Of a DNA stretch of 64,000 nt, positions 1 to 64,000 are shown piece by piece; position 1 is the first letter of the stretch, and each line of letters opens with the position of its first letter. This DNA comes from Ascidiella aspersa (lineage: Eukaryota): positions 25,420,001 to 25,484,000 of the forward strand of contig OZ004609.1 of the NCBI GenBank assembly GCA_963924565.1, in the 5' to 3' direction. Position numbers and translations under genes: made by a program. The notes under the pieces were generated by a model that worked only from the letters and a program-made list of their open reading frames with translations, was not told the origin of the DNA and made no database searches.

Positions 1-3000
1 ACCGCATAGATATAAGTTTATACACGTGAAACACGCACATATTTAGATTAACTTTGTTTAACTTATATTTTTTGCTGAATTCAGTGGAACAAAAAAAATA
101 ATTATGACGAGCAGATATGATGTTCTCAGTTTCAGAGGCGTAGTTTGTTTAAAAAAAATGACAGACATTGTAATGGAGCTAACGAGACTTTTTGTTGGGC
201 AGTAAATCTTTACTGCCACCTAGCGGAAAATAGTTGTACTTTTAATAATTGCTACTCTGTGCTGCCAAGTAGGCTACTTCAAGACAATCATGATACCACG
301 ACGAATTAAATTTATTGTCAGTGAACCATTTTTTTTTTTTTCAAAAGCTATAATTGCCAATTACGCCTAAGCGTCCGTCTTTTAAAACAGAAAAATGTTT
401 AATTTAAGACTACAATGGCACTGCGGAAATGATTCAACGAAATCAAAAACACCACAATAATGTAACGTATCTTACAAAAGCAGGGGTATACAAACCCGTT
501 CAGTGTCTATTGATCGTTTTAATTGTTAAGTGAAATTTCACCTCCGCAGAAATTTAACACGTGGTGGTTTTCGTGTAATAAACGGAACAAAATCGCTAGA
601 GCTTGAGATGCAGTACAATAAAAGACTTGTTTTAAGCTTTTAATATTACGAATAATCTTTTTCTCCATTTTTCTTTCATTAGTGGGCTCGTTTTGTTTTC
701 TTAAAATGACGAAAAATCAATTTATTGCGCGTACAAACTAATATGATTAAATTGTAGGGGCTTGCAGAACCTGTCTAATAATTTATTGTAAAACTCAATA
801 AGAAGAATGTGCTTCCAGGCCATGACTAGTTATTATGTAATCCCTGAAAATTTCCTCACGTAAACAGTTTAAAAAACAATACATTAAATAATTTACAGTT
901 ATAGTTGACAGTTTCAAACCTAACCTACTAATTTTTTAGCCTGGATTGCTCTTTTCATACTTATTTTGCTCTTTTTCATACGGCTCGTGTTGTTTTTACC
1001 AGCACGTTTAAGTGATGTATTATTGTGATGTGGGGCCATCTTTCAGCCAAGGATCCCTCAAAAAGAAAACCAATAAAGTAGTCCCGCCCACGCAAGTGAT
1101 TTACATTCCGCGCTATGGGTGAGTTGCTTCCTATTTATCAGGGGGTTGCTTTCGCTGTCTCTGACTCACTTGAAACAGTATCTCCTTGGTTGAAAGTCAA
1201 AAGAATTCGAACGGGAGGCGAGTTTGCGCTACGAATCAAAGCGACCTTCGTGTTTACAAAAGCCTATTATAAATTTCTAAAGTGTTTGTGCATTTTTTAA
1301 TACTGGAAAATTGTACAGCAGCGTTACCTAATCTCGCCCTTATTTGATGCTGCTGTGCCGTATACTCTGATTCGCTGGCGTTTGTTGTCTGACGGAAGGT
1401 CTCGCGTATAGCCAAGATCCACGCGACCACACACTCTTCAGAACGGCTAAAGGCGGTACTTTTGACTAACGAAGTGCTAAAACGTCAAAATGCGACCGCT
1501 TAAATCTCGGGCAAACAAGCCCTAATAGAACTAATGATGTGGAATATGCGCATCGAATTTCCGCGAAACGCTTGCAACATAAAAGGGCGTGCGGGAACAT
1601 TAAAGGTCAGATTTAACGAGCTGAAATTGCATACATGCACGAAATGAAGTGACATATAAGTTCTATAAACCGGCAGGATGTAGCAATACACATAGAAAAA
1701 CGACGTCAGACTAATATGGGCTTGAGTTATCTTGTTACGTCTATCTCGTATCCATGTCCATAACTCATCTAAATGGTTGTATGTAGTTCGAAGATAAAAA
1801 ACATCTGCTACGTGAAACGTTGCGTAAAACTGAATTTGACTTGACAGGGAATGTTTTCGAACGATCTGTAGGCGCTTTTAAAATGCGGCAAGACGGGAAG
1901 GATTTTACGAACTTCCGTTCGCGTTTGTCACGTCTGCGCAGTGCTTATATAGTCCAGTAGCACCAGGCTTTGCGAGTAACGGGTGTATGCGCCATGCACA
2001 AAACACAAACAAGTGGAAATGTTTTAAATAGACGGGCTGGAAACCAAATACAGTTTTATTTACACAGCGCACAACTTAATTACGTCAAAATATAGGTTTA
2101 AATCAGACAAACGAACTGCCGATTATTATGCGTAAGGTTTTAAAGTAGACTGTCGTTGGTCGCAATTTTATCAACTGTAGAAGCACACTTATTTAATAAA
2201 ACCTTTCGACGAAAACAGTTTTCGCTATAGGGTTGATAAATTAATTTTGTAAGGAGAACGACTGTTTCTTATCACTTGGTTGTGATTCCTTCCGATTAGT
2301 TGCGCCCACGACCAAGTAATTATGAATCATTGTGCTGTCACCGATTCGGCTCAATTTGGCAGCGTTTTAAACGAAACAGTCCCACACAATGTCACGTATC
2401 CTGAGTCTTGAGTGTAGACGCCGTATAAAGGCCGCGACCGTTAACACCACAAAATAAAGGAACTCAAAGTAGTCCTGACGGGCGTTAATCGATCTGCCGG
2501 TTTAGCTTTACTGTGTTTGTCGTTAGTCGCACGCGGGCAATAATAGATTTGCATTCGATTTGTGGTTCCGGGAAAATCAGCTGCTTTCGCGTTATTTTCC
2601 TTCATGATATTAACGCGAGCCAATTTGATCCATCAGCTTCGGATTAGACGCGCTATTGGCAGCGTGCCAGCGACGCCAAAGCTATATGTGCAGTGCGTTC
2701 ATCACAGCAGATCATAACCGTCCGTTGAACAATAGGGAGAGCGCGGACTTTCTTCGTAATCGAACGACGTGGACCGAAAGAATTCTTGCAAAGGCTGCTT
2801 AATGTATTTTCATAGTTGCACCAACATGGTTTCATGGTTGCAGTTAGTAACGCTTAAGAGACAGAACTATGTTTGAACGTAGAACGACTTGAACAAAAGC
2901 TCCTCATTTAGACAGTTTCGTGCCCTTTGCATACAATAAACAAATTGGGACTGGGATTGTGTCGCAGAGATGATTCTTTAGGTTTAGCAAGTGTAAGGAT

Positions 3001-3947
3001 TTTTGAAATGTTAGGACTGAGATTCGGGTATTATAAAGATCGAAAACAACTACGGTCTGCTAGAAGTGAATATTACCGACAGAATTGAAATCATAACAGC
3101 TATAGAGTTGTGCCGCGGGTTTGACTAACTGACCGACGGCAGGTTGTAATCTATATCTGATCTAACTTTAATTTAACTTTCAATAATTTTTGGCACTTGG
3201 TTCTGCTAAAAAACACGACGAAGTCGTCGGGTCGCAAAACTAGCTGGTCCTGTTGGTCAATTAAAGTGTATTAAGTGAAAAGCTTTCCTGCATTTTTGAC
3301 TAAAAAGTAGACGTGTGTCTATAAAAAAAGCCGACAACTTTCGGCCTAAAGTTGGTCTGTGAAAGGATATGTTTTATTACACGGTACAGGCTTAGTGGCG
3401 CAACTTTATGTCGGATAAGGGCGAATGTCAGCAGCATATCTAAAAAAATATGGACCTTAACGATTGTTACAACGTACAATAATAAGTTTTAACTTTTTTA
3501 ATGTCAATCTTTATTATTTAGCACAGTGAATATGTTCCATTTTTTAGTGAATCCTATAAACTTAAATGCACTTCATAAATCCCAGTTCTTTTGCTCTTAT
3601 TAAGATATTTTTAGTCAAATCAAATATGAATTAAATTTGGATCATTAGCACAAAAGGCCACGCCCCTAAAAGCTGCAAATCAACCAAGCTTATTTTAAAT
3701 AACGCTCGTCAAACTTTACACAGAATGCAATTAACGCAGCAGACTCGTACAGCAATTAAGCTTAACGAGGCCTATGTTATATAAGTTAGCGCGGCGCATG
3801 CGTTTGAGGCGATTAGTGGCCAGATTCGATGTTTTCGTGCTTAATTGACTCGACCCATCGGGCGTTGATCGCTTCCGTGCTAGCGCCGCAGCCGGAAAAG
3901 GCCCAGTGCCAAATTTCGAGAACTAGACGAAGCGAGTTGTCTCGTAC

Positions 3948-5660
3948 CTTGCTGCGCGGAAGCCGTCCACCAAGGCGCAGTTGCAAGAAGGCAGGCTGGC
4001 TTTTCGCTGCTGCTGCTGCTCATACCGGCAATCATTATTTTTAGCCAGTTCGCTGCCGGTTGTTGCCGACTGTGGCGACTTGTTGTTTGCAAACGCCGGC
4101 ATTCCCACGTCGCTTTCGGATGGCGACAGGAATGGAGCTGTCGTCGCATGAGTCAGCCGAATTTGATTGAGTTCCAAGCTAATCGAGAGGTTTATGAGCA
4201 CCGGGCGACGCCGATCGGAACCAAAACGAATTTGTGAAGTCGCGCGCGCAGCGAATTTGTTGTTTCACGCCAAAAAAACGTGCGAAAATGCGGTTGCAGG
4301 TGTCGGCCTCCACGTGCAAAGTGATGTCAAGATATTTGAAAATTGCAAAGAAGGCTTGAGGCGTAATAGCATTATTTACAACCGAGACTAAAGCTGGCTA
4401 AGATCGATGCTCGGCAACTGGTATTGGTCTTAACAACTGTGAGGCTGTGCGCGGAGTAGAGGCGGTAAATATTATGAGAGGGCAAACTCGCGAGGCATCA
4501 GAAAAGTAACCGCCCAGTCTTCAATCTTCGCAGAACGCAACAGCGTCTTGCCTTTTGCAAGTTAACACGGTAGATGTTAAATTAAAGTGAGATCAGCTAT
4601 GATACCGATGGTGCAACTGTATTAGTCGTTCAGGCTACACTCTAGGAACCTTTGTGAACTTTATAGCAAGCAACATATGTTGTTGGTGTCTTCTTAATCT
4701 AGGTTGTAATGTAACTTACCTTTCAAAATAAACATGTTATGCGGTCAAAAGGTGATAAGAATTGGCCAGAAAGTACGAATTTGCTCCCCATAGACTAATT
4801 TCTTTGATGCTTAAGGCGTAGCTGTTATATTTTATACGCATCACAGATGTTAACCCTAATAAATCGTTTTTTACATAAACACTAAACCTATAACAATTTA
4901 AGTAGGGTAACCGATTCTTCGTATATCTTTTCGAAATCTGATTTGTTTAGTTTAAATGATTGCCATTAGATTCGATCGATTGCCTTTGTTACAAATAAGA
5001 TCAAATTTTAAAGCAAACAACGGGAACGTGATAGCTAAAGGAAGTCATGTGGCACAATTCGTGATAAGTTAGTTTAATTTTACGATTTTTACGATTTTAG
5101 TTCAACTGTTTCCCAAGAGTAGCTTTTAATGTAAAAACACTGTGACTGGGTTGCTAAAAAGTGCATTTTATGTCAATAAAAGCTAGGTATCGCATCCAGT
5201 AAAACGACTATTTTTTCCTTTATGCACTTTTTCCATAAAACAATGCAGCTAAGGTTTCCTATATCTAGGTTTTCTATAAAACAAAGAAATGATTCCTTAG
5301 TACTCAAACATGGAAAACCAAATTTTTTTTATGAGATAGTAAGTTGACAAAGCATGAGTTAAGATGCAAGAAACAGATTAAGGTGAAAGGTGAGCAGAGG
5401 TAAAGCCAAGGTCGAAATATTGTTTACCTGCGTCCTCGGCACGGCTCGGCTTTTGCGCGGCACCAACGTACACCATAGGCGTACGCAAGCGAACAGAACC
5501 GACGACTCGCGACCGCGGCAGCGCGTTCCACAGAACTACGCAAACTTCCCAACCGGGTTTTGGTCTTGCGCTCCTTGGTCCGGCCGAGGTAGCATCGGTC
5601 TGAGCTGTTTGACTGGATCGGCAAGGTGGTGAAGAGAAGATCGTGCTGCCACGGTTTGCG
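3948..5660 (-). other. Candidate alternative first exons of an unidentified minus-strand gene running off the left end
   Basis: CpG-rich blocks ending in minus-strand donors: ~5660-5428 (CAG|GTAAAC, with a TATA/CArG-like CTTATATGG at ~5685-5693) and ~4170-3948 (AAG|GTACGA). Further exon-like pieces near 1170-1263 and 1328-1480. No recognisable protein. Confidence 0.3.
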
Positions 5661-6259
5661 ACCTCGACCGCGACCGTGCCGGCTGCCATATAAGCGCGGG
5701 ACGCTGGTTTGGTTCGAGGAAATGAATGCGCTGCACGCGCTGCGTCGCCGCCAGAATCGATAGAGAAGCGGTAATTCCCAATGCGTCGGGGCAGGAATTT
5801 TGTCTTTGCGGTCGCGCTTTTTTCATTGCGCTCCTGGAAAAGAGGTTTTACCCGGAGGTTGAGATGCATTTTGATGCAGCGGGAGATCTAATCGACCCTA
5901 ATAAAGTCCGATCGCGCAGTAGTTTTACACATTGGTAGAGTGTACAGTTTGAGACAAACTATTTAATTGGGAAAAAATCAGGTTACGCGCTGTTTCTTCA
6001 GAGCTTATACGCTAACAAATACAATAAGCTGACTGACGTTTTTCTTAAATTTCAAAATTAATATAACGGCAAGCGGATTACTGTCAAGTCAACCAAATGA
6101 TTTATTATTTCAGCACTCAACAATGTAATCCAAATCGCAGCTGAGGCGTGTGTCACTAACTTGGCTAAAAGCCCATCGTCTTGTATGCTAGTTGTTTGAA
6201 GTTCAGCAGATTAAGTAGTGAGGTGCAGGAGTGGAAACGTCAGTCACCCGTCATTTCCC

Positions 6260-6360
6260 TGACGTCATTCTGTCGCAAGCTGCCACACACCGATAGCGAC
6301 GATTGCATTAACCAGATGTATATTGCTCTGCGTGATGTCAAGTAGATCGCTATATAATTA
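6260..6360 (+). promoter_or_regulatory. Putative promoter (CRE + TATA) of the small membrane-protein gene
   Basis: Perfect CRE TGACGTCA at 6260-6267, TATATAA at 6351, GTAAGT donor at 6541 and TTTTAG acceptor at ~6922 ahead of the ATG exon. Confidence 0.4.
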
Positions 6361-6973
6361 TAAGAAGTGGGCACTCTACGGCACATCGAGACAGCGATTC
6401 AGGGTTGCCATGTCCCTTGGGTAGAGAGCTGTTCAGTTGACGGTAACTTGTCGCGGAGTGTGTCGACAGATAAGTGGAATCGCGTTTCAGAGCCTTGCGG
6501 TATTAGACAAACTTTGTGAGTGACGCAAGGAAGTTTCGTTGTAAGTGTTAGCGAAATGTTTAAAGGCGTCTAGTGATGAAAGTTGCATACCAGGCAAATC
6601 AGCATGACATGTTGTGATATTAGCCTTTAGGCTGTAAATATTTTGCTAAACGGGGAGGGGCGGATGCGTGTTGAGTTTCTAAAAATATGCGGGAAACGTG
6701 ACAACCGGGCTACCCGTCCTTTCTATCTGCCCGCTACATCAGAACTTGTCAATGTTTTGTAAATTGATGCCATCGCATTTTAGTCTGTGTGCGGTGGACA
6801 CTTGTTGATGCAAACTGCATTGTGTAAGCGTGCAAATTGCATGTACCCTTAAAATGTACTAGTTTACTGACGGATTCCAAAACTAATGGCACGTTTTTTA
6901 TTATTTCTCTCTGCTAATTTTAGAGTAACAACATAGTCCCGGAAGTGTGAATTTGTTGTACTAAGAGTAAATC

Positions 6974-9644
6974 ATGCATGTTGTCCTGGAGCCACCAGCG
7001 CCGACCGAACGCAACGAAGAAAGCGAAACAAAAGCCGACAAATGGGACAGGGAAATAACTATGGGAAGTTTAAGTAAGTAAATTAGTTAACCTTTTTTAA
7101 AAAGTTAGTAGACGAAATGCTAGTTACAATACAACTACAAAAGTTGGCTACATGTTCTATCGCAATTCTTATATGTAATCCTTAGCCTTGCTACAAACAG
7201 AGTGATTTGACCTTAGTTCAGACTCTAATTAATAGTTCATCACTATTGGTTATTACGACTAAACGAGTAACTTGACGATTTTTATGTTTTATGTTTTTAA
7301 TATTGCATATTATACAATTCATAAACGCCTAGCAACTTAAATAGCACCAGTCTTCAAATTGGTAGGATTCAAATGGGCGTTTACATACTAATTAACATAC
7401 CATGCTTGATTTGTTTAATGAATATTTTATTGCTGGTTATAATTTTTAATCTTAGTTAAGAGCGAGTGATTGAAATTAATTTAGCTCTTGTACGTTTAGT
7501 CGAGAGTAAAATTCGGTGTGTGGCGATCATTCTTTGAGAAAAAAATCGCAATCGTGCTTTAATTGTTTTGACAACTCGACGACTGCTTCCGCAATTCAAA
7601 ACACGTCCCTGATTCGCTTTGGTATGTTTTGCTGCCGCCCCGATATAGCCCGCGTGCCCATTTCGACGGTGGAACAGCAATCGGCCACTTGACACAGTTT
7701 CACTAATTGTCGCGCCACTTCTGTTAAGCAATGCGCCTGAATAGGCGTGAGATACGAAACATTTGGGTAAGCGCAAGCAGGTCGCTGCAGTCTGCACTGC
7801 TGATTTCAAGATTGGCGCTACACACAGCGACGTCGGTCAAGAATGTGCCCGCAGCGAACGCTTGCAATAAACCTGATAAACCAGCCGGTGTACAACGGGT
7901 CGACTTTAAACAATTAGGGTTTAGGATGTTCGTTTTGGGAGGGGTAATGATAAAACTAGTAAACATTCGTCAGACTATTAAGGAGTTCAATGCTTTATTT
8001 TAAAGTTACGAAAGAAATATCAGTGGGATAATAAAATTGCGTTGACGTTCAATTAATAAAAAACTGATAACTCAAACTTGCAAGTACACACATCAGCCGT
8101 CGTTGGTCTCGCCACATAATTATTTCTATTGCATATTTAAGAGGTTTTTCAAGAATGCTATAAACCAGGGGTTCCCAACCTCTTTTACACCGTGCCCCCC
8201 TTTGAAAATATTGAGAAAGCAATGGCCCCCTTATTTTAAAATCTATTTAATAAATCTAAAAAGTAAAACAAAGAAAGTAAACTCAAGATCAAGAAGTTAC
8301 TTATTGCTGTACTTTGATTGTTCTTAAATTTACATTTATTTTCTTTTGTTATAGTGGAGTAGACCTAGAGATGAAAAGTTAAAATATAAAAAAAGACTTA
8401 AATTTATACATTTACTTTGCAGTGTTTTACGCGTGCGTTGTCCTCGTTGGTCTCATCCTCATCTACCTTGTGATCGTCTGCGTCAGAAGAATGCTGGCCA
8501 CTACGCCGCACCCCAGAGTCGTCGTCGAAATAAAGAAGTTCAGAATCAGGCAAGCTATACCGTTTGTTGCGGCTGATATTACCCATTTGGTTTTTCGCGG
8601 TCGATTTGGCAGATTCACTTGACTAGCCACCTATTGTTTACGGATCGTTCGTGGAACACAACATTTTATCCCACATAAATGCAGTTTGCAAACAAGTCAT
8701 TTGTAAAATAACTCAAGTCCAAGTCAAGTCTTTTTGATAAAATAAAAAGTTAAGTCCCAGTCAATTCATTATTAGAGCAAGTCAATTCCATGTCAAGTCC
8801 ATGTCATAAAAATCAAACGCTAAACTCATAAAATTGGTAAACTCGTTCGACTATAAGCAATAACTTAACTTAAAAACACCAAAAACGTTATATGTAGCAA
8901 GCAAATTGTTTTAAGTGCTAAAATTGAGGTAAGTAACCCAATTTATGAAAAAGCTTAACGATTCATTGACTTAAGCCATTCCAACACTACAAGATGCTAC
9001 AAAAACGTAAACAGCTTTTTCGCAGTTAACACGTAGTTAAAAATCGTAGTCGCTATTTCAAATGTTTGGTATGCTACACAAGTAGAACATAATATGGTTA
9101 CCCTTACCCGAAAATGCTCGCCGCACCATGGATATAATAATGGGCCCAGACTTGTACCACCTTCCACCCGTCCAGTTTTTCTCAACCCTTGAGTGGCGAG
9201 CCAAAAATTTACCACGGTCTGATATCGTATATTTGTCACGTGGTCTGCAAACAGCAGGGGTGCCTATCGAAATAAGCGCTGTGTCAAATCAACATGGGTC
9301 GATTTATGTGGGTCTGTACTTGGTAATATTTAAACATATTTTCGGGTGTGGCACCGTTGACGACGACCCTTAAGATCAACACATAATAAAAATGAAGCAT
9401 GACTTATGTCGCCTCTCTACGCGAAAACTATTAAATTGATTTTGCAAAACCGCTAGTTTTGTTTAGTGTTTATCGGGAACCTTGTGCCACCGAAAGATGG
9501 CAATAATAATAAAAATAATCGGTTGTTTTGATATGATCCAGATTACAATCCAAAGACAAGCATTCATCGGAGTCCCTGATTATTTCGAATCAAAAGTGCG
9601 ACCACAGAACCGACGACGACGTTATTCTCAAAGTTCCCGCCTAA
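6974..9644 (+). CDS. Small single-pass transmembrane protein of unknown family (~99-109 aa)
   Basis: Exon 6974-7073 (MHVVLEPPAP...ITMGSL, phase-1 GTAAGT) joins in frame to 8423 (TTTGCAG acceptor; MFYACVVLVGLILIYLVIVCVRR = TM helix plus basic stop-transfer). It either reads to TGA at 8622 or uses AG|GCAAGC at 8550 to reach exon 9542-9644 (LQSKDKH...DDDVILKVPA*). Confidence 0.65.
8690..8810. repeat. Cluster of CAAGTC-type short repeats, probably a degenerate transposon end
   Basis: Multiple CAAGTC/AAGTCA copies in ~120 bp. Confidence 0.45.
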
Positions 9645-11073
9645 AACACTCTTTTCGATTCTTTACCGATTTTACTATATACGTGCATTTGTTTTCTTTT
9701 TTTTGCAATTTTTATAATTAAATCAAAACAAAGTTTTCTAACGACTTCGTCTAAATGTCCCAATGCGAAAAGCTATAGAATGTGTTTTGTATGAATGCCG
9801 CGAAATTTGTACAAATATAGGAAAGGGCACGGCGACACGTTTTTCCAACCCAGTTGTCAAATATTAAAGGACAGGTCAGACCAAGTGAAAATATTGCCCA
9901 GTATAAAAGAGTATGTGACCGTTTGTGCAACCCTGCGTCAAATCAGTTTTAGATAAAAGACAGGAAATTTATTTAATAATAGTTGTGGAGGGTATAGTCA
10001 GTATAGCATCTGCACCTTAAACTATAATCTCGCATAATGTTTGAGCCTTTAATGATTACTTCTTTTAAATTTAGTTTAGTTATAAATGCTCTTTTAATGA
10101 TAAATTATGTCCGTTTTTCCTGTAAGACTTCGTATTAACATTTATAGTTAGGTAAAATTGGAGCCACACAAAAATAAAACTCTGCAATTTGTGACAATAG
10201 TGTTTTTCTGTGCACCGAAAGAGACGCGCCTTCGCTGTAATTATAGTTTTTAAAGCTTGCTTTTGTCAAAATCACTGCGACAACGAACTAGAAACAGTTT
10301 CACCTATTTCTTTTGTTCAAGCAAAATTAACTGTTATTCCAAATCCGTTGGAACCTAAGAGGCAAGTGACAATACTGCGCAATGTATTTAGCAATAATTA
10401 CTTTAGCGCCAAACAAACATAGATATGCTCCTGTGCAAAGGTTGGATGGGGCGTCATAAAAGCAGGCGCCCGTTGGTTTGCCAAGTTCGCCTTAAACCGG
10501 TGAACGCCTGCTAAGTACATACGACATAGGACGATGGTTAAGAAAATCCAGGCTGGGATTCCATTTATTTAGCGCTGGTGGGAGAAAAGAAGTCAATATA
10601 AGAAGCGAAGGAAATCGTTTACATTCGAGCAGAATTAAGTGTATGGGTTTTGGAACGAGCATAACATTCTCGTTTAACTCCTTACAAAATAAGATATAAG
10701 TTAGTTATGTAGGACATTTAGACCAGCCATAAAGCCTAAAATCAAGTATAAATGTTTTTAGGCAAAATGTTACGATAACTTTAGGATTGTTGGCTGACAT
10801 TATTTATTTGGCTGACATTATTTATTTTCACATTCAAAGATTTTTTTATATTTGTTGACTATATCAGCTAAAAATCGTATCGATTAATTTGACGCATGTT
10901 TAACCGTCACTTCAGAACCGTATAATATGGTTTGACGGTCACTAAAAATAGTATAAGCGTATACGTCTTGGACACCTTGTTGAAGTCGGTCGCTTATATT
11001 ATTTCTTTTTTATTTGCAGGTTTTTTTTATTTTTAAAACTCTTAATTATTGTCAGTCACCTTCGGAAGTGAAA

Positions 11074-14000
11074 ATGTTGAAGTTGCTCTCTCTTATGTTC
11101 TTCGTGTGCGGAGGTAAATTAGATTGTTTTTTGATGCAAAGGTGTGTCAATAATAAATGCTGATTAATGCTGACATCACGCCCGGCAAAAATGTTGACTA
11201 GCGATTAACGGTCAAGAACGCAGCTAATCGCTATCGTAGCCGAAGGTCAACACGTTCTTATTATAGGCAGTTCCTTGAAACTGATAAGTCATGCATTAGT
11301 TAAGCTGTTCGTCAAGTCTAAAGTTTGGTAACATTTCGGTTCGAAAACTAGGTTTATCCCGTCTAATTAAAATGTATAAATAAACCCTATGGAAATATTT
11401 CACAAACGATCGGTATAATTAACCATACGGCGATGCAAGGCGCGAAGGCCTTTAAAGGTGTTGTATGGACGAATAGGTTAACAGGCGGGTCAAGGGAAGC
11501 GCTCGGCATATTTCCTCAATGAATATAATTCAAAACTAAATTTCGATGACATTTCAAACCTTACGACAATTTATTAAGGCTCGCATATAGTTATTTATAT
11601 TTTTTTCGTTTAACGATAAAGTTCGACCTAAGTTTATAAAGTTCGGCAAAATGTTTATATCCGGTCCGCGATCGTAAATCCTAACAGTTATCCGGCCCAC
11701 GATGGTCAGGCCTTACAGTTATCTGGCCCGTTATGAAAAAGTTTGGTGATCCCTGGTCTAGACAAACAGTCGGATTGAAACTATAGTAACTGAAATAGCA
11801 AATGTTGTTTGTCAAGGTTTGGCACTAAGCTGCCATAATTACGAGGCAAATTCTCTTGATGGGTTTCCGGACACAGCAAGTACGTCGGTGCAAGACTGCG
11901 CGTCAGGATATGATTTTTGTGCCACTCTGGCCTGGACATCCACCCTTACATCGTCAGGTAGGGTATTCTAATTGGAACCGTCAACCACTAAGGGCACTGG
12001 GAAACCCCGAAAGTATGCTATCACGATATGTTATTAATCACGATGACATTACTTGTTTGTTGTAGATGAATTCTTGTTTTAGGTCGAAGATTGCCAAAAC
12101 CTAATTATCTTTACGGGGAAAAGTTTGTTGATTGATTACGCTGAATGCTTTGCGTTGATTGACAATTTTACGTTTTATTTACTTAAAATTTTTACGCAGC
12201 TCTGGCCCAATCGTTAGATTTGTGTCCAAGTGAACCCGCCATTTTTGAACACGTCAATTTGTTACAAATAAGCTTACACATCATGTTAGTGTTGTTAATG
12301 TAAAGACTTAAATTTCTTTACCAGAAAATGCTCAAACGTCTCTGCCTTAACAAGGTTTTGTTACGCATTTAAAGTCAGTTAAGTCGTTACGCCACCCAGC
12401 ATAAATAGAAAACACGCAGAGAGCTAAAAAGGCAAATAATTTTGATTGAACCGACGCGCGAAATATCTTGATAACGAGTGCCTTGCACTAATAGGCGCCT
12501 GTTTCTCACTCAAATAAATCTTTTAAAAAATAATAAATAAAATTAACAGTTAGTTGAATAACTTTGCAGGATCTTTAACAGCGAAAGGGATTTTTACCGA
12601 ATGCTTACAGTATTATTTTTTTGTAAAAAGAAATCGTTAACCTTAAGCATCGAAGGTAGGCTAATCGCGCTTAATAGAATACGTCACAGTCGTCACACAT
12701 ATTCTGCCAAACAAAAATCGCCGCCAAAAGACGTTGAACGACATTTCCCGAGCGCAGCCGATCTTGATAAAAGTTAATTCGCGTGCGGTCGCGCAGCTTA
12801 CTTGGCATCGCGCGGCCTAATCTCCAAGCGCCGAACCAAAAAATGCCTAATCATGGTTGACGCCCGGCGGGCTCCTATCTGCGCCGACATCTTTCTGCGA
12901 ATAACTGTGACTGCTTCGGGGCAGGTCATCTTGATTTAATGTTGATTTAAAAAATACGCCGGCGCTTTTTTGGTTGCATGTGAAAGGTCCCGTCCCTGGT
13001 CGCCGGAAAAAACATCACGATTTTATCACCGAAACATTCCTTTTTTCGGTGTCACGTAATTACGCCGCCTGTTTGCACGTTGAAAGCTTTTTTCCCGGTA
13101 AAGATGCACCGCCCACGTTTGTGATCCAATAACGTGGGTTGTTTGTTGTGGTTCGTATCTTAGGTCGAATTTCGCCATTTTGGATCAGTGTGGGCGCACG
13201 TGCGCTCGTTTTATAGAATAGGAAAACACCCCCAAAAAATATTTCGAATGTGTGCAGTTATCGGCCAGATGCTTCTTCACAATTAGTTGTTTTGCAAAAA
13301 TAAAAAAAAATCACAAAAAAACGAAAATGTATTTTTTTCGCGCGAGATCAATCTTGGTCCACGCTACACAAGGCTGTACGAGTATACGTCTTCCGCAAAT
13401 CTACTTAATGTACACAAAGTCGATCTTACAATCGCCCAGTAATCCGATTTCGCTAAAATTATTTGTCGACAAGATACTATGTTTACGTCGAGCAGTAGTA
13501 TAGGTTGAACTACAAGCGCTGAGTTGCTATTGGCTGTTTTTGATACGCATTTGTTTTGCAGATTAAAATTGCCAGCGCATTATAAAATTGGAGAACCTGT
13601 TTCTCATGTATCATTTCTGCGGACATGATGTTCTACAATAAAGCTGCAAAATCGGTTAACCCTTTTTTTTATAAGAAAACCTGCATAAAAAGTTAACCAA
13701 ATCCGAAATTTGCGTATTTTTGATTCAACTTAAACATTTAACTGGGAAAATGTTTAGCCATTTAATCAACAAAATGTCTTGATAGCAGTAATCCTGTAGT
13801 GAATAAAATTAGGCTGAGGCCACCAACAAACATTTTTCTTGGATTTATTTTAATTTTGGTGTTTTACAAATTACAGTTTGATTTTCAACCGTTGTTTAAT
13901 TTGTGGTCTCAATTCGGCTCGTCAGCCCTGTTTAAAACGCAAACCTGTTTTCAAATAAAAACTGTATAAAAACACATATTATTTTGTTTTTGAAGATATA

Positions 14001-15099
14001 TTTTTAACATCATTAAGTACGTAAACACGTAATATCCGATATTTATATCATGGCTCGCAATGTCAACTTTATATTTTTTACCTCGAGAACAAGATATAAT
14101 TAGGCTACGTCCATTATTATAGCATGGAGATAATTAATTTTAATGATAGTTCAGTTTTGCTATAAAGTTATTGAAATATCTTATGTTTTGTTGAAAAAAA
14201 ATTACCCTTTAATGTAACTATTGAAGTGCTCTTTGGGCTTAGTGCAACAGAGCTAGTTTAAGGTGCTTTGCTCTTGAAAAAGCGAACTGTATCTTTTTAG
14301 TCAACGAAATATTCCCCAACTGACACCAAAGACAGTAATTATTTCTGTAATGCTTTACGTCAGTGTTTCTCGAACAAGCTACGGCTAAAGTATTTGCTCC
14401 AGGGATGGGGGATTTTTAAACATGTTTTTATGGAAAATAAAATTCACCAAAATTACTAAAATGGGATTTTTTAAATAGTGAAATGTTTCACTTAAATCCA
14501 CATTTTATGTCTCCAGGCGCAATATTGGTATTCTTAAAATTATAATTTTCGTACGAAATCCCATCTAAACATGTAGTGACAGATGTGTTGCAAGTTATTG
14601 GTCTTATGCAAATAAATTCTCATATATTTTAAACCTACACCAGCGGTATTGATAATACCAACGAATCTGTGGAGTGTGGAAAAACAAGTGTTTAGTGTGT
14701 TGCGAGGCAAGTTGACGGTGATAAACGGAAATTCATCGTTGTCTGCTTTTACGCATTTGATGAAAAGCTCGAATTGGTTGTAATTTATAAAAACTATAGT
14801 TTCGCCACTTTTTTCGGTATTTTGCTTGCATTACGACCTGTTAAAATTTGCACAGTCATATCTAAAACTTTGTTATTTCTGTAAAACTCCTCTTTACCTA
14901 TGAACTTATTTGCACACTAAACTTTTACTACGGTTTCGCAGAAAAAGTGAATTTCCAGAAGGCTCTTTGCACCACCTCGTCTGTGTGCAAATCGTTCTGC
15001 AACGCTCTGGTATTTGACAAGGAACTAGGACCCATCACCAACCAATGCCAGCACCAGTGCTGCAACTCTGACGGTTGCAACAAAAACGTACTTCGCTAA
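11074..15099 (+). CDS. Secreted Ly6/uPAR (three-finger) protein, 112 aa
   Basis: Exons 11074-11113, 11817-11957, 14942-15099, both introns phase 1: MLKLLSLMFFVCGGLALSCHNYEANSLDGFPDTASTSVQDCASGYDFCATLAWTSTLTSSEKVNFQKALCTTSSVCKSFCNALVFDKELGPITNQCQHQCCNSDGCNKNVLR*. Signal peptide, LxC start, diagnostic CCxxDxCN, 10 mature Cys, AATAAA at 15175-15180. Confidence 0.85.
11660..11755. mobile_element. Right end of hAT-type MITE
   Basis: Repeated TATCCGGCCC-like subterminal motifs, then AAAAGTTTGGTGATCCCTG followed by GTCTAGAC. Confidence 0.5.
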
Positions 15100-16612
15100 A
15101 CGACCACCGTCTCAGCACATTTTCTCGTAGAATGTAGTAGAGTAAATGACAAGCACTTAAACTGTATACTGCTTAATAAACGGTTAATCATTATACGCTA
15201 CAATTTCTGTAGGATTGTAAAGTCGAATTAAAAAGTTTAGCTGTTGTAAAATTCGCAGATATTTTAGACACCTAAAAAAAAATAAAAATGTGTAAGTTTT
15301 CTATAAGAAACATGCATTGTAGAATGTTTTCTGCTAAGTCAGTTTTGAATACTAATTTAATTGTATTTCAACCAACAACAAAAATGCAAAATTGTGAACT
15401 ACCCACATGGCTCGATATTTATATCTTGTTGGGTTGCTAGTGAACTAAAATGTGAAGTTAGATGCGGACAGCATTTTGCCTAAAACAACATGGGAATCTT
15501 AATTGACATTTAGTACGACGTATTTTTATTAAAAAAGCAACAGCAGCATCAACAGGCCAGGAAAAACACAGAACAAGGGCATTCCAACCAATTCCTAGCA
15601 AAGGTCTACGAGTTAAACTGGCAAACCTGTGGGATAAACCAACTAAAGCTTTGGAACAGCCAAATATTAATTTGGTTAGGTTAGCTTTTCCTATACGCAG
15701 CTTTAATATTATTATATCTTTCTGACTGGGGTGGCATCATCAATGACCTTAAACAGTCTGTTACGAAATCAAAATAAATCGTTTATACAAATAAATAAAT
15801 AGTTTGATCACACGTTGAACTTTTAAAACAGACAAGAGGAATATGCAAAAATTAACTGAAAAAAATATTAAACAGGCAAGGTAAATGTAACAAAAAGCAA
15901 AAGGCCAGTCCATTTTTTTACTAATTGAGCCGTGTTTGTTCCAATATTACATACATAAAGGGTTGAATATTACAAACGTGTAATTAGATTATTTTGTTTA
16001 TAATTCGTCGTTAATGACTAATGCGACCAGTCGACCACATTTTACTAAATAAGTAATTTAAAAAACTTCGAATGGCCCCTTTAAAAAAACACTAAACCGC
16101 AAATCATCGATAGAGAAAATCAAAACAAGCGGGCGGTTTAACCATTTTAGTAGAGGTGTCGCTTTTATTGTATCTCTTAATGTCAAACAGATTCAAGATT
16201 CGATAAGTGCCGCAATATAAATTAGATATAGATAAAATACGAACTTTACGACCAGTAGGATGTCTTTGCAGTTTGGAAATATTGAATATTTTAGGTATGT
16301 AGCCAATGGTTGTTAGTTTGATTTCAAATAGCGGCAACGACCAACAACACACAATATTCATCCAGAATTTTAAGCAACCAAAGTCGAGTTTGGCAAACGA
16401 TTTTAATCGATATCCTATTAGTTTCGGTTAAATCGCTAACTGCTCAGGTACTCTAGTTTGTTTCAAAGCGTAAAGGCAGACAAGCCGGGTAAGAGGGGAT
16501 ATAGCTGTTGGAGAGAGGCTCATGTGCAAAGATGTGCTGAACTCCTTGGACGTCGAACTTCGGCGCGGTGAGGTGGCACGAATCCGTTACATTGTCAAGA
16601 GAAAAAACGCGA

Positions 16613-19600
16613 TCAGGCAACATACCTAAACAAACCAAATAGTGATAATTAACCCACAGCCTGAAAATATATTCGGAAAGTTGCGGTTTAGGACGATCGT
16701 GCGACTGCTGTGCTGTTCTTGTTCTCAGAAACTTGGCTTGGTTCGTAAAAGATACGCTGACGCCAAGCAACAAATTACTGTTTTACCAGGTGAAGGTTTT
16801 GGGCGTACTACATTGAATGGTTGGTATATAAAAAAACATACAAAGTTGTTGAGAATAAATCGACGTGGATTGTGTGAATAAAAGGATGTGTGTTATATAC
16901 TATTCTTTTACGGACAAAACTGAAACCACTTAAGATTAAAAAAGATCAGATCAACTTATACATAAATGCAGTATACAGGCAGTGTAGGGAATCCGCGATT
17001 TTTAAAAAGTTTAAAGCCAAATTGAAATTAAATTGGGCCTAAATATAAAACTACGCATGCTTTCACCGTCTTCTTTGTTAAGTACGACACGATATCTCAC
17101 CTGTAATGATCTGGTGTTTCGGGCGATCGCTCGATGTACCCCTTGTCGATTAAAGACTCGATTGATCGCTTAATGGCAGCAATGGTGGGAGTAAAGTGTA
17201 GCCTGGCTTGAGTGATAACCTAAGTTGAGAACATAACCAAAATTAAAAAAAGCACAAAAAAGATATTAATTAACTAAAAAGAGGAGAAAGTGGGACAGGA
17301 TTTTAGTGGTTATTTGTGAGGAATTTTTTCAGGTGGAACAGTGTTTGAACAACTTTTAGGTTAAAAAAATCCAGAGCAGCAACTGTATTCGCAAAGTGCA
17401 TTGAATATATTGCTTACCAGTTCGAGGAGACTGTTGTGATTGAGAGCCTTCCGCGCCTTTATGACGCGAACAATTGCCGCCTAAAAATAAAAAGCCGCGC
17501 CTTAAAAATCCAACGGTGTAATATATTACCATTGACTTATAGCTTTTTAACACGTTTGTGATGTTATCCACAAACAATTGTCATACAGTTCAACCCATTT
17601 AAAACGATTAATAGGACAATAATTCGTTTAGTAGCTGTGCCTAATTATTAAGTGTCGTAAATCCGAGAAACTCGGATGTAAAAGAAACTCAAAAACAAAT
17701 GATACAAAAAAACTCAAAATTCTCTGACATTTACCTTGATGCGCGACACTTAAAATATATAATTTTTACGAAATGACGGGGGATAATTTCAACGAAAATA
17801 TAAGCAAACATTAATAGGGTAACAAATATAGGTATTTTTCATTCGTTTATTCGAACAAAGGGCTTCGTATCTATCCCTCCAAAAATTGCTCCCGGGGTCT
17901 TACCTGGAGGTAGAGTTTGCGGTCCTCATCTACAGAGGAGCGGGTCTGCTTGGATTCGGCCACCTGCTCCTTGGGAGAGGGAGCCATAGAGACCTTGAAG
18001 CGGGTCCTCTTATTTGAGAAGGACTCGTTTACGATCAGAACGGAGGTAGCGCAGAGCTGTGAGAAAAAAAAATGTTGAAAAATGAATTTATATTGTAAAG
18101 GGCAAACCTTGTTAAAAATTAAGTAATTAATTTTAGTCGTTAAAGTGATAAAAAGCTTTATTCTAAAGGTCTCCGCAACGCTGCCTACCTGATATTGACC
18201 CTGGTGTATTTTATATTTTTCTTACATCAACCAGTAAGTCGCAATGCGTTTATACAGAGGATATACTCTGCAAGGAAGATTGGAAAGCAGGAAACTTCAA
18301 TTTAGGCGAATGATTAAAAATGTGTTACAATTTGACAAGGGCGGGAATAATAACTCACAATAAAATTGGCCCAGGATCAGTTAGCGGTATACAGAGCTAT
18401 AATTCCCAAAGTATTCAAACCGCCATGTATGTGCTAGCCTAGAGCTTCAAAACGCCAAGAGGGCAAAAAATGTGGTAAAAGCCTAAACAAAATATTAACC
18501 TTGCTGGAATCCTTGGTTTGCAAAATGCTGGCGTCGATTAGGGACTGCACGCTGCGAAGAACATCACCGCTGTCCAGATGCGTGCTGCGCGATACTTCAT
18601 CAACCGTCATTTCTGCGACTTCATTGTAGTTTAGAACGATCGCAAGTTGGTACGTCGACATTGTGATCTGAAATAAAACAATGTGGCAAAAAATAAACCC
18701 TACAACAAGAGACATTTTTTTCCAATCACGGAGTAATACTTACAAAGTAGGCTTTAGACTCGGTGAACATTTTGACTTCGGCTTGGGAAAGGTGTTGGAG
18801 CCAGGTTAAGTTGCGACCGTTGAATTGCGATTTGTAAAAACCTTCGAACTGCGGAAAAAAATATACAACTCGTGAAACATTATTACAGTATAGAGAGATG
18901 CCTGGTTCAGAACACCGAAATTTTAAGTTTTAAACACACCTATTCCACGTTAGCCGGATGCAAAGATGAAAAATAGTTTTACTGATAATAATACAACTGT
19001 CAAATAATCAATAAAAGGTTAACATTTTTTCTGTCTATTACGGCAGAAAAGTAAACAGCGACATTTTCTACGTCCAAGAACTGTGGACAATATACTTGCT
19101 GAAAAAGTTCAACTAAACCAGAACTAAGTTTAAAAATAGACGCGCGTTTATTTTACCTTTTGAACGCACTTTACGAGAGCTTCTGGAAGAATGAAGTTCG
19201 ACTGACTTGAATTCAGTGGCCAAGCACCAGCCTGAAAAGTAAAACTTTATTACAGTATGAACTCAACCGGAAACTTTTCGAAAGAACAAATTATGACATG
19301 TTGAATCATTATGTTTTACTACGATACGTAGATTTTGAAAACAACTTGATTATAAAGCAGTTAAATTAACCACCATCAAGAAATAGTTAACACCCAAGTA
19401 AGGCGTCATTCAGTTTTAAAACCAAAGCGTTACAAAATACACATAGCTTTAAAAAAACGCGTGATCAACTCCGCTTTTTGTAACACAAAACCACTTCAAC
19501 CGATTAAAACAGTGTTATCTTGAATATTAAAATTTAGTACAAAATTAAAAAAAAATGTTTCTTTTGTTTAAAAAAAGTATTTAACGTCATCATTGCTGTT

Positions 19601-22600
19601 TTTTAGCTGCGCGCACATACACAAAAAATCAAACACTCCTAATCTAAAACCTGCGAGTTGTACGCGCGCACCTGCAGGATGTTGACGTTCATGCCGGGGC
19701 CGAGCTGGTCGCCCGACTGCGCCACCGACTCGTGGAACTTTCGCGTGTGCTCGGCGCTCATGCGCACGTCGCTGAACATGCAGTGCAGCTTGGAGGTGAA
19801 GTCGTAGCCGCACACGTCCTTGAGCCGGTTGATCATCTGCTCCTCCATGTCCATCACGCATGCGCTGTGAATGAGACGCTTGGCCAGCGCGCGGCTGTAA
19901 AACTGCGCGCAACAAAACGGTAGCGATTAGGGTAGAGCAGTGGTTCTTAACCGGGGATCGATCGAGCCCAAGGGTTCGGCCAGAACGTCCTCTGAAACAT
20001 AAATGCTGTTATTCCAGGCTAAATTTGAATCTATTATGTGTGCAAAGTGTCAGGTAACGTTATAAATTGAAATTTTGGCCAATTTAACCTCTATAAATGC
20101 ACATTTGTGATTTGAATATGCCCAGTTTCAGCTGCTAGGAAGAAACGAATACTGAGAGAAAATTTGGGATTTCGACGAAAGCTTGCAGAATAACATAGGG
20201 GTTTCACAGGTTATCAAAAGTTAACAATCACTGGGGTAAAGAAATGCTGTGGCAGGCGACGCGTATTGATTTTGGTTGGTCGACAGTTTTGCCGTTTCGC
20301 AGCCGTTTGTTGCAGGGCTAGGGCCACAGTAAAACAGCACCGGGGGCCACAAACCGTATTTCCAATTGGAAGGGCTCCGGCTCAGCTTCGGAGTGGTAGT
20401 TTTTAAAGTTGCTTCAATACAGGTTAAATGAAGTTACATTTGATCACTTAACTGCTTAGTTAGTAGTTTTCATTTCAACAATTTAAAATACTTTCTCACT
20501 AGGGTAGATAAAAATTTAATGTTTCAGCTCCTAAAATTTTAAAATGGCTCCGGCTCCACAAAAACATTAAAAATGGCTCCAGCTCTACAAAACTAATAAA
20601 AAATGGCTCAAGCTCCGACTTAACAATGGCTCAAGCTTCGACTTTTACAAAAATGCCTAGGCTCCCCGGGTCGGATTGCTCCAAGTTTAAGGGTCTGACG
20701 TGCCAGGATCACGAGTTCATACGTTTTTCTTCCATGGCCTACAAAGGGTTGGAGGCTGCGGACGTTTTAAGGGTTTTGTTTTCGTCGATGTTGGTTACAA
20801 TTTGGAGGGGTTTTGTTGGACCACAATTCAATTTTTTTTAATATAGGATATTGAATAAGCAATAATAAAAATGAATATCTCTGTATAACAAAACATGGAT
20901 ATATATTTAGATTCATGCCATTTTCCCAAAAGCTGGAAGAGGCTGTGTAAAATGTCAGTTGTCATTAAAAAAAACACATATTACAACATATATTGTACAA
21001 TTAAAAGGTATTTCTAGTCAACATATTGCGCTGTGATAACATTTTATATCGTTTTTCCTGTTTAGTATGGTGAAAGGTTTTATTTTTTTAAGGGACACAT
21101 TTGGCGTTGCCTATTCATAAGCTAAAATCAGTTAACATTTTAAACAATAGAGCCAAACTTGGTACAAAAAAACTGATAAAAGCGATATCATCTAACCCAG
21201 CGGTTCCCAAACTGGGGTCCGCGGACCAATTGGGGTCCGTGCAGCTGTTTCAGAGGGTCCGCAATGAGAATTGAATTAGTCTTCAAGTTTTTCAACATTA
21301 GTCTATGAGCGAATGTTTTTAAACATTAGTATTAGTCTATGTTTTAAACATTGTCTTTCACCAATCTTAGTCTTCGTTTATGCTTTATTATTCGATAATA
21401 AAGCGTGTTTTATTGTCTCTCGTGACATCATAAAGCATCTATTATGCTGTACTACCTGTTATCAGCGATTCGTTCGCATTAGTTAGAAAGTTGTGACTGC
21501 ACTAGTGTACTACAAGAAACATGGCTCAACTGACCCTTGATTTTTATAGGGCCGCGAAATATCAATATAATCGCAAAGGGTCCACTAGGCAATTTTTTAG
21601 AAAAGTTTGGGAACCGCTGATCTAACCTAACGAGTAAAAATTAGATAAGTTCGACACAGATAAATGGCCTAACCTTTTGAAAGACGTCCTTGTCGTCGAT
21701 GTAGCGAAACACGACGATCGAATTTTTAAGTTTGTCGTCAGCATCTTCGGTAGAACCTTTTGAGCAGCGCCTCAAAATGCTGTCGCAGTACTTGGACACC
21801 TAAAAATCGACAGCCGATTCAGAAATTTTTAGATTAATGGTATCAGGTACGAAATCACGTCGACGACTTAAACGAACAACAGTGGAAATGTGGTTTTACT
21901 TGGATGATTCTAGTGGTTCTGCAAAACCTTGAAACACAGAACATCTGACACTGGCGCTGAATTCTGCTCACACTTACACCCTTACAGGTAATTAATCGTG
22001 TTGTTGGTATAAAACGGTTCCGGAAACCATTGCGAAAATTGCGACGCGCAGATTTATTTTAAAGGTTTCTATCACCTGACATGCGGCCATAGTCCATGGG
22101 AATGCAAATAGAGCGTTGTTCCCACAGCAAAGTGCTACACGACCGTTTAATCTTACAAAAAAAGAAAACGCTGTTATGCAATCGGTTCGGAAATGGTACC
22201 GAGTATATTTTACCCAAAATTGAGTATATTTTACCCAAAAGAAAACGATAAAAAACTAAAATAAAGTATGAGACAACTCCTACCATCTCTGGCGCGCGGC
22301 AAGGCTGCTTCGGCTCGCTGAAGTTGACCACGGCGGTACAGGCGCGATCCAGTGCCGAAATAAAGTGCTTGTCATCGCGGAACAGACTGTGGATGAGGCC
22401 ATAGTAGCGCCGATGGACCTCCAACACCGCCTCCACGAAACGCGTCGGCATCTGCGGAATTTTTTCAAGTGGGAGAAAAGGGTGTTTTTAATTTCCGTTA
22501 CAAGTTATGCGACGGCGATATTGATGTAGTGATCCCCCAAGGAAGATAGTTAAAATTACGGAGTAAAATACATTCTACAAGCATTTAAATTGCGTAAAAC

Positions 22601-25600
22601 AAAATTGTCCATAGTTCTATCTTGGCTCCAGCGGCCCAGCATGAGATGTTTAGTTACTGTTTATATTGTGTCTTCTAGCAACGAAACTTATATTAACTCT
22701 ATATGGTATTACTTCATAAAAAATCTTGTGGACCTCTTCGATAGGTCACCAATCACCATGGATCAGTTTTCGGAATTTTTTATACCACAAAAAACAAGCT
22801 GCATTTTTTTATTGAATCACATATATATGTGTTTTATGAGTCTAAAATACAGTTAACTTTATGAAGCAGGCAGAAACACACATGCACCTACATTTTGGCC
22901 TTGAATTGCCTTTATCGCTTCCAATCCATTCTCCTTGATGTGAGCTTCCAACTCAGTAACCATGTGGCTCAGACCTTCCGGGGCAGACTTGAGAAGCATG
23001 TACATGTGCAGCAGGTCTGGACAGAAATCGTTATCAAAGCTCACGTCAGCTACAAAACTGACTTTTTATATTGTCGTTAAGTAAATTTAAAAGGTTGTAT
23101 CTTTCATGAAAAAAAAAAGTCTTAGTGTTAATTAGGAATAATATAAACTTGAAAAATATTATGTTCAACCAACAAGTATACATGTTATAGATATATTTCT
23201 GACCTTCACGTCTATCATGTCTAATCATTTGTCGGCATCCAGCTTGGAGAAAATTCACATGATCGAAAATAACCCGCTGTTGACATTCCAGTGTGGCCTT
23301 CTTATATGAGGTCTGATTGAGAAACTTGCGACTTCGCATTTCCTCCTCAGTCAGTAAAACTAAGACCTGCAATTAGGAAAACAGAATGACCATTTTGGCA
23401 CAAATTTAATGATAAGTTATCATAGTATTGTTTATTTTTCCTAAAAAATGTTGTATTTTATATTGCTTTTATTATAGTAGTTAGTATTTTTAATTTGTTC
23501 AATGAAAACACATGGAGCAATCAGCTTCAAATCACAACTAAGATGTTGAGCAACAAGTCAACAACCATGTGGCCCATACTAACATAATCCTTAAATTTTA
23601 GAGATTTTTTATTGGCTATTGGACAAAGGAAAACATACTTGCTTCATGTAATCTGAACAAGTCGAGTCAACCAGCAGTGCATTTGCTTTGGCCCTGTAGA
23701 ATTCACCTGTCTGTTGAAGGAATGGCTTTTCAAAGAGGTCTTCATAAAGCTAAAAAGGACAACTATAATGAAAATCTTGTCTTCACAATGTCCAACTATT
23801 TTCTTACATTTCAAAGCATTTTTTACCACTGGTTATTGCAAATTAACCAACCTGAAGAGGGTTTTTCCGTTTATACTCTTCGACTATCACCAGGGAGCTG
23901 ACCGTGGAGTTTACAACCTGATGATTGACAGTTTCATTTTTTCGATCCTTGGTGATCTCCGTTAAGACGTGCTCAACAAGCCTTTCTTTCAGCGGCTCTA
24001 TCATTTCAGTCCTCCAGCATTCAAGGGCAAGCTTAGAAAGTTAAGAAGATCTTCTTGAGACTGTTTCATAAGTCTTTAATTGTTTAGTAGAAGACCTTTT
24101 GTTGCATGATATGAATCAGTAAAGCGCTAACATGCACTACAAATTTGCTTTAATTAGAAATGTTGCAAGTATGTTTATGATTTAAACCGCAATTTCATTG
24201 CACTTTTTACAATAAACATAAAATGAAATATCTATAAATAGCAAACACTGGACTGGATTCTGTGTAACAAGTCCATAATAAACGCACACAATTTTACAAC
24301 CTTTGACAGGAAGTAATTTTTTAAATTAGGAATATATATTAAATATGAGGTACCGAATATCAGTGAACATAGTATTACCAAAAAAAGCCAGGAACCTGTA
24401 TTAGCTACCTCTCTTATTTCCAGCATTTGTTCTTTATGCTCCGGTGGAAAGCAGTAGTCAAAGTCGGCATGATAGGATCTTGACTTCTTTATGTATTGTG
24501 TGTTAAAGTGGTGGTAGAGTTTGTCTAGGTAGGAAGCGCCTTTGCTGTACACCAACCAATGTTTGGCATAAGCTGAAAGCAATTCCACATTTTCTTCGCT
24601 TATTTCCTGTAATGCACATTAAACAGCTGAAAAACAAATCCTAAAAAGTATTTCCTTTAGACCTTGAGATATAAAAAAGTGTAGAACAAAAAAAATTGTG
24701 GATAAGTTTTAACGGCAGAGCACCGATATGACTTCATACGGCGATGAAAAAATAATAAAATGAAGTTATTTAAATCTAATGGTTTTAGGTAATTAGGCCA
24801 AAAAAAGCTTAGCTAACTTTTTGAAAAATTCATCTTTTAAAAAAACTTTTTTTTTTTTACAACTCACATGAACATTGAAATAGATTGAAAAACAATTGCA
24901 TTTCAAATGAGCGAACAAGATCAAACGGCCATTTTTATTATGCTTTTGCTATATGGACCACAAGTAGCTATTCAAAAGCATTTCAAGAACAAAAAAATTG
25001 CAGTGCTCAGGGCAATCCACATAGTCAACTTACACACAACTTGTACACTTTCCGCAACAGCATCCAAAACACATTTTTGTATTTTTTATTTTGTTAACAT
25101 TGTAGTTTTATTGTGTTTCACATTACTTTGGAATTACTTTCGCTTTCTGCTTCAGTCAACCATCGAATTTTACTATAAATTTTGACTCAAAATTGAGAAT
25201 AAACCATGAATGAACTGTTATCAGCTACTGCAGCGATAATTCCAGGATTGTTTTAAAATAATAACACAACAAAAGGATGTCGTTGAAGGCGATTTTAATC
25301 GTGGAGAAATTATAATCTGCTTTACGGTCAAAATGACTGTTGGCGGCAATTTTAGGTAAATCGCTTCCCACCTCATATGTGGTTATTCTAATAAACTAAA
25401 AATTTGCATGCTATATAAGGTAACCTAGACTTAGAAATAGTCAGGAAGTTTTAACATTTTAACAGTTACCTGAATGTTTTGTGGTGCGGACCAAAAACCA
25501 AACCACGCCGCGGGCCACAGGTTGCACACCCCTGTACTAAGTAACAATACTACTATTTCGCATTAAGTATGGGCTTTGATCCCAATTTATTAGACATTTC

Positions 25601-25904
25601 TTCTTGCATAGTCACCTTATACAACTCTAGGACATGCTTGCACAAAAGCTCCTTTGTTTCACTGTAAAGAGTTTCACTCAGTGTCTCTGGATAACCAATG
25701 CATATTGAGTAGACATCGCTAAAAGCAAGCATCCAAATTTAATAATCCAGCTCATAAATACAGAAGTAAAATCACAAAACATAAAACTACTTACGAAAAG
25801 CGCTCATTCCAAACAACTCTTTCCAGGGGTTTTTCTGAAATGACTCGGTGAACTGTGTCCGACAACCTTCCCCAGGTTGCGGGAAAATCCACTTCGCGTG
25901 ACAT
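16613..25904 (-). CDS. CUL2: Cullin-2, 17 coding exons, ~736 aa
   Basis: Exons 25904-25795, 25718-25616, 24606-24409, 24031-23852, 23749-23639, 23366-23204, 23016-22892, 22451-22284, 21799-21674, 19902-19672, 19231-19157, 18848-18744, 18667-18500, 18056-17904, 17480-17418, 17219-17101, 16625-16613; all GT-AG and in frame. CUL2-type N-terminus (VDFPATW...WNERFSDVYSICIGYPE), cullin motifs (FRYIDDKDVFQKFY, LQAGAWPL, GRNLTWL), neddylation motif AIVRVIKARK and C-terminus YRYVA. Confidence 0.95.
19938..20233. mobile_element. hAT-type MITE
   Basis: Imperfect TIR CAGTGGTTCTTAAC / GTTAACAATCACTG; 8-bp TSD GGGTAGAG / GGGTAAAG. Confidence 0.8.
20541..20670. repeat. Degenerate ~28-30 bp tandem repeat (AAAATGGCTCCGGCTCC...)
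   Basis: About five units with an ATGGCTC core in a CUL2 intron. Confidence 0.7.
21198..21619. mobile_element. hAT-type MITE
   Basis: Perfect 16-bp TIR CAGCGGTTCCCAAACT; perfect 8-bp TSD ATCTAACC. Confidence 0.9.
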
Positions 25905-26033
25905 TGAATGCAAATTTCAGATTATAACTTTAGGATAAAGCCTAAATAACATATTCAAAAGAAAATACTTTATTTGGAGAAAAGCATAACTATTATACTT
26001 TATAACAAACAGACTGGTCAAGGGTATAACAAG

Positions 26034-26714
26034 TTACTTGACACTTTTTAGTTTTTTGTCAAGTTCATTATACAGAAGCAAAGAAACAAAAGCATCAAGA
26101 GCTGAATAGTTTAACTGATCTTCTGACAGTGGGAAAGAGTCCCATCTGCCTTTTCTAACTGATGTCTCTTTCGGCAAATCCTTGGACAAAACATGACGAC
26201 ATAGTCTAGTTAAGCTCCATTTTTGAGAAGAATTTAATACTTTATTGGCAAAGTCACTTAATTCAAGATGGCTTTCCAGTACTTTGGAAGAAACATTGTC
26301 AAAGTCTCTGTGTAATTTCCAGAGGTCTCCGGAAATATTAAGTCCGACCTTAGTAATTTGTGGATCTTCCAGGAGACAAAGTAGTGCTTTGGGGATGCCA
26401 CCCATTTCTGATATATGAAATACAAAACAAAAGTCTGAGGAAGGGCAAATTTGCAAAACAGCAACTTTAGAGCCACCATCAGCCCCATAGGTGACTGGCC
26501 ATTCAGCATCAAGAGCTAAGACATTTAAATTTTTCTTTACTATAGTCAAAATTTCACTGCAGAGCAGATTGCAGTCCTGGGATTGGTAAGAATAAACAAC
26601 TCTACAAGTTGTGGGTAACTTTAAAATAGGCAAAATAGAATTTGGTTTGCATTCTCCTGAGTCACAAGAGCTTGCTGTTGATTTTTCCATCCATCCTGGT
26701 AATTTCCGAGGCAT
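26034..26714 (-). CDS. WRNexo: Stand-alone Werner-syndrome-type 3'-5' exonuclease (DEDDy), intronless, 226 aa
   Basis: ExoI LALDAEW, ExoII VGLNISGDLWKL, ExoIII QLNYSALDA; WRN-like segment CFVFHIS...LLEDPQITKVG...WKLHRDFD; N-terminal RKLPGWM. TTGCAG acceptor at ~26760; AATAAA at 25974-25969. No helicase domain. Confidence 0.9.
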   Translation of the reverse strand: MPRKLPGWMEKSTASSCDSGECKPNSILPILKLPTTCRVVYSYQSQDCNLLCSEILTIVKKNLNVLALDAEWPVTYGADGGSKVAVLQICPSSDFCFVFHISEMGGIPKALLCLLEDPQITKVGLNISGDLWKLHRDFDNVSSKVLESHLELSDFANKVLNSSQKWSLTRLCRHVLSKDLPKETSVRKGRWDSFPLSEDQLNYSALDAFVSLLLYNELDKKLKSVK

Positions 26715-28100
26715 AATATGAAGAAAATTAAATCATATGTAATTCGTATTGAATGCTCTCTGCAATTTAACAGACTGCTTTACCAAAATTCATCACTTAA
26801 AGCTAAAGATTGTTGTTACATAAAACATATTGTTTGGAAAATGCCAGTCAGGTATATTTTAATCATCCTAATATCAATTGAAGTAAAATATAAAAAAAAT
26901 TTGAGCTTCTTGTACAGATAGTTAAGAAGGGTCAACAAATACTGAATATGACCCCAAAATTAGTCATAGACCTGAATAATAGCTTTGTTCAAAAACATTT
27001 ATACTTATTGCATCTCTATTTTTCATTATGAATCTGTGTTATATGTTGTTATTTTATTTCGAGAGAAAATGTTTCAATAGCATCTGTAAAATTGCCCAGC
27101 CTAATCTCAAAAGAATTTTTTTTAGGACTAGGATTTTTTTAGATTAGGTTTGCACAACTTCGATTTTAAAGAATGTAGCGTGTCCACAACATCTTGGCAG
27201 AGAACAAAAAGATGTAAAAAAATATTTTTGAATACAACAAGTAAATAAGTTCAGTATTTCAGTAAAAATGGACAAAAAAACCTTGTTTTCCCTCATTTGA
27301 ATGTGTATAGTATATGTTGAGTAACAATGCTATCCATATTTAAAGAAAGAGGCTCTCTTGTATATAATTTTATATACAAATTTAAACAATAAAATCTTAC
27401 CAAATATAATGTGCTATTAATATATATTACGGCTTTAACAACCGAAATTCAAATGGTTTTGAGGCTCAAATTTTGGTCACAACCCTTTATCTAAATCGAT
27501 GCTAGCTTATCCTTGTTAAATGTATCCGAATATGTTGGGTAATTTTAATTCTGCAACAGTTTGAATCAGTCTGATCTGCATAACGCCAAGTTATTTATAT
27601 TACATATAAAAAAATTTGATACAATAATGAAGTGTGCCCAAACGTTTTGAATGTAACCTACAAAATTATATCTTTTTTAAAATATGTAGCTTTAGAGAGC
27701 TTCTGTTTATTAACTACATTAACTGGCTGATAATTTAACGTATAGTTAAAGACCCGGCATTTTAGCAAGTTTCGGAAAGAGTTGCCAAAACCCACTGATC
27801 AATCTTCATTTCATGGCACTTTTCGTCCAGATTTTAGGTGTGTACAAACTTTTTTTTTTTTAGTTGAGTCAAAATAACATGACCGTTTATTTAATAATAG
27901 TTTGAAAGCTGTCGTATACAGGATTGTAGACCAAAATTTGCATTTAAACAGATGTCTATTTAGGGTTTTATGTACACCCTAATTAGACATCTACATAAAA
28001 ACTGGGATGTTTATGCTTACAGGGCATAATGATTTGGTATACAATGGTGCATTACCAGTGTTGTCTGTGCATTCGCAGGAAGTTGAGACAGGGTAACTCG

Positions 28101-28364
28101 CACTGCTGGAAAGTATGGCAGATCTCGACGAGATCTTGCAGGTGCACGGCCGAAAAAATCCGGGTGACTGGGTGAAACGAAGGTCAAAAAGTACACCTCG
28201 GGTGCATTTTATGATTTTCTGATGCATTCTGTATTGCATACATTGCACTGTTAACGTATTCCGCACAAGCGTTTTACATGTTTTGGGTGCAGTTCAGATT
28301 TTTTCGGGGTGCACTTTTAAAAGGTTGAAATCTCGTGGGTGCACTTGCCATACTTTCCACAGTG
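28101..28364. mobile_element. MITE with 9-bp TSD (Mutator-like) in the divergent promoter region
   Basis: TIR CACTG(C)TGGAAAGTATGGCA / TGCCATACTTTCCACAGTG; perfect TSD GGTAACTCG at 28092-28100 and 28365-28373. Confidence 0.85.
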
Positions 28365-29287
28365 GGTAACTCGTAGTTGAAATATATAATCTTAATAACG
28401 CAGGACCCAATTAACTGGTAATAACTTCACCAAAAACATACAACACAATTAGTATTATACACAAACCTGAGTTAAAGCGGCACACATAAGTTAGTGTCTA
28501 GGCATGTGTTTAATTCAAGGTATTATAAAGCAGGGTTCGATTGAATTTTATGGTCCCAGAGATTAGTGATACCCTAATTCATTTTGTTTACACTTGTTTT
28601 GTCTTACTCTAACTTTTATATGAAGTACGCACTTTTAGGTTCTAGAAATGTGCAGTGAACCATAGCGTTTGATTTTGTGTAGGAATTAGGCATTGCTTGT
28701 TATTATTGCCGTTTAGTTTGAGCGTTCGAGCAAGTTATTGCACAAAAACATAATTGTTTCTCTTTAATACAACCTCGTCTATACGATGCACAGTATGTGT
28801 ATAAAAAACTGTGCAATATCCCCTAAACTCTCTTTCACGGCCCTTACGTTGCGTGGTAATTTTACTTAAAATTGTTTATTAAAACTTAAATAATTGTAAA
28901 TTCAGTAAAATCATTTTTGTCTGTGTTGTGTGCTACATTTCCTATTACAGTATTAATAGCCCTACTTGTCATTTAAAATGGATGTTGACGTTCCAGCTGC
29001 TGAAGTTAAAGAAAAACTATCTAAGCGTGACATAGTTGAAATCTATTGAAGGGTGACTTCTTAACAAACTGTTGAAAGGAGTACAATTACTCAAAACTTC
29101 AGTAGTGTACTTAGTTGTTATTTATACTTTAATTTTTTATCAGTTTAAGGTTTATGATTTTGCCAGACTAGACCGTCGTGTAAATAATAATATACTAGTT
29201 TCCTTTGTGCTGCCGTTATCTTTAAGTGGTTTAGAAATGGACGGCGTAATCATTCAGTAGCTGGCCCCTGGCCGTCATATTCGGACA

Positions 29288-32200
29288 ATGCTTCCTATTA
29301 ATTCAGATGTAAGTTGTTTTTCTAGTTGTTGTTTTAGAGTTTATACCAAATAAAAACACTTTGTTTTAAATGTTATAACAAAAAGGGGCGCTGGTCTTGA
29401 ATCCTACCACCTTTTTAGTTTACAGTACTTAACGAAATGAGTTGTCAAAATATAAATCACAAGATAGAAATAATATGGAAGAATAAATATATTATTAATG
29501 CTTTACTCATCCTAACCAAATGTTAGCAATATAAAAATGTTTAAAAAAGTAAGCGCGAATGAAGTTTCGCATGTTTGGTTGATTTTCGGAGGCTGAACAT
29601 TTTTTGGTGATTGTTCACTTAACACGTGGCTACAACCACAACTGAGAGTGCAATTGCACAGGCATACATTCCTTCATAGACCATTCCTGGTCCAGTTTGT
29701 ATTATCCAACAAATTCTAATCATTATCAGTCATAGTGTGAAGTATATATAACTGACTGTATGTCCTAACATACATTTTTTAATAGCAAACCAACCTCAGT
29801 GCCGATGTGGCTCCTTTTGTTCCCCGGAGGGAGTTTCAAAATGAAGCTGACTATCCAGAGCAACCCCCTCTTCCAAGATATCTGACCACCTGCTATCCAT
29901 TTGTCCAAGAACAGCAGGATGGAAGGTAATTTACTCAATAATGAAAAATAATGTTGTTGATCCTGGTATATATCACCTAATTGCATTGCCTGTTATTGGG
30001 TAAGAATCAGGTGTAGGAAAGTTTAATAAAACATATGTACACACATATGTGTGTTAACAAGATCTAGCCCTTCTGAAGCTGCTTTTTAACCAACGATTAC
30101 GGCTTACATATCATTAGTACACTGAAAGCCATTGCAGACTCACGGAATCTGTCGATCAATGATGCAAGCAGAGCAGGCTAGAAAAACATCTAGTCTGCAG
30201 TGAGGTTCCAACTCACGACCTCCAGTCAGGGTATATATCATATTAACACTAAGTGTTTAAAAGCGTTGGTAACACCTAGTTAGGGTTTAAAAGGTGTAGT
30301 TGTGGTTGGTCTTGCACGTTTTATGTAGAATAAAATATACTTGCAATCGTAAAAATTATTTAGGTTCTAAACCAGGGGTCGGCAACCTTTTTCTAGTCGC
30401 GGGCCAAAACAAAACTTGAAAAGGTCTCTGCGGGCCGCACAAAATGATAACTAAGAATTGTGATATTTAAATGTTAAAATAACTGTGAATCAGGCAGGCC
30501 TCGGATATATTTTTGCACTTAAAAATGCTTGTGTTTAATTACATTTACAGAGGCATCAAAGTGTTAACACAAAGCGAATGAAAAGTTTAATAAAATTACT
30601 TTGAGGAAACGCGATAACATTTTAAGTTAATCTAGTTGAGTTTTTGTTAACTGTTTGAAGTGAAGACACAGCTAGCGAGCGAAGCGAGCGCGATTTTTTT
30701 TTGATATACTGGTATTGCTTTTAAATTCTTTGCAAGTTTTTAACGTTGCCGAAAAAAGAAAAATGCTAAAAACATTATAGCCAATATTTTTTATTACTTT
30801 TTCTCATTTTGGGCTACGCACTTGGCAGCCTTCCACAGCGCAATGGTTAAGAATCGCTGATCTAGTTGAAAAGGCCGCATGAAACGTAAACAAACCGGGC
30901 ATATAATGAATATTTTTCAGAATTACGTAGTTCAAATAGACAAAAAGTATGTGGAATTGACTCGTGTCTAATTTGTCAAAGAGGCGGCGGGCCGGATGAA
31001 TTACATCGGTGGGCGGGATCCGGCCCGCGGGCCCTAGGTTGGCGACCCCTGTTCTAAACATTGCTATTTATTCACACTTTGTTTTTTCATGGGTTCGCTA
31101 TTTCAATTATGAAAGTCGAAATGCAGACAAAAAGCTGTATGCCTCTTAAGCGGAGCTTTGTGTTGTTGCCCACCTTTGGCAGATCAGGGTTCACCTAATT
31201 ATGGCCCATTAGCAAAATCTGGCCGACAATAGCACATTTCCTGAAGTTTATTAAAGGTTAACTAACGGAAATGTTTGTCATACGCTAAAGTAAGCTAAAT
31301 TTTGATAGAATTTTAAACTATAAAACATGTTTTACAAAGCTAACACTACATTTTAAAATATATAATAATTATGTTTCCTTAGTTTAGTGATAATCATGTC
31401 AATACAGTTTGTCACAAAATCTGATATTCGGCCTCAATCTTTACACAAAAATTTGACCCCTTGTTTAGATCAGGGCCAAATCTGGCCTGCTGGTTTATTT
31501 TTTTTGAACCAGTGGCATATTTCACAAAATAACCTAAAATTGTGTTATTAATACTTATTGGGCAAAACGTTTGTCTCTTGCAAAACTGAACTAAATTGTG
31601 TTGAAATTTTAAACTAAACTTTATCTTAGTAAAAATTTTGATTAAAATTTTATTTATTTTTCTTTGTTTTATAATAATTTAGTCAAATAAGGTGAATACA
31701 AATTTTATATGCAGCCCATAATCTCTAAAAATTAGAATTATTGGTACCTAAATGGATTGTTTAAAATGCCCTTCTATTAATTCAGCTTAAATAAATTTAG
31801 AATTGTATTCTAATGTGATTTTATTGCAACAGGATTTCAATGCAAACTTCCAACAATAGCCACGTAAATCCTGCCAATTTCACTGGTCCTCCGGCAGCAG
31901 TTACACCTCATCGCCAGTTTATATTAGGAATGATGCCACCAAGTGCTGGATTTGTAGGTAAGTTAACCACCATATTTGTTTGGGTATATTTCTCCATGAT
32001 ACGTTGTGCAGGGAAAATATGTTTAACCAATACATTTATTGGTTGGTTCCTTTAATCCAAGTGTGGGCAACCTTTTTAACACAAGGGCCAGTCAGGAAAT
32101 GTAATGCTTAGTAGAGGGCCGCACATTAAATAAACACTAATTCATATTTTGAGCTTTTACTAGAAAACCTACTGAGCTACTAGGTTGCAACTACGGCAGT

Positions 32201-35200
32201 TTTGTCAGTGCTGTCTAGTTGTGGATTCAGAAATAACTTTTCCTACTATTTCAATGACGCCTTTCTCGTACGGATGGGCTCAGTACAATTTAATTAACAG
32301 CCTTAATTCAAATCCAGCTGTTAAACATAACATCTCAGTCAATATGCATGGCAAAAGTCTGTTACACCTTGATTGTACCAGACAAGTTTAATTGTTGCAA
32401 CACAATTCTTTGTCTTCACAACGTGACACAAGTAAAACTTTATGAATGAAGATTCAAGTTCAACTGCATTAGTGTAGCGGTGTAGCATGTGGGTTACACC
32501 GCCCTTCAAACAGGAAACTGATAGAGCAAAAGTCCCAGCATGGTGCACACTCTTAGCCTTATTTAGGGAAAAAATAGCTGGAAGAAGGTGAAGGGCCACA
32601 CAAAAAATGAAAAAAGGCTGCATGCGGCCTGTGGGCCACACGTTGCTCACCCCTGCTTTATTCCAACAACTTATAAAACTGCCTGGTAGATAGTTACATA
32701 TCAGAAAGTATGTATATATACTTGTGTAGTATAGAAATAAAAACATAATTCTATCCTGCAGTCTAAAAAACCTTTCGTATTACAAATTCAGGGTTGTCAC
32801 AAAGTCTTTGATTAAAGTGATCATAGGTCTTTAAAATGATATGTATTAAAAAGCTTGTTTTTGTTTTTCTAAAATTCATTGAATATTTAGTCGTATAATT
32901 TAGCTTATGTCCAGCTTAGGTTATGTGTTTTAAAAAAGTGCCGAAAATATATTTAAAAACTGTATAGTGAAGTGATCCAATTTTTGATCTTTAAAAGGCT
33001 ATAAGTTGTCTTTGAAAAGTCTTTGAATGTCTTCAAATACAGTTAGATCCTAATTAATATAAGTTAAAATTTCTTTTAATGTGAAACTGGTAAACTAAAC
33101 TTTAACTTTGTTGAGTCAAACAGACCCATTTAACGGATTATATATGTTTTTCTTTTGTTTTGCCTTTAATATGTTTTTTAATAATTAAAAAATAAGACTG
33201 TGTGCTAAATTAAGTTTTCCTAACTAAAATATTTCTTCTAATATTTTGCAAAATTGTATTTTATAATTTGGTTGTAAAGCGTCATTTATTTATACCTATA
33301 TTTTTACTAAGTTTTACAGTGGTTCTGTAATATGTTAAGCATCAAAACTAAACACATACTTTGCTTGTTTTTTGTTGCTATGGTAAATGACTGTGTTGTG
33401 CGAAGTGCCCTATTGTGCCTTTGTTTACTTTTTCCAGATGGTTAAACAGGTTTTCTTTACCTTAGTATAAGTCCTAGTGGCTGTCCCTGTACAAACAAAA
33501 GCACAATTTAACTAGTCACATAGACTAAACCATGTAGTAACCATAACTTTAACTTTGGGGAAAAACTTTTACAATTGTGTGATAATATGAATTTGATACA
33601 TACTTTCTTATTCCCACATTGTATGGCAAAATATGAAACTTAACCTAATTGTCTATGTGCCGATGTCATAATTAGTGTTGCAAAAACTTAGTCACAGTTT
33701 TAGGCCTTTATAAAATTTAGTATTGTTTGTTTTACATTTAGTTTCTGTAATTTTAGTTTCTTAACACTAACAAACAAATTCTTTGGAGTAGAGTTTTACT
33801 AAAAGTTTACTTATTTAGTAAGGACATTTTTAAAAACTCCTACAAATACCAAAATAATAACTTGTATGTAATAAAAAAGATATTGCGATTAGTTTTTAAG
33901 CAACTACATGTGGTTATTTAGCAAATGCTTTATATATTTAATAACTTCCTTTAATATCTGTAAGTGATAACTTTTTACCTCCGCTATTATTTACGACACT
34001 TGATGTCATACAAACCAATTCAATTTGTGCCTTTAAAGAGTTAATTGCTTTTAAAGCCATAGCAAAAAAAAAACATTTAAAGATGTTTCACTATGTTGTT
34101 CAAACTTGTTAGTAAATTATGTCTTTACATGGTTGGATATTTAATTGTTACTTTGATTGCTATTGGTGAATAATAGCCTTCATTACACAACTTAGTCACC
34201 CCTGTAAATGACATGTCATTAGACACTAGGTTGTTTACAGGTCCTTCAGTAAGCGCTTCAATGGTGTACGATGGCCTTTTCCATCAAAGAGGTGGAAACT
34301 ATCCACCTGTCACAAATGTTCAAAGGCATAGGGTCAGTATAAATACTTAAATGTTTTCTTTTTTGCAAAAAACAATCCTGAGTAAATAAACTCAAATATA
34401 ATTGTAGAATAGTAAAAAAATTGAACAGGTTAAATTTCAAGCATATGATTCTTGATTCGTAATTCTGTGCTGGTTTGTTTTGCCAACCCAATCCCAAATT
34501 GTATTAATATATTCCAGCCATATTTTGTAACTTTTTATATTGTCTATAATACCTTGTTTGATTTATTTGCAGCAATCTGGCAGAAAGGTAATGTACAAAA
34601 ATGTGGGCATACAAAAGGAGGCGACTAGCAACACAACAAACAACACTGAACACCCAGTACGGATGGTGGACAGTTGTCAACAAACAGGTACATTTTACTT
34701 TTTTGCTTTCAACTGATGTGGCCATAGTCCTTTATTTTGGGCTCTGCTGTTGAATAAAGCGTATGACCTTTAGGTTGTAAAGTCATTTAACTTTCTTTGA
34801 AATGTCATGTTTCCGGAGAAAAAATTTCCAGCCAATTTGATTTGTTTAAATTTGCATAGGTGTTGAAAATTGTAATTAAAGTTAACAATTTTTAATTAAC
34901 GTAGACAACTTATTTTTGGTGATGGGCTTTTAAATAAAGCTTGGAGCCTAAAGTGGAAAATTCCATGTTTATCATTCGAATGGTATGTTTCGCTAAATCC
35001 TCACATTAATCTTATTTAGATTTTCCCCTGAGCATTGCCAGTAAGTCACTCACAGACCGTCCAAGTCCGCTTAAGAAGTCATCACGCAACAGACGTCATG
35101 TCATGGTCAACGAGGATGATCCATACTCATCGAGTGATCATGCCGACGCAGATGTGGACAGCGACTCTGGATATTACAGGCAGGAAGCTTTTTCCATTAG

Positions 35201-38200
35201 TCGTGTCACACAACAAAGCCGTTTAGCGAATGGTGGTATAATTTACAATCGGTTGGCATTGTCTTCTGTCTGCGTTTTAACAACAATGGAAGTTTGTGTT
35301 TGGAGTATTTTTAGTGCTTAAAATGTCCAGCTGAATGTTGCTAGGAAATACAAAACATATGTGAATTGTTTGTGAGCATTTACGTTGTTAATATTTTCAA
35401 TCGGTTGCACTATACTGCACAATGGCATTCTGTCTGCGGTTAACAACAATGGAAATTGTGGTGGGAGAACTCGTAATGCTAAAAATGTCTAGCTGAATGT
35501 TGCTGGGAAAAGCAAAACATATGTGAACTGCTTGTGAGCATTAACAGAATATAGTGCATTCAAGTAAAAATTTTTTCCCGAAAGCAAAATAAATTTAAAT
35601 TCTTGATTGTATCTAGTTTTTACAACAATTGTTTATCCACCAAACTACTTAAATGAGGTCAATGTAATTTTAACAAGGGATTCTTTCTTTGCATAATTTG
35701 AGGTTTTTTTAACAGTCCGAAGCACCGTGTTCATAAACGGAATGGGGGCACAAGCACAACTGAACTGACAAGTGGACATGGATCTTCTAGACACCAGGTT
35801 TTAACTTAAAAATATTACACCATGGGTTAAGCATGACTACTACTTGGAGTGAACAATTTTCTACAACTTTTTTTAAAGATAATTGTAAATGCCATTGGCT
35901 AATAAAAATAATAATTTTTCCTAAATGAATTTTATTTTTCCAAAACATTTGTCAAAATATTTTGTTTGAACTGTATAATTGAACATAATCTCGTTTTATT
36001 TAGTAAAAAAGGGGTTTCAATACTGCATTAAAAATGCCATACATTTCATAACTACAATCCAAATTTCTATTCCAACAAAACAGCGGAGCAATGAACAGCC
36101 TCCGATCCCGAGATTGGTCTACCTTACCCCATCACCGACGCTCTATCAAGTCCAGCAGCACGTCGGTCACGCAGTTATGCCCAGCGTACTCTCACCCCAT
36201 CCGACCCCACCTCCCCCTATGTTGGTGACCCCGCCTCCCACCCCAATACTAGGTAATTTGTGCCTTTTTTTGGCTTAACAGTATACCAGCTGTTCATTTT
36301 CTTTAAATGATTTTATCTGTTAATCTTGTAAAGCAGGGCTACTTAACAGGCGAATCGCGGTCCGAATGTAAACCTTTTCAGTGTTGAATCCGTACCTTAT
36401 CTGTCGCAGTATTTACTAACCAATTTATGAGTTTTCTCTTGGCAAACCATTGCTGCTGTTTATTGAAAACCCCTTTCTAGTAACGGACATTACAGAATTC
36501 TTAGTTGAAGCGAAGGACATATGTAACCGTATTACTATTTGTATGACTGTTAATTATTTCATGAAAGTTATAACAGACCTAAGCAAATTTTAAACTTTAG
36601 TAACTGGACCTTTGCTAAAAATAGTTGAGTAGCCCTGTTGTAAAGTATTGTGCATAGCAGTATTGTAAGATGGGACATGTTTTTGTTTCAGATCAAACGT
36701 CTGTTCATCGAGGTCGGCCGCCACCTGGATTCCCGCCTCCGCCCAACTTTTATAAACCCCAGGTTAGCAGCAGTTTTAGAGTTTTAGTAGTTTATTTGAA
36801 ATAAAACTTGGTTGTTCATCAACTGATTTTACTAAAAAGGGACTTTTATTTAGATTATAACATAGATAAAAACAAGTATTGTTTCGTTTATTAGACAGCG
36901 TAGATCAGGGATCCCAACCTGTGGTACGCAATGTTTTTCAGGTGCTACGCGAATACCTTCCGTTTTTTCACAAACGCCTGGATTCACAACTTTATATTTT
37001 GTTTATCTAGCTTTGTTTAAAAAAATCCCCGTAACGCATTCTTATTGTGACGTAACTATTCGTGTTGTTCGTATCATTACGACGTTTAAAATACAAGTCA
37101 TGTCAATTGTTGACAAGGAGCACAGTTGCTCTGAAAAGCCGTACAACGCTGTGGGACAGAGAGCGTTAATTATGTCATATGATTGCTCTTGGTAGATATC
37201 TACTGTTTTATAGCTTAAGCTACAAATAGCGTTGAATATTTGTGGTGCTTTAGTGTTATTTTAGTAGGCCAATATTTTTCTTCTGAATAATATATAATTC
37301 GATGAAAGTAGTTGTTCTGCAAGAAGTGGTACGCATGGCAGTACTGGGCGTACACATGGTATGGGATCGTAAAAAGTTTTGAAGCCCCTGGCTTAGATAA
37401 ATACTATCTTCGTTTCAGGTGCAGTTTCCTGGAGCTTTGCTGTGGAATGTTAGGCCCCAGTTTTCTGGCTTCAATCCCAATCAGAGACTGCCCGGGCCAA
37501 ATCCCCACTTTCATCCACATAACCAGCCCATTGGTTACCCAAACCAACAACGCACGCGGCACCAGTTGGCAAGCCAAAGGTACAGACGACAGGGACATAG
37601 TCCACAGTCATCCCCGGGCAATTCATCCTATGAAATGCGACCATTTGATAAGAGGAAGCAGGACAAGAGGAAAAGTCCTTATAAAGACATCCTTGACCAG
37701 GAGAGAGTTGCAGCAATAAAAAACGGGGTTCCTCTGCAAGAAATGCCCCTTTTCCTGTCTGTAAGTGTTGTTTTGTTCGATGAAAATAAAGTTTGCTTAG
37801 TTTTCGTTAACATTGTGTGGATGCCTGTCCTGCAAAAAAATTAAGAACGATTAACTAATTTTTGTTTCGTTTCATTTGGCAAACAAGCTCTGTTTAAAAA
37901 GTACAAAAAATTCAAATATTCATGTTTCTACAATTCAAGAGTCATTTTTGAAGTTATATTTAAACTGCCAAACGGAATGAGAGCTTTAAGATGATTTTTT
38001 TTTTTTTATAACCGAGTAAAGTGGAACTGCTTCATTGAAAAAGCTCTGTTTCTTTAATCTAATTGGAGCTGGGTCAGAAAGACACTTTTGTAGCTTACTG
38101 TCTTTTCACGCTGTCATTTCTGTTGTTACAAAATAGGTCACGTTGTACTTAGATTGTGGAGGAAATGTATTGTTTAGGTTTAGGATAACAATGCTTAAAA

Positions 38201-41200
38201 GAATAATATTTAAACTTCTTCCGTTCAAAGCGGTTAATGTATTGGCGTTATTTTTAAATGGTTGAAAACAAAGCTGATACTTACATTATTGATGTAATTA
38301 AATGTATCTATGTGGAATGTTATTTTTAACACCTAATAAACTCAAAACTGCATACCGAACCACATAAAACAATTTTATTGCAAACCCATTTAAGGCGTTG
38401 TACACTTTTATAGTAAATTATATCGTTCCTAACAGGACTCTCAGGAGTTCCCGGGTCTTGGTGGTCCATCGGATAGCAACCAGTCTGTAATTGCAAACGC
38501 TGCGTTTTCCTACAGCGACGCAGTGCTCGGGAAAACAAATGTAAGAAATGTTTTAAGATATTGCTCGATGCCCGTTGCAAAAAAAAATCACTTGCAAAAA
38601 AGGTGATTTGCGAAAAATAGCAAGTCTATGCCTTGTCTATGTCATTGTCACAGCAAGTCAAGTAACTTGTTTTAAATTAAAACGGTAAATTAATAAAACT
38701 CGGTGAGATCTTCCTATTTTTAGCGATATTTAAATTGACAAACAATGCAAAATGTACAATTCAGCGTCTATACTGTTAAATTGCAAGCAAAATTTTCGGT
38801 GAAAAACAAGTAAAGTCGCTTGAAGTTTTTTAAAAATATTGTTTTTGATTTTCGCTAACTATTCAAACTGTGACGCGTTAGGCGCAGACCGAAGCACAAG
38901 CTTTGCACGAAAAGGCGATTGCACAGAAGAATCGCAAGCGGCAAAAGAAGGCAGAGCGCGCCTCGAAGGCGGCCGACGAGGAATATGCCGAAATCAGCAA
39001 GGAACAGGAAGACATAAAGGTCAGACCCGCAATTGGAAAACCGTTATGAAAGGTTGATGACAAAAACACCATTTTGACATTTTGCCGTGGCAGTTCTGGC
39101 TGGGCGTTGTCGAAAAGCAATTCTTTTGATTCCGTTTGCAAAATAGCTATTCAAATCCGGGTGGTTTATGACTTGATTCGTTTCAGAAACAAGTTTTACA
39201 TTTGAATTTTTGAAACATGTAAAATAGTATTATCGCTTTAAAAAGGGAGTATCTTTTTGGAATTTGAAACCATTGGCAGCAGATTTATTTTCGGTCACTG
39301 CTCCGCTGACGTGGATATCAACAATAAAACTCAAAGTTTAAAATCCTGTGAAACGCCGAATCAGACTTATGAAAACTGGTGAAAATTTTGTTCCTTTGTT
39401 ATCAATTTGGATTCTCTTACAGACCTTAATACGCCATACGTGTAAAGTAAGCAATATAACCCACTTATGTTGTGCTCAATTTAAAATTGCGATTCTAACG
39501 CTAACAGCGAACCGTGTATTTTTTTTTCTAAACTCTCAGATGCAGGGTTAACTTTGAGATATATAGAGTTAACTCGTAGATACAAGGTTAACCTTAAGAT
39601 ATATAGGCAGGGTTACCATCTGCTCAGACCAAAAAATAAGCACGCTACTAAAGACCAGGGGCAGATCCAGGATTCCGGTAGTAAAATCCAAGCTTTCAGG
39701 AATAACGTTATAAAATATAATAAAAACTTCAAAAAAAGCTATTTTTGTATGCGCGAAAATATGCCTTTATTTGGTTGACAAGTTACCACCCTAATTTAAT
39801 GCAAGCTTTGTCAACTTTTTTGCGTCAGAGCGCACCTGTCGCGGGCCAAACCAAACAAAGAAAGTTCTCGACGGGCCGTAAAAAAATTCCTTTACCATAA
39901 AAGACGGAATGCATAAGCGAAAAGAAATTATTAATTGAATGATTTACTGTAATGCTTCTAGCAATTTTTTTTGTAGTCACATTGTGTTTCCATATCCTCT
40001 GCTGGGCTGATTTCATAATCACAATAACAGCAATGCTCATAGCTTTTTTCGTTTCGACTTGGTTTGACATTATAAAATACTTTTTCATGTTTATCACAAA
40101 AAACGTGCTTATGCTGACTCATTCCCTCAATACCATTTTGTGTGTACTGACATAAAAATGTCAGTCCTCACGTATTAATGCAGCTAAAATAAGACAAACT
40201 TTTAACAACTAAAATAAGACAAACTAAGCACACAACTCTAAAATAAGCACGTTTCTTAGAAATAAGCACATTTGTGTTTTCTAAGACACTGCACCCAAAA
40301 ATAAGCTCAAATCTTAGAAATAAGCAAGGTATGGCAACCCTGTATATAGGGTTAACTCTTTGAACAGTTTCACCCGTGGAATTACCTCGCGTTGTTTCAA
40401 ACACGTTTAGAAAGCGTTGAAGAAGACCGCCGCCAATCGCAATCGCAGCAAGACTGCGGTGCTCGATCTGGGAGAGATCGTCAGTCGACTCGAGTTGGCG
40501 CCGGAAAAGGAATCCAACCCACCTGGAAAAAGTACCCACAAGAAAGCGGACTATGGCGCCGGCCAGTCAACCCCTTTACCGAGTGGCAGGTAAAGGGAAT
40601 TTCACTTTAATGCTGTTAAAAGTCGTCGAAAAACTACGTGGTTACACGAGCGTCAATAAACTAACTTAAATGACAAATATAAAGGAGTGCCTGTGTGTTA
40701 ACAACATATGTGTCTGTGTGTTGACAACATATTTCAATGACTAAAATTAAATTTTTCTTGAAGGCGCTTTGTCTTAGTGTTGCTTTGAATTGCTTTTCAC
40801 TCTGTCGATGGTTTGTTCAATCGTGCTGTCTGATACAAGGCTGTCAAATGTCAACTGTTTCACAATCACTCTTGGTGCAAAATAACTCAGTGGAAATTCC
40901 CAGTTCGCGTGCGTTGATATCTTACACACCCCTTGTGATTCGCCTTCTTAAATTTGCTGTTTAACATCGATGGTTTCCGGCTATTTTGCGGCAGACTGGC
41001 CCTTTTCACAGGAATTGTTATTTCCCGAGTGTTGTGTTGCGAAAGTAATATAAAAAACATCAATCTTGGTTGATCGCCGTATTTGTTTTGTTCTAAAACT
41101 GAAAACAAGTGGCACTTCTGACAAAGCGTATTTTAAAATTAACGAGCTTTCGCAAAGCCCTACTTTATCAGGTCAGAGCAAGAAAAAGGGCGCAAACGAT

Positions 41201-44200
41201 TTAAACGTTTTTATTCTTACTCTGACCTAATGAAGCACGATTGTACGAAAGCACGTCAACATTAAAAAAACATGTTGTCTGCTATACAGAGATTTTAATA
41301 CGATACCACTTGTACTTATATATTATTTATTACGCAGGGCACGTCCAGGCACGGGCATCCTAGTCAACCCACTGGATTCCACAGCCCCGATGGTAAAAAG
41401 GGGAAAAGAAAGGGAAGTACCCAAACTAAAGAAGCCCAGTGCGCTCAAAAAGGTACCTGACGTGCGTTTGTTGACTGCATAAATGCAAATAAAAACGCGA
41501 ACCGCTTATGTGTTAGGGATGGGTTCGTTTGTTCTTGGACCCTATCGCAAACAAAGAATTTGGCCCACTTGGAATACGCCATTAAAATATTGTAACCCTT
41601 GTAAGCAAAATTTGTTTGCCAGTGAAATGATCGCGTTTTGAAGTGTTCACTGCGAAATTGGATTTTACACATAATTAAGTGTGTTTTTAATGTAGCAAAG
41701 CAGTATTTGTGTTACCAAATATAGTTTTTAAAACAATTTTAAGCCGCCAGCATAAACACTATATGTTTGCATAATGCCTTTTCTCGCCAAAGCACTCTCT
41801 TAATTCATACCAGGCAAATTTATTAAAACGATATATAAATAATAAAACTGTCGCTTTGGAAGTGACAACGTGATGTGACACAAACCCAAATAACGCATGT
41901 GCCCTGCGTTTTGAAGTGCCGAATTCTCTTAATAATATTCTGTGGGCTCGTTTGCAATCTGCAGGTTATCCTAAAAGAACGCGAAGAAAAGAAAGAACAC
42001 CGTTTGAACCAGTTAACCTCGTGTGATCTGCCAGACACCGACGTGCCACCATATCCGCCCGCTTTGCTCGACACACTGAAGTGTAAGTTTTTGTTTTTCC
42101 TTTGACAAAACCTAATAAATGCGCTATGAAGAACTGGCCCTTTTTTAGGGATAAAACTGATCGTGGACAGTTAAAATTAGCTCCATTTTACAACGTATTA
42201 AGCTCTCCTAATGTTTACCTGCGATATAAATTGCATCAGGCCGTTTGAATTAAAGTTTGGTAAAATTTATAATAATTAGTATTTTGTCTGGAAATGTTGT
42301 CAGCATTAATATAAAAACATAAGCATTACTTTGCCGCCATTTGTGAAATAAGTTTTTTACGGCGTGGTTGTCTGAATAAACGAGTGCAAAACTGCCTAGT
42401 CATTTTGATCGCTAAAAATAATGTTATTACGTCATGCAAAAGCCTAAAAGATCTTTCAACCTTTGCTCCCGCGAAAGGATACGGCGAAACAGATACTACC
42501 GTGGGCTGTTGCTATGTTTTGTCGTATTGTCATAGTAAACGTACCAAAGCGAGGTATCTCGTTGCAACCCTGTCATTCACCAAGACAGGTTTATTACCGG
42601 ATGCGTTGCTGTGCTTTCGTGTACAAAAACGAAGCACAACTAGTTGAATGCCAACATATTTTTCGGTTGTTGGACTTTGTCACCACGAACTAACAAAAAC
42701 GTACCCAGTTCAAACCCCTATGCCAAACTAATACTGATTGCCATGTATTTGTACAAAAAAAAAACGTTAGCACATAATTAATCTGCTGAAAAACGCGATC
42801 CGCGAACATCGGCAAACAAAAAATGACCCATTCACACATACACTTTGTCGTGTTGTTATTATTATCTGACTTACGAAACTAACAAAAACAAACATTGCCA
42901 TTCGCCATAGTCGTTTTAAAGCCGGTCGCTTAACTTTCGTTTTACAACAAGAAAAACAACGTGAATAGCTTCCTTGTTTTGACAAGTTGTTGTCTGTCAT
43001 CCAACAAAAAGCAAAGTCTAACCCAGTGATTCCCAAACTGTGTGCCGCGGCAAACTAGTGTGTCTCGAGAGATTGTCAAGTGTGCAGCGAAACTTTTTGT
43101 AATTTGGAAAAAGAGAGAATTTCTTCTACCAATAGGTATACACGCAAACATTTTAGATTTAAATACACACTATTTATTACAAATTAATAATATTGAGACA
43201 TTTACATATAGTTTGTCGTGTGTTATGGACGATTACAAAATGACTCTATTGTTGTTCTGTGAAAAATGTGCCGCGAAATAGTTAACATTTTTTTAGTGTG
43301 CCGCGAGTCAAAAAAGTTTGGGAACCACTTGTCTAACCTATTGCAGTTCCGCTATTCACCAATGAACTTTAATACCGGTCACTATTATTTTCTTGTTATA
43401 AAAAGCAAACACTAGCACATTAATTGCTAACAAAGGCTTTGTCACTTTCACTTATCTAATGCGTATTCACTGGTGGTGATATTATGAACCATAGGTGTTA
43501 TGTTTGTATTGAACTACATTTTGAGGCACAAACACAGCAGGCTATGTGTTGCCAAATAAATCATTTTTCGTCCTAGTGAGGTCTCAAACTAATATCCGCC
43601 GTAAAAAGTTGCTGCAGATAACAATGTTTAAACTATTAAATCAAATCAAATCAAACCTTATTGTGATGTTACTTATTTCTGCATTGATTAGAAACTTTTA
43701 CAATGTGCGTTTATTCTTTGTTAAACGTTAGCCTTCGACAATGGTCTAATAGACTTAATTTTTCATGTGTGTGTATAAAAGTCATTTTACAAGCTGATTA
43801 TAATAAGTGATTTATTAAAAAACGTTTTCGAGGGAAGATTTTTACCTCGGGCGAAACCGAAACAGGGAGGCGGAATCTAAAGGCGAAGTGCTTCCACGTA
43901 CAATCACAGTGTGATCTAACCCTTGGTAATTGGAAACTTTACTGTGCTCAAAACTGGTCGATCCTTATGTTGCCCCCAAACGACGCGGGGTGACGCTCGA
44001 ATGAACTTGTAGGCGAATCCCCTGGGTGTGGCCACTCGGATTTTAGTTTAGTTAAATTTAGGATCATCTGATCCATAAATAACCGCTGTACTTGATAAAC
44101 GAATGTCTCTTGCGACGCACCATTTCGTTTCAAGCAGTGTGAATTGTTTGCGATATGTGTAATCTAATACGGCCTATTCACTGGGAATAGTTTGTCGCAG

Positions 44201-47200
44201 TTTGGCCTTTCGAAGTCACATGCTATATGACATCACAACTTTTGATCCCAACCTAGATGCGCGTTCCCCTATTGTTTCGTCCCAGTTATACTTGGGCGTA
44301 CATGATGTCAATTTCTAATTGTTTGAGTCAAAATTCGCCATGGCGCGAATGGAAGCTTAAACCATTAACTTGAAACATATTCTGATTTACTCTGGCTTAT
44401 GGGGTCGCGTAAGTTTTCCAAGACTAAAAGTCAATCGCGAGAACAAAAAGGTTGGGAACCATTGCCATATACACTATACATTGCTAAAGCTTAATTGTTG
44501 GGGCAGGTTCTAAGTAAGGATTTACAGGCTTTCAACGAAGAAACAAGGACCCTTACCAGAGTATTCGTTAGATTAACTGGTCAATTGGCATCAGTCAGCG
44601 AAATTGAGTAGTCTCCACAAAGGAATCATTCCTTCTTATTGCGCGGGTTGTCTCACAAACAAGTAAACTCTTGAATTGTTGGGCGCTGTTGATCTCTCTT
44701 TTGTTTCAAGCCCCTCTTGTTTCTGTTCAGCCGGCTCGCGAGAATCTCGTTTTGCGTTTCTGTGCGAATATGCCTGGACAAGCCGAAAGCCTCGTGTGGA
44801 CGAGCGTTTAATTAGCGCGTTTTATCAACCTCTCAGCCACGATCCTTGTTTTGATTTAAACGACAACAAAGCCTGTAAACGGTTATGTAAAGACACGCCG
44901 CGCCGCTTCTCATCGTCCAATTTATCTCGTCACACAAGCATAAACACCTCTTGTTTTCTTAACTGATTGTTCGTTTGCCCAAAACGATAGTTCTTTGAAA
45001 GCTTTATAACCGTAACTTATCCACAATTTAATAATCGTCATTTCTTTTACGCTGCACATAACGTCAAAATTGTTAGAAATTCGCTAACGTTCGAGTATAT
45101 GTAGCGATTTTTTGATTGTTTTTTATTTTAAAATGCGAATATACCAACTACAAAATCCTTGATTATTTCTTCTTGTTGCAGCAAAAACCGAAGAAGAGGA
45201 GTTCGACGCTTCGTCTCTGATGGAAAGCATCCCGCCCAGCGTTCCTCAGATCCACAGCCGCCGATACAGGGAGTAAGTCGCTTGTCCTCCGATTGTTGAC
45301 GTAAACCTGACTGGCTACCTCTCTTGCTTGACGACATCACGCTGTTTTTTTTTATATTTCGTTTTTTTGCATTTCGGATCATATTGTTGGGTCTGTCTAA
45401 AAGTTCTCGGTTCTAATTGGTCTAACTAAAAAAATATTATTAACACTTAGAAACGACCCAATTTTATTATCCGCGTCGAACTTACATAAACTTAGTAATT
45501 TTATTTCTTTATAACTTTTACATTATATCACTTTGTCTTTGTTATACCTATTTTGAATTATGTGTTGGGTTTTATCAAGCTTTTTGTCGGATTTAAATAA
45601 ACCTAAAAACGTGACTCACTTGCCATAATTAGTAATGCGCGTCCCTAATCCAGCTGACCCAAATATGAATTTTTCAATGCTGTTTTCTGATATTTGCTCT
45701 TTGGTCTTGTACAATAGAAGTCGCATCAAGCGACTTCTGCCAAAAAATTGGGCATCTGTAAAAAAACTATAAAACTGTTTTTTTTTCGAAACGTAATAAG
45801 TTGACCACTGTTTGGCGGTTGTTGTGTGTACCTGACGTTTCCATCACCCCCTCGTTAAGTCAGTCCACCTACTCACTCAACCAACGCTTTATCGGGATCT
45901 ATATACTTGCGCGTGGGTGCCCATTTCTCGAATTACACGCCTATAAACTGAAGACTGCAATTCGACCTTTGTGTTTCTGTGCGCAGGTACTGCTCGCAAG
46001 TGCTCGACAAGAGCATAGATGAAATTTGCACGACCATTCTCCAAAAGCTTGTGCAGTTCCAGGACAGGTATGCCTTTACCGATGTGCGGTTGACATAAAG
46101 CGACCAAAGTTTTTCATAGTTATATGCTGGATCAATCAAGACATTGGGCTTTTTGTGGACAATTAACAAATTCGGGACTGTCAAATATTTAATACAATAG
46201 CAAGGGATCATATTTTACACTTCTTCGGCAACAACATATTGTTTTTCATTGTGTTATGCAAAAGGCGCAAATACTTCTTATATTTTTTACGTATTTTGTG
46301 GCGAACCAATGATTTTAACGTTTTCATGCCCCACGTAAACGACTGACGATCAGCTTTGTGTTAAAAGACTGCTTCTTAAACTGTAATATACTAAGATCAG
46401 CTATTGAAGCCCTAACGTTAAAGCGGTATGACCTGTTTTTTTTTTCAGGATGTACGTAAAGGACCCTATCAAGGCCAAGATGAAGCGTCGCCTGGTCATG
46501 GGAATACGCGAGGTCACCAAGCATCTTAAACTCAAGCGTCTCAAGTGCGTCATCGTGTCGCCCAACCTCGAGAAGATACAGTCGAAGGGTTAGTGCTTTA
46601 TTAAAAATCCAAAGCTTGACCTAGATTTTGTGTGTTTGTTCAATAAACCTAGATCAGGGGTTCTTAAACTGGGGTCCATGGACCCCCTGGGGGTCCATAA
46701 ACTGTTTTTAGAGGGTTCATGAAGGCCTAATTTAAATAGTGGTGCATATTTAAGAAGGTATTACGTTTTCAAAGCAAACAGTTTAATTAAAAATAAAACG
46801 GTTTTGCACTGACTGCATTTTGACTCATTTCACTTTCACATTTTTTGGACCGAAATCAAGGATTTATGGAGTCTATTTGTAATGTGACGTCAATTTACTT
46901 TTTTTTTATTTTCTTGCCTACTGTGGTCCATGCCAAACCAAAAAAAATTAGGGATTCGCGGTAAAAAATGTTTAAGAACCCCTGACCTAATTAGACATTA
47001 GAACAACATCGGCCTCCCCGCTGACTCGAGTGGATATTTTTTGCTTTGCGTACTTGCCTTTCATAATAATCACCCCTATATTAAATCATTTTTAAACTCA
47101 CGATTGCTGCAGTGATTGTTGCACAGGTGCTTACCGATGTAGTTAAACCGTAGGCATAAGCGAGACTATACTTAAAACGCTTATTGTATGCGGTTTCAAC

Positions 47201-50200
47201 TTGTAAACTTACATTCTGTTCAACGCGTGCGCATGCGGCATTTATGGCATTACTAATTTCGTCTTCTGAGGTACGAGACGCGGGAAACTAATCGAACTTT
47301 TATAATGTTAAAACCTCTGCCAAATTCCAATATACATTGAAGTTAGGATAAGTATTTCGAAAGTTAAACTTGTAATCAATGTTTTACTGTAACCCTTACT
47401 ACGCAATTTGAAAAACACACATAATGGAGAATAATATATATGTCATACGGCGTCCATCTTTATAGAACAATGTTGGTAACCGCTACTATAGGAACTCTAG
47501 CCACAAAATTACTTTTGTAAAGTAAAGTTTAAATGTTGTTCTTTTCACGGCACTACTGTCACCTTTATAATATGGCGCCCACGCATAAGTTAAAGGTACT
47601 TTTTGAGGGGTAGAGGAATCGAAGACAGGCGTTTACTTAATCTTCATCGACTCTTTGTAGGCGGACTCGACGACGCCCTCCAGCAGATTCTGAACATGTG
47701 CGAGACGCAGAACGTGACGTACGTGTTCGCCCTGGGCCGACGGGCCATGGGCAGGGCGGTGTCCAAGCTGGTCCCGGTCAGCATCGTCGGCATATTCGAC
47801 TACAGCGGCGCTGAGGTATGTGGGTGAACATCGGAATAAAGAGTTAAACCGAAGTTCGCTTCTAACAAAAAAGTGGAAAATTTAAAATATACAAGCGACC
47901 GTCATAAATGGGTACTCTACAAAATAATTTCAGTTAGATTTTTTTCTAAATTGTGCGTCTTTTTCAAAAATAAAGTCTATGCCAGACATTATTTTCTAGA
48001 ACATATTAGTGGTGGTCGTGATTCCTTAGTGATAGATATTGCGATAAACGTTAATGTATGCTATACAACGAAGTGATTACTCGTAGAACGGTAATATGAA
48101 GTATAGAGAGGCCTGCTTGTCATTTTTAACATTTAACTTTTTCGTACATTAACTCTACACCACAAATAAACATGTTTTGTGATTTAATATACTCTAAAAA
48201 GTCTAACAGATACGAAAAAATGTACCAAGGGGTTTTAGTAATAGAGCAAAAATAAAAACCCTTATAAATTTTTTGGGCGCCCAAAATACTTCGCTGGCGT
48301 ACCGTGATACCCCGTTGGTAACCACTGACATATAGACAATAAACAATACCATGTGTGTGATTATAGGTCAATATTAAATCAAAAACAGTCCATCTGCTAA
48401 TTGATCACGTTTCGGCACCCTATATAAGTCGCCTTCTTCAGGGTGAATGACACCGAAAGCAAAAGAAAAACACACATAGGAATACAAATCGAGTAATATT
48501 GCTGTGCCTGGTAGCAACAGTTTATATTTCAATATGTTTAATTGCTAGTTAGAACACCTTACTTTACTTCATACGCAGGACCACTACAAGAAGATGTGCG
48601 AACTGGTGGTGGAGGCACAAAACAAATACCAGGAGATGGTTTCAATTTACCAGCAAGAGGTTATTGACGCCACCACCTCAAACACAGTGAGTTTCGTTTA
48701 GTTGTTTTTATTTCTTCGACGTGAAAAAACAATTTAAACTACCCCAGCACGCATTTTTAAATCGTAAAACATTAAGAATCGTTTTTTAAGGCTATATTGT
48801 TTGTTAAATACACCAAAGGCCAATTTCACCAAACTTGTTTTCGGCAAGTCGGTTATTTGAAATACCTTAGTGCAGTGTTTCCTAATCTTCACACCTGACG
48901 AAATAAGCAAACGCGATTTTTGTTTGATACGCCCATATTTATTTTGAAATGCTTATATTTTCTTTCCATATGACAGTTGTATTATCTTTAAAGAGCTCTA
49001 TGCTTAATAAAATATCCTAAAAAAGCAAGAAAAACCTTTATTATTGTAATAATTTCAAGTTTCGAAAACACCAATCACAAACAAAGGTGAATTTTACAAA
49101 ATTTTACAGCATTTAATAAATTAAACTAGCTAGCAAAATGAAGTACCAGCTAAATCGAAAACTATTACCGATTTTTTTTGTGTAAATTATTCTATTTGTC
49201 TGGGGCGCCCTTGCAACATTCCATGGCGCACCAGTGTGCCGCGTTGCACCGGTTGAAACGCTGCTTTAGTGCATCAAAGTCATGCCATAACCATCCTGGC
49301 AAACACCAATATCCGCCGTTATATTTCCAGCCCCAGCCTGCAGCGGCTCCAGCAGGCTCGACCAAGAGATTTGCCCACATGGGCCACTCCCGGAACCCTT
49401 CGGCGGCCAGCTGTGTTTCCTTCGCCAGCTTCATATCGGAACCCATATCGGAAATGAACGAAGGTAATACTAAACGCCGGTATGGGTCCGCTCTTAATTA
49501 AAGTCGTATTGGTTGACTATCTGCAGGACAAATCATGTTTATCTGCAGGGATATTCAACTTTTTATCTGTCAGATGGGTTAACGTCATGCAGGACTACTT
49601 AAAATGTTACATTATTAAATTTGCTAACTCATATGACGGCATTAAATCGTGTTGTGCCATGTTTGCTCGGGGATAATTTGCGCCTGTTGCCTGAGCAACG
49701 TTTAAAACCTAGTACACTACCCGGCAACAGAACAAATAAAAAGATCTGATCAGCGTTTTCCTAATTAGTTTGGCCTTCGAGTCTAGCTATTATTTACCTA
49801 ACTACCATGCTCGTGACGTCAATATGAGTTGTTTCACGAAATAGGCAACTATCTTTATTCTTCAAATGTTTATCCAAACGCTATTAGGATGTATTTACCA
49901 CTATAACCTAAGTGGCAAAGGTACTGCGCTTAGCACACAATCGAAAAATTGAAAGTGTACACTTGGCTTCTTCTGGTCACCAAGTGTCTCGTAAAGTTAA
50001 GAACATCGACATTTCATAACGCTGTATCTTCCCACTTGCTCTTCAGGAAGCAACTGGAGAGCCATGATGGACGCCGGAGAGGAACAACCACCTCTCTCGC
50101 CTCCTCCGGAGGTAGAGTCCTCCGCCGACGACGAGGAGCCGGAACCAGCTAAATACAACACTGGGGGAGGAGTAGGAGGACAGGGAGCGGCCGGAAGCCA

Positions 50201-50684
50201 CGAGGATCTAAGCAGGAAGGATTCGGGGAGCACAGTGGTGGAAGTCAAGGAGCAAGTAGCGAGGGACATTAGGCACGAGCCTCTGGAAGAAGAGGAGGAC
50301 GGAAACTTTTCCGCGCATGATCTCTCTTCCGACATTTCCTCCACCAACCTGGATGTTTCCACGACCCCCGGGGTTCTGGATAAATCTTTCTCCAATTGCA
50401 GCACCGTCGTCGGGCCTCTTGTTTCCGCCCGCTCCGACGCCACTCCACCAAGGTCCTCCGATAAATCCCATCCCCCTTTAAAGGATCCGGCTCCAGAAGG
50501 TCCCTCCTCCTTGTTCGAAACCATTACCGAGGAGTCGGGTCAGGATCGCATCCAACTGTGGCTTGAAACTGCATCCCAGTCTGTGCAGGATCTGCATCTG
50601 GATGAAAACGCAGAAGAGACCGGGAACCTACCGCCAAAAGAAGACCCTGAGGAAGAGGAGGCGATAGAAGAAGCTAAAGTCTAG
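29288..50684 (+). CDS. SECISBP2L: SECIS-binding protein 2(-like), 22 coding exons, ~1105 aa
   Basis: Exons 29288-29308, 29786-29925, 31833-31957, 34241-34332, 34573-34687, 35020-35179, 35716-35797, 36084-36252, 36692-36762, 37419-37760, 38436-38540, 38882-39019, 40411-40589, 41338-41452, 41965-42082, 45182-45272, 45987-46067, 46449-46588, 47661-47815, 48579-48686, 49331-49463, 50047-50684; in frame throughout. SBP2L motifs LSADVAPFVP, YLTTCYPFVQE, QQTDFP, DSDSGYYSPKH; SID NPLDSTAP...KKPSALKKVILKERE; IHSRRYREYCSQ; L7Ae domain (RRLVMGIREVTKHL...PVSIVGIFDYSGA); GHSRNPSAAS. The first exon is least certain. Confidence 0.93.
30373..31051. mobile_element. hAT-type MITE (composite)
   Basis: TIR CAGGGGTCGGCAACCT / AGGTTGGCGACCCCTG; perfect TSD TTCTAAAC; GCGGGCC subterminal motifs; end of another element inside (~30862). 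Confidence 0.88.
32058..32655. mobile_element. hAT-type MITE
   Basis: Degenerate TIR CAAGTGTGGGCAAC / GTTGCTCACCCCTG; TSD CTTTAATC / CTTTATTC. Confidence 0.75.
35245..35545. repeat. Diverged direct duplication of ~140-150 bp in a SECISBP2L intron
   Basis: Two copies of CAATCGGTTG...TTCTGTCTGCG..TTAACAACAATGGAA...AGCTGAATGTTGCT...CAAAACATATGTGAA...GTGAGCATT. Confidence 0.8.
36334..36637. mobile_element. hAT-type MITE
   Basis: TIR CAGGGCTACTTAAC / GTTGAGTAGCCCTG; perfect TSD TTGTAAAG. Confidence 0.88.
36906..37390. mobile_element. hAT-type MITE
   Basis: CAGGG...CCCTG termini; TSD GCGTAGAT / GCTTAGAT. Confidence 0.7.
39608..40342. mobile_element. hAT-type non-autonomous element
   Basis: TIR CAGGGTTACCAT / ATGGCAACCCTG; perfect TSD TATATAGG; AAATAAGC subterminal array at 40185-40326. 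Confidence 0.85.
41131..41267. repeat. Long imperfect inverted repeat (fold-back)
   Basis: Arms of ~60 bp, e.g. TTATCAGGTCAGAGCAAGAA vs TTCTTACTCTGACCTAATGAA and GCTTTCG vs CGAAAGC. Confidence 0.75.
43024..43330. mobile_element. hAT-type MITE
   Basis: TIR CAGTGATTCCCAAACT / AGTTTGGGAACCACTT; perfect TSD GTCTAACC. Confidence 0.88.
46655..46984. mobile_element. hAT-type MITE, same family as 53317-53655
   Basis: TIR CAGGGGTTCTTAAAC; TSD ACCTAGAT / ACCTAATT; colinear with the second copy. Confidence 0.88.
48873..49263. mobile_element. Degenerate hAT-type MITE
   Basis: CAGTGTTTC / GAAACGCTG termini; TSD CCTTAGTG / CTTTAGTG. Confidence 0.65.
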
Positions 50685-53316
50685 CGTCACCGCACAATGG
50701 TAGCCTTTGAAGGCTTTTTATGCAACTTTGTAATCCTTTTTCGCGCGTTCTCTTGATTAAGTTTGGCTTAAAATTCTATCCAAAAATTATAAACCGTTTT
50801 TATTCCGTGTTGGGCTCTTAATGATATATAATCGCATAACAGCCTCGATACGGTGATAGACAATAATGGTTTTCTCTCTTTCCTGTTGCTTGAATGCGTG
50901 TCTCCATTTGAGCATTACGCCAGCAAAGTCCTATCCTTTCCCACTCTAATCGACAGAGTAAAACGATGCGCACCGGTCCTAGGCTCGCCATATGACGTAC
51001 CATGACCCAATGAAAGCGATGTACGTAAACGCATGACGTCACGGCGCGTGGCAGAAGTTTGGTGACGTTGACACGGTGTTTTGTGACTACCACTTATGAC
51101 GTCAGATATAGGGTAGTGTTCTATACTTGGTATTTTTCTAATTTTTGTTGAGCGAAACTCCTCGTATTTGTTTCAAGTTCCAACGTTTGTTTTCCTAATA
51201 TGTGGTATTATAAAGAATTTTGCAAGTTTGACAGTATTGTGTTTATATTCGCATAGTTGTGTTTTGTTGTTCGCAGACCATGATAACATCAAAATAGTAT
51301 ATGGCGTATAAGCACGTTCATAAACTGGTCAGCGTGGAAATTATTATACCTTTCATATTACTTTTAACCCGACTTTTATTTCTTCTTCAGACGTATTTAT
51401 TGCTCATTGATAAACTTTTCCTAAATCTTTATATTCCGGTTATGAACAAACGTGTATAGTTCCAGTATACGGTGAACGTTGCTTGGCAGCTATTTTACGT
51501 TTATGCAAAGTTCAAGCTACCATCGGTCGTTGAGCCCGTCCTAAACTGATAACCTAACGAGTCATTTTTGTGTAATAACTCAGGAAATGCAAGTATGCTG
51601 AGTTTCGAAGCGGGAGCAAGACCTATTGTGCGTAGGTTAACTTGTTATAACAGTGCGACCCCTTTGTGCGTTTCCGCATTAATGTGTTGTTGTTCTTTCA
51701 TTTATTCCTGGTACGACAAATACTGGCTTTGATTAGAGAGTAACCCAACGTGTGATTTTTTTAAGCGTAACTTTTGCCACAGCGCTGTCCAACTTTGATC
51801 ACGAGCTATTGAACTTTTGAATTTGTCAAACCCCGGTAATTGTATAACAGACCATCGGCATTTCGTAGACACGAATGTAAGTTATTTTGTGTTAGATATG
51901 GTCAAAATCTGAGTATCTTGTTTATTGTTAGCGACACTGTGTGCGCATTAATAACAACTCATCCACAATTTACCCCATGTGTGTGTATTGTGTACATACC
52001 TAGTTATAGACGTCTACTCGTTTCGCCCAATGCCTTACAACGTTTTGATGCATTGTGTTTCGTGTATAAGAAGTAACCATTTTCAATTCGTTATTTCAAT
52101 GCCAATTTTATAACTTCCATAATCCTACAGTCCAACATTTGTTCCCCCTCATTTTTTCAGACAATTGTAAGTAATATCGCCAACCTCTTATACCGTTCGT
52201 TCTATCCTTAATGCTTTCTTAATTAAGGTATAACAGTCGACCACTTCAAGGTGAAGTTATCGCAGAATCAGTAAACCAAGTTGAAACATATTGTGTTCGG
52301 GATTATTTTATCGGTTACCAAAGTTTTATAATAACGACCAACTGAGTGATATTTTAGGAAGATTTTCTACATGTTGACTTTAAACATCGAACGCAAAATT
52401 CAAAAAAAAAAGAAACAAACAAACTGCTGATAATTGGGCTTCGTAGTTCCCGGGAGCAGCGCAAGACCGTTAGGTACGTCGAGTCAGCTGCGACCCTTAG
52501 TTGTAATTCTATTAAAAATTACAAAAAGGGTCTGATTTAAACCGCATAAAAGGGTATAGACAACATTATGTGCACGCATAATGACAAAAACGGAAAAATA
52601 CACAATTCATGTTGCACATTATAGCAGTAAAAACGACAATAGACAAAACATTTTACCAACGATCCTAAGTATTAGGTGTTATCAATTTAACGATGCGAGA
52701 CTGATTGACCCGGGTTCAATCTTAATGCTTATTATTTATTTATTTATTGTTAGCACGTGATCAGTTTTAAAAATCTCCAATAAATTGAAACATGCTCCAA
52801 GAAATTGAAAAAAAAAATCGGCGCTGATCTAGGATGATCCTACCACTCCTTTTACAATAACGAAACGTTGCCTCAACGTCCCTTTTAAAAATTTTCCTCT
52901 TTAGGCAAAGTATAAAAAAAACTTACTTTTTTGCCGTAGTTTAAGTCATAGGTTGTGTCATAGAAAATATGCGGCCAATATGTATAAAATACATGTATTT
53001 ACTGGTACCGTCTCATGGGTTCACCGCCCGCGGGCCGGATCTGTCCCGCCAATGTGAATCATCTGTCCCGCCGCCTCTTTTCCACACGCAGCATGAGGAC
53101 GCCTATATATTTTGATTGTTTTACCAGAGTTAATGCAACTTTAAGGGGCGGCTGCACGCTAATCTGTTTTCTTTATGTATTATATTTGTGTGTTTCCTGA
53201 AACTATCACCAATGAAAAAATATTTGTGTGTCTGAATTCATTTTATTGCGCTTCGCATTAAATTTAGACACCACATCGAATGGTAAACGGTCCGATAGGA
53301 TATAAATACTCTATAG

Positions 53317-53655
53317 CAGGGGTTCTTAAACTGGGGTCCATGGACCCCTTGGGGGTCCGTGAACTGATATTAGGGGGTCCACGAAGGCCTAATTAAAAAA
53401 CTAGTGTATACTTAAAGTAATGAATTTTTGAAAGAAAACACTTTAATTCAAAATTAAATGGTTTTGCAGTGAATGTATAGTTAGACTCCATTTAACTTTC
53501 ACATTTTTCGGACCGAAATAACAGAGTCATGAAGTCTATTTGTATTGTGACGTCAATTTATGACGTCATTTTTGAGCATTTCTTGTCTACCGGGGTCCAT
53601 GCAAAGCAAAAAAAAATTTTAGGGGTCCGCGATAAAAAAAGTTTAAGAACCCCTG
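53317..53655. mobile_element. hAT-type MITE
   Basis: Perfect TIR CAGGGGTTCTTAAACT; perfect TSD CTCTATAG. Confidence 0.92.
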
Positions 53656-55185
53656 CTCTATAGAAACTAGATGAACGATTTCGCGTTTAAGTAATTGTAT
53701 TACACCTTTATCATGATGATGCCTATCCTAGGCCTCATCCTCAATAACAGCCCTTTTAATTATAAATGTATAAAAAACTGGACGTTTTAACAACAAATTG
53801 TCAGTTTGTACTGCTCGGCGGAGATTGTTCTCAGTTTGGGTTTGACCTGCGGCAAGAAAAAGGTTGGCTACCACGTTGTTGTCGTCTAAACTTTTAGCCA
53901 GTAGTTCTCCGCTAAACGTCAATTTCTGGAAAACAACCTATAATATTGCAAAATGACATACTTACCAGTACGTAAGACTTGAAACACACTATTTATCTCT
54001 ATCGCTTTCCGTGTATTAAGGGCCAAGTTATGATATTGTTGTTCATTGGTTTGCCGCAAGACTTTTTTTTATTTTATTAGCTCTTTGGAAGCTAAAAGTG
54101 TCGAGAATCCTTACTTTAAATCCGTGGTTTCCAACCTTTTTGTTATCAACACCCCCTTTCAAGTTTTCTAAACTCCAAAATTTATTATCGCGACCCTCGC
54201 CCTACAAAAGTTTTGGTTCATTACACATAATTTAGTATTAGTGGAGTTAACAATGACGTTAGTGGTGGGGTTGGGTTGTTTAGGTCTTATTCCGAACTGT
54301 GTTTTATTGCAATGTAAGTAACTTGAACAAAACAATACGAACTTATTTGCCCCGTATATTATTTTAAAGTAACACTTTAGCGATCCTAATAGATTAAGAA
54401 GGTTTTTATAACAGTATTTATGTATGTTTTATTATCTTGTTGTTTTCCTCAACGTTTTTTTCCCAGAAATAAAGTAGGGCAATTTAGTACAGAGAAGTGC
54501 ATTGAGTAGAAATGTTGTTACATACAGATATTAATGAATGTCGCAAAACGGGTCTTCGGTGGTACAATGGTATAATTAAAAATGACATTATGCATAAAAG
54601 ATTTCCCGTATCAAATGAGGCATTTTACTACATAAAAAAATAAGGCGACAAAATGGAATGGATTATTTTAATTCACTTTTGCCATTTTAGAACTGTACGA
54701 CACACGATAAAGAACTACGCAAAATATACACACTGACACTATTTTTTTAAAGCATAAAAATAAATTCCCAACGACAGTCAAACAATCACTGTTATAAACA
54801 AGAATTAGATGGCTTTACGAGCGATTTTGATTAAGGCAAACCAAACAATTTTTCGGGTTTCAGGTTCAGTGTTCGTCAAAACCAGCTCTACTGGTGAACT
54901 GGGGTGTTAGTACAACTCAAATGGAACCCGTGTAAATTTTTACCGAAAGCGTTTAACTGTTCATTACAGTAGTATTACAACGTCTCGGACTTCTAAAGAA
55001 TAAAATCAATAAAAATCGATAAAAGCAATGCTAAAACAAAATGTCTACATGCAGCAAACATTAGACAAGAGAACCATCGCCGAAACGCATTTTTATCAAG
55101 CATACGTAAAACACATAATTACAATGATCGTTTTGATATACACAAGAGTGGCTCGCCGACTGTGGTAGCCTGAAATTGGAACCTT

Positions 55186-55917
55186 TTAGTTGCCCCCAGA
55201 TGCGACAGGACGGCAGTGCTCAAGCATGCAAGTTGCACATGCGGGAACTTTAAGGGCCTTTCTTCGAAGCTCCGATGGACAGAAGGAACTGCAGTGGGTA
55301 TTCATGCAGGCCAACTTTTTTCCCCGACAGGTTTCCTTGCAAGTCTGACAATCGTCGTTTCGGCATTGGTTCACTTTGCAATCCTTTTTGCATAACTTTC
55401 GGTTGGCCTCTGTTAAAGTATATAGGTGCAGTGTGACAATTAACAGAGTACGTTCATTGTTTTTCAAGTATATCAAGTACAATGTTTTACTTAACGATTG
55501 TAAACCGAACAAAAAAAGTGAAGCTTTTGGTTTAAACTGGGAAACAATTACCCATGCCTGCAGGCTAACACAAGCCAAGGAATACATTGGGCTTTCAAGA
55601 TTTAAGTTAGTTTTAAGAATTGTGTTTATTTTAAAGATTTGCCATATTAAACACCGGAGGAAAACTATACTACGGAAGTAACAAAATCACTTACTTGATC
55701 GGCATTTGCAGTTTTGTCTGCATGTGAGTTGAGCTTCGCATGCTGGACATACTGTCGTACACTTCAAAGGCGCCAAACGGGTCTTGGCCTCCTTCCGGGC
55801 CATTCTGTCCTCGACGCGTTCCATCTTGCTGGCCTTATGCTTTTTGTGTTTGTGTCCCTCTCCCAAAGCGGCCACCAGCAGTACGCAGCAAAGCACAGCT
55901 ATTAAAAACTTGGCCAT
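55186..55917 (-). CDS. Vanabin-like (vanadium-binding) secreted protein A, 148 aa, 18 Cys
   Basis: Exons 55917-55695 and 55409-55186 (phase 1). Signal peptide, His/Lys-rich leader, then C-x3-C-x2-C-x5-C-x3-C-x-C-x8-C-x3-C-x4-C-x4-C-x2-C-x3-C-x6-C-x4-C-x3-C-x13-C-x2-C-x4-C, Lys/Arg-rich. This matches the 18-Cys C-x(2-4)-C vanabin pattern. Confidence 0.85.
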
Positions 55918-57801
55918 TTTCGACAAATAGGTTTTTCAAAAGTAGGAGACTAAGGTAATATCTGCAAAAGACAGTGGTCAGATTAAGTTTTATCATACAT
56001 CATACAGTTCGTTGATGAACATTATCGTTTAAACGTAACAAAACCTTAACAGCTAAAGCAGACAGGCACAATATTCTGATAAACAGAAGGATTGGTGACT
56101 CAGTTACGTTCTAAACACACACTACAACAAAACCTAAGCGCTTTTGTGATATCACGAGATCGCTTTTACACGCTCGATTCGGCGTCGGGTTTCGTTGCCG
56201 TCTCGTTTTGCTAAAAATGGGAAACTGGCCGTCGAGACAAGAGTGGCTGACCCAGTTTCTAACAGGTGAATTTTGTCATTGTGGTATTAAATTATTTTAA
56301 ACGTTAAAAACAACCGGATTAGTTTCAGTTTAACTTATGAAAATTTACAACAAGGTATAAAATTTCGCGATTCTTTAACCAAGCGCTAATATTTTTTTAT
56401 TTGATAGCACAACACTTCAATGGCTTCTACAGTTTTAAAATAGTTTTGGATCAACTTTTATTGGTATAACCAAATATAATGAAATCGTATTTCTAGCTAT
56501 TTTCTGGCAACGAAAATATCAAGCAACGAACGCAACATTCAACTCTGCTGTCCAATTTCAACATTTCTGAACCTTTTATTGCATAGATGTAAAACAAAAA
56601 AGGAAACGGTCTAACGAAAGGCGCAAGTCTCTTGTTTGTCCTTCGTCGTATCCGCAATCTAAACGTAATAAAAACCATTAATGGGTCGACCCGTGAGGCA
56701 GCTGCGTCTGAAGGTCTGGAACCTTGCTATCTGATCTGCAGCTAGCGCTGTCGCCGCAACTGATTTAAACGCGTTGCTTTTTTATGTCGACTCAGCACGT
56801 TTCACCAATCACAAGATGTTTATAGGAGCCGCTTGCGCGTTCTCGATCGCCGAATGACCCCACGCGATGCTGTTTTGGCTTTTGCGAGAGTCGGTCGTAA
56901 ATATTGACGAAAAGCAAACATGATCCCTATGCGTTGGCGACAGGAGAAAGCCTTCGGTCGAAATGTTTCTCCTAGGGCTAATGTCGAAGGTTTTGTAGCT
57001 ATGCCCAAAGACGACAAACAAGACGATCTACATCCACGACACATTGTGATAAAACGATGTTCTTCCAAGCCCGTCATTCTACTGTTCATATGTTTTCTGG
57101 ATTTGTAAGTATTGGCTTGGTAGTCGACTTACAAAGGCGGCATCGTTTTAATACATTAGAAGCCTGCTACTTATCGCATAGATTCACAGCCTGGCCAACA
57201 GCTTTCAATCATACTTAACGCTCGCTTTGCTTTAGAAAACTTGAGATCAGTAAAATGATATACAATGTAGTAATTGTAATATTTTTATTTAGGCTGTAAA
57301 TATGTATCATGTTATTTCCGGCAGTAAACTTGCGTTGTCGTTTTTGACTTTTCGTTTGTTATCTTATATTTCTTGTGTTTCCAATGTATCACTTACATGT
57401 GTGTTCGTTATATGTTTTGTTTTTTTAATGAACATTTGTACAAACAGGGTGCAGCCCAGTCGGAAAATTATCCATGTGCCATGCCTGTTTTATCCCCTCG
57501 CCTTGCAAGGGCCAACTACATATGTTCAGTGATAAATCGGTTATGTAAGCACGGAAATTCAACACCGGCAGGTACATGGCCCAGTCATGGCCATAAGGTA
57601 TAAATATGGTTGGGCATCCTGTCAAATTACGACTATAAATCTGCAAAACACCATGGGTAAATTTACATTGAGCTTTTATTCATGCACGTTAAAAATATGG
57701 AAAGAAACAAAAAGAAACACAGAAATAGAAACTGTACAAGGCAATAACAAACTGCAGTTTAAAAAGACATCAATAATTGTCTGAAGGTTCCATTTGTATG
57801 A

Positions 57802-58452
57802 TTTATTCACTGTCAGAAATATAGATTCTGAAAATGAGTCAGTCAACACAGGTTCAGCTATATCGGACTTGTGATTCGCAGGGAGTGGTCATCACAGGTT
57901 TTGTGCTTTCTTTATAAGCAATGGAATTGGCTTGTCTTCTTGCACCTCTGCCACCATCCCAGTCTATTGCACCTTGTAGTCGATAACAGATGCAGTTTGG
58001 TCTTTGTGACCTATGAACAGGAGAACGCCTAAAAAATTAGCTTGTAACTAATAAGTAGGACGATTATTATTTGTTGACAAGCAAAATTATTTCAAGTTAA
58101 AATCAGTCAAAAATACTCATAATTTGTTTACACAATTAAAAAAAAAACTATTGGCAAAACATTAGAGCCCAACATATGAAATAATAAATAAAAATCACAT
58201 GCACCTTATACAGTATGATATTTAACTAACTTACCTGCAAATTTTGATAAGCAGCCGCCCCAATTAGGAAAATCTTTAACATCTATCAGCTTTTAATCCC
58301 AGAGGCCATGTTGGTGTTGGCATTTATTGGCACTTTATGTCGATATCTTTAGTTTTTTTAAGATTTCCAGGTATTTAGTCAGGATTTTATGCTCACTTAA
58401 TACAAATATTTAGATGTGACTTTAGATTGCGTAAAAAATCTGGGATGTGCAC
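57802..58452 (-). other. Unexplained spliced unit (lncRNA or decayed gene)
   Basis: Acceptor at 58452, CAG|GTAAGT donor after 58235, TTTTTAG acceptor at 58028, AATAAA at 57807-57802, CpG/CCAAT-rich patch at ~58790-58920. No long ORF. Confidence 0.3.
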
Positions 58453-59907
58453 CTGCCACAGAAATAAACTTGTCAACAGATGTAAAAATGGAGCTTGTTT
58501 CCTACTTTGTTTAGATACAAATTTAGTTCTTGCTAAAAGTTATTTTATTCAATGAATTTATTTTTTTATTCTGATATAAAACTTCAAATATAGCTTAGCC
58601 TACACTATCCTAAACATATATTTGATAGCTAACCTGATCTTTAGGGCTAAGGTAAAAATTTTAGGGCAGGTAAAAAAAGAAAACAACAACTGACGAAAAA
58701 GTCTAACACTCAGCTGCCCTATAGCTTTCAACTGATTTGTGATTTCAATTGTCTTAACAATAAACGTTCAAACTCGATTGTGATGTCATCCGTATATCGG
58801 CCAATCGGACGTCTGGAGTTCAAAAATATGCGCGCCGTTTGTAAATAAAAAAAAAACGCAATATAATAAATTGCAAGCACAGAGCGGGGAAAGGCGGCGC
58901 GAAGTTGAATCAGCGGGTAACCTAGCCAGTATTGTTGCCTTCAGTAGGAAACCATGTGTATAGCGTTGGTACGAATAGTACTTTTCCAAAAGATTTGTGT
59001 TCAGGCAACTTAACCTTTACTAATGTAATAAATTTTATCAATTAACATCTTTTTTTTCAGCATATCTAAATATACCTTCTTAACTTTGCTAAATATGTTG
59101 CCTAAACAAGAAAACTATAAATATTATAACAGCTAACTTATACCCAAGTAAAAATAGTAACCCCCAAAACATTATTACATATGTGTATGATATAGGTTAA
59201 AATTTTGGTTTAGCAAAGAAACTGTTAAAATAGGCGAGTCTACAAAGTAAAAAAAAAACAACTTTGTGGTTAGGTTCGATTTTTCCCAGAAAATATGGTA
59301 ATCGCCGAATAAGTTACGAAAACCACATTTATCACCAAAATTCTGGGAAGCGCCGATGATTATGAAGCTTCGACAGAAATAACCCAGAAAAATACGTCAT
59401 ATATCACCGATTATTGTCAGGGTTATATACCTTTAGCCGGATATAAATATTTTCCGTGATGGCCCGGGGATAAACGGGGAAAAATTTCCGACTGGGAGTT
59501 GACTCGATGTACCTTACGGTCTTTCACTGCATCCTGGAACAAACAACTGTATTTTTTCTTTGTTACTTCGTACTGAGTTTTAGTTGTTTCGTTTCCCCAA
59601 AAAATAAAATCTATCTATCTATTCCTATCGGTAATGTTTAGTTCGGTTATAGAAATAATCGTAAGTGTTAAATAAAATACATTTTATTGGGTTTTTAATA
59701 ACGGTAATGGAATTACATAGGTTACGAGTTATTATTTAAATGTTCCAAATATGTTATTGATAACTGATATGTTAACTTCGATTGGATGAGATATGCGAAT
59801 GAAAGACGAATAATAGAAAAATACTACGAAAACGTTACATCGTTTATCTAATCCTATTTGTTAGTTTTACTTGCCGTCGTCTATTGCAAGTCTGTGCAGA
59901 CAGATAG

Positions 59908-60147
59908 TTACACACAAACACTGCTGACTGTTGTACACGCTTAGGCAAAACAGTCAGGTTTTACATATGCATGGCTTCCATGATAAATTTCGTTTGATAT
60001 GCCTCGGTCGCACTGGACGTGGCAATGCTCCATTGCGCAGCGGTTCGCCCTTCTCTTGGGTATTATGCATTGTTCGCAGACTTCCATTTGCGAGCGCACG
60101 ATGTACGACTCTGCACATTAAGAAATGCAGGGATCAGAATATTTCAT
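59908..60147 (-). pseudogene. Vanabin-like pseudogene (exon-2 remnant)
   Basis: Translates MKYSDPCIS*CAESYIVRSQMEVCEQCIIPKRRANRCAMEHCHVQCDRGISNEIYHGSHAYVKPDCFA*: C-x3-C, C-x2-C and C-x4-C-x3-C spacing as in the flanking genes, with TAA stops at 60120-60118 and 59943-59941. Confidence 0.65.
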
Positions 60148-61657
60148 TTTTTAAAGTAATTCAACTTGAAAATGCCTGTTAATGCCAAATAGCTTTAATA
60201 AAACGACATTATCCCTGTAAATACAGTTCGATACGAACCTGTATTATCACCAGAAGTATATGATAAAACAACTGATGAAACATTAACTGATGTTGATACA
60301 ATTGCGGGTCAAACGATCTTTATTTAAGTGATGTCTCTCTATTTAACCTATTTGGCTTTAGCATTCGTTTTCGGGCTACATCCTAGTTCTTCCAATAGCT
60401 TTTTTAAACCTTTTAAAATTGCATTCAACTGTAAAGCAAAATACATGTTTCGGCTATTTTTGGTTAAGCTTTCAAAATTAACATTCAACTTCGTTTTAAC
60501 TCAGGTTTAGTGGACAGTTTTAGGTACAACGAAAAAAAATCGTAATCTTGTAAGAAAAAATATCGTCGATGTACATTGCTTACGGGGGCATATGGTATTA
60601 TCTTGCGTAGACCCAGACCTCACGTGGAGATCCAGCCTCAGGTGTTTGTTGTTACTAATATTTAACGCCTGCACTACACTTGACCTATTAAAAGATACCG
60701 ATTGAATTTAAAGTTTTATTCTATACATTTTACTTGTAAAGCAAGATAAAATTACTTTATTATGGAGATTCGCACAACATCTAATTTAAGGTGACAATCT
60801 TGAATTTCTGCTAATCATAGTTACTTTAACAATCTAATCATATATATTTTACTTAATAATACGAAATAAAATTATTAAACTTTGTACTTTAATCCTTGTA
60901 CTTCTCCATCCAACGTTTGTTGTTGAATGCATGGGGTGATAAAACCACATGCAACTTTAATTGAAAAACACTTTGATTTGGAATCAGCCTATACTACTGT
61001 TAGGTGCCTACATTAACACTTAATCTATTAGATCAAACTTAGTTGCGTTCAAAGTTATAACTGTACACATGTCTTTAAAGGTTAGCATGCGAAAGAAACT
61101 GTTAACAGTTAAGTTCGTCGAACCATAGTCTTCGGGATACAACACTGAGCATTAAAGTGGCCGAACAGTTATGTGTTTAGGTTAATTCGGTGCTGGCACC
61201 AAGGGTTTATATCAGAGTATTTGTTTCTATGAGCGTTTTAAATGATCGGCTAGTCACGAAACGACAGCGTATAGTCCAATCAAAACTTCCCTAAAGGAGG
61301 TCAAGGGTAAATGTGTGATTTATTTCTTTGAAAACATACGAACGTACAACATAGATTTATTAAACATGACATTACGGTGTCTTTTTCACATAATGGCGTG
61401 AAGGAGTTTGACTGAAACTTGGGTAAAATACGTTCCAGTCAAAACATGAGAGTAAAACAACAAATTTAACCATCAGACTTGCGTATATGCCGAAAATTTC
61501 ATAACATGTTAGATAAAAGGAACAGATGATAGACACATTGTATATGCAATACCAAATTAGGCTGCCCTTCTGTATAGCGTATTGAAATTAAGACGTTTTA
61601 TGGTAAAGATATATCGCATATGGATAATAATACAACGAATTATGTTTTGTGACAGCA

Positions 61658-62621
61658 TTAACCACCCCGTAAAACTGCCCCGCCCATCGCGCGAAATATG
61701 ACGGTGAAACATTTTTTGAAAGCGCACTTTGCACAAAAATGGTTTGATCGGAGGGAGTTGAGACTAAATCGGCTGCCTTTCAATGCACAGGGATTTGAGC
61801 ATTTTTTATCAATGCATTCGGCAATGACAGGTTGGCAGCGCGATACACACGAGCTGCATTGCTCGGCCAGGTATGCAGGTTGGTGCAGGCAATTGATAAG
61901 ACAGGTCGCTCTACTAATTTTATCTGCAGAAACAAAATGCGTACCTTAAAAAACCTACCATAGGTTGCAATAATATATTCAGGATGTCAGATAATAACAA
62001 AGGGATGCATATCATGTGTGCCAGGTCGATCTACCGACAATTGAGCGATATTAAGGTGTAGACGTCATAGCATAGTAAGCAGCGATTTCTACATTTCAAA
62101 GTTTATAAATAAGGGTCGTAACGATTTTTGCACAATTATCGCAAACAATCACGATAAACAATTACCACAAGGCTTAAATAGATGAATATCAATTCCAAAT
62201 GTTCTCCAAAGTGGGACCCCCCTCCTATAACGATAAATATCTCTCATCAATAAAAAACACCAGAGAGTCTAAACTGCTGGATTTCATCTCAGAATGTTAT
62301 GCGCGGTATATTTATATAAACAAATAAATAGCTAATGTTGTAGTTACCCTGTGTGAGTCTAAATAATTCGTTTATATTGTATATTTAAACTCATGTCAAT
62401 AGGTTGTCGATACAACTCCACTTCAATAGTAGTCTTACCCTACCTGTAGAAAATAAACATGTGCGCAGACAATTCACCATGTTCCCACAATTTTCCAAGG
62501 TGTAGCAACTTTTGCCGCATTGGTCAAGCTCCTCGATATCCTCCGGTCTAGGATGTTGCTTTTTTCCGTACGACATGGCAACCGCGGAAAGCATTATGAT
62601 AACAACCAAAAATATCTTCAT
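61658..62621 (-). CDS. Divergent vanabin-like secreted protein B, 147 aa, 16 Cys
   Basis: Exons 62621-62444 and 61923-61658 (phase 1, same position as gene A): MKIFLVVIIMLSAVAMSYGKKQHPRPEDIEELDQCGKSCYTLENCGNMVNCLRTCLFSTDKISRATCLINCLHQPAYLAEQCSSCVSRCQPVIAECIDKKCSNPCALKGSRFSLNSLRSNHFCAKCAFKKCFTVIFRAMGGAVLRGG*. Confidence 0.8.
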
Positions 62622-63161
62622 TCTTTCCAGAGCTTTATTTATGCGAATGATAAAATTTATACATTCTAGAAAATGAAACTGCAATGCTGAAATCAAACGA
62701 TAAGCTACGCTTACAAAACTATCTAAACAAAGCTTTTCAAATTGTGTAATAAAAAAATATTTATTATAACAAATTTAACTCTTCAACGTCTCACATCTTC
62801 AATGCTACAATATATAAGTGCAGAAAATTTGCAGCTGCGTTTGCCTGCAGTAGATAGGCGAATCGTTTTGCTTTAGAAACGCTCTTGTAGTTGTCACGCG
62901 ACGCTACCGGAAGCCATCGCTCGGTCAAGCAAGCTCGTTTTAGAGTAATAAATTTAAATACGCACCGATGGCCAAAAGGCGATTGCCCACGGTTTGACAA
63001 AAAAAGTCGAGTATGAACGATCGTTGCAGTGGCCATTTAATTCTGCAAAAGCTATGCGCAGTTCGGCACTGACTGGCTGTTTATCGCTTACTCCATCCTG
63101 TTGCAGGTTTTAATGACACTCGGGTGACATGCTTACACGTTTGAACAAAACACAAAATTGA

Positions 63162-63476
<315 letters not shown>

Positions 63477-63597
63477 CAGTATTAAGGAGAAAGCAGCATT
63501 AACAGCATTAACTTCACACAATGTTAATAGCCTACAGTTGTTAATAGCCTACAGGCATATAAAGACTGTTCGTTGCCATAAGTCATTTTAGGCTCAC

Positions 63598-63815
63598 CAA
63601 ACGCGAGCAAAATCAAGCATCCATAGCATAGGAATGCTGCCGCACATATGCGTTAGGTATCCCAGGGTGGACAGGTTCATTGGTCGGCCGTGCGGAAAAT
63701 GTTCGTTGCACTTGTCCTCGACAAAGTTCTTGAACACGGGTCCGTAAATAACAACGCACCGAACCCAATTTGTCAGATTGTTTCGTTTATCTTCGTGCCA
63801 GTCGTTCATGCACAT
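63598..63815 (-). other. Possible coding exon of an unidentified gene
   Basis: Open frame MCMNDWHEDKRNNLTNWVRCVVIYGPVFKNFVEDKC... ending at a TG|GTGAGC donor; family not recognised. Confidence 0.25.
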
Positions 63816-63867
63816 TCAATGTTTACAAATAAACAACTAATGTAAATTAGACGTAAATGGTGTAGGG

Positions 63868-64000
63868 CAGTGCTCTTCAACCTTTTTTGGTTTGGTGAAC
63901 CCTTAAAGTTGTTCTAAAGAAGTCATGCACCCTGTTTAATTGAAAGTTAAACTGATGTTAAAAAAAGCGATAGGAAAAATCATTATGCATATCAATACAA
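63868..64000. mobile_element. Left end of hAT-type MITE
   Basis: CAGTGCTCTTCAACCTTTTTTGG...GAACCCTT, like the other element ends; truncated by the window. Confidence 0.5.

Follow-up and report, generated by a model that had tools for sequence, protein, structure and literature searches.

Gene organization at the exonuclease-CUL2 boundary

The sequence analysed here is a 64,000-nt stretch of Ascidiella aspersa DNA (hereafter the window, to which all unprefixed coordinates refer). On its minus strand, an intronless gene for an exonuclease of the WRN type is followed at close range by the multi-exon gene for cullin-2 (CUL2). The two genes and the elements at their boundary are the following:

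26034..26714, minus strand: intronless, stand-alone WRN 3'-5' exonuclease ORF of 226 amino acids plus stop, likely first cistron (PF01612 match; unspliced X3 contig at 26007-26992; minus-strand X5 reads)
25942..26033, minus strand: spacer of 92 nt, 47% T, predicted exonuclease 3'UTR (from the sequence)
25969..25974, minus strand: AATAAA, read from the sequence 27 nt ahead of the acceptor G; absent at the matching place in L004, the locus of a second animal
25942..25946, minus strand: TTTAG, within TATTTAG (AG at 25943-25942), predicted spliced-leader (SL) trans-splice acceptor of CUL2 (sequence; computed contig end at 25940)
25795..25941, minus strand: CUL2 exon 1, with a 37-nt leader, ATG at 25904 and GT donor at 25794 (exon and intron position shared with L004)
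16613..25904, minus strand: CUL2 coding region of 17 exons and about 736 amino acids, likely second cistron (exon matches to cullin-2)

The exonuclease ORF opens with an ATG at 26714, a start methionine common to its relatives, and closes with a TAA at 26036-26034. The AG lies 92 nt from this stop, placing the two same-strand neighbours less than 100 nt apart; the CUL2 ATG at 25904 follows 37 nt further on, and the two coding regions are separated by 129 nt. An initial annotation of this DNA had listed the stop, the AATAAA, the AG and the CUL2 ATG on the minus strand, and a reading of the sequence found all of them in place. It had also seen no room for a promoter between the genes. This holds for the spacer but not beyond it, as a promoter could sit within the exonuclease ORF. 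By analogy with the Ciona pattern, the spacer would serve at the same time as the branch and pyrimidine region of the CUL2 acceptor.

Each boundary motif is weak by itself, since chance would produce the start of an AATAAA with p 0.045 in the given 26-nt span (p 0.14 anywhere in the spacer) and, at a distance of up to 60 nt from an ATG, an acceptor-like word with p 0.09. The case for an operon is carried by the 129-nt intercoding distance, together with the RNA end and the conservation described below. The AATAAA at 25974-25969, which had been offered as support for an operon, is indeed present, but such operons in Ciona typically, though not by definition, lack it: in the available text of Satou et al. 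2006, AAT(U)AAA is absent within 40 nt of the junction in 16 of 18 cases (PMC1488885). As it is not kept in L004 either, the signal lends the operon reading weak support.

The name CUL2 was upheld, two downstream exons having cullin-2 as their best match and a cullin domain being present. The end of exon 12 was placed by eye, and in a comparison of exon 3 with longer proteins none of five candidates was scored.

The first gene encodes a WRN-type exonuclease

In a profile search, the exonuclease ORF matched PF01612 (E 1e-25). Among PDB structures it comes closest to WRN exonuclease domains (E 2e-46 to 1e-42), with EXD2 (E 9e-13) and mut-7 far behind, and these two results bear out the name WRN exonuclease originally given to the gene. 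Residues D69, E71, D130, Y203 and D207, which we take to be the catalytic set of the enzyme (D-x-E, D, Y-x3-D; DEDDy), are invariant in all 14 aligned sequences. The ORF is thus a predicted DEDDy 3'-5' exonuclease of the WRN type. It consists of one open frame covered by an unspliced contig, as expected of a single-exon gene, and the L004 copy is intronless too. Short stand-alone relatives, searched for between 117 and 396 amino acids, occur in Phallusia (225 amino acids), Ciona (221-223) and Styela (251).

The frame ends after 226 amino acids, and no RecQ helicase is fused to it. When a 1,432-amino-acid WRN-like query was compared with the animal's own genome, its exonuclease part matched only this gene among the 16 matches listed, and the best helicase matches (five of the 16) fell on contig C8. 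WRN therefore looks split in this lineage, with exonuclease and helicase in separate genes. The helicase gene is a multi-exon WRN-like gene at G000:C8:26,403,324-26,411,253 (L113-L116), with 36-78% identity per piece. A search of the same genome for the RQC family came back blank, a result put down to introns. Elsewhere, at G000:C2:26,181,576-26,185,106 (L003), a 908-amino-acid intronless frame gives a distant 3'-5' exonuclease match at 30% identity; it is presumably EXD3/mut-7-like.

Ascidian affinity and spliced-leader genes

The exonuclease was placed in a protein tree of 38 rows, comprising the window protein, three locus ORFs, 10 proteins, 23 of 150 listed representatives and one outgroup. 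The window protein, P0001 and Phallusia form a group at 98/91, within a 14-row set that includes Ciona and Styela at 93/90. Vanabins are a vanadium-binding protein family of ascidians, and a cysteine-rich ORF with a Vanabin-2 domain (window 55186-55686, minus strand; E 4e-9) agrees with the ascidian placement. Another cysteine-rich, signal-peptide-like ORF lies at 62391-62774 on the minus strand and has no Pfam match.

The genome was then queried with the Ciona 16-nt leader, as given in the available text of PMC7986045, followed by GT and with up to two mismatches allowed. This yielded 884 matches against 55 for a control, many of them in 584-bp tandem arrays. A GTAA donor stands behind the leader in nine of the ten copies listed, which come from six of 12 loci. 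The genome thus carries gene copies, here called putative SL genes, that would encode an SL RNA. Long tandem arrays of the 584-bp unit extend over G000:C3:5,218,799-5,451,030, and adjacent units vary in sequence past the donor, which argues for several SL RNA variants. Past the donor, the Ciona Sm motif showed no enrichment (21 matches versus 19 in the control). Leader relics near the acceptors were considered as a trace of retroposition and rejected: three places with 11 of 16 matching letters were found in about 1,120 nt, with about one expected at a background of 0.0009 per position.

Conservation of the gene pair

A metagenome scan gave 80 loci (102 confirmed), seven of which (L004-L010) were compared with the ORFs of the window. 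L006-L010 measure 1.1-3.2 kb and are mostly too short for testing gene order. Of the seven, L004 and L005 hold CUL2; being identical, they were counted once. In L004, CUL2 exons 1-5 (55-76%) come after an intronless exonuclease gene (50% identity) and share its strand. An acceptor-like site lies 11 nt before the exonuclease ATG, and a strong, pyrimidine-rich AG acceptor-like site lies 59 nt before the CUL2 ATG. The exonuclease stop and the CUL2 ATG are 2,465 nt apart, a distance that could accommodate a promoter; as measured by coding ends, the genes are not within 100 nt of each other. The nearest AATAAA is 414 nt above the CUL2 acceptor. Similarity between the spacers of the window and L004 was not significant, being reached by 38 of 500 and 463 of 1000 shuffles. 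Gene order is thus conserved, but neither the close spacing nor the AATAAA nor the spacer sequence has been kept. L004 further contains a second, more diverged intronless WRN exonuclease (L004:3844-4497, plus strand; 217 amino acids; PF01612, E 2e-19). Located 3.5 kb upstream of the main copy on the same strand, it is a tandem duplicate and could form a three-gene unit there.

A likely orthologous pair is found in Ciona robusta, where KY21.Chr3.251.v1.SL1-1 is CUL2 and KY21.Chr3.252.v1.SL1-1 is WRN, a second WRN model being on Chr14 (available data of PMC10951915). The "SL" in a Ciona model name denotes an experimentally defined trans-splice acceptor, according to the accessible part of PMC6836712. 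Serial numbers of the earlier KY2019 set track position in all 30 rows listed, of 95 (PMC11155486, as far as its table is available); assuming that KY21 numbering is positional as well, the Ciona CUL2 and WRN genes would adjoin. Chr3.252 is probably the exonuclease-only gene. Both products are detected as protein, with 23 peptides for CUL2 and two for Chr3.252 (available data of PMC10951915). The initial annotation had proposed gene order in other tunicates as a check on its operon reading, and the outcome is favourable: the exonuclease precedes CUL2 in L004, and in Ciona the two are consecutive, SL-labelled models, compared here by number and label. These Ciona gene models already imply the pair. 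No paper on it was found in the literature, although the operon supplements, incompletely covered, may list it. The Ciona 2006 operon table, which consists of bare model numbers, gave no match to the gene names in the one of its two files that was searched, and the PMC6952182 supplements gave none in 12 of 14 files.

These comparisons bear on an explanation that dispenses with a shared transcript. In it, the two genes would be overlapping monocistronic units: CUL2 would be transcribed from a promoter inside the exonuclease ORF, lose an outron of a few hundred bases and receive the SL at 25941, while the exonuclease transcript would end at its own AATAAA. The median Ciona outron, 458 nt, would indeed place the CUL2 start site inside the exonuclease ORF; a canonical AATAAA is at hand; the gap in L004 is wide; and the SL label in Ciona is by itself no proof of an operon, since about half of all Ciona genes are trans-spliced. 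On the other side, the neighbourhood is kept in three animals, and a single-exon first gene with a T-rich spacer ending in AG fits the published operon pattern. On balance, separate promoters for the two genes appear quite unlikely.

RNA evidence over the two genes

The RNA survey covered window positions 23300-30000 and four of the five listed runs. Of X5, a stranded run of raw RNA reads, about 6% was sampled (444 reads placed). X3 is not recorded as RNA but was treated as such because its contigs are spliced. Minus-strand depth in X5 is 5-12 over the exonuclease ORF and 2-6 over CUL2 exons, with values of 4.9 and 5.2 in the bins flanking the boundary; bins of 224 nt cannot reveal spanning reads.

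The CUL2 contig of X3 is spliced, 3,379 nt long and has a depth of 22.4. It carries 250 letters past exon 3 (104 + 146), and the corresponding bin depths of 10.4 and 14.6 equal 104/224 and 146/224 of 22.4. From the agreement of letter count and bin depths, the contig is calculated to reach 25940, stopping one base before the predicted junction and with no added exon; its last pieces are among 1,595 unlisted ones. The same bin arithmetic gives no X3 cover over 24032-24408, a CUL2 intron, or over the repeat-free part of a second one, 25720-25794. The contig end bears no leader letters and falls 3 nt short of 25943, the end expected at a branch between leader and genome. Assembled contigs often drop the last bases of a 5' end.

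Such an end, bare of leader letters, would also be produced if CUL2 had its own leaderless start site at or just above 25941 and the AG were incidental, an acceptor-like word being within the reach of chance at the p of 0.09 given above. This sits poorly with the SL label of the Ciona ortholog, with the strong pyrimidine-rich acceptor ahead of CUL2 in L004 and with the usual fate of contig ends just mentioned, and a leaderless start is the least probable of the explanations considered.

The X3 exonuclease contig is unspliced and spans 26007-26992. Between it and the CUL2 contig is a hole over 25941-26006, so that X3 shows no continuous RNA over the boundary; such holes prove nothing. No SL-bearing, poly(A)-bearing or junction-spanning reads were present among the 24 loose-end rows listed, nearly all of which come from repeats; 386 more rows were unlisted.

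Region upstream of the exonuclease gene

The elements upstream of the exonuclease ORF are listed below.

26760..26765, minus strand: TTGCAG, which may act as SL acceptor for the exonuclease mRNA (AG at 26761-26760; next base 26759), identified in the sequence; four X5 reads and one X3 contig pass through it
26803..26807, minus strand: TTTAG, putative second acceptor of the exonuclease mRNA, bracketed by X5 coverage of 4 at 26771 and 0 at 26850
26850..28063, no strand assigned: upstream region, likely outron of the unit, covered by unspliced, strandless X3 contigs (depth 22.7 to 26992, then 4-6) and by no X5 reads
29086..29308, plus strand: first exon seen of a divergent neighbour gene, bounding a putative shared promoter region (X3 record; opposite-direction X5 reads)

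The initial annotation had pointed to 26759 as a second place to look for joined leader reads. TTGCAG does stand directly ahead of it, but the 5' end of the exonuclease mRNA is not simply there, because four X5 reads cover 26771 and none covers 26850; use may be made of the TTTAG at 26807-26803 or of an unspliced start. An early exon of the divergent neighbour (29086 onward, plus strand) weakly resembles SECIS-binding protein 2 (E 0.05), and from further motifs we presume the gene to be SECISBP2-like. High-copy short repeats, with DNA depth up to 19,000, occupy 28100-28365 and 24890-25540. The first of these lies where the promoter is presumed to be, and its copies are polymorphic. DNA run X2 has a 30-nt insertion at 27238 relative to the window, an allele difference in the presumed outron.

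The upstream region is also where a second possibility raised by the initial annotation can be judged, namely that the exonuclease gene is nested, on the same strand, in an intron of the CUL2 5'UTR. The AG at 25943-25942 would then be an ordinary cis acceptor joined to an upstream non-coding exon. Five donor-like sites between 27400 and 28847 make a very short exon of this kind formally conceivable, X3 provides unspliced, RNA-like cover up to 28063, and a very short exon, or one in the repeat at 28004-28451, could escape read placement. However, no CUL2 mRNA spliced to an upstream exon was seen: the depth-22 contig has no letters past 25940, and X5 has no minus-strand reads in nine of the 11 bins across 26884-29347 in a run of depth about 5, the other two bins lying in a high-copy repeat (DNA depth 9,000-19,000). 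X3 has no contig at 28452-28899, and the Ciona CUL2 model begins at its SL site. Within the low depth of X5 and apart from its two unreadable bins, the data thus show a CUL2 acceptor without an upstream partner and no host exon spliced across the exonuclease gene. Nesting has lost ground accordingly and must be considered very improbable.

A likely SL-resolved operon

The exonuclease and CUL2 genes very probably form an ordinary SL-resolved operon of the Ciona type, with the common single-exon first gene and, presumably, a dicistronic transcript. The dicistronic reading, as first proposed in the initial annotation, draws indirect support from the SL genes in the genome, the CUL2 contig ending at the acceptor, the gene order in L004 and the SL-labelled neighbours in Ciona. 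A single promoter between about 28,100 and 29,086 would drive RNA through both genes. A portion of the exonuclease mRNAs would lose the outron at 26759 or 26802. The exonuclease mRNA would be polyadenylated at or just before G25942, and joining of the 16-nt leader to 25941 would generate the CUL2 mRNA. Each transcript would probably yield one mRNA or the other, as was argued for Ciona, where one transcript is held to give only one of the two mRNAs (Satou et al. 2006, available text; PMC1488885). The pairing looks like conserved genome packing and not like a functional partnership.

A bolder reading combines two proposals. In the first, the boundary is a switch: the AATAAA lies in the acceptor region, and cleavage and trans-splicing would compete on each transcript. 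In the second, the exonuclease half of a split WRN gene shed its introns and, in an early ascidian, was taken in as the leading gene ahead of CUL2. If the switch existed, the ratio of nuclease to ubiquitin-ligase scaffold would be set by RNA processing; if the capture took place, the locus would offer an old, comparable instance of the way operons come to be headed by single-exon genes. Against this reading, the AATAAA is not kept in L004, and the Ciona embryo proteins lack a mirror pattern, CUL2 being flat (0.115-0.139) and Chr3.252, with two peptides, doubling (0.084-0.174; available data of PMC10951915). The combined reading is regarded as unlikely.

Taken as an SL-resolved operon, the locus adds one more to those of ascidians, and its practical use is in annotation, where the pair is best given as two abutting gene models and WRN as a split gene. 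Its other value is comparative: the pair occurs in three animals, and the length of the boundary varies between 92 nt and about 2.4 kb. As a minority copy with a canonical poly(A) signal, it is also handy for the question of how upstream 3' ends are formed in operons that lack intercistronic DNA (Satou et al. 2006).

Comparison with known systems

The initial annotation had relied on ascidian operons being resolved by SL trans-splicing, often with no intercistronic DNA. This background is borne out by Ciona, where the available text of Satou et al. 2006 reports that the ends abut in each of 19 mapped operons, in one case once extra 5'-RACE had been done (PMC1488885). The accessible part of Satou et al. 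2008 counts 1,310 candidate operons, 60% of them headed by a single-exon gene; together they comprise 2,909 genes (PMC2760879). About a fifth of Ciona genes are reported to have this arrangement. The present locus resembles this class in having two genes on the same strand, less than 100 nt apart, with an AG at the boundary and a single-exon gene ahead of a multi-exon one, and the same 16-nt leader is encoded in the genome. What sets it apart from most members of the class is a canonical AATAAA at most 40 nt from the boundary, a feature of only two of the 18 Ciona operons. The abutting mRNA ends of the Ciona class are mapped, whereas the poly(A) site and the leader junction here are predicted from sequence.

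The surroundings can be compared as well. The second WRN model of Ciona is on Chr14, and here the helicase half is likewise on another contig. The model next to the pair in Ciona is SPCS1; in the present genome SPCS1 maps to contig C4, and it was rejected as a third cistron.

Outside the tunicates, the gene recalls Drosophila WRNexo, which, in the accounts available, also has its exonuclease domain apart from any RecQ helicase. The likeness ends there, as a separate WRN-like helicase gene is kept here and in Ciona, and the operon context is particular to tunicates. In its abutting cistrons, resolved by the general leader, the pair is like the SL1-type operons of C. elegans; by the available text of PMC1488885, however, this class without intercistronic DNA is a minority in the worm and the majority in Ciona.
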